From contig OZ244065.1 in assembly GCA_965215505.1 (NCBI GenBank), positions 6,016,001 through 6,080,000 on the forward strand: a stretch of DNA of 64,000 bases. The letters are read 5' to 3'. The stretch comes from Capsulimonadaceae bacterium. GTDB taxonomy: Bacteria > Armatimonadota > Armatimonadia > Armatimonadales > Capsulimonadaceae. A program made the translations under genes and the position numbers. Under the pieces are notes generated by a model. The model saw only the letters and a program-made list of their open reading frames with translations. It did not search any database and was not told the DNA's origin. Within the stretch, counting starts at the first letter, position 1. Every line of letters starts with the position of its first letter. Shown here one piece after another: positions 1-64,000 of this stretch.

Positions 1-24
1 CCACGGCGTGAAGGCGTCGTGACG

Positions 25-74
25 AGAAAAAGCCCGCGCCTTTCGCTTGGGGCGAAGGGCGCGGGCTTTTGTTT
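25..74. terminator. Bidirectional intrinsic terminator
   Basis: GC-rich stem agcccgcgcctttcgc / gcgaagggcgcgggct flanked by an A-run and a T-run; lies just downstream of minus-strand ORF 90..257. Confidence 0.75.
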
Positions 75-89
75 GACCGCCGCCGCAGG

Positions 90-257
90 TCAGGCATTGG
101 CCGACGGGCTGCTCTCCTCGCGGGAGTAGTAGCCCAGCTCGACGAGCAGGTCGTCAGGGTCGGTGTCGAAGAACTCGGAAATCGCGTGGATAAAATCCAC
201 GGAGGGGGCGTCGGCCAACTGTGTGCCGGGGGCAAGCATCTCTGCTTCGGTGTTCAT
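90..257 (-). CDS. Small 55-aa protein resembling the C-terminal half of an XRE/Cro HTH domain
   Basis: Not in the ORF track; hand translation MNTEAEMLAPGTQLADAPSVDFIHAISEFFDTDPDDLLVELGYYSREESSPSANA; AGGAG SD upstream, terminator downstream. Confidence 0.65.
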   Translation of the reverse strand: MNTEAEMLAPGTQLADAPSVDFIHAISEFFDTDPDDLLVELGYYSREESSPSANA

Positions 258-368
258 GGTGATCTCCTGCGCGTCATCTCAACGAGGTCAGATTTTTAGC
301 TTTAGAGCGGCCTCAAGCCCTGACTTCCGGGCAAAACCTCTCTAGTATACCACAGTCCGCCGGATTTC

Positions 369-1148
369 ATGCCTGATGCCGGCCTTTTTCTTCCGGCGCT
401 CCCCCGTACCCTTCTTGCAATCGTCTTGCAATCGTGCCGCGCATCCGGTATACTCCCGGCTACGGTGAACGCGATCATTGACAACCAGGAGCGCAGGCTC
501 GCCCTGTGCGTCCGGGACCGGATGGAGGCGGGGGCGGTGAGCGCGCGGCTCGCCGTGGGCTACCTGTTCCTGGACGGCTTGGCCCCCTTGCGGGCGCAGA
601 TCGAGCGGCTCGGGTCGCTTGAGATCCTCATCGGCAACGTGGTGAACCGCTTGACCGAGGAGCAGGTGCGCGAGGAATCGGCGGCACGGCAGCGGGGCGG
701 GGAGAACCTGGTCCGGGGCGGGGAAGACGTGGCGGCGACGCTGCGCGACGGGCACGACCGTGCCGCCGCCGAGACCGCCCTCAACCTGCGCGCGACCATC
801 GCCGCGCTCCCGCCGACGCCGGAGAACCGGGCGCTCCTGCTGACACTCGCCGGGCGCGTGGCGCAGGGCCACCTCCGGGTGCGGCTGTACACGCGCGGGC
901 GCATCCACGCCAAAGTGACGCTGCTGGAATATCCCGAGGGACACCCGGACGCGCCCGGCGTCGGGATCGTCGGGTCGAGCAACCTCACCCTGGGCGGGGA
1001 GGCGCACCCGACCGAGTTGAACGTCGCCGTGCGCGACGCGGAAAGCCTCGCCGCGCTGGACTCCTGGTTTGGGCGGCTTTGGAACGGTTCGCAGGACTTC
1101 CACCGGGAGCTGTTCGACGAATTGGGGCAGTGCTGGGCGTTCCGCTAG
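369..1148 (+). CDS. Stand-alone phospholipase D-like (HKD) nuclease-domain protein
   Basis: RIHAKVTLLE...GSSNLT...ELN motif and AVGYLF, typical of PLDc domains normally fused to SNF2 helicases. Confidence 0.75.
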   Translation: MPDAGLFLPALPRTLLAIVLQSCRASGILPATVNAIIDNQERRLALCVRDRMEAGAVSARLAVGYLFLDGLAPLRAQIERLGSLEILIGNVVNRLTEEQVREESAARQRGGENLVRGGEDVAATLRDGHDRAAAETALNLRATIAALPPTPENRALLLTLAGRVAQGHLRVRLYTRGRIHAKVTLLEYPEGHPDAPGVGIVGSSNLTLGGEAHPTELNVAVRDAESLAALDSWFGRLWNGSQDFHRELFDELGQCWAFR

Positions 1149-1342
1149 GCGGCCCACCGCCGGGGCCGGCGTTCGTTCCGGGCGTCCGGTGCCCGCGCGG
1201 GCGAGGCGAGGCGCGAGTCTTCTTCGGAGGTGTCGTCATCCAGCCAGAGCAGCGAGGCGAGGCGGTCACAGACCGGAGCCTCCTCGTGGGCGTCGCAGAG
1301 GGCTTCCGCCTGGGCGGGCGGAATTAACATGAGCGGTTTCAT
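1145..1342 (-). CDS. Small hypothetical protein (65 aa)
   Basis: Strong GAGGAGG SD before ATG at 1342; TTGAAA-N18-TAAAAT promoter-like sequence on the minus strand in the AT-rich 1405-1446 region. Confidence 0.55.
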   Translation of the reverse strand: MKPLMLIPPAQAEALCDAHEEAPVCDRLASLLWLDDDTSEEDSRLASPARAPDARNERRPRRWAA

Positions 1343-1545
1343 ACGACCTCCTCGTCGTGAGCCAACCGAGAGCAAGAATGAACGGGCGGCGTCATTGCCG
1401 GTTCCATGTTCTTTCCCATTTTACTCGTTTTCATACATCTTTTCAACGTCAATGCCGCCTGGTCTTTGCGGTACTTTTTCCATCATCGGAAAAAAGTGTC
1501 CCTGGCTTTAGGGCCGCGCGAGGCCGGAGGCCGCCCCGTCCGATC

Positions 1546-2646
1546 ATGCCTGAAACTGTCTTTGATACGCCGCAGTCCCCGACCGACCTGCTGCCGCGCC
1601 TGCTGGCCCTGCCGCGCGGTGCCTCCGTCCTCCTGCTGGGTGGGACGGACAGCGGCAAGACCACCTGGACGCGCGACGGCGTCTTCGCCCTCAGCGGGGC
1701 GGGCCGGGCTGTCGCCGTCGTGGACTGCGACCTGGGGCAGGGCGAGATCGGGCCGCCCGCAACCGTCGGGGCCGGATGGGCCGCCCCGAACGCCGAATTC
1801 CGCTCCCTGCGCGACCTGCCGGTCCTGGCCGCCTATTTCGTCGGGGCCGTCTCGCCCGCCCGGCACCTGCTGGACGTCTGCGTCGGTGCGGTCCAGATGG
1901 CGCGCGTCGCCAAGAAGCGCCGACCCGACCTGCTCCTGATAGATACCGACGGCATGATCGGGGGGGCCTCGGCCCGCGAGGTCAAGCGGCGCTTGGCCGA
2001 GCTGCTGCTGCCGCAGGTCGTCGTCGCCCTGGCGCGCGGCGACGAGCTTGCCCCCCTCCTGACCGCCTTCTCCCGTCTGGACGCCCCCGAAGTCTGGCGT
2101 GTTCCCGCCCACCCCGAGGCCGCGCGCAAGACGCCCGCCGCCCGGACGACCCGCCGGGCGGCCCGGTTCCTCTCCGCGCTGGCGGGCGCGCAGCCGCTCA
2201 CCTTCCCGCTCGACTCGGTCGCCCTGCAAGGGACCTGGCTCGGCCTGGGGGAGCCTCTGCCGCACCACCTGACCCTCTTCCTCAGCCAGTCGCTGGGCCG
2301 GCCCGCCCTGCACGCGGAGCGGACGCCCGGCGGCGGCCTGTACGTCGTCCTCAACGGCGAGGGCTGGGATGCGTCGGGCCTGGCGGCCGTCGAGAGCCAC
2401 TTCGCGACCCGCGCCGTCTCGATCACGGCGGCCCAGAAGTTCGCCGGCCTGCTGGTCGGCCTGGTCTCGGCGGGCGGCGCGCTGCTCGGGCTGGGGCTGA
2501 TCGAGCGGATAGACTTCCCCCGCCGCACCCTCTCCGTGCTGACGCCGTGCCGCAAGCCGGCCGCCGTCGCCCAGGTCTGGCTCGGCGGGCTGCGCCTGCG
2601 TCCGGACGGGCGCGAGATCGGCGAGGTGCGTCCCGGCGAGATTTAG
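1546..2646 (+). CDS. Clp1/Grc3/NOL9-family polynucleotide 5'-hydroxyl kinase
   Basis: Walker A GGTDSGKTT, DCDLGQGEIGPP, LIDTDG, RxxRR lid motif and C-terminal GLLVGL...LGLG. Confidence 0.8.
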   Translation: MPETVFDTPQSPTDLLPRLLALPRGASVLLLGGTDSGKTTWTRDGVFALSGAGRAVAVVDCDLGQGEIGPPATVGAGWAAPNAEFRSLRDLPVLAAYFVGAVSPARHLLDVCVGAVQMARVAKKRRPDLLLIDTDGMIGGASAREVKRRLAELLLPQVVVALARGDELAPLLTAFSRLDAPEVWRVPAHPEAARKTPAARTTRRAARFLSALAGAQPLTFPLDSVALQGTWLGLGEPLPHHLTLFLSQSLGRPALHAERTPGGGLYVVLNGEGWDASGLAAVESHFATRAVSITAAQKFAGLLVGLVSAGGALLGLGLIERIDFPRRTLSVLTPCRKPAAVAQVWLGGLRLRPDGREIGEVRPGEI

Positions 2647-2721
2647 AAGTAGCCTCCGAGTTAGAAGTGCCCCCTAGGTAGGCAGGCAGCCGAAGTGCGT
2701 GACGCGGTCGCGCCCGGCCGC

Positions 2722-3642
2722 CTAGGAGTGGTAGAGCGCCTTGTCCGCCTGGTCCAGCAGGGGCCAGGCGGGGTCCTCGCCCGGCCGCAGCGTGGCGGCG
2801 CCCAGGCTGACGGTCACGGGCCGCGCGGGCCACCCGTGGGCCGCGACCGCCGCCCGCAGCCGCTCCGCGACGGCCCGCGCCCCGGCCCCCTCCGCCCCCG
2901 GCAGCAGGATGGCAAATTCCTCCCCGCCGTAGCGCGCGACGAGGTCCACCGTCCGAGCGTAGCCGCGCAGCAGCCCGGCCAGGGTCTTCAGCACCTCGTC
3001 CCCTGCGGGGTGCCCGAAGGCGTCGTTGTACTGCTTGAAGTGGTCCACGTCCAGCATGACGAGTGACAGGGGGGTGCCGTCACGCGCTGCCCGCGCACGC
3101 TCGTGTTCCATCTGCGCGTGGAACTCGCGGTGGTTCCGCAGGCCGGTCAGGCCGTCCGTGGTGGCGAGCGCGCGGAGCTGAGTGTTCGCCTCCTCCAGGG
3201 CGGCCTTCTGCGCCTCAAGCCGCTCCTCGTACTGCTTGTGTTCCGTGACATCGCGCAGCGTCGCCATGAAGTGCGTGATGCCGCCGCCGACCGACCGGAC
3301 CGGATTGATGCGCCACTCGGCGTGATAGGGCACGGAACCTTTGCGGTAGTTGATGCCCCGGCCGTGGAACGGGATGCCGTCCGCCAGGCAGTGCCGCAGA
3401 TGACATAGCAGTGCCCGGTCGGTTTCCGGCCCCTGGAGGAGTCTCGGCGTCCGGCCCAGCACCTCGCCCGCCGTGTAACCGGTCATCGCCAGGAACGCCG
3501 GGTTCACATAGAGGATGTGCGGGCCGGGCTGCTCGATCACGGCGTCCGTGATCAGAATCGCCTCGCCGGCCTGCTCGACCGCCGCCTGGAGCAGGTGCAG
3601 CGCCTCATCCGGCGGGAGGTCCGTCAGTGGGAGGGGGGACAT
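2722..3642 (-). CDS. PAS-GGDEF diguanylate cyclase with a premature stop near the C-terminus
   Basis: PAS (YVNPAFLAMTGY, LLQGPETD), TDGLTGL, DVDHFKQYND, RYGGEEF; TAG replaces the Lys of ALYxxKxxGRxRV. Confidence 0.85.
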   Translation of the reverse strand: MSPLPLTDLPPDEALHLLQAAVEQAGEAILITDAVIEQPGPHILYVNPAFLAMTGYTAGEVLGRTPRLLQGPETDRALLCHLRHCLADGIPFHGRGINYRKGSVPYHAEWRINPVRSVGGGITHFMATLRDVTEHKQYEERLEAQKAALEEANTQLRALATTDGLTGLRNHREFHAQMEHERARAARDGTPLSLVMLDVDHFKQYNDAFGHPAGDEVLKTLAGLLRGYARTVDLVARYGGEEFAILLPGAEGAGARAVAERLRAAVAAHGWPARPVTVSLGAATLRPGEDPAWPLLDQADKALYHS

Positions 3643-3654
3643 AACAGGAACTTC

Positions 3655-3702
3655 TTTCAAACCATAGACGGTCTCAAGTTTCAGACAACGGACGGTCTCA
3701 AG
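3655..3702. repeat. Imperfect 24-nt tandem direct repeat (2 copies)
   Basis: tttcaaaccatagacggtctcaag followed directly by tttcagacaacggacggtctcaag. Confidence 0.6.
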
Positions 3703-4840
3703 CCGCCGCCGACAGCAGGCGCAGGAACGGGCGAGCCGCTTCCGGCGGGTTCGCCGGGCGCGCAAACAGGAACCCCTGCATGAAGTCCGCGCCCGCCTCC
3801 CGGCACATGTGCATCTGGCTCTCGGTCTCGATGCCCTCGGCGATCACCTGGATCTCGAGCCGCCGGGCCTGGGCGACGACCAGGTCGAGGTTCTGACGCG
3901 CGCTCCGGTCGTGTTCGGCGCGGACGATCAGCGCACGGTCCAGCTTGACGTAGTCCGGACGCAGGGCGGTGAGGTATTCCAGCGTGGAGAAGCCCGCGCC
4001 CATGTCATCCACCGCCGTGCCCACCCCGCGTGACTTGTAGTAGTCCAGGATGTGTTTGAGCCGCCTCATGTCCGGGATGTGTTCCGACTCCACGACCTCG
4101 AAGACCAGGCTCGAAAGCTCCGTGCCGCACTCCTCCGCCGTCTCCATCGTGGTCCGCAGGCAGACCTCCGGGTCGTAGATGGTGTTTGGCATGAAGTTAA
4201 TGAACAGCCGCGTGTCGGGCATGTGCAGGACGGCGGCGTTGCGGATGGCCACCTGCCGCGCCCGCTGGTCCAGCACATGCTCCAGGTTCAGCTTGACCGA
4301 GGCGTCAATGATCGGCCCGGCCCCGATGACCTCCTGAGTCCGGGGGTCGCGGGCGCGGATCAGGGCCTCGTGCGCGAACACGGCACCGGTTTCGGCGTCC
4401 ACGATCGGGTGGAAGAGGCTGAACAGCCAGCCGTCCTCAAGGGCGTCCCGCACCCAGTCGTGCTGCGCGCGCTGCACCAGGGCAGTCAGCGGCTCCGCCT
4501 GGATGAACGCGGCCAGGGCGCTCTCCGCGTCGTCCAGATCGCCGGAGAAGAATACGCCCGTCACGTCCTGCGCGACCGAGTCCGGCAACTGCTCCAGGAA
4601 GGCCGCAGTCAGGCCCGAGACGCGCGGCCGGAGCGTGGGCAGGGCGAGGACATTTTTCCAGGCCCGGTATGGGGTGTTGGCCGCCTCCAGGCTCCGGATC
4701 AGGGCCTCGCGGACGTTGTTGTTATGCGGCCCCAGCAGCAGATGGGTGTTCTGACCGGAAGGGCTGCGATCCGTCACCTGACAGCGGAGGCAGGCCTCCC
4801 CGTGCCCGGAGCAGGCGGCGCGTTTTGCGGCGGACTTCAT
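3698..4840 (-). CDS. EAL-domain c-di-GMP phosphodiesterase
   Basis: FHPIVD, HEALIR, FINF, FEVVESE, AVDDMGAGFS, KLDR, AEGIET, QGFLFARP; start placed at MKSAAK (ATG 4840). Confidence 0.85.
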   Translation of the reverse strand: MKSAAKRAACSGHGEACLRCQVTDRSPSGQNTHLLLGPHNNNVREALIRSLEAANTPYRAWKNVLALPTLRPRVSGLTAAFLEQLPDSVAQDVTGVFFSGDLDDAESALAAFIQAEPLTALVQRAQHDWVRDALEDGWLFSLFHPIVDAETGAVFAHEALIRARDPRTQEVIGAGPIIDASVKLNLEHVLDQRARQVAIRNAAVLHMPDTRLFINFMPNTIYDPEVCLRTTMETAEECGTELSSLVFEVVESEHIPDMRRLKHILDYYKSRGVGTAVDDMGAGFSTLEYLTALRPDYVKLDRALIVRAEHDRSARQNLDLVVAQARRLEIQVIAEGIETESQMHMCREAGADFMQGFLFARPANPPEAARPFLRLLSAAA

Positions 4841-5007
4841 AATTCGGTTGGACTTTCTTAACGATCTTGTCAATTGGCGTGCGTTACCCGGATTATGGCG
4901 ATTGCCGGGGTGCTGCTCAGGAGGAATGAGTATGACAAGAATCAGCCCCCTCCCTGATGCCATGCTCGGGGAGGGGGCGGACGAGCGGGGAAAGGTTCTC
5001 GGGCCGG

Positions 5008-6073
5008 TCATGCCGGGGCGCGCTTGCGGGCGCGGAAGGCAAGGCCCGCGCTGCCTATTAGGAGCATCCCGCCCAGCGAGACGACCGTGGACGCCTCGGG
5101 AACGGGCGACGGAGTGGCTTTCACGCCGTTGAATTGGAGCTGATTGGATGTCCCCGACTGGCGGCGTCCCGATCTCTTGTAAGCCCGTCCCGGTGATGTT
5201 GATGACATCCTGGAAACCACTGTCTGTGATGGACTGGAGGCTCCCGCCGGAGATCACAGTATCGGCGAAACTGCCTCCGGCGGTGAAGCTGGCGATCGTC
5301 CCCCCTGAGACACTGTCATTACCGCCCGAGACAGAGAAACTCTGGATGATGCCGCCGGTTATGCCAAAAGATGAACCCGAATCTGCGGTGTTGACGGTTC
5401 CGCTGCTGATAAAGACGCCGCTGGGTGTAGATATTCTCTGAACATTCCCGCCGGAAACACTGATTCTTCCTGTGGATGCTGACTGAAAAGAATCCGAGCC
5501 GATAAATCCGACCGTCCCGCCCGTGACCTGGACTCCTGCTCTGTCAGTGGTCACCTTCCCGACGGTCCCGCCGGAGATGGTCAGTCGGTTGAACGTGCTG
5601 GTTACGCCTGTCCCCGTGTCCGCATTCTGGACCGTCCCGCCGGAGATGATGACCTGCCCATTACTGAAGCCTGTACTCGCAGTTTGAACCATCCCGCCGC
5701 TGATGAATACGTTGTTACCCGTGACATTCCCGACGGTCCCCCCGGCGATGTTGGCGGCGCCGTTGTTGCCTACCGTGATGTTTTGGATGGTCCCGCCATC
5801 CTAAACATTGAGGTTTATGTAGGGGCCAACATTGGGATTTCCCCCTACTTGCCCCGTCGCATAGTTGGTGGTAGAGATGCTCGCGCCGCCGAAGATAGTG
5901 CCACCGCCGACAACAGAGGTCCCGGTGCCGCTGACCGTGGCCGTGCCGGAACTGACGGTGATCGTCTGCGCCGGGGCGGGGAGGGCGCAGAGCAGGAGGG
6001 AGCCGGCAAGGAAGAGTGTCGGGCGCGAGATCCGGCGAGACGCCGTGGGTGTGCTGTCGCCGTGATCTGTCAT
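5008..6073 (-). pseudogene. Disrupted PEP-CTERM secreted protein with ISGG-type beta-solenoid repeats
   Basis: Signal peptide (LFLAGSLLLCALPAPAQ), in-frame TAG at 5801-5803, repeats of xxISGGTVxx, frameshift near 5160 separating the VPEASTVVSLGGMLLIG..RARKR tail. Confidence 0.75.
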
Positions 6074-6192
6074 GTTGGATTCCCTCAACAGCAGGCGTCC
6101 TGCACAAAAGCGTACCCGATCCTGCTGTATCTACTGGTGTCTGCACGAACCATGCCCAAACCCAGTTTTCGGGCCGCATACTCAGGAATCGT

Positions 6193-6219
6193 GCAGGAAA
6201 AGCACCCCGCCGCCACGAA
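6193..6219 (+). promoter_or_regulatory. Putative alternative-sigma (SigH-like) promoter GCAGG-N18-CGAA upstream of xylA
   Basis: Same motif and spacing recur at 57702 and 62760. Confidence 0.45.
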
Positions 6220-6269
6220 CTGAACTCCAACATTCACTTCGTCATCGGCAAAGGAGACAGCGCGAAGAC

Positions 6270-7439
6270 ATGAGCAACTACCAGCCCCAGAAATCGGACA
6301 AATTCACGTTCGGCCTGTGGACCGTCGGCAACCCCGGCGTGGACCCCTTCGGTGGGGCCGTCCGCACCCCCGTCACGCCCGTCGAGCGCGTCCGCAGATT
6401 AGGCGAACTCGGTGCCTACGGCGTCAACCTCCATGACAACGACCTCGTCCCCTTCGGCGCGACCGCCGCCGAGCAGGACGCCATCGTCAAAGAATTCAAG
6501 CAGGCGCTTTCAGACAGCGGCGTCGTCTGCGCCATGGCGACCACGAACCTGTTCACCCACGCCGTCTTTAAGGACGGCGCGTTCACCTCAAATGACCCCC
6601 AGGTGCGCGCCCTCGCCCGGCAGAAGGTCATGCGCTCCATGGACCTCGGCGTCGAGCTTGGTGCCCCCATCTACGTCTTCTGGGGCGGGCGCGAGGGCGT
6701 CGAGATCGAGGCCTCCAAGGACCCCGTGACCGCCGCCAAGCGCTTCCGGGACGCCATCGACTTCTTCTGCGAGTATTCGCAGTCGCAGGGCTACAACCTC
6801 AAGTTCGCCCTGGAGGCCAAGCCGAACGAGCCGCGCGGCGACATCTACCTGCCGACGACCGGCGCGATGCTCGGCTTCATCGCGACTCTGGCCCACCCGG
6901 AGATGGTGGGCGTCAACCCCGAGTTCGCGCACGAGACGATGGCCGGCCTGTCCTTCTACCACGCCGTCGCCCAGGCGCTCGAAGCCGGCAAACTGTTCCA
7001 CATTGACTTGAACGGCCAGAAGCCGGGGCGCTACGACCAGGACTTCCGGTTCGGCCAGGAGGACTACAAGCAGAACTTCTTCCTGGTGAAGCTGCTGGAA
7101 GACTACGGCTATGAAGGCCCCAAGCACTTCGATGCTCACCCCCTGCGGACCTCGGACCCCGACGACGTGTGGGAATTCGCCAAGGGCTGCATGCGGACGT
7201 ACCTGATCTTCAAGGAGAAGGCCGCCCAGTTCAACGCCGACCCGGAGATCCAGGCCCTGGTGGCCGAAACCTACAAGCAGGATGCCGACCTGGACCCGAT
7301 CCTGGACGGCAAGTTCAGCCCCCAGAACGCCCAGGCCTTGAAGGGCATGACCTTCGACGCCGAAGCCCTGGCCGCTCGGCCGCTGCCCTACGAGAAGCTG
7401 GACCAGCTCGTCTTCGATCTGCTGCTCGGTGTCCGGTGA
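6270..7439 (+). CDS. xylA: Xylose isomerase (class I, Actinobacteria/Thermus type)
   Basis: [54 protein letters not shown]. Confidence 0.95.
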
Positions 7440-7471
7440 CTGCCCTGAGCCTCGCCCCTGCGTGTTTCGGC

Positions 7472-7494
7472 GTAGGGGCGGGGGGACCCCGCCC
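7472..7494 (+). repeat. GTAG-type REP-like palindrome
   Basis: GTAGGGGCGGGGGGACCCCGCCC; same GTAGGGG foot as copies at 24373, 25969 and 45030. Confidence 0.5.
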
Positions 7495-7565
7495 TCTCGC
7501 TCTATCTTCTCCTGTCTGCCGCGTTCACGCTTTTTCGTGGCCTCATCGGGTACAATATCTCCATC

Positions 7566-8024
7566 TTGGCCCAACTTCGGCGGTTACAACTCATCGTCTG
7601 GTGTCTGGTCCTCCCGCTCCTCGGGACTGGGCTGCCCCGTGAATCCGTCTGGCAGTGCGCCCACGCCGCCCAATCCATCACGCTCCTGCCTGCCTCCCCC
7701 AACGCCATGCCCTGCCGTATGGCGCACCGGACGCCTATGGCCTGCTGCCGGACTGCCTCCTCCGAGACGCCGCAGCGGGCCTCCCTGCACGCGCCCCCCT
7801 GCAAGCCGACCGTCACGCCGGCTGCGCCTACGCCTGTCGCCCGCCTTACCGCCGCCTTTGCACTGCTGATCGCTGCCGATGTGGCCCCCGCTGACTTCCC
7901 GCAGGCCCGTCCGCTTTTGCTCCATTCCCCGGTGGTCACGGCCGCCCCGCGCGGCCCGCCGATCCCTCTTGCCTCCCTGACCCACGCCTCCGCCCACGGC
8001 CTCCGCGCGCCCCCACTTTCCTGA
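7566..8024 (+). CDS. Putative DUF2946-like metal-sensing leader / ribosome-arrest protein
   Basis: N-terminal hydrophobic segment, Cys/Met/His cluster (WQCAH, MPCRMAH, MACC), Pro-rich tail with RGPP (7950-7961) and RAPP (8004-8015) just before the stop; GGGTACAAT -10 upstream; TTG start uncertain. Confidence 0.7.
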   Translation: MAQLRRLQLIVWCLVLPLLGTGLPRESVWQCAHAAQSITLLPASPNAMPCRMAHRTPMACCRTASSETPQRASLHAPPCKPTVTPAAPTPVARLTAAFALLIAADVAPADFPQARPLLLHSPVVTAAPRGPPIPLASLTHASAHGLRAPPLS

Positions 8025-8100
8025 TTCCGTCGTGTCCCGGCGACCGCCGCCGACCCGATGCTTCTCCACGTTACCACTCACCCTCACAGGAGACAGAATC

Positions 8101-9927
8101 TTGAAACACGCGATGCCGCGCGGCTGCCGGGCGTTTGCCCGCGCCGCCATTCCCCTTGCCTTTCTTTCGCTCGCCCCGGCCGCCCACTCCGACCCGAAGG
8201 CCGACCACCAGCGCGGTGCGGACGCCATGCCCGGCATGAGCATGACCGGAATGTCGTCCTCCGTTGACCTCAATGACCCCATGAGCCAGGAGGCGTCGGG
8301 CACGGCCTGGCTCCCCGCGTCCTCGCCGATGTACGGCAAGATGGTCATGGGCAAAAATGGCGACATGCTGATGCTCCACGGGGCTGCCATGGCCCGCTAC
8401 ACCGACACCGGTTCCAAGCGCGGCGACCGCCGCTTCGACGTGCCCAACTGGTTCATGGGCATGTACAGCCACCCCCTGGATGCCAGGTCGCAGCTCGGCC
8501 TGCGCGGCATGTTCAGCCTCGACCCGGTCACCGAGGGCGGCTACGGCTACCCGTTGCTGTTCCAGACCGGCGAGTCCTGGCACGGTCAGCCCCTCCACGA
8601 CCGGCAGCACCCGCATGACCTGGTGAGCGAGCTTGCGGCCACCTATTCGCACCTCCTTGGGGGCGGGCGGTCGGCCTACCTTTACGTCGGCTACCCCGGT
8701 GAACCCGCCCTGGGTCCCCCCACCTACATGCACCGGCTGCTGGCCTATGACCTGGCGGATGCGCCCGTCGGGCACCACTGGCAGGACGCGACCCACATCA
8801 CCTTCGGCGTCGCCACGGCGGGCCTGAACTTCGGCAGCAAGGTCAAGGTCGAGGCGAGCGACTTCACCGGCCGCGAGCCGGACGAGAACCGCTATTCCTT
8901 CGACAAGCCCCGCTTCGACAGCTACAGCGGGCGATTGTCGTATAACCCGGACGCTAACGATGCCCTGCAATTCTCCTACGGCTTCATCAAGAACGCCGAG
9001 GGGGACGGGGCCAATCAGCACCGCATCACCGCCTCCTGGCTGTATAACCGGCCCCTGGGCGAGGACGCGAACTTCACGACGGCATTGGTGTGGGGGCAGA
9101 ACAACCTGACGACCGAGGGCAAGACCAACTCCTATTTGGCCGAGGCCGACTACCAGCACGGCCGAGACACCCTTTTCACGCGCATCGAGAACATCCAGAA
9201 GTCTGGACACGAGCTGGTCCTGCCCGAAGACAGCCTGCAAGGGCGCAAGTTCACCCTGGGCGCGTACACGCTGGGCTATGTGCGTGACCTGACCCACGGG
9301 ACGGGCATTGACACCGGCCTCGGCTTCGCCGTGACGGCGAACACCAAGCCCTCCGCCCTGAACGCCGACTACGGTACGGGCACCCCGGTCTCGTTCCAGA
9401 TTTACCTCCGCCTGCGGCCCTCGCGCATGAAGATGGACGGCATGAAGATGGACGGCATGAAGATGGACGGCATGAAGATGGACGGCATGAAGATGGACGG
9501 CATGAAGATGGACGGCATGAAGATGGACGCTGCTCCCCCTGCGGCCAAGCCGGACGAGGCGCCCGGTGACGCAAAGGCGATGCCGGGAATGGACATGGCC
9601 GCGCCGATGCCTGGCACCGCGCCGACATCCGCGCCCATGAAGATCGCCGCGACTACGGCCGCCGCGCCCAGAGCGGGCGACAACCCGCTGACCATCAGCA
9701 TCACCGACGCGGACGGCAAGCCCGTCGCCGGGGCCTCCATCACAACAAGCGTGGCGATGACCAGCATGGACATGGGCACGACGCACCCGTCCGTCACGGA
9801 GAAGGGCGGCGGCCAGTACGCCGCGACCGTCAATTTCAGCATGGCCGGCCCCTGGCGCGTACAGGTGAAAGTCACCGCGCCGGGCCGGAAGCCCCAGACC
9901 AAAGCCTTCGATTTCAGCGCCAAATAG
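8101..9927 (+). CDS. Secreted Met-rich, probable outer-membrane beta-barrel metal (copper) protein with a C-terminal YtkA/FixH-like domain
   Basis: AGGAG SD and TTG at 8101, signal peptide, EASGTAWLP..SPM, PLLFQTGE, DRQHPHD, GHHWQDATH, alternating beta strands, (MKMDG)n linker, MTSMDMG...FSMAGPW. Confidence 0.75.
   Translation: MKHAMPRGCRAFARAAIPLAFLSLAPAAHSDPKADHQRGADAMPGMSMTGMSSSVDLNDPMSQEASGTAWLPASSPMYGKMVMGKNGDMLMLHGAAMARYTDTGSKRGDRRFDVPNWFMGMYSHPLDARSQLGLRGMFSLDPVTEGGYGYPLLFQTGESWHGQPLHDRQHPHDLVSELAATYSHLLGGGRSAYLYVGYPGEPALGPPTYMHRLLAYDLADAPVGHHWQDATHITFGVATAGLNFGSKVKVEASDFTGREPDENRYSFDKPRFDSYSGRLSYNPDANDALQFSYGFIKNAEGDGANQHRITASWLYNRPLGEDANFTTALVWGQNNLTTEGKTNSYLAEADYQHGRDTLFTRIENIQKSGHELVLPEDSLQGRKFTLGAYTLGYVRDLTHGTGIDTGLGFAVTANTKPSALNADYGTGTPVSFQIYLRLRPSRMKMDGMKMDGMKMDGMKMDGMKMDGMKMDGMKMDAAPPAAKPDEAPGDAKAMPGMDMAAPMPGTAPTSAPMKIAATTAAAPRAGDNPLTISITDADGKPVAGASITTSVAMTSMDMGTTHPSVTEKGGGQYAATVNFSMAGPWRVQVKVTAPGRKPQTKAFDFSAK
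9427..9529 (+). repeat. Perfect 15-nt coding tandem repeat (ATGAAGATGGACGGC, 6 copies plus a partial), encoding MKMDG
   Basis: Directly visible; no spacers. Confidence 0.95.
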
Positions 9928-9978
9928 AGACGACTGTGCGCACACACGACGACGCCACAGCGCCTCGGAAGGAACACC

Positions 9979-10254
9979 ATGAAGACACTCCTACTGACGA
10001 CCGCCGCCCTCGCGGCGCTGACGAGCGGGGCGACAGCCGCCCCCGCTCACGCCCCCAAGCCGGGCGCGGTCAAGGCCGCCCTGATCTGCCCCGTCTCGGG
10101 CGACAAGATCGCCTCCGCCGCCAAAGCCTACAACCACGAGACCTACAAGGGCAAGACCTACTACTTCTGCTGCCCGGACTGCAAGCCCGCCTTCGACAAG
10201 AACCCCGGCAGGATCATCGCCGCCGCCGCCAAGGGCAAATACCGGAAGATGTGA
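9979..10254 (+). CDS. Secreted YHS-domain protein
   Basis: Signal peptide, CPVSG, YKGKTYYFCCPDCKPAFDKNP. Confidence 0.9.
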   Translation: MKTLLLTTAALAALTSGATAAPAHAPKPGAVKAALICPVSGDKIASAAKAYNHETYKGKTYYFCCPDCKPAFDKNPGRIIAAAAKGKYRKM

Positions 10255-10292
10255 CCGTTGGACATGATCTCTCACGCGAAAGGAAGAACCCG

Positions 10293-10541
10293 ATGAACAA
10301 GATGCTCGCACTCAGCGCACTCGCGCTGACCCTGCTCCCCTTGACCGCGAACGCCGCGCCGACACGCCACGCCAAGACGGCCAAGACGGCCGCGACCATG
10401 TACCAGTGCCAGTCCTGCCACATGAAGGTCACGGCGGCGGTCGCTAAGAAGGACGGCTACAAGGACCCGATGGACGGCGGGAAGCTGGTCCCCGTCACGG
10501 CGGCCCCGACCGGCAAGGCGACGGGCGGCACGAAAATGTAA
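10293..10541 (+). CDS. Small secreted heavy-metal-binding-domain-like protein
   Basis: AAGGA SD, signal peptide, MYQCQSCHM...KDPMDGGKLVP. Confidence 0.7.
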   Translation: MNKMLALSALALTLLPLTANAAPTRHAKTAKTAATMYQCQSCHMKVTAAVAKKDGYKDPMDGGKLVPVTAAPTGKATGGTKM

Positions 10542-10548
10542 GCCGCTC

Positions 10549-10577
10549 GGCAGCCCCGGTCATGGACCGGGGCTGCC
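10549..10577 (+). terminator. Stem-loop between the metal-binding gene and the permease
   Basis: ggcagccccggt-catgg-accggggctgcc; no U-tract. Confidence 0.4.
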
Positions 10578-10616
10578 ACTCCTGCCCCCTGACAGCGACC
10601 ATGGGGAGACAGAGAC

Positions 10617-11756
10617 ATGGAAACGATGCCCCATCAACTGGCCTGGCTGTGGCGCAGCCTCTTCGAGTCGGCGGCGATGTTCTGGGAGGTCCTGTGGGCG
10701 CTCGTCCTCGGCTTCGCCGTCTCCGCCCTGCTGCAAGTGTTCGTCAGCAAGGAGCGCATGACGCAGGCTCTGGGCCGGGCGGGGCCGCGCGAGATGGCCC
10801 TGGCGACCGCCTTCGGCGCGGCCTCTTCCTCCTGCTCCTATGCCGCCGTCGCGGCGGCCCGGACCGCCTTCCAGAAGGGCGCGGCCCTCGCCCCGACCTT
10901 GGCCTTCATGTTCGCCTCCACGAACCTCGTCTTCGAGCTGGGGTTCGTCCTGTGGCTCCTGATGGGCTGGCAGTTCGTGCTGGCCGAGACGGTCGGCGCG
11001 TTCGTCCTGATCGCCGTCATGTGGCTGTTGGTCACGCTGACGCTGCCGCACGGACTGGAAGACGAGGCCCGCGCCCACGAGGAGGCGAAAGATGGCGACC
11101 ACGGAGGACACGACCACGGAGGGCATGACCACGGAGGGCATTACATGGGCGGCGGCAGGCTGAGAGCCGTGGCCGACGCCTTCGCGATGGACTGGGGCAT
11201 GCTGTGGAAGGAGATGCTCCTCGGCTTCATCATCGCCGGGTTTCTAGCCGTGCTGGTGTCCAACGGGATGTGGCGGGCTTTGTTCCTGACACACTCCGGC
11301 TCGCCCGCCCTGCGGCTGCTGGAAAACGCCGTCGTCGGGCCGCTGATCGCCGTGCTGTCTTTCGTCTGCTCCATCGGGAACGTCCCGCTGGCGAGCATCC
11401 TGTGGTCGGGCGGCATCTCCTTCGGCGGCGTGATCGCCTTCATCTACGCCGACCTGATCATCGTCCCGCTCATCATCGTCTACGGCAAGTATTACGGGCG
11501 CCGCGCCGCCGCCTACATCACCCTCGTTCTGTTCGCCTCCATGGTGATCGCAGGGCTGGTCGTGGACCTGCTGTTCGGCACGCTGCACCTGATCCCGACC
11601 GGCCCGCGCCCCGCCTCCGCGCTCTCGCAGGCGCACTTCGCCTGGAACTACACGACCTGGCTGGACCTCCTCGCCCTCGCCGCGGCGGCCTTCCTCGCCG
11701 CCGCCCACCTCCGCAGTATGAAAGCCATGACGCACGAACACCACCATCATCATTGA
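10617..11756 (+). CDS. DUF318/ArsP-family permease with His-rich loop and poly-His tail
   Basis: ASSSCSYAA, FMFASTNLV, SFVCSIGNVPLA, FIYADL, (DHGGH)3 loop, C-terminal HEHHHHH. Confidence 0.85.
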   Translation: METMPHQLAWLWRSLFESAAMFWEVLWALVLGFAVSALLQVFVSKERMTQALGRAGPREMALATAFGAASSSCSYAAVAAARTAFQKGAALAPTLAFMFASTNLVFELGFVLWLLMGWQFVLAETVGAFVLIAVMWLLVTLTLPHGLEDEARAHEEAKDGDHGGHDHGGHDHGGHYMGGGRLRAVADAFAMDWGMLWKEMLLGFIIAGFLAVLVSNGMWRALFLTHSGSPALRLLENAVVGPLIAVLSFVCSIGNVPLASILWSGGISFGGVIAFIYADLIIVPLIIVYGKYYGRRAAAYITLVLFASMVIAGLVVDLLFGTLHLIPTGPRPASALSQAHFAWNYTTWLDLLALAAAAFLAAAHLRSMKAMTHEHHHHH

Positions 11757-11831
11757 CTCAGGCCGTTAGAGAGCCTGGCCGCAAGGGTAAAACGTCGGCA
11801 GCGCGCCGCCGCGCGAGAAAGTTGGTGTCCC

Positions 11832-12359
11832 ATGATTCTGCGCCTCTCGCTGGAACTGCCGGAAGACCTGGCCTACATCAAGATCACGCGGATATTAGGC
11901 CGGGCGCTGCTGGAACACCTACAGGTTGACGCGACCGACATCAACGACATCGAGATCCTGGTCGGCGAGCTGTGTTCCAACGTCCTGCGCCACGCCCAGG
12001 GCCACGACGAGCTTTTCCATGTCGTGCTGGAATACTTCAGCGACCACGTCGGCATCATGGTCCAGGACCGGGGGCAGGGCTTCTCGTTCAAAGACGTGCC
12101 CCAGGCCGGGACGAGCCGGGCGGACTTCGGGGGCGGCGAGCGCATCGGCGGCTACGGCATGACCCTGATCCAGAAGCTCTCCGACCACCTGGAGTTCCGC
12201 CGGACCGACCCGCACGGCACCACCGTCTGTGCGGAGAAGAAGCTGCACTACCGCACGGACGCCGCCGCCGCCGCCGCCGACCGGCTGAACAAGTCCGAGG
12301 GGCATGCCGACGTGACGACTTCCTACGAGGAGGCCCCCACTCCCGGCCCCTGTGATTGA
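11832..12359 (+). CDS. RsbW/SpoIIAB-like anti-sigma factor (HATPase_c_2)
   Basis: GELCSNVLRHA, VQDRGQGF, GGYGMTLIQKLSD, GTTV. Confidence 0.85.
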   Translation: MILRLSLELPEDLAYIKITRILGRALLEHLQVDATDINDIEILVGELCSNVLRHAQGHDELFHVVLEYFSDHVGIMVQDRGQGFSFKDVPQAGTSRADFGGGERIGGYGMTLIQKLSDHLEFRRTDPHGTTVCAEKKLHYRTDAAAAAADRLNKSEGHADVTTSYEEAPTPGPCD

Positions 12360-12386
12360 CAGTCTCGGCCCCGAGTCGGGTATACT
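12356..12386 (+). promoter_or_regulatory. Sigma70-type promoter for guaB3
   Basis: TTGACA-N19-TATACT. Confidence 0.55.
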
Positions 12387-12413
12387 AACCGGAAAAGTTT
12401 GGGAGGGGCCGAT

Positions 12414-13580
12414 TTGGAACAGACCATCACGCTGGGGGGGAATAAGAAAGCGCGCCGCGCTTACGGCTTCGATGAAGTGGCTCTGGTGCCCTCCGCCCTG
12501 TCAGTTGACCCGCGCGACGTGGACACCGCCTGGACCCTGGGGCGGCACCGGTTTGCCATCCCCATCGTCGCGAGCGCGATGGATGCCGCAGTCAACCCCC
12601 GTGTGGCCGTCGAGATGACCCGTCTCGGCGGCTTCGCTGTCTTGAACGGCGAGGGACTCCAGACCCGCTACGAGGACGCCGAGGGCATCCTGCTGGAGAT
12701 CGCCGAGGCCGGGGCGGAGGGCATCATCGAGAGGATGCAGAAGCTCTACACCGCCCCCGTCCGCGAGGACCTGGTCGCGCGCCGCATCCAGGAGATCAAG
12801 GCGGGCGGCGGCTTCGCCGCCCTCGCCTCCATCCCGCCGACCGCCCCGCGCCTGGCCGCCGTCGCCGTCGAGGCGGGCGCGGACCTGTTCGTCGTCTCCA
12901 GCCAGGTCGCCACCGCCCGCCACTACTCCACCCACGCCGGCACCGTGGACCTCGCCCGGTTCTGCCGCGACTCGCCCGTCCCGGTCATGGTCGGCAACTG
13001 CGTCTCGTTCCAGGGGGCGACCGAGCTGATGGAGGCGGGAGCCGCCGCCCTCCTCGTCGGGGTCGGGCCGGGCGCGATCTGCACCACCCGCACCGTCCTG
13101 GGCGTCGGCGTCCCCCAGGTCACCGCCGTCGCCGACTGCGCCGCCGCCCGCGACGCCTACAACGAGCGCACGGGCCGCTACGTCCCCCTCCTTGCCGACG
13201 GCGGCATCAAGAACGGCGGCGACCTGGCGAAAGCCGTCGCCGCCGGTGCGGACGCCGTCATGCTCGGGTCGTCGGTCGCCGCCTCCTCCGAGGCCCCCGC
13301 CCCCGGCTACTCCTGGGGCATGGCGATGTCCAACGCCGACCTGCCGCGCGGGACGCGCATCAAGGTCAACGTCATGGGGACGCTGCGCGAGATCTTGCTC
13401 GGCCCCGCCCACCGCGATGACGGCACCATGAACCTCGTCGGCGCCCTGCGCCTCTCCATGGCCACCTGCGGCGCGAAGACCATCCAAGAGATGCAGCAGG
13501 CCGAGATGGTCGTCGCCCCCCAGATCCAGACCGAAGGCAAGTCCATGCAGCGCGCCCAGCACGTCGGCCAGGGACGGTAA
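12414..13580 (+). CDS. guaB: IMP dehydrogenase, GuaB3 family (no CBS domains)
   Basis: [30 protein letters not shown] catalytic loop, ADGG, WGMA, LPRGTRI; GGAGG SD and TTG start. Confidence 0.9.
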
Positions 13581-13593
13581 AGGGCAATCCGGT

Positions 13594-14007
13594 ATGTCGA
13601 AGTATGAGCCTGCTCTGCTTCCCGAAGTAGAAGGTGTGGAAGTGTTGGCCCTCGGCAAACTCACAGGTAGCGATGGTGAGTCTCCTTTCTCGATAAAGGA
13701 TTGGGCCGAGTTTGCGGTGACTGCTTCTGTTCAGGCCGATGAACACCGGACTCAGCATATCGCAGGACTCTGGCGCGGATTGCCTCCAGCCGGACAGGCA
13801 AGATGCCATGTGCCGCCTTTTGCACTGAAGTTTTTCGCCGCAGGTGAGATGTTTCTGGAAGCATCCCTCTGTTGGCAATGCAACAACATCTGGATTCAGG
13901 AAGGGGAGACATTTTCCGTCTACGAGTTTGACGGCAGAGCAGAAGTCTCTCGGGAGCTGCTTGCTGTCTTCAAAACTGTCAGCAAGGTGGAGAAGACGAA
14001 ACAATGA
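13594..14007 (+). CDS. Hypothetical protein (lower GC; ARCHVPP...CWQC)
   Basis: Clean ORF between guaB3 and the antitoxin, overlapping the next start. Confidence 0.6.
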   Translation: MSKYEPALLPEVEGVEVLALGKLTGSDGESPFSIKDWAEFAVTASVQADEHRTQHIAGLWRGLPPAGQARCHVPPFALKFFAAGEMFLEASLCWQCNNIWIQEGETFSVYEFDGRAEVSRELLAVFKTVSKVEKTKQ

Positions 14008-14240
14008 CTATCACATTGAGACCGGAAACGGAAGCCCGCCTGCGGGAAAGGGCGTTGCGCGACGAAGCAGATCCGAGCGAACTCGCTGACGCCCTCTTAT
14101 CGAATGTACTGGTGGACGATACCCGGCGCATGAGTAAGTCTGAGATAGAAGCCTCTTACCGAGCAATGGCTGCGGATGAAGAACGAGAAGCGGAAGCCAT
14201 GGAGTGGAGCGAAGGCACTCTGGGGCATGTTTTTAGATGA
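14004..14240 (+). CDS. Putative antitoxin of the MazF/PemK toxin
   Basis: RHH-like N-terminus (MTITLRPETEARLRERA), acidic tail YRAMAADEEREAEAMEW; ATGA overlap with the toxin. Confidence 0.75.
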   Translation: MTITLRPETEARLRERALRDEADPSELADALLSNVLVDDTRRMSKSEIEASYRAMAADEEREAEAMEWSEGTLGHVFR

Positions 14241-14560
14241 AACGCGGTGAAGTCTGGTGGGTCGCCTTCGATCCGTCCGTCGGCGGTGAAATCCAGAAAA
14301 CGCGCCCTGCTGTCATCGTCAGTAACGACAGCGCGAACGCTTCATTGAATCGGCTACAAGTCGTTGCCGTATCAAGTCAGGTAAACCGAGTATACGCGGC
14401 GGAAGCCATCGTGACTTTGAACGGCCAGGTGCGGAAGGTCATGGCGGATCAACTCACGACCGTCAGCAAACTACGGGTCGGCGGCAAGGTAGGCGAACTC
14501 TCGGACGCTGATATGGCGAACGTAGATCGAATTATCAAGTTTCAGTTGGGGATGTCTTAA
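14237..14560 (+). CDS. mazF: MazF/PemK-family toxin endoribonuclease
   Basis: MKRGEVWWVAFDPSVGGEIQKTRPAVIVSND, DQLTTVSKLR. Confidence 0.92.
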   Translation: MKRGEVWWVAFDPSVGGEIQKTRPAVIVSNDSANASLNRLQVVAVSSQVNRVYAAEAIVTLNGQVRKVMADQLTTVSKLRVGGKVGELSDADMANVDRIIKFQLGMS

Positions 14561-14632
14561 GATGATGATAACAATCATGAGTGATGTTGCGAGAACAAAC
14601 TACTCTCTAATGCAGGTGGGGTGGGGGCAGCC

Positions 14633-16246
14633 ATGTCTCTGACCCCCCAGCACCAGGACCAGCCGGTCCTGACCAACTACGCTCCGCGCGGCGCTTCCGT
14701 CAGCGGGGACGGCATGACGCCGCCGGAGCTTGTCCTCGTCCTGGACTTCGGCGCGCAATACACCCAGCTCATCGCCCGGCGCATCCGGGAGTGCCACGTC
14801 TACTGCGAGATCCTGCCCTACGACACGCCCCTGGACGTCATCAAGGCGCGTAATGCGGTCGGCCTGATCCTGTCCGGCGGGCCGTCCTCCGTCTATGACG
14901 AGGGGGCACCGCAGATAGACCGCGCCGTTTATGACCTGGGCCTGCCGATTTTAGGCATCTGCTACGGGATGCAGGCGATGGCGCACGACCTGGGCGGTAA
15001 GGTGTCGGCGGCAACCCTCAAAGAGTTCGGCAAGACGCGGCTGGACGTGCTGGACCCCAAGGTCCTGTTTGAAGGCCTGAACCCAGAACTGGTCTGCTGG
15101 ATGAGCCACGGCGACACCGTCGAAGCGCCCCCGCCCGGCTTTACTGTCGCCGCCGCCACCGACAACTGCCCCTGCGCGGCCATGTACGACGCCGAGCGCC
15201 GCTTTTATGCCGTCCAGTTCCACCCCGAGGTCGTGCACACCCCTTGGGGCACCGAGGTCATCCGCGGCTTCGTCGAGAAGGTCTGCGGGACGCGGGGCCT
15301 GTGGCACATGGAGAGCTTCGTCGAGCAGCAGGTGCGGCTCATCCGCGCGCAGGTCGGGGCAAGCAAGGTCGTCTGCGGCCTGTCTGGGGGCATTGATAGC
15401 TGCACCGTCGCCGCGCTGATGCACAAGGCCGTCGGCGACCAGCTCGTCTGCATCTTCGTCAACCACGGCCTGCTCCGCAAGGGCGAGGCCGAGGACGTCC
15501 AGCGCCGGTTCGCCGCCGCCCTCAACATCAACCTGATCACCGTGGACGCCGAGGAGCGGTTCCTGCGCCGCCTGGCCGGAGTGATAGACCCCGAGCAGAA
15601 GCGCAAGATCATCGGCGAGGAGTTCGTGCGCGTCTTCGAGGAGGAGTCCAACAAGCTCAAAGACGCCGACTTCCTGGCCCAAGGCACCCTCTACCCGGAC
15701 GTCATCGAGTCGGGCACCGGCAAGGCCGCCAAGATCAAGACCCACCACAACGTCGGCCTGCCCGAAGACATGCAGTTCAAGCTGGTCGAGCCGCTGAGAT
15801 TTCTCTTCAAGGATGAAGTCCGCGCCGTCGCCGAGGAACTCGGCCTGCCCTCCGACCTCGTCTGGCGTCAGCCCTTCCCCGGTCCCGGCCTCGCCATCCG
15901 CATCCTGGGCGAAGTCACCAAGGACCACCTGGACCTTCTGCGCTCCGCCGACTGGATCATCATCGACGAGATCAAGCGCGCGGGCCTCTACCGCAAAGTC
16001 TGGCAGTCCTTCGCCGTCCTCATCCCCACCAAGAGCGTCGGCGTCATGGGCGACCAGCGCACCTACGCCTACCCCATCGTCATCCGCGCCGTCACTTCCG
16101 AGGACGCCATGACGGCGGACTGGGCGCGGCTCCCCTACGAAGTCCTCGACCGTATCTCCAGCCGCATCGTCAACGAGGTCCCCGGCGTCAACCGCGTCGT
16201 CCTGGACATCACCAGCAAGCCCCCGGCGACTATCGAATGGGAGTGA
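14633..16246 (+). CDS. guaA: GMP synthase (glutamine-hydrolysing)
   Basis: [60 protein letters not shown]; exact start uncertain (14633 or 14714). Confidence 0.96.
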
Positions 16247-16251
16247 TACGG

Positions 16252-16911
16252 ATGGGTCGCCATTCGACAAGAACATCGCGCACCGGCTCTGTATCTGGGC
16301 GTGACGAGATCAGGGTGCCGCTGAACCTAGACAGATCACGGCGGCGTCAAGATGTATTATCGGCTACAGCAACAATGGGAGTGGCCATGGCTGTAGGGTT
16401 CTTGGCCTTTCCCGCGATGGGCGTGTACATAGCGATCATTGATCCGACACAACGTAAGGCGGGCATCATCCTCGCTGCCATCTCTCTGTTGCTGCCGCTG
16501 TTGGTCGGCATAATGGCTTGGCCCGGAATACAGCAGGCGAAATCTTCCGCGAAGACGCTGAAGGAGAGTCAGCCCGCCCTTGTAATAAACCGAGCGGGGG
16601 TTCAGGACAACGCTTCTACCTATGTTGTTGGCCTCATCCCCTGGGCGGACATCGCCTCGGTAATCAGCACGACACAATACTCCTGGGATCGCCATCGGGG
16701 CGTGAAAAGAGCCTGGTCGGGAATCGCCTTCGTAATCAGAGACATGAACAGTCTGCTCAGGCGGCAACCCGTCTTGATGAGTCAGGAAATGAGGATGGAC
16801 CCTAATGTCAGCGCCAGAAGCCAGATATTCATTCCACAAGCCATGCTTGATGCTGATGTGAATGAGCTGGTGATCGAAATCAACAACTTCCGGGCGAGGG
16901 TGACGCCATGA
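16252..16911 (+). CDS. Hypothetical two-TM membrane protein
   Basis: Two hydrophobic helices followed by PALVINRAGV..IPWADI; lower GC. Confidence 0.65.
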   Translation: MGRHSTRTSRTGSVSGRDEIRVPLNLDRSRRRQDVLSATATMGVAMAVGFLAFPAMGVYIAIIDPTQRKAGIILAAISLLLPLLVGIMAWPGIQQAKSSAKTLKESQPALVINRAGVQDNASTYVVGLIPWADIASVISTTQYSWDRHRGVKRAWSGIAFVIRDMNSLLRRQPVLMSQEMRMDPNVSARSQIFIPQAMLDADVNELVIEINNFRARVTP

Positions 16912-16928
16912 CAGCCACGCTATCATGA

Positions 16929-17219
16929 TTGTTGCCAGGGGGTACTCAAATAAAGCGTCTAGAACAAGAACTGGAACAACGGTTGCCGCATCAATTCCCC
17001 GGCGCACAAGTGTCATTCGACGCCGGCCGTCAAGGGGCCAAGTTAAGCGGCATTCTGGCCTGGACGGGCTTCGCCGGACTCGAACCCATCGACCGCCAGG
17101 GCCTACTCTGGCGTGCGATCCGCGCTCACTTCAACCGCGAGGATCAACTGGGCATCTCGTCCATCATCACGCTGACGCCCGCCGAGTATGCCGTCTACCG
17201 CGAGCCGCAGATGGCCTGA
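16929..17219 (+). CDS. BolA-like hypothetical protein
   Basis: FAGLEPIDRQGLLWRAI...TLTPAEY resembles the BolA FxGxxxxxRxxxV and TPxE pattern. Confidence 0.5.
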   Translation: MLPGGTQIKRLEQELEQRLPHQFPGAQVSFDAGRQGAKLSGILAWTGFAGLEPIDRQGLLWRAIRAHFNREDQLGISSIITLTPAEYAVYREPQMA

Positions 17220-17251
17220 CCGGCACCCCAGCCGGGGAGAAAGGGAATGGG

Positions 17252-17506
17252 ATGATGGCGACAACGCTGGAAGAGCATGTGAGCGCGTTGGAAGCGCAGT
17301 TAGCGCGTCTGCTGGCGGAGAAGCAGGCGGCGAACACCGACGCCCCTTGGCGGCAACGGCAGTTCGGGGCCTTCCAGAACGATGAGATCTATGATGAGGC
17401 GATGCGTCTCGGCGCAGAGTACCGCCGCTCTCAGCCGACGGCGGCAGAAGAGATCGAAGCACTGGAAAAGGCGGGCGTCCATGTACCCCTACCTGATGGG
17501 CAGTGA
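17252..17506 (+). CDS. Hypothetical small coiled-coil protein
   Basis: Purine-rich SD; LEEHVSALEAQLARL...PW...GAFQNDEIYDEAMRLG; overlaps the nth start. Confidence 0.6.
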   Translation: MMATTLEEHVSALEAQLARLLAEKQAANTDAPWRQRQFGAFQNDEIYDEAMRLGAEYRRSQPTAAEEIEALEKAGVHVPLPDGQ

Positions 17507-18174
17507 CCACTAGGGAGCAAAAGCCTATGCCGCCTGCGCCTAATGATGTTCGCGCCGTCATGGACACCCTCGCCGCCACCTACCACGGGCGCGGGGCGGT
17601 GGAGCTAGGCGACCCGTACAAAGTGCTAGTCGCCACGGTCATCTCGCAGCGGACGCGCGAGGAGCAGACGGCGGCGGTTTCGGAGCGCGTCTTTGCCCGC
17701 TACCCGGACATCCCCGCCCTTGCCTCCGCCGAGGAGCCGGAGCTGTATGATCTTCTGCAAGGCAGCGAGTACCGTGAGGAGAAAGCGCCCCGTCTGATCG
17801 TCATGGCCCGGCTCCTGCGCGACGAACACGGCGGCGCGGTGCCGGACACCGTGGAGGCGCTGCTGACCCTGCCAGGCGTCGGGCGCAAGACAGCCAACTG
17901 CGTCCTGATCTACGCCTTCAGCAAGTCCGCCCTCTGCGTGGACACGCACATGCACCGGATCACGAACCGGCTGGGTTGGGTGACGACGAAGACGCCGGAC
18001 GCGACCGAGAAGGCACTGGAAAAGGTCATGCCGCCCGACCTGTGGGCGGGCAGCAACCGCTTGTTCTTGCAGCATGGCCGGGCGATCTGCCTGCCGTCGG
18101 TCCCGGTCTGTTCGCGCTGCCCGATTCGAAGTGGATGCGCCTACGGGCAGGTCGGTCAGACGAAGAAGCGGTGA
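17503..18174 (+). CDS. nth: Endonuclease III (HhH-GPD, 4Fe-4S)
   Basis: LPGVGRKTAN, VDTHMHRI, C-x6-C-x2-C-x5-C. Confidence 0.9.
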   Translation: MTTREQKPMPPAPNDVRAVMDTLAATYHGRGAVELGDPYKVLVATVISQRTREEQTAAVSERVFARYPDIPALASAEEPELYDLLQGSEYREEKAPRLIVMARLLRDEHGGAVPDTVEALLTLPGVGRKTANCVLIYAFSKSALCVDTHMHRITNRLGWVTTKTPDATEKALEKVMPPDLWAGSNRLFLQHGRAICLPSVPVCSRCPIRSGCAYGQVGQTKKR

Positions 18175-18989
18175 TGGGAGAAGGCAGCAGGCTGGGGAAG
18201 AGTAGAATGCAGACCTCGAAACTACGGCAATGGGGACCGCTCTGGGGACACATCAAGGCGATAAGGAAGAAGCCCAAGAGCAAGTCCCAGAAGGTCACGG
18301 AGGCGCTGATGCTGACGCTCCTGCTTGCCTATCTGCTCCTCCTGAGCTTCCCCCAGGTGGTCTTCGCCCGGAGCGTGACCTATCATAACTTCCGGGTCTA
18401 CTCCACCGCCCCCATAGACGGCAGCATCTACACGGACTTGGACAAAGCCGAGCGGAAGCTCGCCGCCTCGGAGATCAACGACCCCCGCGTTTCCTACCGT
18501 GTCTTCCTGTGCCCCAGCCATGCCGCCTTCGCGTTCTTCGCGCCGGGAGCGCGCACGGCATTCGCCGACAACCTGCCATTCGTACACAACATCTTCGTGA
18601 ACACCGCCGATGTCAAAGCGGACGTGGTGACGACGGGCACGGGAGAACACGACCGGCGCACCCTGAGCGGCGTGATCGCCCACGAATGCACTCACACGCT
18701 CCTGGCAGGGCGGTTCGGGCAGGTCCGGATGCTGCGGACGCCTTCCTGGAAGCAGGAGGGCTACTGTGACTACGTCGCCCAATCCACCTCATTCGACCGG
18801 GCAGAGGGGGAGAAGCTGCTGAAGCAGGGTGGCAGCGACCCCTCGCCGTCGTTCTTCTACTTCAAGGCATTCACGGCCATTGCCGACCTGAAAGACCGGC
18901 GGCATTGGGGCGTCACCCGGATCATGGACACGCCGCTGAGTCTGGACGAGGTAGTCCGGGAGGCGGTGGGACGGAAAAAGCAGGACTAG
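18174..18989 (+). CDS. Hypothetical membrane-anchored protein with HExxH zincin motif
   Basis: One TM segment, IAHECTH...W..EGYCDY. Confidence 0.6.
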   Translation: MGEGSRLGKSRMQTSKLRQWGPLWGHIKAIRKKPKSKSQKVTEALMLTLLLAYLLLLSFPQVVFARSVTYHNFRVYSTAPIDGSIYTDLDKAERKLAASEINDPRVSYRVFLCPSHAAFAFFAPGARTAFADNLPFVHNIFVNTADVKADVVTTGTGEHDRRTLSGVIAHECTHTLLAGRFGQVRMLRTPSWKQEGYCDYVAQSTSFDRAEGEKLLKQGGSDPSPSFFYFKAFTAIADLKDRRHWGVTRIMDTPLSLDEVVREAVGRKKQD

Positions 18990-19416
18990 CGGGGAGCATC
19001 TTGCGGAACATGTGGCTCGTCTTGGCCAGATCGTAGCCAATGCTTTGGTAGAACTCGTGCGCCTCGGTCCGGTGCAGGCCGGAACGCAGGCGCACTTCGG
19101 AGTAGCCGTTTGCCTGCGCCCACGCCTCGGCCTGCGCCATCAGGGCGCGGCCTGCGCCCCGCCGACGCGCTCCGACGTCCACGACCAGGCCACCGATCTC
19201 GGCGAAGAAGCGCGGGGAAATGAGCATGTGGACGCCGAAGACCTCCACCCAGCCGATTACGCCGCCGCCCTGTTCGGCGACGTAAAAGCCGTGGTCAAGT
19301 GCGAAAGACTCAAGCCGCTCCGCGATGAGCGATGGCGGAGTGTGGTCGTAGCCGAGCTGTGTACACAGCGCCGCGACGGCGGCGGCATCGGCGGCGGCCA
19401 TTGGGCGAATTAACAT
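18922..19416 (-). CDS. GNAT acetyltransferase
   Basis: LVVDVGARRRGAGRALM, AHEFYQSIGY. Confidence 0.85.
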   Translation of the reverse strand: MLIRPMAAADAAAVAALCTQLGYDHTPPSLIAERLESFALDHGFYVAEQGGGVIGWVEVFGVHMLISPRFFAEIGGLVVDVGARRRGAGRALMAQAEAWAQANGYSEVRLRSGLHRTEAHEFYQSIGYDLAKTSHMFRKMLPASPAFSVPPPPGLPRPDSAACP

Positions 19417-19455
19417 AGGGCATTCTACCCGGTTGTCCGAAAAAAAGAGGCCCGC

Positions 19456-19935
19456 ATGCAGCCGCCGGAAGACAGTCTAGACCTACTCATCCGCCGTGCC
19501 CGGCGCGACGATGTGCGGGAGATCGTCCGGATGCTGGCCGATGACCCTTTGGGGAGCCAGCGCGAGCAGTTCCAGGACCCGCTCCCGCAAGCCTACTATG
19601 ATGCCTTTAAGGAGATCAACGCGGACGCGCACCATGAGCTGGTCGTCGCCGAAAGGGACGGCACGGTCATCGGCACCCTGCAACTAACCTTCCTCCCCGG
19701 CATCGCCCGATTAGGCGCTAAGAGGGCACAGATAGAAGCCGTCCACGTTGACGCGCGCTGCCGTGGCGAGGGGATCGGGCGCGCTCTTCTACTCTGGGCC
19801 ATCGGCCGCGCCCGGCAGGAAGGCTGCCGGCTGGTACAGCTCACGACCGACAAAAGCCGCCACGGCGCCCACCGCTTTTATGAACGGCTGGGCTTCGTCG
19901 CCTCGCATGAGGGCATGAAGCTATTGCTGCCTTGA
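19456..19935 (+). CDS. GNAT acetyltransferase
   Basis: [29 protein letters not shown]. Confidence 0.9.
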
Positions 19936-19954
19936 TTTGACCAGGAGAATGATT

Positions 19955-21607
19955 ATGGCCCTGTCCCCGCTCGCCGGGAAACCCGCCCCGCACGACCTAT
20001 TGACCAACATTCCAAGGCTCATCGCCGCCTACTACACCGAGAAGCCGGACCCCGCCGAGGCGGCGCACAGGGTTTCCTTCGGCACGTCGGGGCATCGCGG
20101 CTCGTCGCTCAAACAGACTTTTAACGAGGACCACATCCTGGCGATCTGCCAGGCCATCGCCGAACAGCGGGCGGCGGAGGGCGCGACGGGGCCGCTGTTC
20201 ATGGGCATGGACACGCACGCCCTGTCCGAGCCGGCCCACCGGACTGCCGTTGAAGTCTTCGCGGGGAACGGCGTGGAGGTGCGGATACAGGCGGGCGGCG
20301 GGTACACGCCGACGCCTGTGATCTCGTTCGCCATCCTCAACTACAACAAAGGCCGGACGGCTGGGCGGGCGGATGGCGTCGTCATCACGCCCTCGCACAA
20401 CCCGCCGGAAGACGGCGGATTCAAATACGACCCACCCTCCGGCGGTCCCGCCGACACGAACACGACGAAGCGCATCCAGGACCGGGCGAACGCCCTGCTG
20501 CAAGGCGGCCTGGTAGAAGTCAAGCGGCTGTCGTATGCGAGTGCGCTCCGAGCCGAGACGACCCAGCCGCATGACTATGTGACGCCCTACGTCGAAGCTC
20601 TGGCGACCGTCATCGACATGGAGGCCATCGCCAAGGCCGGGCTGAAGATCGGGGCGGATCCGATGGGCGGGGCGGGGCTGGCCTACTGGGAGCCGATCAA
20701 GGAGTGCTACAGGCTGGACATAGATGTTGTCAACCCGAACGTGGACCCGACGTTCGCCTTCATGACCGTGGACAAAGATGGCAAGATACGCATGGACTGT
20801 TCCTCGCCCTATGCCATGGCGTCTCTGATCGGCCTTAAAGACCGCTACGATGTCGCATTCGGCAATGACCCGGACACGGACCGGCACGGGATCGTGACGC
20901 CCAGCGCGGGCCTGCTGAACCCGAACCACTACCTCGCCGTCGCGATCTCCTACCTGTTCCAGAACCGCCCCGACTGGCGGGCCGATGCCGCCGTGGGCAA
21001 GACATTGGTGTCCAGCGGGATGATTGACCGGGTGGCCGCCTCCCTGAACCGGCCTCTGGCCGAGGTGCCGGTGGGCTTCAAGTGGTTCGTCGAGGGGCTG
21101 CTGGATGGCAGCTACGGCTTCGGCGGCGAGGAGAGCGCCGGGGCCTCGTTCCTGCGCCGCGACGGCGGCGCATGGACGACGGACAAAGACGGCATCATTC
21201 TCGACCTGCTGGCGGCGGAGATCACGGCGAAGACGGGCCGCGACCCCGGCCTGCACTACGCAACCCTGACCGAGCGGTTCGGTGCCCCCGTCTATGAACG
21301 CATGGACGCCCCCGCCACGTCCGAGCAGCAAACCATCCTTTCCAACCTGTCGCCGGAGCAGGTCAAGGCCGAAGAACTGGCCGGCGAGAAGATCACCGCT
21401 CGGCTGACCCGCGCTCCCGCGAACGACGCCCCCATCGGCGGGCTGAAAGTCGTGACGGAGAACGGCTGGTTTGCCGCCCGCCCTTCCGGCACGGAGCCGG
21501 TTTACAAAATCTACGCCGAGAGCTTCTTGGGCGCGGATCACTTGCATCGTATTCAGGAGGAGGCGCAGGAGATCGTCGGCGCGGCCTTCCGGGCGGCGGG
21601 CCTATAG
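19955..21607 (+). CDS. pgm: Phosphoglucomutase (alpha-D-glucose-phosphate specific)
   Basis: [41 protein letters not shown]. Confidence 0.96.
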
Positions 21608-21631
21608 TCTATCGGGCACCATGCTATTAAT

Positions 21632-21767
21632 ACCATGCCATGAATGGCACGGCTAGACAGCCTTCGGCTAGAAAGCACCGCTTCGCGGGGCTAAGACTCT
21701 TTTCTGAGTGCCGCGAAGCGGTGCTTGGTGGCCGAAGGCCGTCTAGCCATGTGTTTCAACACATGGT
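21632..21767. repeat. REPIN-like long hairpin element, family A copy 1
   Basis: Terminal REP-like palindromes accatgccatgaatggcacggcta / tagccatgtgtttcaacacatggt and inner arms gcaccgcttcgcgg / ccgcgaagcggtgc; related to 32581..32717. Confidence 0.8.
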
Positions 21768-21798
21768 CCTATTTCGTAACATGGCCTCTCCTGGCGGC

Positions 21799-21827
21799 TT
21801 GACATCCCGGCACCCATGGGCGATAAT
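21799..21827 (+). promoter_or_regulatory. Sigma70 promoter, probably giving a leaderless nadE transcript
   Basis: TTGACA-N17-GATAAT, then 6 nt to ATG 21834; no SD. Confidence 0.7.
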
Positions 21828-21833
21828 GGACCC

Positions 21834-23891
21834 ATGAACGCTCCGTTCCACTCCATCTATGCCCACGGCTTCGTCCGCGCCTGCGTCTGCATTCCCTTCC
21901 TGCGCGTGGCCGACCCCGACTACAATGTTGCCCAAACGCTCGGGCTGGCCCGGCAGGCGTCGGACATGGGCGCGGCCGTCGCCCTGTTCCCCGAACTCGG
22001 TCTGTCCGCCTACTCCAATGAAGACCTGTTCCATCAGGACGCCTTACTGGAAGGGACTCTGGCCGCGCTGGAACACTTCGTAGACGAGAGCCGCGACCTG
22101 ACCCCGCTCCTGCTCGTCGGGGCACCCCTGCGCTTCGGCGGCCAACTCTTCAACTGCGCCGTCGCCGTCTACCGGGGCCGGATACTTGGCCTGACGCCCA
22201 AGTCCTATCTGCCGAACTACCGGGAGTTCTATGAGAAGCGTCAGTTCACATCCGCCCGCGACGCCGTCAGCCGCGAGGTGACGCTGCTCGGCCAGCGCGT
22301 CCCGCTGGGCAATGACCTGATCTATCAGGCCGAGAACGTCCCCGACTTCGCGGTCCACACCGAGATCTGCGAGGACGTCTGGACGCCCGTCCCGCCCTCC
22401 ACCTATGCTGCCCTGGCCGGGGCAACCATCCTCGCAAACCTCTCCGCCTCCAACATCACCATCGGCAAGGCCGAGTACCGGCGCGACTTGTGCGCCTCCC
22501 AGTCGGGCCGGTGCGTCGCCGCCTACCTGTACTCGGCGGCGGGGCCGGGCGAGTCCACCACCGACCTTGCCTGGGACGGCCACGCGCTCATCTACGAGAA
22601 TAACGAGCGGCTGGCCGAGACGGAGCGATTCGCGGCCCACGAGCAGATCATCGCCGCCGACATTGACCTGGAGAGACTCGCCCAGGACCGGATGCGGCTG
22701 ACCTCCTTCCAGGACTCGGTCGGCGACCACAAAGACCGCGTCCGCGCCATGCGCCGCGTCCCTTTCACCTTCCAGACCCCCGACGGCGTCTCCGCGCTGC
22801 ACCGCTCCGTCGAGCGCTTCCCCTACGTCCCCAACGACCGCGCCGTGCGCGACGAGCGCTGCTATGAGGCCTACAACATCCAGGTTCACGGCCTGATGAA
22901 GCGGCTCCAGAGCGCGCGCATCGAGAAGATCGTCATCGGCGTTTCGGGCGGCCTGGACTCGACCCACGCCCTCATCGTCGCCGCCCGGACCATGGACCGG
23001 CTGGGCCTGCCGCGCCAAAACATTCTCGGCTACACCATGCCCGGCTTCGCCACCAGCAGCGGAACTCGCTCCAACGCCCTGGGTCTGATGGACGCCTTGG
23101 GCGTCACGTCTCACGAGATAGACATCAAGCCATCCTGCCTCCAGATGCTGCGCGACATCGGCCACCCGTTCATCGGCGGCGAGCCGGTCTACGACATCAC
23201 CTTCGAGAACGTCCAGGCCGGGGAGCGCACCTCGCACCTGTTCCGCCTGGCGAACTTCCAGAACGGCCTCGTCCTCGGCACGGGCGACCTGAGCGAGCTG
23301 GCCTTGGGGTGGGCGACCTACGGTGTCGGCGATCACATGTCCCATTACAACGTCAATGCCTCGGTTCCCAAGACCCTCATCCAGTACCTCCTGCGCTGGG
23401 TCATCGCCACCCGCCAGTTCAGCGGCCAGGCGAGTGAACTCATTCAGGCCATCGTGGACACCGAGATCTCCCCCGAACTCGTCCCGCATTCTGGTGAAGC
23501 TGACACCTCGCCCCTCCAATCCACCCAGGAGAAGATCGGCCCCTACGAGCTGCAAGACTTCCACCTCTACTATACGACGCGCTACGGCTTCCGCCCCTCC
23601 AAGGTCGCCTTCCTCGCCCACAATGCCTGGGCCGACAAGACGCGCGGCGCGTGGCCCGACCCGTTCCCCGACGACAAGAAGAACGAGTACGCCCTGCCCG
23701 CCATCAAGAAGTGGCTCGGCCTGTTCCTCTTCCGCTTCTTCCAGACCAGCCAGTTCAAACGCTCCGCCGTCCCCAACGGCCCCAAAGTCGGCTCCGGCGG
23801 CTCCCTCTCCCCGCGCGGCGACTGGCGCGCGCCCTCCGACTCGGAGGCAACAGTGTGGCTCAAAGAACTACAAGAAAACGTGCCGGACTAG
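21834..23891 (+). CDS. nadE: Glutamine-dependent NAD(+) synthetase
   Basis: Nitrilase-type domain ([26 protein letters not shown]) plus [33 protein letters not shown]. Confidence 0.96.
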
Positions 23892-23922
23892 AGATGCCCA
23901 AGAGGCAAGCCGAAGGTAAACC

Positions 23923-24303
23923 ATGCCGAGTCTGAGTTTCGCTGCCGCACTCGTCGGCTTTTCAGGGCTGGCTCTGCTGATACTCAGCGCGATGGAGTTC
24001 CGCAAGCCTCTGCCGATTGCAAAGATGACCGGACTTACATGGCTGCTCTTTGCTGTTGCCGCTGATAGCTTCTCGGCGTCCCTATTCATCATGGAGAAAT
24101 CTTGGCACCTGCCGAATGCTCAGAAGCCCTGGCTGCTGATGAACGCGCTTGGCGGCATCGCTTTCACCATTACGGTGTTGGCCCTTCTAACGCTGGTGCG
24201 CGTCGTTGCGGCCAAAGAAGCGGAAGCAAGACAGCAAGCCAAGTCGGCAAGCGAACTGCGCCCGATGGAAGGTGTGTGGCCGCCTCCCCCTATGGAGCCA
24301 TGA
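23923..24303 (+). CDS. Hypothetical three-TM membrane protein with C-terminal EGVWPPPP
   Basis: AAGGT SD, three hydrophobic segments, lower GC. Confidence 0.7.
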   Translation: MPSLSFAAALVGFSGLALLILSAMEFRKPLPIAKMTGLTWLLFAVAADSFSASLFIMEKSWHLPNAQKPWLLMNALGGIAFTITVLALLTLVRVVAAKEAEARQQAKSASELRPMEGVWPPPPMEP

Positions 24304-24493
24304 GGAAAACCGACCTTGAAAGGCCGGCCTACTGCTGAATGAAAGTGCCTCCGGCAATGAGGATAATCTGCCGTAGGGGCGCTGCTTGCTACGGCCTTTT
24401 TCCCGTCGCGCTATTCTCACGTCCTCCCTTCTTCAACCCCGGAGAGGTTTTCATTCAAGAGTAGGCCGGCACTTCCAGCGCCGGTTTCTCCTC
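24302..24493. repeat. REPIN-like element, family B copy 1 (with internal GTAGGGG REP)
   Basis: Ends gaggaaaaccgaccttgaaaggccggcctactgctgaatgaaa / tttcattcaagagtaggccggcacttccagcgccggtttctcctc; right end matches 45120-45155. Confidence 0.7.
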
Positions 24494-24543
24494 CACATGT
24501 GATACAATAACCGCAACACCTTCACCTAACGGAGACCCCGTCC

Positions 24544-25953
24544 ATGCCTATAGCAGCAGAGTCCGAGACACCCGCCTACCCCTCCCTGCGCGCGCTCCAA
24601 ATAGAGGCCAGCAGCGGGAAGAAGCCCAAGATCGTGACGCAGATGGGGGACTGGCAGTATCTGGAACGCTCCCTGCACCGGCTGGTGACGGCGTGGGCGA
24701 GGCACTTCACTGACTGGGAAGACAAGCGGGCGGTCTGCCGGCACGTTTGGGAGCAGGCCGAATGCGTCCGGCGGCTGCGGGAGCGGCTGACCGAGTTCCC
24801 CGGCACGACAAGCAACCTGGACGCGCCAGTCTCGGGGAAACTGGAGGCGCTGGCGAACACCGTCCTGCTGGCCCCGTCGCATGAGGACGCCGTGGACGGC
24901 GTGTACCAACTGCTGACGGGCGCCCTGGTGCGGTCCTACCTGCATTATGTGGAGCACGCGCACCCCGTCCACGACGCGCCGACGACCGCGATGCTGCAAG
25001 AGATCGTGAGGATCAAGGAGGGGCAACGGCTCTGGCTCCGCGACTGCCGGCGGCGGCACCCGCACACGACTGACGCGGCCTACAAGGCGGCGGTGGAGAC
25101 GGCGCTGGCGGCCTGCGGCGACATCCACGAGGCACTCCCCGTGGAGGGCGCGGGGGCGCGGCCCGTCGGCGTCGGCACGGACTTCCGGCTGCCATCGCGG
25201 GCGGGGGTGCCTCCGGGCAGCGAACCGCGCCACGACTTCATGCCGTTCCTCGAGGCCGACTTCACGGACAGCATCGAGGCGCGACGCCTGTTCTGGTGCT
25301 ACGGCTACCTGCTGGAACAGAACCTCGCCGACGACCAGATGCGCTGGCTGTGGGACGCACCGGACATGCCGTGGGAGTTCTTGCAGGACGTATCCCGGCA
25401 CCTGTGGGACGAGTCCCGGCACGGCGATTCGGGCCACTCCCGGCTGCTGGACTTCGGCATCACGGTCCAGGATGTCGGCTTCGCGAACTACGGGACCGCG
25501 CCTGAAGAAGCGCCGGGTATTGCCAAACCGATGTCGGCGGACGACTTGTACGAGGTCGTTTTCTTCATCGGCATGTGCGCCGAAACGGGCCACTTCCCCG
25601 TCAAGCACGAGGCGTATGCGGACTTCAAGGCGGGGGGCGATCTGGAATCGGCGGAGATGATGCTGTTCGACATCATTGACGAGACGACGCATGTCCAGTA
25701 CGCCCACCGCTGGCTGCCCCTCCTGGCCGAGCGGGCGGGCCGTGATCTGGGCGACTTCAAGGAGCGGGGGCAACGGGAACGGCAGCGTTATCAGGCGTCG
25801 GCGGATACGCGGCTGGCGGAGCGGAAGGGTCTGCCGCGCGACCCCGACAACCCGGACTACGCCTTTTACCAGCATCTCCTGGGAATCATGCGCGAGAAGC
25901 AGCCGCTGTCCAACGCCGAGACCTGCCCGCCGCGCTCGTTCAAGCCGATGTAG
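24544..25953 (+). CDS. Ferritin-like (DUF455-type) di-iron protein with tandem ferritin-like domains
   Basis: RHLWDESRHG, AET, DIIDETTHV in the C-terminal half; degenerate RHVWEQAEC in the N-terminal half. Confidence 0.7.
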   Translation: MPIAAESETPAYPSLRALQIEASSGKKPKIVTQMGDWQYLERSLHRLVTAWARHFTDWEDKRAVCRHVWEQAECVRRLRERLTEFPGTTSNLDAPVSGKLEALANTVLLAPSHEDAVDGVYQLLTGALVRSYLHYVEHAHPVHDAPTTAMLQEIVRIKEGQRLWLRDCRRRHPHTTDAAYKAAVETALAACGDIHEALPVEGAGARPVGVGTDFRLPSRAGVPPGSEPRHDFMPFLEADFTDSIEARRLFWCYGYLLEQNLADDQMRWLWDAPDMPWEFLQDVSRHLWDESRHGDSGHSRLLDFGITVQDVGFANYGTAPEEAPGIAKPMSADDLYEVVFFIGMCAETGHFPVKHEAYADFKAGGDLESAEMMLFDIIDETTHVQYAHRWLPLLAERAGRDLGDFKERGQRERQRYQASADTRLAERKGLPRDPDNPDYAFYQHLLGIMREKQPLSNAETCPPRSFKPM

Positions 25954-25968
25954 GGCAGGCTCGGGGTC

Positions 25969-25993
25969 GTAGGGGCGAACCTTGTGTTCGCCC
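25969..25993 (+). repeat. GTAG-type REP
   Basis: GTAGGGGCGAACCTTGTGTTCGCCC, one mismatch to the copy at 45030..45054. Confidence 0.75.
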
Positions 25994-26017
25994 ACCCTCT
26001 CCCCGACGCCCTGCTTT

Positions 26018-27181
26018 CTACTCCCGCATCGCCTCCGGGTCTACCCCCACGCTCCGGCACCAGGCCCGGTAGGCGTCCGGCGCGATCTCTGACGGCTTGA
26101 TCTCGCTGCGGCCCCCCCAGAAGACGTTCGTGTAGCCGACCGGGATGCCGACACTCTCCAGATGCGCGTCCATTGCGGCTTTGTGGGCCAGCAGGACCGA
26201 CTTGTCCAGGCCGTGCGCGACCCCCATGATGTTGACGTTCCTAAACTCCGGGCCGCCCTCGCGCCAGTAGGCGTGGGTCATGATGTGGAACCGGCCCACC
26301 TCGCGCCCCGCCTCGATCTCGCGTCCGACGGGCACCGCCCAGTGGAACAGGGCGTTGTAGCGGGTCACGCGCTGGTCGCCCGCCGTCGGCTTGACGTGTT
26401 CCAGGAACGTCGAGAAGCGCCCGATGACGCCCCGGTCGTGCAGTGACGTTGCGACCGTCAGGAACGTGTCCAGATCAACACCAGCCTCGGCGGCCCGCGC
26501 CCGCCACAGGTCCCGGACGATCTCCTCCGGCTCGAACTCCCGCTTCAGAGCCGTCAATACCTGCCAGTCCAGGTCACTGAGCTGGACGATCTGCGTGTCC
26601 AGCACCTCGGCGGGGACATCGGCTTTGCTGCCGATGGCGAGGCCCTTGCGGCGGATGTGGCCGACGCCCAGGGCGAACAGGCGGTTCGCGGGCATCAGGC
26701 GGTAGCTCTCGGCCCCGATCTTGGCAGCTAAGAAGTCCGCGTGCTTGACCAGCGAATAGCCCTGCGGCACCTTCAGCGTCGTCCACAGCCGGTACTGCGA
26801 GCCGGGCGTGGCGGCGTCCGCCGAGCGGATGACGACGTGGCCCGAAAACGGGTCCTGGTCGAAGAGATAGGAGAAGGCAGCATCCAGCCTGTCGGCGGGC
26901 ACCTGCCAGGCGACGAGCGAGCCTTGCGCCAGGTTCGTCGCCATGAGCGTCTGCCGGACGCGGCGGATCGTTCCTGCCCGCAGCATCGCCTGGATGCGCT
27001 CGATCACGACCGGCAGGGGGACCTCGGAACGGGCGGCGATCTCGCCGAACGGGTCTGGCGTGAAGCCCTGGATGGTGTCTTCCGAAACCGCCAGGATGGC
27101 CGCGTTGACGGCGTCGTCTATCTCGGCGGGGATGCTCGCTTCGGGGACCCGCGACGGGGTGGGGGCAGCTAGTGTCGTCAT
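26018..27181 (-). CDS. Fused AhbA/AhbB (NirDL-like) Lrp/AsnC-fold protein, possible siroheme decarboxylase
   Basis: Two wHTH-plus-ferredoxin-like modules (PFGEIA..GTIRRV, HVVIR; GVIGRF, THAYWR, GVAHG). Confidence 0.65.
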   Translation of the reverse strand: MTTLAAPTPSRVPEASIPAEIDDAVNAAILAVSEDTIQGFTPDPFGEIAARSEVPLPVVIERIQAMLRAGTIRRVRQTLMATNLAQGSLVAWQVPADRLDAAFSYLFDQDPFSGHVVIRSADAATPGSQYRLWTTLKVPQGYSLVKHADFLAAKIGAESYRLMPANRLFALGVGHIRRKGLAIGSKADVPAEVLDTQIVQLSDLDWQVLTALKREFEPEEIVRDLWRARAAEAGVDLDTFLTVATSLHDRGVIGRFSTFLEHVKPTAGDQRVTRYNALFHWAVPVGREIEAGREVGRFHIMTHAYWREGGPEFRNVNIMGVAHGLDKSVLLAHKAAMDAHLESVGIPVGYTNVFWGGRSEIKPSEIAPDAYRAWCRSVGVDPEAMRE

Positions 27182-27235
27182 ACCGTTATTGTACCCGAAA
27201 CGCCGCCTTCGCCCCTTTGCGGGTACAATGGGACT
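27182..27235. promoter_or_regulatory. Divergent pair of leaderless promoters
   Basis: CGGGTACAAT-N6-ATG on both strands within a 54-nt intergenic region. Confidence 0.7.
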
Positions 27236-28333
27236 ATGATCCAGGACAGTCTTACGCTCTCACAGTTCCGGCAGCATCAGGAAGCGCTCGAGGCTCAGAT
27301 CTTGTCGCCCTACGCGGTCCAGGCCGCGAACACGCGCGGGCGGGCAAAGCCCGAGGAGCCGGACCCGATCCGCACCGAGTTCCAGCGGGACCGGGACCGG
27401 ATTCTGCACTCCAAAGCCTTCCGGCGGCTCAAGCACAAGACGCAGGTCTTTATCGACCCCGAGGAAGACCACTACCGGACTCGGCTCACGCACACGCTGG
27501 AAGTGGCCCAAATCGCGCGCACCCTGGCCCGCGCCCTGCGCCTGAACGAAGACTTGACCGAGGCCATCACCCTGGCCCACGATTTGGGCCATACCCCCTT
27601 CGGCCATGGCGGCGAGGAGGCGCTTGACCAAGTCCTACGCGAGTACGTCCCTGGCGCGGAGTTCAAGCACTATGACCAGAGCCTCCGCATCGTGGACGTG
27701 CTGGAAAAGCACGGCGAGGGCCTGAACCTGACCTGGGAGGTCCGCGACGGCATCTTGGGCCACTCCAAGGGCAGCAAAGATCTAGGCATCGTGGAGGGGA
27801 CAAACCTGCCGACCTCTTTGGAGGGCATGTGTGTCCGCATCGCCGACCGCATCGCCTACATCAACCACGACATTGACGACAGCGTCCGGGCGGGCGTCCT
27901 CGACCTGGCGGACCTGCCTCAAGATACCCTGGACGTGCTGGGCCGCTCCCATTCGGGGCGCATCGGCACGATGGTGATGAACGTCCTGGAAAGCAGCGTC
28001 GGTCAGGCGGAAGTCAGGATGACCGGCGAGGTCCTGGCGGCCACCAACAAGCTCAAGGACTACATGTACGCGAACGTCTACACAATGGACACGCGCGGCA
28101 ACGTCGAGCTGCACAAGGCGCAGTTCATGCTCAAAGAGCTGTTCCGGCTCTACATGGGGTCCTCGCAGATGCTCCTGCCGATGGAGGACTTCGCCCCCGG
28201 CACCTTCGAGGGCCTGTCCGTGGAGGACCGCGCCCGCCGCGTCACGGACTTCATCGCGGGCATGACGGACCGCTACGCCACCATGAAGTTCAAGCAGCAC
28301 TTCTTCCCAGCAGCGTGGAATGTGTCTGAATGA
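27236..28333 (+). CDS. dgt: Deoxyguanosinetriphosphate triphosphohydrolase (HD family)
   Basis: RTEFQRDRDRILHS, KHKTQVF, RTRLTHTLEV, AHDLGHTPFGHGGE, DFIAGMTD. Confidence 0.94.
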   Translation: MIQDSLTLSQFRQHQEALEAQILSPYAVQAANTRGRAKPEEPDPIRTEFQRDRDRILHSKAFRRLKHKTQVFIDPEEDHYRTRLTHTLEVAQIARTLARALRLNEDLTEAITLAHDLGHTPFGHGGEEALDQVLREYVPGAEFKHYDQSLRIVDVLEKHGEGLNLTWEVRDGILGHSKGSKDLGIVEGTNLPTSLEGMCVRIADRIAYINHDIDDSVRAGVLDLADLPQDTLDVLGRSHSGRIGTMVMNVLESSVGQAEVRMTGEVLAATNKLKDYMYANVYTMDTRGNVELHKAQFMLKELFRLYMGSSQMLLPMEDFAPGTFEGLSVEDRARRVTDFIAGMTDRYATMKFKQHFFPAAWNVSE

Positions 28334-28358
28334 CGCCCTTTGTACACGGTGAAGAGCA

Positions 28359-28610
28359 ATGCGGAGCAAGCGTCAGAAAGTTCAGTATCCGGTCGTTCTA
28401 CGCGATCCCATAGAAGACGATCCGATCATGCAGATCTATCTGGAGATGGCTGAAGAAGAGGCTCATGCGGAACTTGCTGCCAAAGACCGCAGTAGAGGTT
28501 TTGGGTATGGTTCTGTGCTAGACATGGCTAAGAAGCGGATTCTGAAGCAGAAGTATCAGATCGACTGGAAGACGCTTCAGGAAATGAATCCTGACTGGGC
28601 TTTCGACTAG
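28359..28610 (+). CDS. Hypothetical protein (DPIEDDP...KKRILKQKYQIDWKT..EMNP)
   Basis: Clean low-GC ORF between dgt and a REPIN-like element. Confidence 0.65.
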   Translation: MRSKRQKVQYPVVLRDPIEDDPIMQIYLEMAEEEAHAELAAKDRSRGFGYGSVLDMAKKRILKQKYQIDWKTLQEMNPDWAFD

Positions 28611-28614
28611 GAGC

Positions 28615-28759
28615 GCCACGGGTTGAAACCCGAGGCTAGGAAGTGCCCAGCGTCCAGGGGACGCCCCGAGACATACGGCTTTGCTTCCCCCTTCTTACGT
28701 CCTTGTCTTCCGTCCCCTGGACGGTGGGCTTTTGTCAGCCTCGGGTTTCAACCCGTGGC
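28615..28759. repeat. REPIN-like element, family C
   Basis: gccacgggttgaaacccgaggct / agcctcgggtttcaacccgtggc perfect inverted pair; inner cgtccaggggacg / cgtcccctggacg. Confidence 0.8.
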
Positions 28760-28781
28760 TCCTCTCGTCAGGACGAACCCC

Positions 28782-30098
28782 GTGAAAACATACCCGCTCA
28801 CCCTGCTCGGCATCGCCGCCGCTCTCTGCCTCACCCTCAGCGCCGCGCCCGCCACCCGCGCTCAGACTGCTGCCCTATCCACTGAAGACTTCCTCAACCG
28901 CCTCGGCGTCAACACCCACCTCAACGGCCTGACCAAAGACGACCCCTGGAACACCGATGCGGCCCAGGTCGCCTCACAGCTAAAATACATCGGCGTCCGG
29001 CTCGACCGCGACTGGGCCTGGTCGGTCGCCGACGGGCGGAAGTGGAAGGCCGTCCAGGCGGTGTGGGGGCCTTACGGGCGCTTCTGGACCTCCATTGATG
29101 AGGCCAGTCCCGCAAACCAGCGCAAAGACTTAGGCTTCGAGGAAACGATCCAGCAGACCTATCCGGGCCTGATCTACGCGATGGGTGGCCCGAACGAGGA
29201 GGACAACACCTACCCGCAGGCGCAGGGTGCGACCCTGCCCGACTCCGCGCTGGTGCAGCGGTCCCTTTACACCTGGGCGCACTCGGGCGGGCGCAGTGTC
29301 CCCGTCAGCCAGATGGAGTTCGGGGCGGGCTGGACGGCGGCGAACGACTGGCAGGGCGATTACAACCCGGCAAACACGGGCCTTCACCAGCCTTACACGC
29401 CCGGCCCCGCCGACTTCGCGGGCGCACACACCTACCTCAGCAACCCGACCCAGAAGCCCGTTGACGTGCTGAACGGCCTGCGGACCCGTGCCCACCTGAC
29501 GACGCCGGGCAAGCCGGTCGCCCACACCGAAGTGGGGGCTTACACACAGGCGAACCTCTCCACCCGCGTCTTCGGCCAGTTCCTCGTCATGGGCGCGCTC
29601 GACAGCGCGGCAGGCGGCGACGCCGCCTACCTCGTCTACGGCCTTCAAGACAGCGCCCCCGAGCGCTCCTACGGCTTTTACGCCTTCCCCGGCGGCAAGC
29701 CGCACGAGGCCGCCGACTACTTCCACACGATGACGACCCTGCTGAAGAGTTCCAGCGGCGGCTACGGCCCCGGAACGCCGCACGCCTTCACCCCCAAGCC
29801 GCTCGCCGCGACCTTCTCGGACCCCGCCGTGAGTCATCTCGTGATGCAGAAGCCGACCGGCGAGTTCGTCGTCGTCGCCTGGTCCGAGCAGCTAATGAAC
29901 GGCACGGAACACGCCGCCTCAGACACTATCGGCTTCGGCAAATCATTTGCCACTGTGCGCGTCTACGACATTGAGGACGGCCTGATGCCCATCGCCGTGC
30001 TTCATCATGTGAGCCGATACGCTCCCGCCATGAAGCCGAGCGACACCTACTTTCTAGTGTTGAGCGATGAAGGCGGTACGCTGCCACACAAACCATGA
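28782..30098 (+). CDS. Secreted glycoside-hydrolase-like (clan GH-A type) protein
   Basis: Signal peptide, LGVNTH, GPNEED, AHTY, AHTEVG; GTG start chosen outside the repeat. Confidence 0.6.
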   Translation: MKTYPLTLLGIAAALCLTLSAAPATRAQTAALSTEDFLNRLGVNTHLNGLTKDDPWNTDAAQVASQLKYIGVRLDRDWAWSVADGRKWKAVQAVWGPYGRFWTSIDEASPANQRKDLGFEETIQQTYPGLIYAMGGPNEEDNTYPQAQGATLPDSALVQRSLYTWAHSGGRSVPVSQMEFGAGWTAANDWQGDYNPANTGLHQPYTPGPADFAGAHTYLSNPTQKPVDVLNGLRTRAHLTTPGKPVAHTEVGAYTQANLSTRVFGQFLVMGALDSAAGGDAAYLVYGLQDSAPERSYGFYAFPGGKPHEAADYFHTMTTLLKSSSGGYGPGTPHAFTPKPLAATFSDPAVSHLVMQKPTGEFVVVAWSEQLMNGTEHAASDTIGFGKSFATVRVYDIEDGLMPIAVLHHVSRYAPAMKPSDTYFLVLSDEGGTLPHKP

Positions 30099-30108
30099 TG
30101 CGCGATCA

Positions 30109-30259
30109 GGATCGGACGAGTGATTAAAATCACTCGCTCCCGTCGGACCTGTCCAGGGGACAGAAGACGGAAAACGTGGACCATCGGCCATGGCTCCTGT
30201 CCGCTTGTCCCTTGGACAAATCCTACCGAAGCGAGTGATTTTAATCACTCGTCCGATCC
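30109..30259. repeat. REPIN-like element, family D copy 1
   Basis: ggatcggacgagtgattaaaatcactcgct / agcgagtgattttaatcactcgtccgatcc; inner tgtccaggggaca / tgtcccttggaca; second copy at 57402. Confidence 0.85.
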
Positions 30260-30280
30260 AGTAAGAAAGGCTAGTGCCGC

Positions 30281-31120
30281 ATGACACTCCGAAACACCGC
30301 CGTCAACATCCTTGCCCCGCTCCTGCTGGCCGCCGCCCTCTGCACCCCCGCGCTCGCCCAGGCCGCGCCCCCGGCCAAAAAGTTCGTCAGCCTCAAAAAA
30401 GGCTTCGACGCCGTCGTCCGGCCCGACGGCAAGTGGCGCGCACAGGTCACCGCCCTGCGCGCCCACTGGTTTTATAGCTGGGGCGGCGACGAGCCGCCTG
30501 ACCTGCCCCCCGGCATCCAGTTCGTGCCGATGGATTGGGGCTACTACGGCAACAAGGACGACAGCCTGGTGAAGTGGCTGGCGAAGGTCAAGGCACAGCC
30601 CGGTGTCCCTGCCCTGCTCGGCTTCAATGAGCCGGACGGCAAGGACCAGGCCAACCTGAGCGTGGAACGTGCCTTAGAGGGCTGGCCGTATCTCATGCAA
30701 ACGGCTCTCCCCCTGGGCAGCCCCGCCGCCGTCCACGCCGACGGCGACTGGATGAAGGCTTTCATGGCGGGTGCCGAGGCGAAGCACTACAGGGTGGACT
30801 TCATCACGATTCACTGGTACGGCGGCGCGGACCCGCAGGGATTCCTTGCCTACCTCGCCCGCGTCCACGCCCTGTACCACCGCCCGCTCTGGGTGACGGA
30901 GTTCGCACCCGCCGACTGGTCGGGACACCATGGAGTTACGCCGCAGCAGGCCGCCGACTTCATGCGGGTAGCCCTGCCGGGCATGGACAGGCTGGACTAT
31001 GTGCAGCGCTACTCCTGGTACTCCGCCTCCCCCGATGACGCCGCCCTGGGCGCGTCCGCCCTGTTCGGCAAGGACGGTTCGCTGACCGACCTGGGCCGCC
31101 TCTATGCCTCGTTGCCTTGA
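30281..31120 (+). CDS. Secreted GH128-type (Glyco_hydro_cc) glycoside hydrolase, probable beta-1,3-glucanase
   Basis: WFYSWG, FVPMDWG, LLGFNEPD, IHWY, PLWVTEF, VQRYSW. Confidence 0.85.
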   Translation: MTLRNTAVNILAPLLLAAALCTPALAQAAPPAKKFVSLKKGFDAVVRPDGKWRAQVTALRAHWFYSWGGDEPPDLPPGIQFVPMDWGYYGNKDDSLVKWLAKVKAQPGVPALLGFNEPDGKDQANLSVERALEGWPYLMQTALPLGSPAAVHADGDWMKAFMAGAEAKHYRVDFITIHWYGGADPQGFLAYLARVHALYHRPLWVTEFAPADWSGHHGVTPQQAADFMRVALPGMDRLDYVQRYSWYSASPDDAALGASALFGKDGSLTDLGRLYASLP

Positions 31121-31127
31121 TGCCGCG

Positions 31128-31156
31128 TTGACAACCCGGCGGCGATGCGGTATCAT
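31128..31156 (+). promoter_or_regulatory. Sigma70 promoter for atpG
   Basis: TTGACA-N17-TATCAT. Confidence 0.7.
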
Positions 31157-31202
31157 AAGCCCAAAGATTTTCCTTCCCAGCACCCGACTTTAAGGACCCA
31201 CC

Positions 31203-32078
31203 ATGGCAACCCCACGACAGATCCGCGGCCGTATCCGTGTCGCCAAGAACATCCAGCAGATCACCAAGGCGATGAAGATGGTCGCCGCCGCCCGCCTGCG
31301 CCGCGCCCAGGAGGCGGTCGGCGCGGCCCGGCCTTACGCCGAGAAGATGCGGGACGTCATGCAGAGCCTCGGCGACAGCGGCGGCAGCAGCGTCCGGCAC
31401 CCGCTCCTGCGCCGGGTCGAGGGCGAGCCTCAGACCATCGGCGTCATCCTCGTGACGGCGGACCGCGGCCTGTGCGGGGCCTATAACTCCAGCGTCATCC
31501 GACGCGCCAATGACCTCGTCAAGCCGTTCGGGCCGGACCGGGCCAAACTCGTCTGCGTCGGCAAGAAGGGCGCGACCTTCTTCCGGCGGCGCGGGTATGA
31601 CGTGGCCGCCGAGAACCCCGTTCCCGCCACCGGAATCAGCTTCGCCGACGCCCAGGCCATCTCGCGGACGGCCCGCGAGCTGTTCGCGTCGGGCCAGGTG
31701 GATGCCCTCTACCTCATCTACACGCAGTTCCAGTCGGCCATGACTCAGCGGCCCCAGACCCTCACCATCCTCCCGATCCAGCCACCAACAGCGGCGGCCG
31801 GGGCCGCGCCCGCCCAGCCGGTGGACTACATCTTCGAGCCGGACCCTGAGCAGATATTAGGCGGCCTCCTCCCCCGCTATGTGGACACCCAGGTCTACCA
31901 GGCCGTCGTCGAGAGCATCGCCTCCGAACACGGCGCGCGCATGACCTCCATGTCCAGCGCCACCGACAACGCCGGCAAGATGATCTCCAACCTCACCCTC
32001 TCGCTCAACCGCGCCCGCCAGGCGACCATCACCAAGGAGATCGCCGAGATCGTCGGCGGTGCCGAGGCGCTGAGGTAA
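31203..32078 (+). CDS. atpG: F1 ATP synthase gamma subunit
   Basis: ITKAMKMVAAA, DRGLCGAYN, SEHGARM, NRARQATITKEIAEIVGGAEA. Confidence 0.97.
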   Translation: MATPRQIRGRIRVAKNIQQITKAMKMVAAARLRRAQEAVGAARPYAEKMRDVMQSLGDSGGSSVRHPLLRRVEGEPQTIGVILVTADRGLCGAYNSSVIRRANDLVKPFGPDRAKLVCVGKKGATFFRRRGYDVAAENPVPATGISFADAQAISRTARELFASGQVDALYLIYTQFQSAMTQRPQTLTILPIQPPTAAAGAAPAQPVDYIFEPDPEQILGGLLPRYVDTQVYQAVVESIASEHGARMTSMSSATDNAGKMISNLTLSLNRARQATITKEIAEIVGGAEALR

Positions 32079-32080
32079 AC

Positions 32081-32527
32081 GTGCCCGACGCGCTCACATT
32101 GCAGGGCAACGGCGGTACTCTCTCGCTCGAAGTGGTCAGCAAAAATGGGTGGTGCGGCTGTTACTTAGAGGCGGGCGAACGGAGGTTTCTGGGAGCAGAT
32201 GATGTTCGGCACATCGCCAGTAGGCTTCTGGGAGCGTTAGGCGATGACAACGAATTAGCCCCAATAGCCGGGCAGTTTGAGGGCTACGATGTTCGATGCT
32301 CCCTCTTGCTGTCAGAGGTGCATCATGCTCTCTACGTTGCCGTTGAAGGCCAGGACAGCGTCTTGCTCTGGCAGCACGCAAATGGGACGCCGATGCTCAT
32401 TGTTGGCACCATAAAGCTTTCCCCTGAACAGAGGCATCGCTGGCTGTCGCAGATCAAGGAGTTCTGCCCAGACATCTGGCCTTCGTTTCAAGGCAGCGGC
32501 TATTTGGACCAAAAGCCTACTGTGTAG
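32081..32527 (+). CDS. Hypothetical protein (lower GC) inserted after atpG
   Basis: Clean ORF starting 2 nt after the atpG stop. Confidence 0.55.
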   Translation: MPDALTLQGNGGTLSLEVVSKNGWCGCYLEAGERRFLGADDVRHIASRLLGALGDDNELAPIAGQFEGYDVRCSLLLSEVHHALYVAVEGQDSVLLWQHANGTPMLIVGTIKLSPEQRHRWLSQIKEFCPDIWPSFQGSGYLDQKPTV

Positions 32528-32580
32528 ATGTTCCAAAGCAGGGCGATTGCCTCTTGATACTGCCCTCTTTCCACGATCGG

Positions 32581-32717
32581 ACCACGCCATGAATGGCACG
32601 GCTAACCGGCCTTCGGCCAGGCAGTACCGCTTCGCGGCACTCGGCTGGACTCTCAGCCCCGCGAAGCGGCGGCTTCTCGGCGTCCGCGCCGGATAGCCGT
32701 GCCATTCATGGCATGGT
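32581..32717. repeat. REPIN-like element, family A copy 2
   Basis: accacgccatgaatggcacggcta / tagccgtgccattcatggcatggt; inner ccgcttcgcgg / ccgcgaagcgg. Confidence 0.8.
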
Positions 32718-32757
32718 CAAGAACGCCTCATCGCCATGCCAGGTTCGTCCCTCTCGC

Positions 32758-32787
32758 TTGACACCTGCCCCCCCTTTCGGCTATACT
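32758..32787 (+). promoter_or_regulatory. Sigma70 promoter for atpD-atpC
   Basis: TTGACA-N18-TATACT. Confidence 0.7.
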
Positions 32788-32852
32788 CAGTTCAACTTAG
32801 CGCACTTTTTCACAGATAAACAGAAGGTTAAAAGCTTTTCAGAGGAGAATAG

Positions 32853-34292
<1,440 letters not shown>

Positions 34293-34371
34293 TTCCCGAT
34301 TGGGCCTGGCGTCGGGGAGTGACCGCTCACCCCCCGGTGCCGGGCCTGCGATTTTTCTGAGACAAACACCC

Positions 34372-34794
34372 ATGGCAGCAACGTATACCCTAGACGTGGT
34401 CACCCCGGAGCGCATCATGCTCAGTGAGCCGGTGACGCAGACCGTCGCGCCCGGCACCGAGGGGCAGCTCGGCATCCTCGCGAACCACGCGCCGCTGATG
34501 ACCGAACTCGCCCCCGGCGAGATCCTGGCGACCCTGGCCGATGGCCGGACGACCGCACACATCGTCATCTCCGGCGGCTTCATGGAGGTCGCGCCCGGCG
34601 GCGGGCGGACGACGATCCTCGCGGACAACGCCGAGCGCGCCGACGAAATAGACCTCACGCGGGCCGAGGCGGACCTCGCCGCCGCCCAGCAGATGTTGGC
34701 CGGGACCGAGGCCGGCTCCGACCAGCAGGCGGAGGCGCGGCGGTCGCTCGCCCACGCCGAGACGCGCATCCGCGTCTCCCGCAGCCGGCGATGA
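34372..34794 (+). CDS. atpC: F1 ATP synthase epsilon subunit
   Basis: LDVVTPER, GQLGILANHAP, ISGGFMEV, ILADNAE. Confidence 0.95.
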   Translation: MAATYTLDVVTPERIMLSEPVTQTVAPGTEGQLGILANHAPLMTELAPGEILATLADGRTTAHIVISGGFMEVAPGGGRTTILADNAERADEIDLTRAEADLAAAQQMLAGTEAGSDQQAEARRSLAHAETRIRVSRSRR

Positions 34795-34870
34795 GATTAA
34801 AGTAAGACAGCCGCACGGATTGCGGACAAAAATGCAAGAACGAACCTTTCAATCCAACATTGGATGATTC

Positions 34871-36106
34871 GTGCCGGCAAGTACCTCTGCGGGAAGAGGG
34901 AGACAAACGCTTTTGGCACATGAGAATAACACGGCGCTGAAAGTCTGGCGCCTGCTCTTCGTGAGCGCCCTGCTGGTTCTCGGCGGCATCCTCGGCTTCC
35001 AGGCCGGAGCACAGATCGTCACCTGGGTCAACAACCCGAACAACACGAACCCCGTCCTCCTGGCCTCACGCGAGAGCATGGGGGCGGGCACGGGCCGCAC
35101 AATCGCCCTCGCCGCCTTCACGCTGCTTGGCATCCTGTTCGCCCGGCTGGTCTCGACGCCCGCCTTCCAGCGGCTCGTCCTCGCCGGGGACCGCCTCAAG
35201 GAGATGAAGCCGAACGAGAAGGTCGCCACCTTCGTCGGAGTCATGGTCGGCCTGCTGCTGACCCTGATGCTGCGCTCGTGCTTCCCCTTCCTCGGCATCT
35301 GGGGCACCGCCGTCGTCGGCATCGTCCTGATCTACCTCGGCATCGTCGCGACCTGGAGCATGAAGGACGAAGTCCGCCTGTTCCTGCCGGGTGCCCCGGC
35401 CCTGCCCGCCGACGCCAAAGACACGCCGCCGGAACAGTGCAAGATACTCGACACTAATGTCATTATTGACGGCCGCGTCGCCGATATCTGCCGCACCGGT
35501 TTCATCGAAGGCCCCATCTACGTCCCCGGCTTCGTGCTGGATGAACTCCAGCACATCGCCGACTCGGCGGATAGCCTCAAACGGGCGCGGGGCCGGCGCG
35601 GGCTTGACATCCTGAACGCCATGCGGACCGAGCAGAAGATGATGGTCCGCACCTACGACAGCACCGACCCGAACGACCGGGACGAAGTGGACGCCAAGCT
35701 GGTCAAGCTGGCGAAGAAGCTGGGCGGCAAGATCGTCACCAACGACTACAACCTGAACAAAGTCGCCGAGCTTCAGGGCGTCGCCGTGCTGAACATCAAC
35801 GAGCTGGCGAACGCCGTCAAGCCGGTCGTCCTGCCCGGCGAGGAGATGCCCGTCACCATCATCAAGATCGGCAAGGAGCCGGACCAGGGCGTCGCCTACC
35901 TCGATGACGGCACCATGATCGTCGTGGAAGGCGGACGCCGCCACATCGGCGAGACGCTCACCGTCGTCACCAGCACCGTCCTTCAGACTGTGGCCGGCAA
36001 GATGATCTTCGCCCGGCTGCGTGATGAGACCGAGGAAGAAGAGGGGTATGACCGCAACCTACGCGCTTATCCCGGCGGCGGGCCGCGCCGCAAGATTCAG
36101 CACTGA
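34871..36106 (+). CDS. Membrane PIN/TRAM-domain protein (YacL-like)
   Basis: TM helices, LDTNVIIDGR, RGRRGLDIL, TNDYNL, GVAYLDDGTMIVVE; start uncertain. Confidence 0.9.
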   Translation: MPASTSAGRGRQTLLAHENNTALKVWRLLFVSALLVLGGILGFQAGAQIVTWVNNPNNTNPVLLASRESMGAGTGRTIALAAFTLLGILFARLVSTPAFQRLVLAGDRLKEMKPNEKVATFVGVMVGLLLTLMLRSCFPFLGIWGTAVVGIVLIYLGIVATWSMKDEVRLFLPGAPALPADAKDTPPEQCKILDTNVIIDGRVADICRTGFIEGPIYVPGFVLDELQHIADSADSLKRARGRRGLDILNAMRTEQKMMVRTYDSTDPNDRDEVDAKLVKLAKKLGGKIVTNDYNLNKVAELQGVAVLNINELANAVKPVVLPGEEMPVTIIKIGKEPDQGVAYLDDGTMIVVEGGRRHIGETLTVVTSTVLQTVAGKMIFARLRDETEEEEGYDRNLRAYPGGGPRRKIQH

Positions 36107-37238
36107 CGGAGGCCCCGAGGGGAACAAGGTCTTCGCGCCCCTGGCGGGCCGGCCCCTGCTGCGTTGGACCGTGGAAGCCTTCGCCGCCCATGCCGCCATT
36201 GACGGCATCCTGGTGGTCGCCGGTGCGGGCGAGGTCGCCCGTTGCCGCGAGGCGCTGGCCGGAGTGGACAAACTGCTCTCGATCATCCCCGGCGGTGAGA
36301 CGCGGCAGGCTTCGGTCGCCATTGGCCTGTTCACCCTGGGCGGGGCCGCCGACGACCTCGTCCTGGTCCACGACGGCGCGCGGCCCCTGGTCACGCCGGA
36401 CATCATCACGCGCTGCCTGGAAGGCGCGCGCGAATTCGGCAACGCCGTCGCCGCCTTGCCCGTGGCCGACACCCTGAAAGCCGTGGACGCACAGCAGGCC
36501 GTCCAGCGCACCGTAGACCGTGAAGGGCTGTGGGCGGTCCAGACGCCGCAGGCCTTCCGCATGGCGACTCTGTTTGAGGCCCACATCGCCGCCCGCGATC
36601 AGGGCTGGACCGGCACCGACGAGGCTTCTTTGGTGGAGAGGTACGGCAGCGAGCCGGTCCACCTCGTCCTCGGTGGCCCCGACAATTTCAAGGTCACGCG
36701 CCCCGCCGATCTAAATCTTGCCGAGGCGGTCCTGCGCGCCCGGATGGACGGACCCATGGCACAGACCCGCATTGGCTTCGGCTACGACATCCACCCCTTC
36801 ATCGTTGGCCGGAAGCTCATGCTCGGCGGCGTCGAGATTCCCAGCCCGCGCGGCCTCGACGGGCACTCCGACGCCGACGTCCTCCTCCACGCCCTCTGCG
36901 ATGCCCTGCTCGGCGCGGCGGGCCTGCCGGACATCGGGAACCTCTTCCCGAACACCGACCCCGCCTACAAAGGCATCTCCAGCCTGGAGCTTCTGCGCCA
37001 GGTCTGCGCGCGCACCGTCGCGGCGGGCTACCAGGTCGGCAATGTGGACCTCACCCTCATCGCCGAGGCCCCCAAGATCGCCCCCCATGTGCCGCAGATG
37101 CGCGCGCTCATCGCCGAGGCTCTGCGTATCGAACCCGCCCGCGTGGGTATAAAAGCGACCACGAACGAGGGACTCGGGTCGCTGGGGCGCGGGGAGGGCA
37201 TCGCCGCCCACGCCGTCGCCGCCATCATCGGTCCCTAA
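36048..37238 (+). CDS. ispDF: Bifunctional IspD-IspF (MEP cytidylyltransferase / MECDP synthase)
   Basis: IPAAG, GGETRQAS, VHDGARP, QTPQ fused to GFGYDIH, HSDADV, KATTNEGLG, RGEGIAA. Confidence 0.93.
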   Translation: MTATYALIPAAGRAARFSTDGGPEGNKVFAPLAGRPLLRWTVEAFAAHAAIDGILVVAGAGEVARCREALAGVDKLLSIIPGGETRQASVAIGLFTLGGAADDLVLVHDGARPLVTPDIITRCLEGAREFGNAVAALPVADTLKAVDAQQAVQRTVDREGLWAVQTPQAFRMATLFEAHIAARDQGWTGTDEASLVERYGSEPVHLVLGGPDNFKVTRPADLNLAEAVLRARMDGPMAQTRIGFGYDIHPFIVGRKLMLGGVEIPSPRGLDGHSDADVLLHALCDALLGAAGLPDIGNLFPNTDPAYKGISSLELLRQVCARTVAAGYQVGNVDLTLIAEAPKIAPHVPQMRALIAEALRIEPARVGIKATTNEGLGSLGRGEGIAAHAVAAIIGP

Positions 37239-37269
37239 AGAAAAGGGACTAAAGGAAAGGGGAACAGTC

Positions 37270-37842
37270 ATGGCTATCGCCGTCACCGTCAAGGGCAAGC
37301 ATCTTCAGGTCACGGAGGGCCTGCGCGAACACGCCCAGAACCGCCTCCAGAAGCTGGAAACCTACTTCCAGAACATCCGCGAGGTCATCGTCGTCGAGAG
37401 CGTCGAGGGCGCACAGCACCGGGTCGAGGTCACCCTCCAGGGTGACGGCCTCCTGCTGCGCGGCGAGGAGCGCACCAACGACATGTATGCCTCCCTCGAC
37501 CGCGTCGTGGACAAACTGGAAGCGCGCCTGCGGAAGTTCAAGGCCAAGCACACCCACCTCCGCAACCACCAGCAAAGCCTCCGCACCAACATGGACATCT
37601 CGAACGGGGCGGGCATGGACGGCATCCTCGCCGCCGACAGTGAGGAGGACGTGGACGACAGCCCGCGCATCGTCCGCACCAAGGCCGTCACCATGAAGCC
37701 GATGGGCATCGACGACGCCGTCCAGATGCTGGAACTGACCGACCACGAGTGGTACGTCTACCTGGACATGGACACCCACATGACCCAGGTGGTCTACCGC
37801 CGCCGCGACGGCAACTACGGCCTGGTCGTCCCGAAGATCTAG
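37270..37842 (+). CDS. hpf: Ribosome hibernation promoting factor (long HPF)
   Basis: VKGKHLQVT, DMYASLD, C-terminal KPM..DDAV.QM...VYRRRDGNYG. Confidence 0.93.
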   Translation: MAIAVTVKGKHLQVTEGLREHAQNRLQKLETYFQNIREVIVVESVEGAQHRVEVTLQGDGLLLRGEERTNDMYASLDRVVDKLEARLRKFKAKHTHLRNHQQSLRTNMDISNGAGMDGILAADSEEDVDDSPRIVRTKAVTMKPMGIDDAVQMLELTDHEWYVYLDMDTHMTQVVYRRRDGNYGLVVPKI

Positions 37843-37853
37843 GGCTTCACCCG

Positions 37854-37880
37854 AGGGGCAGGCTTGTTAAGCCTGCCCCT
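37854..37880 (+). terminator. Terminator-like hairpin after hpf
   Basis: aggggcaggctt-gtt-aagcctgcccct. Confidence 0.6.
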
Positions 37881-37923
37881 TGAATCGTTCTGAGAATAGT
37901 CCTGCCCCTCAGGAGTCTACAGC

Positions 37924-38232
37924 ATGAAACGGCTTTACCGATCCATTATCGTCCTCGCTTCTACCGCAGTAGGAACAGCATTTGGAGTGTGTCTGATGCG
38001 CTTGGCAGGCACCCCTCTGGCCCAACATCTTGCGCTCGCGCCTAAATCAGCGAAGCCCGCCGTCCACGATTTCGGTGACATGATTGCCGACCTCTTTTGC
38101 CTGGGTTACTACACGGGTCTGCTTACGGGCGTCGTGATGACACTCGCTGTTTTCGGGGGACTGGTCGCCGGTTTCGCGTTCGCCCGGCGCGTGGGAACGC
38201 CTGACTCTTCCTTTGGGCTGAAAGTGGCTTGA
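37924..38232 (+). CDS. Hypothetical membrane protein
   Basis: AGGAG SD, hydrophobic segments. Confidence 0.6.
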   Translation: MKRLYRSIIVLASTAVGTAFGVCLMRLAGTPLAQHLALAPKSAKPAVHDFGDMIADLFCLGYYTGLLTGVVMTLAVFGGLVAGFAFARRVGTPDSSFGLKVA

Positions 38233-38378
38233 ATAAACCGCCCTACGATTGGCGACAACGTGCTAAGGAAAGGACCCGTGCCCTTGCAGTTGTACGCTTC
38301 TCATGCGGCCACTCTGAGACACAGTTCTGCCTCCCGCTGCCTTTTTAGAGTGGGCGTCTGCCCTGATGAGGGGGCTTT

Positions 38379-38855
38379 ATGAACTATCAGGATAACCCAG
38401 AACGAGACCGGTTGACGCGGCAGATTCTGAGCGCAGACACCCTGCCGGAAATCCATGCCGCCCAGGCGGCGCTGCGCCTCTGGCGCGAGCGTTACCCGGA
38501 GGACTGGGGCATCCTGGACGCCGGAGAGCAGTTGTCGCTGATAGAGGATGCCCTCCTGGAAGACGACTCACCCCCCGGTCAGTCGCCCTCCTGGACCGAG
38601 CGGCAGCGCCTGGAGTATCAGGTCATTGGTGCCCGGACCTTGCCGAAGATCGCCGCCGCACGCCCTGCCCTGCGTCAATGGGCAGAACGCCACCCTGAAC
38701 ACGGGCAGGACGAGCTACTGGAAACGCTTTTCCTACTGCTGGATGTTGTGGAAGAGAGCCAAGGCGGAGGCCCGTTCGCCGACAAACAGGAGGCGCGGGA
38801 GCTGGTCGGGCAGGCCGTGTGGGCGGGCCGGAAACCCTCGTCCCGCGAGTTTTGA
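38379..38855 (+). CDS. Hypothetical protein with an internal tandem domain duplication
   Basis: GAGGGG SD; two copies of R.RL..Q...A.TLP.I.AA..ALR.W.ER.PE. Confidence 0.65.
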   Translation: MNYQDNPERDRLTRQILSADTLPEIHAAQAALRLWRERYPEDWGILDAGEQLSLIEDALLEDDSPPGQSPSWTERQRLEYQVIGARTLPKIAAARPALRQWAERHPEHGQDELLETLFLLLDVVEESQGGGPFADKQEARELVGQAVWAGRKPSSREF

Positions 38856-38857
38856 GG

Positions 38858-39535
38858 ATGTCAATCAAGCAAATCTTTATGCCGATATTGGGCCGGGATT
38901 TCCCCCTGGCTCATGTGGAGGAGAGTGATGGGCGTTTGGTCATACGCCAGTCCAACGGCCCGGCCCTTCGCAATTTTCGCAACACATTTCTCACGTTCGG
39001 TGGGAGTGCAGTCTCCTTCCTCGTCTACTATGCGCTCTTTCCAAAAGCCGTACACGATTGGTTTCATGGCATGTCAGCTTCCGGGTCGCCCGTCGGCCCC
39101 CTTGTTTTCCTGTGCTTTCCGATCGTAGCAATGGGGTTCCAGTCGGTCAACCGGCTTTTCGGGAAAGAGACTTTCGTCTTCGACAGGAACCAAGGCGTCT
39201 TTATCCGCAATGGGTATACAGTCGGGCCGCTACGGAACATCCGGGCGGTCACGGCGCAAATCACAGGCGGGGCGCAGGGGCAATACCCGATGTTCCGACT
39301 CATCCTGGAACTGCCGCGTTGCGAGACAGTAACAATCGTGAGGACGCACGACATCCCGAACGAGCGAGAGTTTCGCCTCAGCGGCAACGGCTTCAGCGAC
39401 CCGAACAAACGGTTCGCCATGTTCACGCCGTGGCTAGACTATGACGAGCAGAACTTGGTTCCGTTTCTCCCGCAGGAGATCGTGGAGCTGCGCGAGAAGA
39501 TATTGCAGTATGTTGGCGAACAGGCGAAGTGCTGA
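38858..39535 (+). CDS. Hypothetical two-TM membrane protein
   Basis: ATG 2 nt after the previous stop; two TM segments. Confidence 0.6.
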   Translation: MSIKQIFMPILGRDFPLAHVEESDGRLVIRQSNGPALRNFRNTFLTFGGSAVSFLVYYALFPKAVHDWFHGMSASGSPVGPLVFLCFPIVAMGFQSVNRLFGKETFVFDRNQGVFIRNGYTVGPLRNIRAVTAQITGGAQGQYPMFRLILELPRCETVTIVRTHDIPNEREFRLSGNGFSDPNKRFAMFTPWLDYDEQNLVPFLPQEIVELREKILQYVGEQAKC

Positions 39536-39741
39536 GATCGTTCATGCCCCTCTGCCATGAAATGCCCTGCCTGCTGACCCGTAGCGGCGCTGACGGTCGG
39601 CTTCAATCTAGACATCTACCATCTGGCGTAGATGGCGGAAGCCGCTGATGAACCTCTGGCCCTTTAGCCCCGTATGTCAGGTATAATGACCCGGCTGCCT
39701 GAACAGGCTTGGCACTAATTTTTGGGGAGAATACTCAGAAC

Positions 39742-40782
39742 ATGAAGATCGGTATGCTGACCGGCGGCGGCGACTGCCCCGGCTTGAACCCGGCCATCCG
39801 CGGGGCCGTCCTGCGCCTGCTGGACTACGGCGATGAGGTCATCGGCTTCACGCAGGGCTGGAAGGGTCTCGTCGAAGGCAACACGGAGCCGCTGACGCTG
39901 GAACGGGTCGAGGGCATCATTGACCAGGGCGGGACCATCCTGCGCTCCTCGCGCACCAATCCGTTCGCGCCGGGCAAAGAAGCCCAGCTTGAGGCCGTGC
40001 TTGCCAACATCAAGAAGTTCGAACTCGACGCATTGGTTGCGCTGGGCGGTGAAGACACCCTAGGAGTCGCCTCCAAGCTGTACACGCAGCACGGGGTCAA
40101 GACGGTCGGCGTTCCTAAGACGATGGACAACGACCTGAGCCTGACCGACTACACCTTTGGCTTCGACTCGGCCGCCTCGGTCGCCCTGGACTCCATTGAC
40201 CGTCTGCGTGACACAGCCAAGTCGCACGACCGCGTCATCGTCGTCGAGATCATGGGCCGCCACGCCGGCTGGATGGCGCTGTGGTCGGGCGTCGCGGGCG
40301 GCGCGGACTGGATTCTGATCCCCGAAGTCCCCTTCGACATGGACGCCATGTGCGCCCACCTGAAGGCGAACTACGCGCGTGGCAAGACCCATGGCATAGT
40401 GGCAGTCAGCGAGGGCGTCGAGATCCCCGGCGCGCAGAAGGCCGACGATGCCGCCCTGGACGCCTTCGGGCATCATCAGCTCGGCGAAGTCGGCATCGGG
40501 CCTGCCGTCGCCAAGGAGATCGAGAGCCGGACCGGCATACCGACCCGCAGCGCAGTCCTGGGCCATGTCGTGCGCGGCGGCTCGCCGACCCTCTTCGACC
40601 GCATCCTGGGAACGCGCGTCGGCATCAAGGCCGCCGAGCTTGTCCACGAAGGCGACTTCGGCAAGATGGTCGCCTTGCAGGGCACGGAGATCGTCGCCGT
40701 CCCCATCCAGGACGCCGTCAAGCAGTGGAAATTGGTTTCCCAGGCCCTCTATGACGAGTTCGTGACGACCTTCAACAAGTAG
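39742..40782 (+). CDS. pfkA: 6-phosphofructokinase, group III, probably PPi-dependent
   Basis: TGGGDCPGLN, GGTIL, GGEDT, PKTMDND, TFGFDSA, EIMGRHAG. Confidence 0.9.
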   Translation: MKIGMLTGGGDCPGLNPAIRGAVLRLLDYGDEVIGFTQGWKGLVEGNTEPLTLERVEGIIDQGGTILRSSRTNPFAPGKEAQLEAVLANIKKFELDALVALGGEDTLGVASKLYTQHGVKTVGVPKTMDNDLSLTDYTFGFDSAASVALDSIDRLRDTAKSHDRVIVVEIMGRHAGWMALWSGVAGGADWILIPEVPFDMDAMCAHLKANYARGKTHGIVAVSEGVEIPGAQKADDAALDAFGHHQLGEVGIGPAVAKEIESRTGIPTRSAVLGHVVRGGSPTLFDRILGTRVGIKAAELVHEGDFGKMVALQGTEIVAVPIQDAVKQWKLVSQALYDEFVTTFNK

Positions 40783-40832
40783 GGAATAGCCCCCCAGCCC
40801 TGTCATAGAGGCTGGGGGGCTGATCGTTTATC

Positions 40833-41822
40833 ATGCCCCTCGACATCATCACACTGGGCGAGGCCTTGATTGACCTGCCCGCCACCCAATCCGGCGTCTC
40901 GCTCGCTGACGCGCCCGGCTTTGCCAAAGTCCCCGCCGGGGCACCCGCCAATGTCGCCGTGGTCGCCGCCAAGCTGGGCCTGGGAACGGCCTTCCTCAGC
41001 AAAGTCGGCGATGACCCCTTCGGCGAGAGCATCATCCGCACCTTCGCCGGGCTGGGCGTAGACACCACCCGCGTCATCAAAGACAAGGCGGCACGGACGG
41101 GCCTCGCCTTCGTCTCCGTCATGCCCGACGGCAGCCGCGACTTCCTGTTCTACTTCGACCCCGCCCGCGACCTCGCCCTGCGCCCGGACGAGATGGACTT
41201 CGGCTGGCTGGACACCGCCCGCGTCCTCCACTACGGCAGCATCTCCCTGATCGCCGAGCCGAGCCGCAGCGCGACACTGGCCGCCGCCGGGAACCTGATC
41301 GGGGCGGGGACTGCCCTCTGCTCCTACGACCCGAACCTGCGCCCGTGGCTCTGGCCGGACGCCAAGGCCATGCGCGGCGGCGTCCTGCTCGGCTTCACCG
41401 TCGCCGACGTGGTCAAGATCAGCGTGGACGAGCTGGTGTTCCTGGTCCCCGAGGCCGCCGATGAGGCCGCCGCCGTCGCCGCGCTGATGCAGGAGTACCC
41501 GCTGCGGCTCATCGCCGTCACGGAGGGCGCGCTGGGCAGCCGGGGCTACACCCGCGACGGTGGCTTCGCCGACGCGCCCGGCTTCGGCGTCAATTTCGTG
41601 GATGCGACCGGGGCGGGGGACGCCTTCACGGCGGGCCTCCTTGCTTACCTGCTGGATCAGGGGCCTGACGCGAACGCCACGCTGGACGGCTTCGCGCCGC
41701 ACCTCGCCGACGCACTGCGCTACGCCAATGCCTGCGGCGCGCTGGCGACGACGTATTTAGGGGCCACGCCGCACGGCCTGACGCCGCAGACGGTGCAGGC
41801 CCTCTTGGAGACGACAGCATGA
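40833..41822 (+). CDS. PfkB-family carbohydrate kinase (fructokinase-like)
   Basis: GEALID, GAPANVA, VGDDPFG, YDPNLR, DATGAGDAF. Confidence 0.9.
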   Translation: MPLDIITLGEALIDLPATQSGVSLADAPGFAKVPAGAPANVAVVAAKLGLGTAFLSKVGDDPFGESIIRTFAGLGVDTTRVIKDKAARTGLAFVSVMPDGSRDFLFYFDPARDLALRPDEMDFGWLDTARVLHYGSISLIAEPSRSATLAAAGNLIGAGTALCSYDPNLRPWLWPDAKAMRGGVLLGFTVADVVKISVDELVFLVPEAADEAAAVAALMQEYPLRLIAVTEGALGSRGYTRDGGFADAPGFGVNFVDATGAGDAFTAGLLAYLLDQGPDANATLDGFAPHLADALRYANACGALATTYLGATPHGLTPQTVQALLETTA

Positions 41823-42571
41823 TTACGATTGACCTTGCCGGAAAGAACGCGCTTGTCACGGGCGGGACGCGCGGCATCGGGCGGGCCATCAGCCGCCGCC
41901 TGGCCGAAGCGGGCGCGAACACCGCCGCCGTTTGGCGCGGCGACGCGGCGACCGCCGAGGCATCTCTCGCTGAACGGCAGGCGTTCGGCCTGGGCACACA
42001 CCGGAACTATCAGGCGGATATTGGCGAGGAGAGCCAGATTGACGAACTGATCGCGCAGTTCCGCGCCGACCATGACGACGGCTTGGACCTGCTCATCCTG
42101 AACGCCGGGATCGGCCTGGGCGGCAAGGTGACGGAGATCGAGCCGGCCCAATGGCGGCGGATGCTGGACGTGAACCTCGGCTCGGCCTTCCTGCTAACGC
42201 GCGGCCTCGTCCCTGTCATGCGCCGGGGCGGCTCCATCGTCGCCATCGGCAGCGGCTCTGGCCACGACCCCATCCCCGGCCTCGCCTTCTATGGGGCCTC
42301 CAAAGCCGCCCTCAACATGTTCATCGCCGATCTGGCCCAGGAAGTCGGGCCGGAGGGCATCCGCGCCAACGTCGTCTCGCCCGGCGGCACGGACACCAAA
42401 TTCCAGGGGAACGCGCCTTCTCCGAGCGTCAAGCAGGACGGCACGACTCATAATGCTTTGGGCCGTACCGGCGTCCCGGACGATGTCGCCGGGGCCGTCC
42501 TGTTCCTGTGCAGCGACCTCTCCGGATTCATCACCGGCCAGGCCCTCCGGGTGAACGGGGCGGCGCTTTAG
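41819..42571 (+). CDS. SDR-family oxidoreductase
   Basis: TGGTRGIG, LNAG, YGASK, NVVSPG. Confidence 0.9.
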   Translation: MITIDLAGKNALVTGGTRGIGRAISRRLAEAGANTAAVWRGDAATAEASLAERQAFGLGTHRNYQADIGEESQIDELIAQFRADHDDGLDLLILNAGIGLGGKVTEIEPAQWRRMLDVNLGSAFLLTRGLVPVMRRGGSIVAIGSGSGHDPIPGLAFYGASKAALNMFIADLAQEVGPEGIRANVVSPGGTDTKFQGNAPSPSVKQDGTTHNALGRTGVPDDVAGAVLFLCSDLSGFITGQALRVNGAAL

Positions 42572-42598
42572 GCCCATATTCACGCACGGGTAGCGATC

Positions 42599-42964
42599 AT
42601 GGCCGAAATCGTTCTATATAGAGGCAAACAGTACTACGGGGTCTTTCGCCAATTAGATGTACTTCTGGACGGGGTCAAAGTGGGGAGCGTGTCGTATAAC
42701 CAAAGCAAGTCGTTCCCCATCAGCGGTGGGCGGCACGAGTTATCAGTCAAGATGGACTGGTGCGTCAGTCCGCCGTTCGTCTTCATGGGGAGAGACGGCT
42801 CGGTGGCTGAATTCGAGTGCGGATGCAATTTCGGGCCGCTCGGGGCATTGCTGGGTGTCCACGCCAACAGCCATGACTTCTTCTACATCCGGGCAATCAG
42901 CCCTTTAGAGGCGGGCGAAGGCATATGGCCTCCTGCACCGAGCGACTCACCGCCGACGTTCTGA
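42599..42964 (+). CDS. Hypothetical protein with C-terminal EGIWPPAP
   Basis: LDGVKVG..GRHEL..KMDWC beta-sandwich-like pattern; lower GC. Confidence 0.65.
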   Translation: MAEIVLYRGKQYYGVFRQLDVLLDGVKVGSVSYNQSKSFPISGGRHELSVKMDWCVSPPFVFMGRDGSVAEFECGCNFGPLGALLGVHANSHDFFYIRAISPLEAGEGIWPPAPSDSPPTF

Positions 42965-43084
42965 CCTCGCCGCAGGCATTGCCGGGCGGACTGATGAGCA
43001 AACAAGGCAGCGGCCCCATTTCTAGGGAGCCTAGGGAGCCGTTGCCCTTCTATGTTATGCCGTTTGCCACACTAGGCAAAGCCT

Positions 43085-44110
43085 CTACAGTCCATCGTAC
43101 TTGGAGTAGCCGCGCTCGGCCCAATAGTCGGGCGGTTCGTTCTCCATATACTCGATGCCGGTGATGGCCTTGATGTTCTTCAGGCCCAGCTTCATCGGGA
43201 CCAGCAGGCGCAGGGGGGCACCGTGTTCCACGGTCAGCGGGACCATTTGCAGGCTCGCGTCGTTTTGGTGGGTCGCCAGCAAGGTCTGCGGGTGCTGGGC
43301 GGTGGGCAGATCAATCGAGACGTAATAGGGGTCCGAGTTGCCGTCGCTGTCCAGGTTGACGCTTGACGTCAGGCTCACCCATTTCGTACCCGGCTTCGGC
43401 GGGTAGGCTTGCAGGAAGTCCGCGAAGCGCATGCCGCCCCAGCCGGCAATCATGCTCCAGCCCTCGACGCAGACTAGGCGGGTCGTCTGGTCCAAGCGCC
43501 CGAACTGCTCGGTCATGCGCGCGATCATGGGGGCGGTCAGATGCTCCTCTTTGCCCGACGCCAGCCCCTTGACGGTCAAGGTCCAGTCGGCCAGATAGGT
43601 GGAAGGGTCGGGCGTCTGGCCGTCGTAGTTGTTGCGAAGCTCCCGCGACGCCTGCGAAAGATCATAGGTCGGTACGAGGCGGTCGGGCGAGTAAAGCGCG
43701 GCCGCCACGTCGTCGTCGAAGGTCAGGACGCGGCTCAGGAGCCGCTGTTTGGCCGGGTCGGGCGTGGCGGGCGGCTTGATGCCGAGACGGGTGCGCGTCT
43801 CATCGGGCAGCACCCACAGGAACCCGGCGGCGAGGGCGGCGACGCCCGCGCCGTAGATCAGGAAGTCACGGCGGGTCTGCGCCTTGATCTTGCCGTCCGG
43901 GACGAGGAGGCGGGGCGGGGGCGTCTCGGCCAGTCGCCCCGGCTTCTCGTCTGGGTCCGGCGGCAGGGCGGCGGCTTGCGCCTCCGGGGCGAGGCGTCGG
44001 CCCCGAGGCTGCCGCGCCCGCAGGGTGTCCAGGCGGTCTACCAGGTCGGTGCGCGCCAGGTGCGAGGCGTCCGGGGCCTTCGGTTCGGGGATCGGCTTCT
44101 TATTTGCCAT
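43085..44110 (-). CDS. Sulfite-oxidase-family molybdopterin oxidoreductase (MsrP-like)
   Basis: CVEGWS, HPQTLLA, HGAPLRL..PMKLG.KNIK; internal TRRDFL motif. Confidence 0.85.
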   Translation of the reverse strand: MANKKPIPEPKAPDASHLARTDLVDRLDTLRARQPRGRRLAPEAQAAALPPDPDEKPGRLAETPPPRLLVPDGKIKAQTRRDFLIYGAGVAALAAGFLWVLPDETRTRLGIKPPATPDPAKQRLLSRVLTFDDDVAAALYSPDRLVPTYDLSQASRELRNNYDGQTPDPSTYLADWTLTVKGLASGKEEHLTAPMIARMTEQFGRLDQTTRLVCVEGWSMIAGWGGMRFADFLQAYPPKPGTKWVSLTSSVNLDSDGNSDPYYVSIDLPTAQHPQTLLATHQNDASLQMVPLTVEHGAPLRLLVPMKLGLKNIKAITGIEYMENEPPDYWAERGYSKYDGL

Positions 44111-44954
44111 GACTCTGTCCTTCTACGCGGTCCGACCAGCCGACGATCATGGAGCGGAACGTGTCCCAGCCGTCGGCGAACACCAAAATCACATGGGGGA
44201 TGACGAAGGCCATGAACACCCAGGTCAGCCAGAAATGCCACACGCGGGCCAGGTCATAGCCGCCGAACAAGGCTTGCAGCCAGCCGAGCTGGTCCGGCTT
44301 GTGGATCGCCCAGCCCGTCAGCGCCGACAACGTCGCCATGACCGGCATGGAGAAGTAGGCCAGCCGCTGCAAGGCGTTATACTTGGTCTTCACCTCGGGG
44401 TGCGGCCACGGGCGGCGCGTCAGTTTGGCGAGCGGCAGGCCGACATAATAGATCTGCATCCGGACGGCGTTCTTGAGGTCGCCGCGCCGAGGCAATAGGG
44501 CCTTGTAGCCGCCGCCCAGACCCAGGCCGACGAGGTACAGGACGCCGATCGCGATGAACAGGTAGGCGAATATCCAGTGGATGTTCAGAGCCTCCGCCAG
44601 TATCCCCGTCCCCAGGCTGAAGTGGTCGTAGAACCAGTTCGTGTTATAGTGCCCGGCGGGCGTGTTTGCGTCCACCCACGAGTCGGACGTCCCGTAAGAC
44701 TGACGCCAGGGTTCGTGCCGTGCCACCCAAAGGCCGATGTCGGCCAGGTAGTCGGTGCTGCCGCCCGTCGCTTCGTGGGGTTCATGGTGGTAGACCGGCG
44801 CGGCCCAGTAGATAGAAATGCCCGACAGGGCCAGCCCCAGCAAGGCCGGGATGTTCGCCCAGTGCGTCCAGCGCACCAGCCAGTGGTGCTTGCGGACGAC
44901 GGCCTTTTCCCCGCTTGAAGTCGCCGGATTCTTGTCCAGTGTTATGGTCGCCAC
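44100..44954 (-). CDS. Cytochrome b/b6-domain membrane partner of the molybdoenzyme
   Basis: VRWTHW, IHW, KYNALQRLAY, RVWHF, PHV. Confidence 0.85.
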   Translation of the reverse strand: MATITLDKNPATSSGEKAVVRKHHWLVRWTHWANIPALLGLALSGISIYWAAPVYHHEPHEATGGSTDYLADIGLWVARHEPWRQSYGTSDSWVDANTPAGHYNTNWFYDHFSLGTGILAEALNIHWIFAYLFIAIGVLYLVGLGLGGGYKALLPRRGDLKNAVRMQIYYVGLPLAKLTRRPWPHPEVKTKYNALQRLAYFSMPVMATLSALTGWAIHKPDQLGWLQALFGGYDLARVWHFWLTWVFMAFVIPHVILVFADGWDTFRSMIVGWSDRVEGQSHGK

Positions 44955-45000
44955 GGTTTGGCCTCTTGTTCTCTAATCGCGCTTCCTAGAACGGCTCCGG

Positions 45001-45155
45001 TTTTGAAGAAAGGTCCGCGACCGAAGGCCGTAGGGGTGAACCTTGTGTTCGCCCTTCTGGGCGGCGAACGCCGTTTCCCGTATCCTCTGTTCCTATCTGT
45101 TCTTCAGTCGCGGGGCGACTCTCATTCAACAGTAGGCCGGCACTTCTAGTGCCGG
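45001..45155. repeat. Degenerate REPIN-like element, family B copy 2, with internal GTAG REP at 45030..45054
   Basis: tcattcaacagtaggccggcacttctagtgccgg matches the right end of 24302..24493. Confidence 0.6.
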
Positions 45156-45230
45156 ATCCAGACTCAAAAGCTGGCTACAATAGTGTTACAAATCAGGCCA
45201 GGGGAAAGTTCCGTGCGCCATCATTTGGAC

Positions 45231-45263
45231 AAAAAAGCCCCGAAGGAACACTCCTCCGGGGCC
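45231..45263 (-). terminator. Intrinsic terminator after the minus-strand SDR gene
   Basis: On the minus strand gccccggagg..ccttcggggc followed by TTTTTT. Confidence 0.7.
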
Positions 45264-45291
45264 GCCAAAGTTACCGTCTTGAACCACGCCG

Positions 45292-46026
45292 TCAGGCCAG
45301 CGGCTCCGCCATAGTCCGCATCTGGATCTCGATGATGCGCGAGCCGGCGGACTGTGTGCAGGCCAGCAGGACGGCGTCCGCGACGTCTTCCGGGGTCAGC
45401 ATCCCCGACTCGGCCACGCTCTGCTCCGTGCGGCCCTTGCCTAAGGCGAACTCGGTCTTGACGCCGCCGGGGCAGATGAGGCCGACCTTGATGCCCTGCC
45501 CGCGAAGCTCCCGGTCCAGGGCCTGCGCGAAGCCGACCTGCGCGAACTTCGTGGCGCAATAGACCGCCTCGCCCGCGAAGCCGTACAGGCCCGCCATCGA
45601 GGAGATCATCAGGACCGTCCCGGCCCCCTGCGCCAGCATCGTCGGCACCGCGTGGCGCGTGAAAAGGAACGTCGAGCGGACGTTGCTGTCCATCATCTCG
45701 TCGTAATCATCGGCGCTCGTGTCCACGAGGTTCTTGTAGTTGCCGACGCCCGCGTTGTTGATTAGGATGTCGAGCCGCCCGAACGTCTCGGACGCCGTCG
45801 CCGCCGCCTGCCGGGCCGTCTCCTCCTCGCGCGCATCCCCGATGACCAGGGAGGCGTCACCGCCCAATGCCCGCACCTCTTCCGCCAGAGATTCCAGCCG
45901 CTCGCGCCGCCGCGCCGTCAGGATCAGTGAGGCCCCCTCCGCCGCCAGAGCGCGCGCACACGCCTGACCGATCCCCGCACTCGCCCCCGTGATCAGGGCC
46001 ACTTTTCCTGCCAATCGTTCTGCCAT
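45292..46026 (-). CDS. SDR-family oxidoreductase
   Basis: TGASAGIG, INNAG, YCATK, CPGGV; GGAGGG SD. Confidence 0.9.
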   Translation of the reverse strand: MAERLAGKVALITGASAGIGQACARALAAEGASLILTARRRERLESLAEEVRALGGDASLVIGDAREEETARQAAATASETFGRLDILINNAGVGNYKNLVDTSADDYDEMMDSNVRSTFLFTRHAVPTMLAQGAGTVLMISSMAGLYGFAGEAVYCATKFAQVGFAQALDRELRGQGIKVGLICPGGVKTEFALGKGRTEQSVAESGMLTPEDVADAVLLACTQSAGSRIIEIQMRTMAEPLA

Positions 46027-46103
46027 GAGTTCCCTCCGCTTTCGCCGTTTACTGCGGGTTACTATCCCCGGCCCGCCCCCGGCGGAAACTTCAGGGGGGA
46101 TGC

Positions 46104-46709
46104 TTAGGCGAGGGCGACCGCGTCTACCCGGCCACCCAGGCCGAGCTGGGCGAGGTGCTGGTGCGCCACCGCGCAGTACCGCGTCACGTCCTGGTGGGCA
46201 CGCGCGAGCAGCATCGCCCCCTCCACGCCGGACAGGAACGCCTCCGCCTGCGACCGGGGCGAACCCTCGAAACGGAGGGTCCCGGCCTCGCGGCCTGCCG
46301 TCAGCGCTTCGGCCAGCCAGCCCTCGTTCTCGGCGAAGAAGGCCTGGACCTCCGCCTGCACCGTCTTTGGCAGGCACACCAGGTCCAGCGCCAGCGCGCC
46401 GCAGAGGCACATGCGGTTTCCATCGCGCAGCATATCGCGGCAGACGTGCGCGTACCCGATCAGCTTCTGATCCGGCCCGTCCGCGACTAGGTCAAGGAAT
46501 GCCCGCCGGCGGCCGATCTCTTCCCGATAGCGCACGACCAGGGCGAGGCACAGGTCGGCCTTGCCAGGAAAATAGTGATGGATGCTGGCCTTCCGCAGTC
46601 CGACCTTATCCGAGATGTCCGCGTAACTGAACCCGTTGTAGCCGCGCGTCTGGACCATCCTCTGCGCGGCATCCAGTATCTGAGTCGCGACGCTCGCTTT
46701 TTCCGCCAT
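46104..46709 (-). CDS. TetR-family regulator (NemR-like)
   Basis: GYNGFSYADI..KASIHHYFPGK, MCLCGAL; GGAGG SD. Confidence 0.9.
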   Translation of the reverse strand: MAEKASVATQILDAAQRMVQTRGYNGFSYADISDKVGLRKASIHHYFPGKADLCLALVVRYREEIGRRRAFLDLVADGPDQKLIGYAHVCRDMLRDGNRMCLCGALALDLVCLPKTVQAEVQAFFAENEGWLAEALTAGREAGTLRFEGSPRSQAEAFLSGVEGAMLLARAHQDVTRYCAVAHQHLAQLGLGGRVDAVALA

Positions 46710-46785
46710 TTCCACAGTTCCTCCCGGTGTCACCCGTAAGCATACCCGATGGGGGATGAAAAATGTCAACAAAAGGCGACTTTCT

Positions 46786-46828
46786 ACCTACTAGTAGGTT
46801 GACAACGCGAAAAGCGCGGTGGTATAAT
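46786..46828 (+). promoter_or_regulatory. Perfect 14-bp palindromic operator abutting a consensus sigma70 promoter for the osmC-like gene
   Basis: ACCTACTAGTAGGT (46786-46799), then TTGACA-N18-TATAAT; divergent TTGACA on the minus strand at 46764-46769. Confidence 0.75.
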
Positions 46829-46929
46829 GCCTGCGTTCCACCGGAACGGCTCGGCACAGACGCCGCGCCCCCGTTTCTCATGCCGACCATTTTCACGCCG
46901 AATGCATAAACTTCTCTGGAGGTATTCCG

Positions 46930-47490
46930 ATGCCGACTGCCGAACTGACCCCGACGACAGAGCTGAAGCCGACCGAAGCCCTGCGCCCCATTGACTGCAT
47001 GGGCCTGACCAAGCTCGTGGACAAGAACAAGGCCAACCCCGCCGGCGGCAAGGTGACGCTGCGCGCGACCACCATCACCGAAGGCCAGATGCGGAACCTG
47101 ACCTACATCCGCGACCTCGCCCCCACCGTCATTGACGAGCCGCCGCACCTGCTGGGCGAGAACACCGCCCCGAACCCGTCCGAGGCCGTCCTGGCCGCGC
47201 TCGGTGCCTGCCTCGCGGTCGGCTATGTGGCGGGTGCCAGCCATGTCGGCATCGTCCTCAGCGCCGTCAAGATCGAGATGGAAGGCGACATTGACGTCTC
47301 CGCCGTCTGGGGGCTGGGCGACGTTCCCGAGGACAAGGTCGCCGGCTTCACGGCCATCCGCGTCAAGGCGCACCTCGAAGGCAACGCCTCCCGCGAGCAG
47401 TTGGACGAGATCGTCCAGAACGCCAACCGCTGGTCTCCGGTGGCCTCTACACTCCGCAACAACGTCAAGGTCACGGCCGAGCTGGCCTGA
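46930..47490 (+). CDS. OsmC-family protein
   Basis: DEPPHLLGENTAPNPSEAVLAALGACL, WSPVASTL. Confidence 0.85.
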   Translation: MPTAELTPTTELKPTEALRPIDCMGLTKLVDKNKANPAGGKVTLRATTITEGQMRNLTYIRDLAPTVIDEPPHLLGENTAPNPSEAVLAALGACLAVGYVAGASHVGIVLSAVKIEMEGDIDVSAVWGLGDVPEDKVAGFTAIRVKAHLEGNASREQLDEIVQNANRWSPVASTLRNNVKVTAELA

Positions 47491-47670
47491 CACACCCGCC
47501 CCCTCCCGCCCCCGATGCCGGGGGCGGGGGCCTTCCTCTCGGTCCCTGCCGCCCCGGTCACCGACGACCCTCCTCATGCGTTCCCAGCCTCGCACCGCCG
47601 CGCCGCTCCTGTTTGCCCGTCACGCCTCGGGCTGACGCCCGGTTCCGGGCCATAAGAATGGAGAAACGAC

Positions 47671-48546
47671 ATGGAGAAGGAAACACTGCTCGACGCCAAA
47701 CAGGTGGTCGCCCTCATGGAAACCGAGCCGGTCGTCGTCATTGACACCCGCGCCCCCGAGGAGTACGCCGCCGCCCACATCCCTGGCGCGGTCAATATCC
47801 GCGAGATCTTCAGCTTCCTCGCCACATCCACCCCCGAGGGCCTGGTCACGATGCACCAGACATTCGCCACGCTTCTGGGCGATGCCGGCCTGTCCGGGGC
47901 GGAACACGCGGTCATCTACGAAGATGCCATGAACAACGGTTATGGCCAGTCCTGCCGTGGGTACTTCCTGCTCAAGTATTTGGGCTACTCCAAAGTCTCC
48001 ATTCTGCATGGTGGGCTGAAGGCGTGGACCGATGCGGGCTTACCGGTCACGGCGGAGGCTTCCACCCCCGAGACGAAGAACTTTCCGCTGAATGTGGACG
48101 AATCACTGATGGTGACGACGCCCGAGATGCTGAAGTCGCTGGATGACCCTTCCATCGTCAAACTGGACGTGCGCGACTGGGATGAATGGGTCGGTGAAAG
48201 CTCCTCGCCCTACGGCAAGGACTTCACCCCGCGCAAGGGGCGCATCCCCGACGCCGTCCTGATCGAGTGGTACACGCTGATGAAGCCCGCCTCGGACGTG
48301 CCCATGTTCAAGTCTAAGGAGGAGATCAAAGAGATCGCCGCCAAAGTAGGCATCACGCCGGACTCGACCGTGAACATCTACTGCTTCAAAGGCGCGCGCG
48401 CTTCCAATACCTTCGTCGCGCTGAACGAGGCCGGGATCAAGAACGTCAAGATCTACTTCGCCTCCTGGAACGAGTGGTCCCGCGACTTCTCGCTGCCCAT
48501 CGAGGAGGGAGCGCCCGACCCCAGCCGCCCCGCCGTCCGCGCCTGA
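47671..48546 (+). CDS. Tandem-domain rhodanese / sulfurtransferase
   Basis: HIPGAVN, LHGGLKAW, GRIPDAV, YCFKGARAS, YFASWNEWS. Confidence 0.9.
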   Translation: MEKETLLDAKQVVALMETEPVVVIDTRAPEEYAAAHIPGAVNIREIFSFLATSTPEGLVTMHQTFATLLGDAGLSGAEHAVIYEDAMNNGYGQSCRGYFLLKYLGYSKVSILHGGLKAWTDAGLPVTAEASTPETKNFPLNVDESLMVTTPEMLKSLDDPSIVKLDVRDWDEWVGESSSPYGKDFTPRKGRIPDAVLIEWYTLMKPASDVPMFKSKEEIKEIAAKVGITPDSTVNIYCFKGARASNTFVALNEAGIKNVKIYFASWNEWSRDFSLPIEEGAPDPSRPAVRA

Positions 48547-48584
48547 CCGCTTGGAAACTGACCACTTAGAACTGGAAACCCGTC

Positions 48585-49718
48585 ATGCCCGCAGCCCTCG
48601 CCTGCGATATACCGGCTTTTGAGACCGTCATGGCCGACCTGAGCGATGCCATCGCCCAGGACCTGCGGCCGAATGTCGCCGAAATCGACGCGCGCGGATT
48701 CTACCCGCGCGCGTTCATGCAGCGCGTCGGCGCATTGGGCGGCTTCGGTCAGGCCGTCCCGACCGAGTATGGCGGGTCGGGGCGCGGCATGGCTGGCACC
48801 ATTCGGGTCATGGAGGAGGTCTCCAAGGACTGTCTGAGTACCGGCTTCTGCGTCTGGTGCCAGACGGTCTGCGGCTGGTACATCCAGAACGGCGCAAGCG
48901 ACTTCTTGAAACGGGAGTTCCTGCCCAAAGTGGCTGACGGGAGGATGCTGGCGGGGACCGGGCTGTCCAACCCGATGAAGCACTTCGCGGGCATCGAGAA
49001 GATCCGCGTCACCGCCACGCGCGCTCCGGGCGGCTTCAAGGTGAACGGCGCACTTCCCTGGGTCTCCAACGCCGGCACGGACCACTGCTTCGCCTTCGTC
49101 GCCCAGATCGCCGGGGAAGAGGCGTACCTGATGGCTGTGACGCCTGGCGATGCGCCCGGCCTGACACTCGGGGACGGCGGCCACTTCATCGCTCTGGAGG
49201 GCAGCAGCACCCACAATGCCGTCTTCAAGGACATGTTTCTGCCCGAGGAACAGATCCTCGCCGCCCCCTGCAAGGATTACGTCGCCCGCATCCGGCCCGG
49301 CTTCATCCTCGCCCAGTCCGGCTTCGGACTCGGCCTGATCGCGAGCTGCGTGGACCTGATGCGCCGCTCGAACGAACGGGTTGGCCACGTCAACCAGTTT
49401 TTAGACGACGGCGCGGACGAGATCAAGGCGGACTTGCAGGAGGCCCGTTGCCGCACTTACGCCCTGGCCGACCAGATCGGCTGCGGCGAAACGGCCTTGG
49501 GGCCGGAGGCGACGCGCGAGGCCATCCAGTGCCGCATCCTCGCCTCCGAGCTGTCCCTGCGCGCCTCGCAGGCCGCCATGCTGCACACCGGCGCGGCGGG
49601 CTACCGCATCGGCGCGGCGGCGGAGCGCAAGCTGCGCGAGTCCTACTTCGTCGCCATCGTCACGCCCGCCCTTAAACACCTCAAGAAGCTCCAGAACGAC
49701 ATGAAAACAGCAGTATGA
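48585..49718 (+). CDS. Acyl-CoA dehydrogenase-family flavoprotein
   Basis: PTEYGGSG, GTGLSNPMK, NGALPWVSN, RKLRESYFVAIVTPALKHL. Confidence 0.85.
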   Translation: MPAALACDIPAFETVMADLSDAIAQDLRPNVAEIDARGFYPRAFMQRVGALGGFGQAVPTEYGGSGRGMAGTIRVMEEVSKDCLSTGFCVWCQTVCGWYIQNGASDFLKREFLPKVADGRMLAGTGLSNPMKHFAGIEKIRVTATRAPGGFKVNGALPWVSNAGTDHCFAFVAQIAGEEAYLMAVTPGDAPGLTLGDGGHFIALEGSSTHNAVFKDMFLPEEQILAAPCKDYVARIRPGFILAQSGFGLGLIASCVDLMRRSNERVGHVNQFLDDGADEIKADLQEARCRTYALADQIGCGETALGPEATREAIQCRILASELSLRASQAAMLHTGAAGYRIGAAAERKLRESYFVAIVTPALKHLKKLQNDMKTAV

Positions 49719-49756
49719 CAAATAACAACAACTAAGACTAAGGGGACACGAACAGA

Positions 49757-50246
49757 ATGTGCATCATGCGGGGCGGAGACGAAGAAACGCCGAACGCGCT
49801 GAAAGGCGACGGCCTGACGCACCATCTGGTGGAAGAGTCGGTGGGCCAGGCCGTGTTCGGGGGTGAGGCGAACTGGCGTGAGTTCATCCGTCTGGTCGGG
49901 GCGGCGACCGCCTCCGCCGTGCTTGCCTCGGTGTTCCCGATGGAAGCGGCCAAGGCCCTCGTCTCAGACCCGATCGGGCCGCTGGAGAAGCGTGACCTGA
50001 AGATCGGTTTCATCCCCATCACCTGCGCTGCGCCGATCATCATGGCCGCTGGGGAGTGCTTGGGTCGCCATCGTCGCTGTGGAGGCCCTGCTGTCCTCAC
50101 CGGGCATCGGCTACTTCCTGTGGAACGAGTACAACAACCTGAACCTGAACAGCGTCATCCTGTCCATCATCCTGATCGGCCTGCTCGGCGTCCTGCTCGA
50201 CGGTGTCTTGGGCTTTCTCGCCAAGCGCGTCACCTACGCCGAGTAG
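49757..50246 (+). pseudogene. Deletion-fused remnants of an NrtA/CmpA-type binding protein (N-terminus) and an NrtB-type permease (C-terminus)
   Basis: LEKRDLKIGFIPITCAAPIIMA ends at about 50048; another frame then reads LGSAWVAIVAVEAL..GIGYFLWNEYNNL...IGLLGVLLD..TYAE*. Confidence 0.8.
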
Positions 50247-50273
50247 AGCAGCATTTTCAGTTCCTATAGAGGT

Positions 50274-51105
50274 GTGTTAGCGATTTTAGAGATCGAGCGC
50301 GTGACCAAACGCTTCCCTGAGCAGAGCGGGAACGGGACGCTGTGCGTCTTCCAGGACGTTTCCTTCCAGACCGAGGCGGGCGAATTCGTCACGATGGTCG
50401 GCCATTCGGGCTGCGGCAAGAGTACGATCCTGAACATCATCGCTGGCCTGGACAAAGCCTCCGAAGGCCACGTCATGCTGGAAGGGCAGCGCATCCGCAA
50501 GCCGGGGCTGGACCGGATGGTCGTCTTCCAGTCGTTCGCCCTGATCCCCTGACTGACCGCCTACGAGAACGTCCGCCTGGCCGTCGCCTCCGCCCACAAG
50601 GACTGGGACGGCGCACAGATCAAGGCGCACACCGAAAAGTACCTCGCCATCATGGGCCTGGCCGGGCCACAAGCGCCCCGCTGCCCTCTCCGGCGGGATG
50701 CGCCAGCGCGTCGGCCTGGCCCGCGCCTTCGCCGTCGGCCCCAAAGTGCTGCTGCTGGATGAGCCGTTCGGCCAGATCGACGCCCTGACGCGCGGCATGA
50801 TCCAGGATGAGCTGGTGCAGATGTGGACCGAGACGCAGAACACCGTTTTCATGGTGACGCACGACGTGGACGAAGCGATCCTGCTCTCCGACAAGATCGT
50901 GCTGATGACGAATGGCCCACGGGCGCGCATCGTCGAGATCGCCATCCCGCGCCCCCGCCGCCGCGAGACGATTATTGAACACCCCCTGTACTATAAGATT
51001 CGTAACCACCTGCTGCACTTCCTCATCGAGCGCTCCTACCAGCTCCAGCAGGAAGACTGGACGCCGAGCGAGGCACCCCCGCCCCTGGTGCAGATGACGG
51101 TCTAA
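50274..51105 (+). pseudogene. NrtD-type ABC ATPase, disrupted
   Basis: GHSGCGKST, VFQSFALIP*LTAYENV (TGA at 50550-50552 where Trp is expected), frameshift near 50665 before LSGGMRQRV, LLDEPF, VTHDVDEA. Confidence 0.85.
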
Positions 51106-51106
51106 A

Positions 51107-51148
51107 CAAAAAAGCCGCCTCGGAGAATATCCCCCGAGGTGGCTCTGC
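51107..51148 (-). terminator. Intrinsic terminator after the TPR gene (possibly bidirectional)
   Basis: aaaaaagccgcctcgg...ccgaggtggct stem with an A-run on the + strand. Confidence 0.6.
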
Positions 51149-51168
51149 TTTGTCCGGTCCCCCCGCCG

Positions 51169-52452
51169 TCACCCGCGCCGCTTGAGGAGCAGCGCCGCCC
51201 CCTGCCGGGCTTCCGCGTCCTGCGGCAGCAGGGCCAGCACCTCCTGCCACTCAAAGATGCCGCGCGAGAGCCGCCCGTGGGCCTGGCACCAGCGGGCAGC
51301 CTGGCGGTGGCGGGAGGGGTCGTTCGGGAGCGTACCCGCCAGGATCACTAGCCGGTTCCATCCTGCGCCTTCTACGGTCGCGCGCAGGTCTTCCGCCAAA
51401 ATATCCCTCCCCCGTGCGCCCTCGCCCTGACCTATCAGCAGGCGGCCCAGGCGGAAGCGCAGCCCGGCCAGGCCGGGGTCGAGCGCATAGGCGCGTTCCC
51501 ACTCGCGGCGCGCATCCGCGTCCGCCCCGGCATCCCGGTAGGCCAGGCCAAGCGTGTAGTGCGCCCCGGCATTGTCCGGGTCGAGCGACAGACACTGCCG
51601 CGCGGCCCGCATGGCGGGCGCGCGATTTGCCTGCCCCTCCCTCGCCTGGGCCTGTCCCAGCAGGAGGGCGGCCTGCTGGGCATAGAGCCTCGGCTCCTGC
51701 GGGGCGAGGCGCAGGGCGTCCGTGACAGCCTGGAGGGCTTCTTCGTCGCGCCCAGACACGTTCAGGTTCTCGGCCACAAGCGAAGCGATGTGCCAGTCGT
51801 CGGGCCGCAGGCGGCGGGCGGCTGTCAGTTCCCGTATCGCGTCCGGGCGATCCCCTCCCTGGATCGCGTCCAGCGCCAGAGCGAGGTGTATCTCGGGAGC
51901 GGCGGGCGCAAGGGCCACGGCGCGGCGGAGCAATGCATGGGCCTCGGGCTGCCAGCCGATCTCGGTATCCAGAACCGCCAGGCGCAGCAGGGTTTGGGGC
52001 GAGTCGGGCGCGAGCCGCCGCGCCTGCCGGGCTAAGGCAACCGCCCGGTCAATGTAGCCGATCTGCTGGTACAGGCCGGCCGCCGCGTCGGCAAGTTCGG
52101 GCGAGCGCATGGCCGTCGGCTCCAGGGCGCGGAGCTGCGCCGATGCACCGGGGATGTCCCCGCTCTGGGTGAGCTGCTGTGCCAGGGCAAGCCGGGCGTT
52201 GGGGTCGGAGGGGGCGGCGCGCAAGGCATCCTGGGCGCGGCTCAGGTCGGCCTTCGCCTGCTGGAGCTGCTGGAGGTATGCCTGCTGGCGGGAGGCGTCG
52301 CGCCGCAGGGCGGACGCCTCCCGCCAGTTGCGGATCTGCCAGGGCAGGGAGGTGAGCGAGCCTAGCACGACCAGGGTGAGGAGCGCGAGGAGGAAGCGTG
52401 AACGGGGACGCGCCCCTGGAAGGGGGCGCGTCCCGGAGGGGCGGGGCGTCAT
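51169..52452 (-). CDS. Membrane-anchored tetratricopeptide-repeat protein
   Basis: N-terminal TM and multiple A..L.P TPR repeats. Confidence 0.8.
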   Translation of the reverse strand: MTPRPSGTRPLPGARPRSRFLLALLTLVVLGSLTSLPWQIRNWREASALRRDASRQQAYLQQLQQAKADLSRAQDALRAAPSDPNARLALAQQLTQSGDIPGASAQLRALEPTAMRSPELADAAAGLYQQIGYIDRAVALARQARRLAPDSPQTLLRLAVLDTEIGWQPEAHALLRRAVALAPAAPEIHLALALDAIQGGDRPDAIRELTAARRLRPDDWHIASLVAENLNVSGRDEEALQAVTDALRLAPQEPRLYAQQAALLLGQAQAREGQANRAPAMRAARQCLSLDPDNAGAHYTLGLAYRDAGADADARREWERAYALDPGLAGLRFRLGRLLIGQGEGARGRDILAEDLRATVEGAGWNRLVILAGTLPNDPSRHRQAARWCQAHGRLSRGIFEWQEVLALLPQDAEARQGAALLLKRRG

Positions 52453-52471
52453 GGGAGGCGACTCCAGGGCG

Positions 52472-53332
52472 CTACTGCGTTACGCCATATAGGTGGATGG
52501 TCGTCTGGTCGGTGCGGAAGTACTTGGCATGTCCGTCGGCGAACCCGATGTTGTTGCCGGTACCGGCATGACGCGAATAGGCGTCATAGGTCCCTGGGAA
52601 TGGCCCCAAATAGGCAGTCGTATAATAATTCGGGATGTTGTTGTTCGTGTCCCCGTTTGGGTAGGCCACGCGCGTGATCCGCTCTGCCTGACGAGAATCC
52701 CCCTGAGGGTTTCCCGCCGCTTTCAGGGCTTGCCAGTCGCCGTAGCCGTCGTACCCGCTCAGAAGGGTTCGGCAGTCCGCGACGATGAATGTGTCTGCGG
52801 GCGTGTCTATCTGTGACAGGCCGGGATTGGAGTTAAAGAGAGGCTCGTTGCCCCCGTAGCTCATGACTGCGGTCGTCATTGGGGCATACATGCCGTCGGC
52901 GATGACGGGGATGTTGTCCGCAACTGCGGCTCCGTTGCTGGGCTGGAACCAGTTGCCGTACCCCTTGGCGATGTTGGTATTTGGATCGTCGGGACAGTGG
53001 TAAGCGCCAGGGGCCTTCACGAACGGGTAGATAGCGTTGCACCACAGAGCGGTGGCGTTGTTGGGTGTGGAACCGGCTGCTGAAGCCCCATAATAGTTAG
53101 TGCCCCACTGCCACTGCGGGAACTTCTCGTCGGCATCCTGGCAGTACTGGGTCAGGGCCAGCGTGAGCTGCTTGATGTTTGAGGCGCAGGAGGCGCGGCG
53201 GGCGTTCTCGCGGACTTTTTGGAAAACTGGGAAGAGGATGGCGGCGAGAATCGCGATGATCGCAATAACCACAAGCAGCTCGATCAGGGTGAAGCCCTGT
53301 CTTTTCGGGGAGCTTCGTTGCTTCGATTTCAT
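52472..53332 (-). CDS. Prepilin-type N-methylation / DUF1559 pseudopilin-like protein
   Basis: [38 protein letters not shown]-terminal [12 protein letters not shown]. Confidence 0.92.
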
Positions 53333-53474
53333 GATGGGGTCCTCTCAGTGCGGACATCGGGCGAGGTAAGATGACACCATCTTATCATATAAGTCTTATA
53401 GTGTCAAGTGCTATTTTGTAGTGCCGTACAATACCCGCGAGTGGACAGTCCTGCCGGGCCGATACTCCGCCAGC

Positions 53475-55391
53475 CTATCCCGTGGGCGGCTGGGGCCAGC
53501 GGCTGAGGTCGGTTCCCGCCAGCCTGTCCTGAACCGGCTTGGCCGCCTCCGACAGGGCAGTCAGCTGCAAAGTGACGTCGAGGGCGACGCGCCCCGAGGC
53601 GGGGGCAGTCACGGCGGCGGTGAGCAGGCGGAAGCCGGGGTTGGGGGCGTCAATGGCTGCGGGGGGCGGGTCCGCCGGGATGACCTCGAACCGGGCATCC
53701 GCCGACGCCTGGAGGCCGACGCGCAGGTGGCGGCCATTCTCGGTCAGGAGGGCCGCAGGGGCATCAGACGCATCAGAAACGGTGATCTCGGCCCTGGTGA
53801 GCATCGCCCAGCGCACCGTGTCGCCCGGACGGAGGCCCTCGATCTCGTCCCGGATCAGGACGTGACCGCCGGGGCGGAACAGGAAGCCGCGCGTGACGCG
53901 GGCGGCCTGCCCCGCAAAGACCGGCGAGAGGTCCACGACCGCGCCCGCGTCGGCGGCCCCCGAGAAGTGGGTGATCGCGGCCTGCCCATCCACGCGGTGA
54001 TGCTGCCCGTTGACGGTCAGGGTGCTGTGGCTGAGGTTGTTGAGCCGGAAGACGTCCCAGCGCCCCGAAACCTGGGCGGTGTTCCACAGGTCCACACCCT
54101 CCGACTCCAGCGAAAGGTAGTCCTGCATTCCCAGGTCGTGCCCCCAGCGCACGCCGTCCGCCTCGAAGACGAACGAGCCGGCGTCCATGTGGGCGTGACT
54201 CAGTGCGGCCTTGCCGCCCTTCAGGGCCAGAAACATCGCCCGCAGGTCGTCCCAGGCGCTCCGAAAGACGGCCAGCGGGTTGGGGCCGCGCCCGTACCAG
54301 TTCAAGTCCTGTTCTGTACTGGCGTTTGCGTCCGGCGTGTCTGGCCACCAAAGGGCGGCGAGCGGCAGCAGGCGGTCTTCTTCGGTGTCCGGCCGGGCGG
54401 GGCGCGTCGAGTCCGCGTAAAGTCGGAGGCCGGCCCGCTCGGAGCGCAGCAGGTCGGGGCGCCTCAAGGTGTGGGCGAACCACCACAGGGCGGGTTCCAT
54501 GCCCGGATGCTCGACGCCGTCGGAGAAGTTGAAGTAGCTGCCGCTCGGCCCGAGCAGCCGGAGGAGGGCGTCGGCACTCGTCAGGAAGCCGGGGCTGCGG
54601 CTCAGGCCCCAGTCCGTCCCCAGCGCGGACTCAAGTGCCGCCAGCAGGACGGCCTGGAACAGAGTGCCGTAGCCCCAGTACATGGGGCCTTCGGGGTAGA
54701 CGCCGTCGGGCGCGTAAGGCTCCATCCCGCGCGGATTGTTCCGGCGCGTCTTGCCCAGGATCTGGGCCGCAAGTGCCGGCTCCTCCTCGGCGACCGCCAG
54801 CGCGCCCAGGGTCAGGCCGCCCAGGCAGACCGCGTTCCAGTTGTTCGCCGAACTCGCCCCGGCGTCGTGGGCCAGACCCGCCCGCAGGCCCTTTTCGGCG
54901 ATGGCGTCGGCGATAGCCGTGCGCGTGTCTGTGTCCAAGATGTCGTACAGCCAGTCGTAGCCGAAGGCTAGGGCCGCCGTCATCTCGCCGACATCCAGGA
55001 AATGGCTGGGGTTCCAGTCGGCGAATGCCGCCGCCGCCAGCATCTCCCGCCCGGCGCGCTCTGCCAGGGCGGCGTCGTCCGTCAGGTGGAAGTGCAGGGC
55101 GAGCAGGAGGACGCGCCGCAGAGCCACGCGCGAGACATGTAGGAGCCGCTTCCCGTCCTTCTTGTAGGCGACGGGTGGGGCGGGGAGGATGGCCCGCGCC
55201 TCGACCTCGCCGCGCCGCAAGAAGGCGTCCAGCAGGGCGTCCCCGCCCCGCCGCACTTTGATCGCCCCCCACGTCCCCGCCGAGGCCAGCAGTCGCGGGT
55301 GGCCGGGCCGGAGCGAGGCGAGCGGATCGTCGGGGTCCGCCTGGTCTTGGAGTGCCTGGCGGGCCGGATGTTCTTGCGGCGTGTCTCCCAT
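53475..55391 (-). CDS. Heparinase II/III-family polysaccharide lyase-like protein
   Basis: HPRL, WNPSHFLD, NNWNAVC, YPEGPMYWGYG, HAHMDAGSF, HSTLTVNG. Confidence 0.85.
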   Translation of the reverse strand: MGDTPQEHPARQALQDQADPDDPLASLRPGHPRLLASAGTWGAIKVRRGGDALLDAFLRRGEVEARAILPAPPVAYKKDGKRLLHVSRVALRRVLLLALHFHLTDDAALAERAGREMLAAAAFADWNPSHFLDVGEMTAALAFGYDWLYDILDTDTRTAIADAIAEKGLRAGLAHDAGASSANNWNAVCLGGLTLGALAVAEEEPALAAQILGKTRRNNPRGMEPYAPDGVYPEGPMYWGYGTLFQAVLLAALESALGTDWGLSRSPGFLTSADALLRLLGPSGSYFNFSDGVEHPGMEPALWWFAHTLRRPDLLRSERAGLRLYADSTRPARPDTEEDRLLPLAALWWPDTPDANASTEQDLNWYGRGPNPLAVFRSAWDDLRAMFLALKGGKAALSHAHMDAGSFVFEADGVRWGHDLGMQDYLSLESEGVDLWNTAQVSGRWDVFRLNNLSHSTLTVNGQHHRVDGQAAITHFSGAADAGAVVDLSPVFAGQAARVTRGFLFRPGGHVLIRDEIEGLRPGDTVRWAMLTRAEITVSDASDAPAALLTENGRHLRVGLQASADARFEVIPADPPPAAIDAPNPGFRLLTAAVTAPASGRVALDVTLQLTALSEAAKPVQDRLAGTDLSRWPQPPTG

Positions 55392-55437
55392 TTGGCCCCT
55401 AATTAGCGTTGCTCGGCGCTCTCATGCCGGGACATCC

Positions 55438-56124
55438 TCAAGTCTTCATCACCGCCCCGAACACGACCACCAGCCCCAGATCAAACACCAGCCCGTGCCA
55501 CAAGATCGGAACGATGATCGAGCGCGTCTGCCGGTACAGCCAGGCGAAGAAGACGCCCGCCGCTACGATCGCAAGCACCGTCGCCTCGGCCCAGCCGGGG
55601 CGCAGCAGCAGGCGCAGGACGAGGTAATGCCAGGCCGCGAAGGTGAACGCCGTCCACACAGCGCCGACCGTCCAGACCGCCTCGCTCGTCCCGCGCAGCT
55701 CGTTCAGGACGACCCCGCGCCAGAACAGCTCCTCCAGGATCGCGTTCACCAGGACGAAATAGACGCCGAAAGGCAGAAGCCAGGCCGCGTGGAAGCCGCG
55801 CGTGGTGACGATGGAGGGGATGTCGGTCGCGTCCAGAACCCGTTTGCCGATCTCGGCGTAGCCGAACAGGGACAGCGGCACGACGCACACCAGTGCGGCC
55901 AGCAGGACCGCCCACTGCCGCAGCGTCGGCCAGCGGACGGCCCCGCGCCATAGCCGCCGGCCCCACAGGGCGGCGGGCAGCAGGCAGCAGCCGTGGTACA
56001 GGAAGAAGGTCCAGGCGATGCTGTCCAGCCGGTACATCCCCAGCCAGACGGCGGGCCAGGGCAGGAGGGTGAGCAGGACGACGATCGCCAGGCGTCGTCG
56101 GGCAGGGTGTGCGGGCAGGGTCAT
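55438..56124 (-). CDS. CPBP (CAAX/Abi) intramembrane metalloprotease
   Basis: LEELFWRG, FAAWH, ILWHGLVFD. Confidence 0.85.
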   Translation of the reverse strand: MTLPAHPARRRLAIVVLLTLLPWPAVWLGMYRLDSIAWTFFLYHGCCLLPAALWGRRLWRGAVRWPTLRQWAVLLAALVCVVPLSLFGYAEIGKRVLDATDIPSIVTTRGFHAAWLLPFGVYFVLVNAILEELFWRGVVLNELRGTSEAVWTVGAVWTAFTFAAWHYLVLRLLLRPGWAEATVLAIVAAGVFFAWLYRQTRSIIVPILWHGLVFDLGLVVVFGAVMKT

Positions 56125-56289
56125 GACGGCGTTACGATAGCATTTTACGGAGGGGGCTGTCAAGGGAACCCCGCCCGCCCGCCGCCTGTTAAATGGTAAG
56201 CATGGGCTGAAACGAGCGGGGCCGACCGCGCCCCGCCAGTCCCAGCCAAGTAACCCTAGGCAAGTAATTCTAAGACAAGAGGCCATTCG

Positions 56290-57270
56290 GTGACAACTCC
56301 CAACTTTAGCCCCGACGCGAGCGAGCCGCGCAACGTCGTGATCATCGGCTCCGGCCCCGCCGGACTGACGGCGGCCATCTACGCCGCCCGCGCCAACCTC
56401 AGCCCGCTGGTCATCGAGGGCGGGGCACCCAACCTGCCCGGCGGCCAGCTCATGATCACCTCGGACGTCGAGAACTTTCCCGGATTCGCCAACGGCATCA
56501 TGGGGCCGGACCTGATGGACCAGATGCGCCAGCAGGCCGCCCGCGTCGGCGCGGAGTTCCTGACGGAGAACGTCAGCGCCGTGGACTTCTCGGAGCGCCC
56601 GTTCCATATCCAGACCGAGGAGGGCAAGGCATTCCGGGCCAAGACCGCCATCGTCACGACCGGTGCCTCGGCCAAGTGGCTGGGCCTGCCGACCGAGACG
56701 GCCCTGTACGGCAAGGGCGTGTCCGCCTGCGCCACCTGCGACGGTTTCTTCTTCCGCAACCGCGAGGTCGTCGTGGTCGGCGGCGGGGACACGGCCCTGG
56801 AAGAAGCGAACTACCTGAGCCGCATGGCCTCCAAAGTTACCGTCGTGCATCGCCGGGACACCCTGCGCGCCTCCCACATCATGCAGAAGCGGGCGATGGA
56901 CAACCCGAAGATCCACTTCGTCTGGGATACCGCCATCAAAGCGATCCATGACCCCGACGCGGGTAAGGTGACCGGCCTGACGCTGCACAACCTGAAGACC
57001 GATGAAGAAAGCTTCTTCCCGACCGACGGGGTCTTCATCGCCATCGGCCACACGCCGAACACCAAGCTGTTCGCCGGGCACCTCGCGATGGACCCGCAGG
57101 GCTACATCATCACCACGCCGGGCCGCCCCCTGACGAGCGTTGCTGGCGTCTTCGCGGCGGGCGACGTGCAGGACACCGAGTACAAGCAGGCCATCACGGC
57201 GGCCGGCTCGGGCTGCCAGGCCGCCATGGACGCCGAGCGCTTCCTAGAAGAGCAGGAGCAGGGCGAGTAG
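56290..57270 (+). CDS. trxB: Thioredoxin reductase
   Basis: GSGPAG, GGQL, ACATCDG, GGGDTALEEA, HRRD, QAITAAG. Confidence 0.96.
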   Translation: MTTPNFSPDASEPRNVVIIGSGPAGLTAAIYAARANLSPLVIEGGAPNLPGGQLMITSDVENFPGFANGIMGPDLMDQMRQQAARVGAEFLTENVSAVDFSERPFHIQTEEGKAFRAKTAIVTTGASAKWLGLPTETALYGKGVSACATCDGFFFRNREVVVVGGGDTALEEANYLSRMASKVTVVHRRDTLRASHIMQKRAMDNPKIHFVWDTAIKAIHDPDAGKVTGLTLHNLKTDEESFFPTDGVFIAIGHTPNTKLFAGHLAMDPQGYIITTPGRPLTSVAGVFAAGDVQDTEYKQAITAAGSGCQAAMDAERFLEEQEQGE

Positions 57271-57286
57271 GAGGGGTGGACGGAGG

Positions 57287-57318
57287 GGCCGGGCGCGGGA
57301 TGCGTCCGGCCTTTTTTG
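57287..57318 (+). terminator. Intrinsic terminator after trxB
   Basis: ggccgggcgc-gggat-gcgtccggcc followed by TTTTTT. Confidence 0.8.
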
Positions 57319-57401
57319 ATTCGTAACATTCGCTTGGCAGCCTGCGTATGCCGTGAATAGTACAGATGTTACGCGCCCTCGGGGGCATCATAAACGGGGG
57401 A

Positions 57402-57543
57402 GGACGAGTGATTGAAATCACTCGCTCCACTCGGACTTGTCCAGGGGACAGAAGGGGGGAGGGGCCAGACGGCATTCTCCCATCCCTTTCCTCTTGTCCC
57501 CTGGACAAATCCGGCGGCAGCGAGTGATTTTAATCACTTGCTC
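57402..57543. repeat. REPIN-like element, family D copy 2
   Basis: ggacgagtgattgaaatcactcgct / agcgagtgattttaatcacttg; inner tgtccaggggaca / tgtcccctggaca. Confidence 0.85.
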
Positions 57544-57700
57544 GGCTCCCCGCGCTGTCCTTTCCGCCGCCGAGAAGGCTTTCGGACAGCCCGCGCAGAT
57601 GCCCGGCATGGGCAGCATCGAGGAAGTGCGGGCACCCCGCGCCGCCGGCCTCCGCCGGTGTAGACCGGGCGCGCGATGCGCCGGGCCTTTTTTGCCGCCC

Positions 57701-57730
57701 GGCAGGTAAACCCGCCCCGTGCGGCGAATA
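57701..57730 (+). promoter_or_regulatory. Putative SigH-like promoter GCAGG-N18-CGAA upstream of the ECF sigma gene
   Basis: 25/30 nt identical to 62759..62788. Confidence 0.5.
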
Positions 57731-57842
57731 CTGACGCCGGCACAACAGCGAAACCATTTAACATAACCCCAGGACCGAATGGGGCGGGCACCAGGGGGCC
57801 GGGCCACACTGCTTCTGACGGGACTCCCAGGAGGCGACTATT

Positions 57843-58439
57843 GTGGAACCGAAATACCTTGACGATGCCTTGTCCCTCGCCCATGGCGGTGCGCGGCGCG
57901 CGGGGCTGAACGTGGAGGACACGGAAGACTGTGTCCTCCACTTCGCCCAGAAGATGCTGACGGCTCCGCTGCCAACGTCTAATGTCGAGGCGTGGATGCG
58001 CGAGAGCGCGCGTAACCATGTCATTGACTATGCCCGTGCCCGGCAAAAGCGGCTGACGCATGAATGCTACTGGCCGCAGACTGTCTCCGACAGCGGCCAG
58101 CCTGTAAAGCGGGACTGCCAGGATGGAGCGCCGAGCGTTGAAGCCGAGCTGCTTCAGGACGAACTCCGGCGGCTCCTGATGGTGGCTCTGATGGAACTCT
58201 CCCCCATGGCGCGGGAAGTCTTCCTTCGCCACCACCTTTCCGGCGAGTCTGCCGAAGAGATCGCCACCTCTTCCGGCCGCACCCCCCATGCCGTCGAGCA
58301 AAGCCTTTACCGCTCCCGGAAGCATCTGCGCGCCGCCCTGGAGCGGCATGGCTCGACGGAAGCCGAACTGCGCCAGTACCTCACCGACGACCCCGGCCCC
58401 CTGCTGTGCTGGCACTCCCCCGATCCCAAAGAACCATGA
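57843..58439 (+). CDS. ECF-type RNA polymerase sigma factor
   Basis: DTEDCV, W...ARNHVIDY.R, LSPMAREVFLRHHL.G.S.EEIA...LYRSRKHLR; AGGAGG SD. Confidence 0.85.
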   Translation: MEPKYLDDALSLAHGGARRAGLNVEDTEDCVLHFAQKMLTAPLPTSNVEAWMRESARNHVIDYARARQKRLTHECYWPQTVSDSGQPVKRDCQDGAPSVEAELLQDELRRLLMVALMELSPMAREVFLRHHLSGESAEEIATSSGRTPHAVEQSLYRSRKHLRAALERHGSTEAELRQYLTDDPGPLLCWHSPDPKEP

Positions 58440-58681
58440 TCTCGACCGTGAGAAAATGGGGCGTGAGGTTTTGTCCGCTCGGAGCGTTATAGTCACTGTC
58501 ACCCACAGACGCTCAGGCAGCAGGGGACAAGAGGACAGGCCACCGTGACCGCTGAACAACTCACCACACCAAAACCGACGACGTTCGCGCGAAAGCTCGC
58601 GCGCCTGCTGGATGGCCCTCTCCTGTTCGTCTGCCTGAGCGCCGCCACCATGGTTCTCGGAGTCAAGTTCGCCCTGCTCTA

Positions 58682-59537
58682 GGGAGTGCCTAAAGTAAGT
58701 CGGCAACAAAGTCACACCCCTCGGCGGGCAGCTTCGGGAACGCCCGCTTGGCCCGCTGCCGCCGGTTCCAGGCGTACACGAACAAGGCCACTGCCCGCGT
58801 CAGCGCCCACAGGCACCGCGAGAAGCACCGGCTCTTGCGGGCCAGCCGCGCCAGATAGTGCCGCAGCTCGGCGTTGTCCCCCTCCACGCTGAATGTCTCG
58901 CTCTTGCCCGGTGCCACCGCATGAGTGCCCGAATACAGAAGCTGGGCGTAGGTCGGGAAGCCGTCGCTGAAGTAGCGGTAGGCCGGGGGCGCATCATCCA
59001 CGACCTGCTGCATGGCCTCCCAGTCTCGGTTCCAGACCACGCCGAAGCCCACGATGCATCGGGTGGCCCGGTCTACGCACGTCAGCAGGTAAGCCGGCTC
59101 TTTTTTTGGGAGACGAACGTGTAGAGTTCATCGAGTTCCAGCGTCTCGACGCTCGCCTCCTTCTGGCGCTCCGTTGGCAACGGGGGCGCAGGCAGATTGG
59201 CGGCGGCGGCGTTGACCCAGTTGGCGACCGATTGCGGGTTGACGCCCAAATGCCGGGCGATGCGCCGGAAGTTGGTGCCGTCCACATACAGCTTGAGGGC
59301 CTGGCGGCGCACGGACAAGTCGTAGCCCGGTGCCTTCGGCACGGGGGTGTAGGTACGCCCGCAGTGACGACACTCGCGGCGCAGGGTGCCGGTCTGGTTC
59401 TTGCCGGCGCGGTGTTGCTTGGTCGTTGCTCCGCAAGTGGGGCAGATCAGCAAAGGCTCAGAACTGGGATCGGTGCTGGGATTAGGCATGAGCTATTATA
59501 GCCGAAGAATACTTGCCGAGCAACTTTAGGCACTCCC
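58682..59537 (-). mobile_element. IS1-family insertion sequence (856 bp)
   Basis: 25-bp terminal IRs GGGAGTGCCTAAAGTnnnTCGGCAA (22/25 match); 8-bp TSD CTGCTCTA at 58674-58681 and 59538-59545. Confidence 0.95.
58690..59489 (-). CDS. IS1 transposase InsAB expressed by -1 programmed frameshift
   Basis: InsA zinc finger CPTC..CRHC and HTH, ELDELYTFV, slippery A AAA AAG at about 59100-59107, InsB frame with FSDG, VEGDN, RHYLARL.RKSRCFSR. Confidence 0.9.
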
Positions 59538-59910
59538 CTGCTCTACGCGACGCTGGCCGCCCCCGTGATTCCGGGGTGGAACTGGGGCAGCCACCCGAAC
59601 ACGCTGCTGATCGCCTACCGGGCGTCTACCTGTGGGTGCGGCGCGCATTTCTCCGATGCCATCAGCCAGGGGGCGAAGCACCATGCGGACGTGCTGGTCG
59701 TGGCCTCGGTTGCCGATGCCAAGGGTGCCAGCCTCGCCCCAATCCGTGCCGACCCGCACGTCTGGATTCTCTCCAGCATCCCCTCGCAGACGCTCTCGCG
59801 TCTGCTGCCGAAAGGAGGCACGGCTATTCTGAATATTCAGCACGGCCGCATCACACACCAGATCACCGGCAGCGTCCTTCCGGACGACTTCTTTCACTGA
59901 AAGGCATGGT

Positions 59911-60669
59911 ATGAACAATACGTCAACCGCCGGTGCCTCCGATGCCGTCCGCAACCGCCGTTTGGTTGTCCTCGGCGTGCTGCTCATCCTGGCCGCCGCC
60001 GCCATCACGGGGGGCCGCCTCCTCTACTCGCGGATGCAGCAGGCGCGGCTGACGCAGGACCGGCCCAAAGACTTGCAGTACGGCGTCTCGGTCTACAGCC
60101 CGGAGACGGCAGGCAAGGTGCAGACCCAGCGGCAGAAGTATCTGGCGAAGGCCAGCCTGCTGCGCGACCACTGGCGCGTGTGGGCCGAAGCCCACCAGGC
60201 TCTATTACGGCAGCTCCGGCACTCCCCGCCCGGTGACACCGCCACGCTGATGCGCGTCAGTTCGCTCCTGCCGTCTTCGGCACACCTCAACCAAGCGACG
60301 GGGATAACGCTGGCGGACATCGGCATAAAACCAGGGGACCTTGATAACCCGAACGCGGTGCGTTTCACATGGCAGCCTGGTCCACTCAAACAGCCGATCG
60401 CCGCAGAGTGGGCGCGCACGGACCCCGGCGCTCAAGCCGCCAGTGATCGTACTGATGACATAACCCTTGGAATGAACAAGCGGCAGTTTCAGACGTACCA
60501 TAACATCGCTCTTTCCATGTCCATGAGCGCCGGGCGTTCCCGGATCACGCTCTGGGCGGACGGCCGTATCACCGAGATGGTCGTCCAAGACCAACATATC
60601 AGAGGCAAGCCGACCATCGTTGATGGGCTGGAGAAAGAAATCGCTCCGCCCTACGACTTTCTCAAATAA
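59911..60669 (+). CDS. Hypothetical membrane-anchored protein
   Basis: Single N-terminal TM, clean ORF in the operon. Confidence 0.65.
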   Translation: MNNTSTAGASDAVRNRRLVVLGVLLILAAAAITGGRLLYSRMQQARLTQDRPKDLQYGVSVYSPETAGKVQTQRQKYLAKASLLRDHWRVWAEAHQALLRQLRHSPPGDTATLMRVSSLLPSSAHLNQATGITLADIGIKPGDLDNPNAVRFTWQPGPLKQPIAAEWARTDPGAQAASDRTDDITLGMNKRQFQTYHNIALSMSMSAGRSRITLWADGRITEMVVQDQHIRGKPTIVDGLEKEIAPPYDFLK

Positions 60670-61032
60670 ATGGAGAAGAAAATGCTCAAACTTCGCGCCT
60701 TCAGACTCGGCAACAGCTTTCTGCTCGGTCTGGTCGGCCTCCTAACAGGGTCCGTGTTCGTCCTATCTAATGGCGCGCACGGCGATGCGTTTGGAAGCGA
60801 CTGCGTGCCGGATTGGTCGGTCCTGAGCGCAAGTTGCGACAACGGGACCCAAGTCTCTAGATGGTCTGGGAGCTATTATTGTGCCACCAGTCCCAGTGGT
60901 CTGTGTTGCAGCTACCAGGTCTTCGGGGTTTTCTGCGACGCGAATGGCACAGAAACGCATCTCGGCACCTCTTATCATCTGGTTAGAAAGGGCGAGAGCG
61001 GCAAAACCTGTACATCAATGGGCTGTTGGTAG
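60670..61032 (+). CDS. Small secreted Cys-rich protein (8 Cys)
   Basis: Signal peptide followed by 8 cysteines including a CC pair; lower GC; start may be 60682. Confidence 0.65.
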   Translation: MEKKMLKLRAFRLGNSFLLGLVGLLTGSVFVLSNGAHGDAFGSDCVPDWSVLSASCDNGTQVSRWSGSYYCATSPSGLCCSYQVFGVFCDANGTETHLGTSYHLVRKGESGKTCTSMGCW

Positions 61033-61124
61033 CAAGGCCCAGGCACAGTCTACCGTGCAACAGGTTAGGCACTCGAAGGGTGACAACCCTCCGAGTGCCT
61101 GTGCTGGCTCTTTATGGAGGAAAC

Positions 61125-61823
61125 ATGAGACGGCGTGGCTTTACCCTCATTGAACTGCTGGTCGTGGTCGGCATCATCTCGATCCTGGCCGCGATCCTGT
61201 TCCCCGTCTTCGCCTCGTCCCGCGCCCGCGCCCGCGACACCGTCTGCGTCTCCAACCTGCATCAGATCGGCATGGTGATGGCCCTGTACGCCCAGGACAC
61301 CGACGAACTCTACCCCTACGGCGCGGACCCGATAGACAAGCACACGTCCTTGTGGAACGGCACGAAGTACGCCCCGCAGGTGGCGGCCATGCCGATGCTG
61401 CAAGACATCCTGCGCCCCTACACGGCCTCCGCCACGCTCTGGCGCTGCCCGGACGACACCGGCTATGACGTGGTGGACTCGGACCTGCACGTCGGCGAGG
61501 ATGGCCCGCTGAAGATGGACGCGCGCCCGTCGGCGTTTGAGAAGTTCGGCACCTCCTACTTCTACCGCACTGCCCTGGCGCTGGCCTATGTGCGCTACCC
61601 CGGTGCCGCGTTCTATGAGACCGCCCCGCCTTACCAGGAGCACGGCCCCGCCGAGGTGAGCATCCTGTTCGACCAGGACGGCTTCTGGCACGGCACCGAC
61701 GAGTCGCTGAAGCGCTACACGACCCTGATGGCCGACGGCCATGCGGCCACGCTGGGCTTGGACAGGTTCAAGCAGAATTGGGACCTGAGCGCGAGGCCGG
61801 GACAGCCCGACCTCGCGCCCTGA
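61125..61823 (+). CDS. Prepilin-type N-methylation / DUF1559-like pseudopilin
   Basis: [49 protein letters not shown]...MADGHA. Confidence 0.9.
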   Translation: MRRRGFTLIELLVVVGIISILAAILFPVFASSRARARDTVCVSNLHQIGMVMALYAQDTDELYPYGADPIDKHTSLWNGTKYAPQVAAMPMLQDILRPYTASATLWRCPDDTGYDVVDSDLHVGEDGPLKMDARPSAFEKFGTSYFYRTALALAYVRYPGAAFYETAPPYQEHGPAEVSILFDQDGFWHGTDESLKRYTTLMADGHAATLGLDRFKQNWDLSARPGQPDLAP

Positions 61824-61832
61824 GCGTGCCTC

Positions 61833-62723
61833 ATGCAGACCGAGTGGCGGAACAGCCTGGCCTTTCTGAGACGCGCGGCCCTCAGCGCCTGCGTCCGCCC
61901 ATTCCTGCGCGGGTTGAGCCGCGCGACGGGCCTTGCCGTGTCCGTCATCATGCCGACGTGCGGCAAGGCGACGTACCTGGACCTGACTCTGGCCGCCCTG
62001 GAATGTCAGGTCTTCCCCGCCGACTTGTGGGAGCTGATCGTCATTGACGACGCCTCCGCCGACGCCACCCCCCAGGTCCTGGAGTTCTACGCCGGGCGCG
62101 GGATTCTGCCCCTGGTCTCGCGGCGCTCCCCGAAGAACCGAGGCCGCGCCGGGGCGCGCAACGACGCGCTGGCCCTGGCGCGCGGCCACGTCGTCCTCTT
62201 CCTCGACGACGACCGCCTCACCGGCCCGGACTTCCTCTTGCAGCACGCCCTCCGCCACCGGGGCGAACCCGGCGTCGTTCACGGGAACACGAACCGGCGC
62301 ATCCAGACGCACGGATGCCCGCCGGTCACGCGCGACGAGGTGACGCGGGCGGGCCGCTTTCATCAGCGCGGCCTCGGCTGGGTCTTCCTGACGGCCGGGA
62401 ACTCCTCCGCCCCGCGCGGGCGCGTGGAGGCGGTCGGCGGCTTCGACGAGGAGTTCCAGGGGTGGGGCTTCGAGGACAACGACCTCGCCCTCCGCCTCCA
62501 GCAGTCCGGCCTGCCGCTCCGCTTCGAACCGGCGATCACCACCCTGCACCAGATCCACCCCGCCGGGCCGCAGAAGGCCGCCGACCAGCGGCGCAACATG
62601 CACCACCTCTTCCGCAAACACCCCGCCCTCGACCGCGCGGCGATGGAGCCGCTGTTCACCCTGAAAGTGCCGCCCGACCAGTGGATCAAGCCGCCGGGCG
62701 ACCGTCCCCGCGTCACGGCCTGA
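61833..62723 (+). CDS. GT2-family glycosyltransferase
   Basis: SVIMPT, VIDDAS, GARN, FLDDD, GGFDEEFQGWGFEDNDL. Confidence 0.9.
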   Translation: MQTEWRNSLAFLRRAALSACVRPFLRGLSRATGLAVSVIMPTCGKATYLDLTLAALECQVFPADLWELIVIDDASADATPQVLEFYAGRGILPLVSRRSPKNRGRAGARNDALALARGHVVLFLDDDRLTGPDFLLQHALRHRGEPGVVHGNTNRRIQTHGCPPVTRDEVTRAGRFHQRGLGWVFLTAGNSSAPRGRVEAVGGFDEEFQGWGFEDNDLALRLQQSGLPLRFEPAITTLHQIHPAGPQKAADQRRNMHHLFRKHPALDRAAMEPLFTLKVPPDQWIKPPGDRPRVTA

Positions 62724-62758
62724 CAGGCCGCACTCTGCGCCCGGTTTTTTGTCGCCCC

Positions 62759-62788
62759 GGCAGGAAAGCCCGCCCCGCGCGGCGAACC
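62759..62788 (+). promoter_or_regulatory. Putative SigH-like promoter GCAGG-N18-CGAA; CGAA lies 9 nt before the ATG
   Basis: Third copy of the motif; no SD, so probably leaderless. Confidence 0.5.
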
Positions 62789-62795
62789 CTCCCCC

Positions 62796-64000
62796 ATGAC
62801 GCAAATACTGGAAGAGTACCGGGCAGCGCGGGGGCCGTTGCCGGAGACGATCCACCGCTGGCACCTGCATGGGGCGGGCCTGGAGTCGTTGCGGGAGGCG
62901 ACCATCGCCCTACCCGCCTATGGGCCGGACGAGCTGCTGGTGCGGCACGACGCCTGCGGCATCTGCTTCTCGGACATCAAGATCATCAACCTCGGCCCGC
63001 AGCACCCGCGTTTGCAGGGGCGGGACATGGACGCCCACCCGGTCGTCATGGGGCACGAGGTCGCCCTGACCGTGGCCGGGGTGGGGGCCACCCTGGCGGG
63101 CCAGTTTGAGGTCGGCCAGCGGTTCATCGTCCAAGCCGACGTGTACTACAAGGGCGCGAATCCCGCCTACGGCTATCAGCTCGACGGCGGCATGGCCCAA
63201 TACGGGGTGGTGACGAAAGAGGTCCTGCGCGGCGACGAGGGGTGCTATTTGCTGCCCCTGGCGGACACGACCGGCTATGTGGAGGCCGCCCTCGTGGAGC
63301 CGTGGGCCTGCGTCGTGGCGGCCTACGAATACCCCTACCGTGACGGGCTGGTGGACGGTGGCCGCGTGCTGGTCGTTCACGTCAACCCGGCGCTGAAGGG
63401 AAATGCGGCGGCGCTCGGCATCACGGGCCACCGGCCGGCGTCGGTCGTCACCGTAGACAACGTGGATGGGGCGGACTTTTCGAATTTGCGGCAGCAAGAA
63501 ACGGGCGGGCGCGGGTTCGACGACATCGTCGTCTACGGCACCCCCGAACCCGAATACCTGGCCCGGATCATGGGCTGCCTCGGGCCGCGCGGCGTCCTGA
63601 ACCTCGTGCGCGACCGGCCATTACTGGGAACTGTCCCCGTGGACATCGGGCGGGTGCATTACGAGCAGCACCTATTTATCTCCACCGACGACCCCGCCCA
63701 TCTAGCCGGTGCCTACGCCCGCAACACGCGCCGGGACCTCCGACCCGGCGGCAAGGTCTGGCTGGCCGGCGCGGGCGGGCCGATGGGGCAGATGCATCTC
63801 CAGCGGGCCGTCATGCTGGACGCGCCTCCCGCCCTTGTCGTCGTCAGCGACCGGCACGACGACCGGCTGGCGCGCATCCGGGAGCGCTTCGGCGGGCTGA
63901 TGCAGGAGCGCGGCATCGAGCTGGTCCTGCTGAACGCGGGCGAGGGCGGCGACCCGACCGCCTACGGCCCCTTCGACGACATCCTCAGCATGGTGCCAAG
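62796..64000 (+). CDS. Zn-dependent MDR alcohol dehydrogenase (L-sorbose-1-phosphate-reductase-like), runs off the window
   Basis: Hand translation MTQILEEY...DACGICFSDIK...MGHEV...AYGYQLDGG...LVEPWACV...GAGGPMGQMH; not in the ORF track because it has no stop in the window. Confidence 0.8.
   Translation, partial: MTQILEEYRAARGPLPETIHRWHLHGAGLESLREATIALPAYGPDELLVRHDACGICFSDIKIINLGPQHPRLQGRDMDAHPVVMGHEVALTVAGVGATLAGQFEVGQRFIVQADVYYKGANPAYGYQLDGGMAQYGVVTKEVLRGDEGCYLLPLADTTGYVEAALVEPWACVVAAYEYPYRDGLVDGGRVLVVHVNPALKGNAAALGITGHRPASVVTVDNVDGADFSNLRQQETGGRGFDDIVVYGTPEPEYLARIMGCLGPRGVLNLVRDRPLLGTVPVDIGRVHYEQHLFISTDDPAHLAGAYARNTRRDLRPGGKVWLAGAGGPMGQMHLQRAVMLDAPPALVVVSDRHDDRLARIRERFGGLMQERGIELVLLNAGEGGDPTAYGPFDDILSMVP

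Follow-up and report, generated by a model that had tools for sequence, protein, structure and literature searches.

The window analysed here is a 64,000-nt stretch of the genome of a Capsulimonadaceae bacterium, a member of the Armatimonadota as the initial annotation had surmised from the letters. It carries an open reading frame of 152 codons (7566..8024, + strand), hereafter the leader, followed on the same strand by the gene for a 608-aa Met-rich exported protein (8101..9927). The leader starts with the TTG at 7566, the sole in-frame start upstream of its conserved N-terminus, and stops at a TGA (8022-8024) two codons after a RAPP motif. The hydrophobic N-terminus, the Cys/Met/His cluster, the RGPP motif at 7950-7961 and the RAPP motif at 8004-8015 that had been ascribed to this 152-aa frame are all present. 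The leader is a conserved gene and more than a chance frame, because its GC content is highest at third codon positions (0.80, vs. 0.71 at first and 0.63 at second positions), because a codon-by-codon comparison with its nearest relative gave 42 synonymous, 51 non-synonymous and 59 identical codons, and because homologues exist. The public gene call in the window's genome (P0002) corresponds to the C-terminal 95 aa of the leader, from Met58.

Matches to the leader were found in nine of 40 related genomes (E ≤ 3.8e-4) and in seven database proteins; at identities of 25-86%, the homologues retain the frame, the motifs and the length. Searching 1.84 billion proteins with a 16-sequence profile retrieved only 50 cluster representatives at E ≤ 1e-3, a profile scan of genome contigs with the narrow family alignment returned one locus, and among 301 sampled genomes of the phylum the leader family is confined to one taxonomic family. 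The homologue P0006 has a poor Atlas model (pLDDT 0.46); its Atlas matches were only to unnamed Bacteroidota clusters (score 0.94, ~150 shared features), which we regard as a lead only.

A -10-like hexamer, TACAAT (7551..7556, +), is situated 9 nt 5' of the TTG and was recognized by its recurrence, as hexamers of the GGTAnnnT type occur 6-9 nt 5' of the leader start codon in 18/18 loci, a count that, like the other locus counts below, exceeds the independent support because the related loci are kin. TACAAT is probably the promoter of a leaderless or nearly leaderless transcript with a putative start just before the TTG. A strict scan for sigma-70 promoters and terminators detected no full promoter near the leader and a single weak terminator-like site at 7481-7498, upstream of it, and an Rfam search of 7300-8300 returned no family at E ≤ 1.

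Putative export segment, cysteine cluster and stall motifs

Residues 6-24 of the leader (7581..7637, +) form a hydrophobic segment (Kyte-Doolittle windows > 1.5) that is a putative Sec signal peptide or anchor. The segment, which is preceded by Arg residues, is kept in family alignments, and export of the leader via this N-terminus would be expected from its hydropathy. A Tat signal was considered for the RR at residues 5-6 and rejected because RR is not conserved in distant homologues. The leader has Cys at positions 13, 31, 50, 60, 61 and 79, with Met at 48, 52 and 58 and His at 33, 54 and 75 in the cluster. Five of these Cys are invariant across the family alignment in WxC, MPC, xCC and CxP contexts, and the cluster columns W29xC31, A47MPC50, M58xC60C61 and C79xP81 (7656..7802, +) are invariant in 16/16 aligned sequences. 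Inspection of the 152-aa protein found no CxxC, as had been pointed out at the outset, and no CxxxC. The Cys/Met cluster may bind metal.

The C-terminus is the best-kept part of what is a fast-evolving protein: identity to the window leader drops to 25-34% among homologues; the adjoining 608-aa protein keeps 73-76%. Both motifs named in the initial annotation recur in homologues, and their conservation and spacing are established. In the 16-sequence alignment, R129 of the first motif (RGPP, R129-P132, 7950..7961, +) and L146, P149 and P150 of the terminal motif and its flank (RAPP, R147-P150, 8004..8015, +) are invariant. A C-terminal R[AG]PP is present in 46 of 55 family proteins (RAPP in 42, RGPP in four) and is followed by exactly two residues in 38 of the 46. 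A second, upstream R-x-PP(P) was found in 41 of those 46 proteins; in 40 of the 41 it precedes the terminal motif by 18-20 residues, and in 31 by exactly 19. HAPP or PAPP replaces RAPP in two of the 18 loci, which counts against the reading proposed below. The first Pro codon of the terminal PP is CCT in 11/18 loci, giving CCUCC; the share of CCT among Pro codons is 11% in the downstream genes and 16% in the remainder of the leaders. In the window's genome RAPP has 71 occurrences, vs. 419 for AAPP. That genome also contains two further exported small ORFs that end in RAPP, each 5' of a TonB-dependent receptor gene.

Measured in 43 proteins, the last invariant Cys and the Arg of RAPP are 66-72 residues apart in all but one, and 69-71 apart in 35 (mode 70); the distances from the other Cys to RAPP scatter by 13-23 residues. 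Judging from these counts, the Cys-to-RAPP distance is a kept ruler. In the window leader, C79 and R129 are separated by 49 intervening residues and C79 and R147 by 67; the published value for CruR and CutF is 45. The kept ruler is in line with the proposed arrest of the leader's own ribosome.

Copper genes downstream of the leader

The 608-aa protein starts with TTG and is composed of an N-terminal domain of ~440 aa, six MDGMK repeats (9433-9522) and a C-terminal YtkA/FixH-like domain (Pfam YtkA, 1.2e-14), and it matches PDB 9ll2, a 'Copper resistance protein', at E 0.0024. The ~440-aa domain is predicted to be an outer-membrane beta-barrel, from the Atlas model of a homologue with 74% identity. 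Atlas structure neighbours of the homologue P0065 were found at TM 0.82-0.85, in clusters of which one has a heavy-metal-binding domain in all members, one has Pfam Copper-bind in 24% and one is Wzi-like. Three further genes follow on the + strand, encoding a YHS-domain protein (9979..10254; Pfam YHS, 2e-09), a small exported protein with one CxxCH in its translation (10305..10541) and a weak Cytochrome_C7 match below cut-off (E 0.0074), and an ArsP_1-type permease with a His-rich loop and tail (10617..11756; Pfam ArsP_1, 1.5e-64). The permease has a weak NCBIfam match to the SO_0444 Cu/Zn efflux family (56.9 bits vs. a cut-off of 300).

The expectation that the leader stands before a metal-handling operon was borne out, as the gene after the leader is of a copper type in 18/18 loci, and the linkage between leader and copper genes is established. 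The next gene encodes a Met-rich/YtkA protein in nine loci, a cupredoxin in eight and an ArsP permease in one. All eight cupredoxins match the rusticyanin model at 1e-14 to 1e-21, below its cut-off, and are followed by a Met-rich protein, an ArsP permease or CusB-CusA-OEP. The same permease lies directly after the leader in locus L020 and after the cupredoxin in L036 and L037. The context of the leader is modular, as expected of a cis-regulator. The assignment of the signal to copper rather than to another soft metal comes from the neighbouring genes and is to that extent tentative. As putative regulated partners of the leader family, the Met-rich, predicted outer-membrane YtkA proteins (> 7,600 database matches) and the ArsP-type permeases become candidate copper-handling proteins.

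Intergenic fold and the proposed output of the leader

[quoted passage not shown] This helix can form with eight of nine pairs (mismatch C8028-A8095) and three more from the TCC/GGA extension, and its 9 bp are perfect in L012. However, the predicted minimum-energy fold keeps only the outer five pairs (8023-8027 with 8096-8100) and adds UUUC 8017-8020 paired with GAAA 8103-8106, and the SD (8089-8093) pairs instead with UCUCC (8063..8067, +). The 5' arms of the intergenic fold are UUUC 8017-8020, GAUUC 8023-8027 and CGUCG 8028-8032 (8017..8032, +), and its 3' arms, GAAUC 8096-8100 and GAAA 8103-8106 (8096..8106, +), run across the spacer and the TTG start (8101-8103). The fold of 8010-8112 has an energy of -24.5 kcal/mol and z = -2.39 (3/200 shuffles as stable), a value that is modest alone; the L012 intergenic fold has z = -4.20. 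In a divergent metagenome contig, 8032-8086 carries 13 changes and the flanking stretches 7989-8031 and 8087-8109 carry none; position 8063 varies in one related contig.

A ribosome stalled at RAPP had been expected to cover the 5' arm and free the SD. Blocking the arrested footprint in the fold opens the start-codon region, whose predicted pairing drops to 0.18 in the window (0.66 unblocked) and to 0.21 in L012 (0.67 unblocked), but pairing of the SD in the window changes only from 0.55 to 0.51, so that the SD is still about half paired. The footprint would cover UUUC 8017-8020, but its edge at ~8025 takes in only three of the nine bases of the arm as originally drawn. In 12 of 18 loci the footprint is expected to form at least three pairs with the initiation region of the following gene, and the observed value was reached by at most 5% of shuffles in five of the 18. 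For the window itself, the 4.0 expected pairs (vs. 1.4 ± 2.0) were reached by 12% of shuffles and are not significant alone, and the pairing is absent in six loci (L015, L016, L017, L018, L020 and L036). Five loci have gaps of 15-48 nt between leader and next gene, and the window has one of 76 nt. With only 15 nt from leader stop to next start in L020, an arrested ribosome would hinder, not help, initiation there. The one helix with a compensatory change, a stop-codon hairpin of L024, L034 and L039, has 25/27 cells paired and one compensatory pair, values equalled by 330/500 shuffles, and gave no covariation support. The idea of a gating helix is partly confirmed, in that the predicted helix mainly buries the start codon of the 8101 gene and is not conserved across the family.

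Taken together, we propose that the leader is a cis-acting copper-sensing peptide that regulates the following genes by arresting its own ribosome, in a manner similar to CutF and CruR, and we assign this reading a probability of roughly 0.6. Transcription would begin a few bases 5' of the TTG and hence yield a leaderless mRNA, for which TTG would be an unusual start, a point that counts against this course of events. The hydrophobic N-terminus would bring the nascent chain to the Sec translocon, so that the Cys/Met cluster (residues 31-81) would emerge on the periplasmic side while the C-terminus was still being synthesized. The ribosome would be slowed at RGPP (129-132), and once it was arrested at RAPP its leading edge (~8025) would come to lie on the base of the fold (8017-8027 with 8096-8106), which would open the TTG of the 8101 gene together with the spacer before it. 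The duration of arrest would be set by the export pull on the chain, which copper on the exported cysteines would alter. By analogy with CutF, copper most probably prolongs the arrest and induces the downstream genes, because these resemble copper detoxification or efflux genes.

A more elaborate version of this proposal is possible, although we hold it only tentatively. Metal-sensing arrest leaders may have been invented independently in the leader family, with no sequence relationship to DUF2946 and with two export checkpoints. At the first (R-G/P-P-P), the last sensor Cys would be ~50 residues from the peptidyl-transferase centre, close to the distance that is proposed to place the CutF motif in the SecY vestibule. 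At the second (RAPP, which is EF-P-resistant), 19 residues later, the whole Cys cluster would be outside, and the chain would have been read at two export depths before the ribosome opened the next gene. The CCU-CCN arrest codons (CCUCC) of most members would also act as an anti-SD that is hidden by the stalled ribosome. The double motif and the 69-71-residue ruler offer handles on how a periplasmic signal would travel via translocon and exit tunnel to reach the peptidyl-transferase centre.

Possibly, the same sensor and arrest have a transcriptional output, as in CruR: the ribosome would shield a C-rich Rho-loading stretch and so let transcription run on through the operon, and its release would lead to Rho termination before or inside the next gene. 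Rho is the mechanism described for CruR (PMC9426467) and is encoded in the window's genome. In addition, the last 300 nt of the leader together with the intergenic region are C-rich and G-poor, with a (C-G)/(C+G) of 0.18-0.56 in 9/9 loci measured and of only -0.02 to 0.12 in the next gene, and control by Rho would explain the six loci that lack footprint pairing. Nevertheless, we consider it unlikely that Rho is the effector, since the intergenic regions are as short as given above, part of the C-richness is due to Pro and Ala codons, the terminator scan revealed no terminator-like site in the intergenic region, and copper turns an uptake gene off in CruR, whereas the leader's genes look like detoxification or efflux genes.

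It is quite improbable that the leader has no regulatory role and is made as a stable copper-binding protein in the periplasm or anchored in the membrane, for instance as a chaperone or as a partner to the Met-rich protein, with proline motifs that only slow translation in aid of targeting. Its best-kept elements are the stall motifs, the fixed distance to the stop and the Cys-to-RAPP ruler, all superfluous for a folded domain, and the remaining protein diverges fast, to the low identities noted above. The low pLDDT of the P0006 model, the change of partner gene between loci and the 71 RAPP against 419 AAPP in the genome, RAPP being generally avoided in proteomes (PMC12992588), argue in the same direction. 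These points stand against the five invariant Cys and conserved Met, the copper proteins that always adjoin the leader, and a length of 152 aa that is long for a leader. Plain translational coupling, in which ribosomes ending the leader open the fold or re-initiate with neither regulated arrest nor metal sensing, would leave the RAPP-to-stop position, the second motif, the Cys cluster and the ruler unexplained, and we judge it very unlikely. It does draw on the 5' arm overlapping the stop codon, as any terminating ribosome would therefore open that arm, on blocking of the terminating footprint lowering start-region pairing to 0.46 in the window and 0.45 in L012, and on the 15-nt gap of L020. 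The last explanation, a chance open frame in GC-rich DNA, might be suggested by several overlapping long ORFs in other frames, by a leader GC3 (0.80) below the 0.89-0.93 of the neighbouring genes and by the public gene call covering 95 aa only, but is refuted by the related-genome, database and profile matches and by the codon comparison, in which synonymous changes are frequent.

Comparison with known arrest leaders

To our knowledge, regulation by a copper-sensing nascent exported peptide has been proven experimentally only for CutF and CruR, both of which are DUF2946 proteins. The suggestion that the leader might belong with them, as a DUF2946 uORF, was not upheld. The Pfam model of the CruR/CutF family (PF11162, cut-off 23.7 bits) had no match to the window leader protein even at E ≤ 1 or to any of 13 leader family members at E ≤ 10, and a search of the window's genome at E ≤ 10 left the leader locus untouched. 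Across the phylum, PF11162 scored above cut-off in nine of 301 genomes, and these do not include any genome from the window's taxonomic family that carries a leader. Profile-profile comparison (hhalign) of the 16-sequence leader alignment with seven Armatimonadota DUF2946 proteins aligned 18 columns, all within the signal region, at a probability of 1.2%. As far as sequence comparison can detect, the leader family is not DUF2946 and is unrelated to CutF and CruR.

The wider class of RAPP/RGPP arrest peptides (ApdA, ApdP, ApcA and the Streptomyces set of Fujiwara et al. 2025) has, like the leader, a RAPP or RGPP core near the C-terminus, and a regulated gene downstream, as is proposed for the leader (PMC12992588, PMC10951233). 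As in RAPP-like arrest peptides generally, the leader is small and, by its hydropathy, a putative secretory or membrane protein, it has RAPP and RGPP close to its C-terminus, and its gene is 5' of another gene. RAPP and RGPP support arrest behind differing N-terminal sequences and resist EF-P, and uORFs of the RAPP type are enriched upstream of copper-related genes in many lineages (PMC12992588). The novelty claimed for the locus is weakened by the latter report, since it already describes RAPP/RGPP leaders 5' of copper genes from many phyla; the string 'Armatimonad' is absent from its main text and eight supplementary files. The tested peptides monitor Sec/YidC or other functions, and none is described with a Cys cluster or double motif in the parts of these sources drawn on here (PMC12992588, PMC10951233).

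The closest counterparts to the leader are the stalling leaders CruR and CutF, both of which exert copper control (PMC9426467; PMC9973294; bioRxiv 10.1101/2025.02.05.636593). CutF of Rhodobacter capsulatus, the DUF2946 protein of the cutFOG operon, acts in cis (PMC9973294; bioRxiv 10.1101/2025.02.05.636593) and shares with the leader, for which export is predicted, the order of small exported protein, Cys motif, C-terminal proline stall motif, two residues and stop (...GPPPRL in CutF; RAPP at residues 147-150 of 152 in the leader) (PMC9973294). In both, a gene of the copper-detoxification type follows, and a stem-loop between the two genes, a predicted one for the leader, shields its ribosome-binding site; the leader's upstream R-G/P-P-P(P) resembles the CutF GPPP. 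Against the filter of Ozturk et al. 2023 for CutF-like proteins, as set out in PMC9973294, the leader is slightly above the length limit at 152 aa; the PP at 149-150 and the 76-nt same-strand gap fit the rules, and the signal is recognized by hydropathy only. In contrast to CutF, the leader is without CxxxC, ends in a RAPP motif of the EF-P-resistant kind, and has two motifs 18-19 residues apart, with 49 and 67 residues between its last Cys and the first and second motif, respectively (45 aa in CutF). Its partners are a YtkA-bearing outer-membrane-type protein, cupredoxin, ArsP permease or Cus rather than the multicopper oxidase of CutF.

CruR (Bp2923 of Bordetella pertussis) likewise combines an export signal (putative in the leader), a Cys motif, a kept Cys-to-RAPP spacing and a copper operon with a RAPP close to the C-terminus, three residues before the end rather than two (PMC9426467). 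It differs from the leader in its CXXC, its 45-residue spacing and its 162-nt intergenic region, and in acting through Rho, with copper relieving stalling and a TonB-dependent uptake gene being switched off, whereas the leader precedes detoxification-type genes (PMC9426467). The best reading of the leader is that it represents a new version of this known arrest-leader design, with the same architecture and no detectable sequence relationship. Because a putative export signal, a Cys cluster, a ruler and a RAPP near the stop codon recur in an unrelated protein of a little-studied phylum, the design of CutF and CruR may be easily re-invented and wider than family-based searches show.

The leader gene and its family

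The 152-aa leader ORF lies at 7566–8024 (+), and the coordinates that the initial annotation had given for it, for its first motif RGPP (residues 129–132, 7950–7961, +) and for its terminal RAPP (residues 147–150, 8004–8015, +, followed by Leu, Ser and TGA at 8022–8024) were all exact when re-read from the sequence. It begins with TTG, the sole in-frame start that preserves its conserved N-terminus, and carries a hydrophobic segment (residues 6–24) and cysteines at residues 13, 31, 50, 60, 61 and 79, with no canonical CxxC, as had been remarked, and no CxxxC. The next gene has a TTG start at 8101 (+), preceded by AGGAG at 8088–8092. Since G+C is 66.5% and several long frames overlap at the locus, the status of the ORF as a gene had to be tested, and four lines of evidence agree that it is one. 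Its third codon positions are the richest in GC (0.80, versus 0.71 at first and 0.63 at second positions), at a level below the 0.89–0.93 of neighboring genes; compared with the nearest relative, 59 codons are identical, 42 differ synonymously and 51 non-synonymously; homologues were found both by a six-frame search, with matches at E ≤ 3.8e-4 in nine of 40 related genomes, and among database proteins, where seven matches include the public gene call of the window's own genome; and a profile search, described below, recovers a family. That call (P0002) starts at Met58 and holds no more than the C-terminal 95 aa; the shortening touches window positions 7566–7737 and loses two invariant cysteines (Cys31 and Cys50) along with the signal segment and the TTG start. 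A chance ORF is among the less likely explanations of the locus.

Judged from its members' sequences, the leader family is real, well conserved and lineage-restricted. A profile built from 16 homologues and run against 1.84 billion cluster representatives retrieved only 50 at E ≤ 1e-3, 44 of them at ≤ 1e-10. Among 301 sampled genomes of the phylum, 11 have the family, and they all belong to the taxonomic family of the window: its own genome and 10 of 18 others there, against 0 of 282 elsewhere. Identity to the window leader falls to 25–34% in distant members; 16 columns are invariant in all 16 homologues, namely P24, W29, C31, A47, M48, P49, C50, M58, C60, C61, C79, P81, R129, L146, P149 and P150.

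Both motifs are conserved in most family proteins. Among 55 database proteins (P0001–P0055), 46 have RAPP (42) or RGPP (4) at most seven residues from the C-terminus, with exactly two residues after it in 38 of the 46; the remaining nine, which align to the profile's N-terminal part only or extend past the motif, look like frame errors or altered ends. An upstream R-x-P-P(P), mostly RQRPPP and RGPP in the window's sub-group, occurs in 41 of the 46 and stands 18–20 residues before the terminal motif in 40 of these (19 in 31). At two genome loci, HAPP or PAPP replaces the terminal RAPP. The distance from the last invariant cysteine (of CxP; C79 in the window) to the arginine of RAPP is 66–72 in 42 of 43 cases, 69–71 in 35 and 68 in the window, and other Cys-to-RAPP distances scatter far more (86–99 from CC, 98–119 from MPC). 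Because they are kept across family proteins, the double motif and this Cys-to-stall ruler are hallmarks of the family and no accident of the window. Three metagenome contigs (L021, L022 and L023) have the leader's first ~87 residues, then unrelated sequence and a stop, with only the end part of a YtkA domain and then a HATPase gene downstream; this remnant of the module looks as if a deletion had taken out the leader's stall motifs together with the bulk of the Met-rich gene.

Upstream of the leader, a −10-like hexamer TACAAT (7551–7556, +) lies 9 nt before the TTG, and all 18 loci have a TAnnnT-type hexamer, usually after GG, 6–9 nt ahead of the start codon. With the hexamer so near the start codon, the leader mRNA is probably leaderless, although a strict promoter scan of the leader region found no promoter. 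Four loci, all cupredoxin-type (L024, L035, L036 and L039), share TATTATAGCATAGG ~50–65 nt upstream of the leader start and before the −10-like box, a possible regulator binding site that the window lacks.

Copper-type genes downstream

The gene at 8101–9927 (+) encodes an exported Met-rich protein of 608 aa (6.6% Met, six MDGMK repeats) with a C-terminal YtkA/FixH-like domain (Pfam, 1.2e-14) that weakly matches the solved 'Copper resistance protein' 9ll2 (E 0.0024). For its N-terminal 440 residues, the model of a 74%-identical homologue has Atlas neighbors at TM 0.82–0.85, among them a cluster with a heavy-metal-binding domain in every member, one named Wzi-like and another with a Pfam Copper-bind domain in 24% of members; that this domain may be an outer-membrane barrel is a lead, not proof. 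The protein belongs to a large family, with at least 7,634 database matches, and is 73–76% identical across loci, versus only 25–34% for the leaders. The MDGMK repeats in its linker correspond to a 15-nt tandem repeat (9433–9522) that is shorter or missing in relatives.

The Met-rich gene is followed by genes for a YHS-domain protein, a small CxxCH protein and an ArsP_1 permease with a weak match to a Cu/Zn efflux family. The nearest relative (L012) lacks this block (9936–11756) at the corresponding place, its Met-rich gene leading straight into the HATPase (HATPase_c_2) and IMPDH-like genes found in the window at 11832 and 12399; either the window gained the block by insertion or L012 lost it by deletion. 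Further downstream, a PemK/MazF-type toxin gene (14237–14560; Pfam 5.6e-25) has its start overlapped by a 78-aa ORF (14004–14240) without a Pfam match, likely the antitoxin.

Synteny of the leader homologues places a copper-type gene next in all 18 loci: Met-rich/YtkA in nine, a cupredoxin in eight and an ArsP permease in one. All eight cupredoxins match a rusticyanin model at 1e-14 to 1e-21, below the model's cut-off, and two are fused to a Met-rich domain in one open frame each (L035:2181-3485 and L039:2059-3507), a form resembling database protein P0105 (Pfam Copper-bind and YtkA domains). The cupredoxin is followed by the Met-rich protein, a permease or CusB-CusA-OEP. As its architecture is kept while its copper-gene partner changes, the leader behaves like a portable cis-regulator.

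Predicted start-site masking and the proposed mechanism

The 9-bp helix proposed initially is present in eight of its pairs and interrupted by a C8028–A8095 mismatch; the nearest relative has U in place of C8028 and the helix is perfect. The predicted fold of 8010–8112 has −24.5 kcal/mol (z = −2.39, 3 of 200 shuffles as good) and that of the relative −33.2 kcal/mol (z = −4.20, 0 of 200). It pairs UUUC 8017–8020 with GAAA 8103–8106, GAUUC 8023–8027 with GAAUC 8096–8100, CGUCG 8028–8032 with CGAUG 8056–8060, and the SD GGAGA 8089–8093 with UCUCC 8063–8067 instead of the TCC put forward earlier. A ribosome covers ~15 nt beyond the first P-site base, so one arrested at RAPP would reach ~8025, covering UUUC and three bases of GAUUC but not the whole 5' arm as had been supposed. 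With this footprint blocked, the start-codon region has a predicted pairing of 0.18 in the window (0.66 unblocked) and 0.21 in the relative (0.67 unblocked). Pairing of the SD window stayed at 0.51–0.59, contrary to the expectation that the stall frees the SD; thus it is chiefly the start codon and spacer that the arrest is predicted to open. In a more divergent metagenome contig, 8032–8086 differs by 13 substitutions and 7989–8031 and 8087–8109 by none, a pattern that fits constraint on both arms, with the stop, SD and start constrained anyway.

Since the loci are kin, the RNA and codon counts that follow are no statistical test. Across the family, footprint-to-initiation-region pairing is mixed, reaching at least three expected pairs in 12 of 18 loci and being absent in six; in five of 18 the observed pairing is matched by no more than 5% of shuffled footprints, and in the window 12% of shuffles reach its 4.0 expected pairs (against 1.4 ± 2.0). 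A hairpin running from the stop codon to a point next to the SD recurs in three cupredoxin-type loci and includes one A-U to G-C exchange; with three sequences it does no better than its shuffles. CCT encodes the first proline of the terminal PP in 11 of 18 loci, giving CCUCC, and accounts for 11% of Pro codons in downstream genes and 16% in the remainder of the leaders, which suggests that arrest codons often double as an anti-SD; the window's own CCC CCA falls outside this set. In L017, a near-perfect long inverted repeat ~60–190 nt past the leader stop, before the Met-rich gene (~−100 kcal/mol over 262 nt; a similar long hairpin in L035), could represent a small mobile element or repeat.

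We consider it reasonably probable (about 0.6) that the leader works like CutF. The nascent chain would be exported cotranslationally, with the ribosome pausing at RGPP and arresting at RAPP, whereupon it would open the base of the intergenic fold and free the start of the 8101 gene. If the exported Cys cluster held copper, the pull that releases the arrest would be weaker, and copper would therefore induce these detoxification-type genes. Of these elements, the gene, its motifs, the ruler, the synteny and the predicted fold are demonstrated here; export, copper binding, arrest and the sign of the response are inferred. An appreciably less probable alternative retains the same sensor with Rho as the output; the leader 3' part and intergenic regions are C-rich and G-poor in nine of nine loci measured, Rho is encoded in the genome, and such an output would also cover the loci without footprint pairing. 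A purely structural copper-binding protein and plain translational coupling are less likely.

Relationship to known copper leaders

[quoted passage not shown] CruR senses copper through its CXXC, which stands 45 residues from RAPP at a spacing that matters; copper relieves the arrest, and Rho can then terminate ahead of a gene for a TonB-dependent transporter (PMC9426467). In CutF, stalling at a C-terminal GPPP lasts longer when copper is bound by the exported CxxxC, at a Cys-to-stall distance given as 45 aa, and a stem-loop that covers the cutO ribosome-binding site is melted by the stalled ribosome (PMC9973294; bioRxiv 10.1101/2025.02.05.636593). Fujiwara et al. report that RAPP and RGPP give strong EF-P-resistant arrest behind different N-terminal sequences and that, in many lineages, there is an enrichment of small secretory proteins with such ends upstream of TonB genes and genes related to copper (PMC12992588). 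No mention of Armatimonadota was found in the main text and eight searched supplementary files of PMC12992588 or in the searched supplements of the CutF paper.

The DUF2946 affiliation suggested by the initial annotation did not hold, and on sequence comparison the window family is no member. The Pfam model (PF11162) had no match in 13 of 13 family members at E ≤ 10 and none at the leader locus in a search of the window's own genome; nine of the 301 genomes sampled from the phylum do have a match above its cut-off, and no leader-carrying genome from the taxonomic family of the window is among them; profile-profile comparison with seven Armatimonadota DUF2946 proteins gave 1.2% probability. The double motif is not unique to the window family, as an Armatimonadota DUF2946 protein (L040) has RAPP and RGPP 22 residues apart.

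The window's own genome has two more small RAPP ORFs (116 and 118 aa; G000:C1:5541265-5541615, L026:266-616, and G000:C1:3453609-3453965, L027:210-566), with a hydrophobic N-terminus, an HHTDEG / VHTEDLG motif, SPRAPP 6 or 3 residues before the stop and no Pfam family match at E ≤ 0.001. One has a TonB-dependent receptor 37 nt downstream, then ExbB, ExbD and TonB, and the other has such a receptor ~400 nt downstream, an arrangement like that of CruR.

The finding is less surprising than first judged because metal-linked RAPP/RGPP leaders across phyla have already been published. In its predicted architecture, the window family is like CruR, CutF and those leaders on every count. Its Cys-to-stall spacing differs from the published 45 residues, the window leader having 49 intervening residues between C79 and the first motif, which is near, and 67 to RAPP. 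What is new is a family of putative arrest leaders of copper operons that is unrelated in sequence to DUF2946 and has a double stall motif and a 69–71-residue Cys-to-RAPP ruler.
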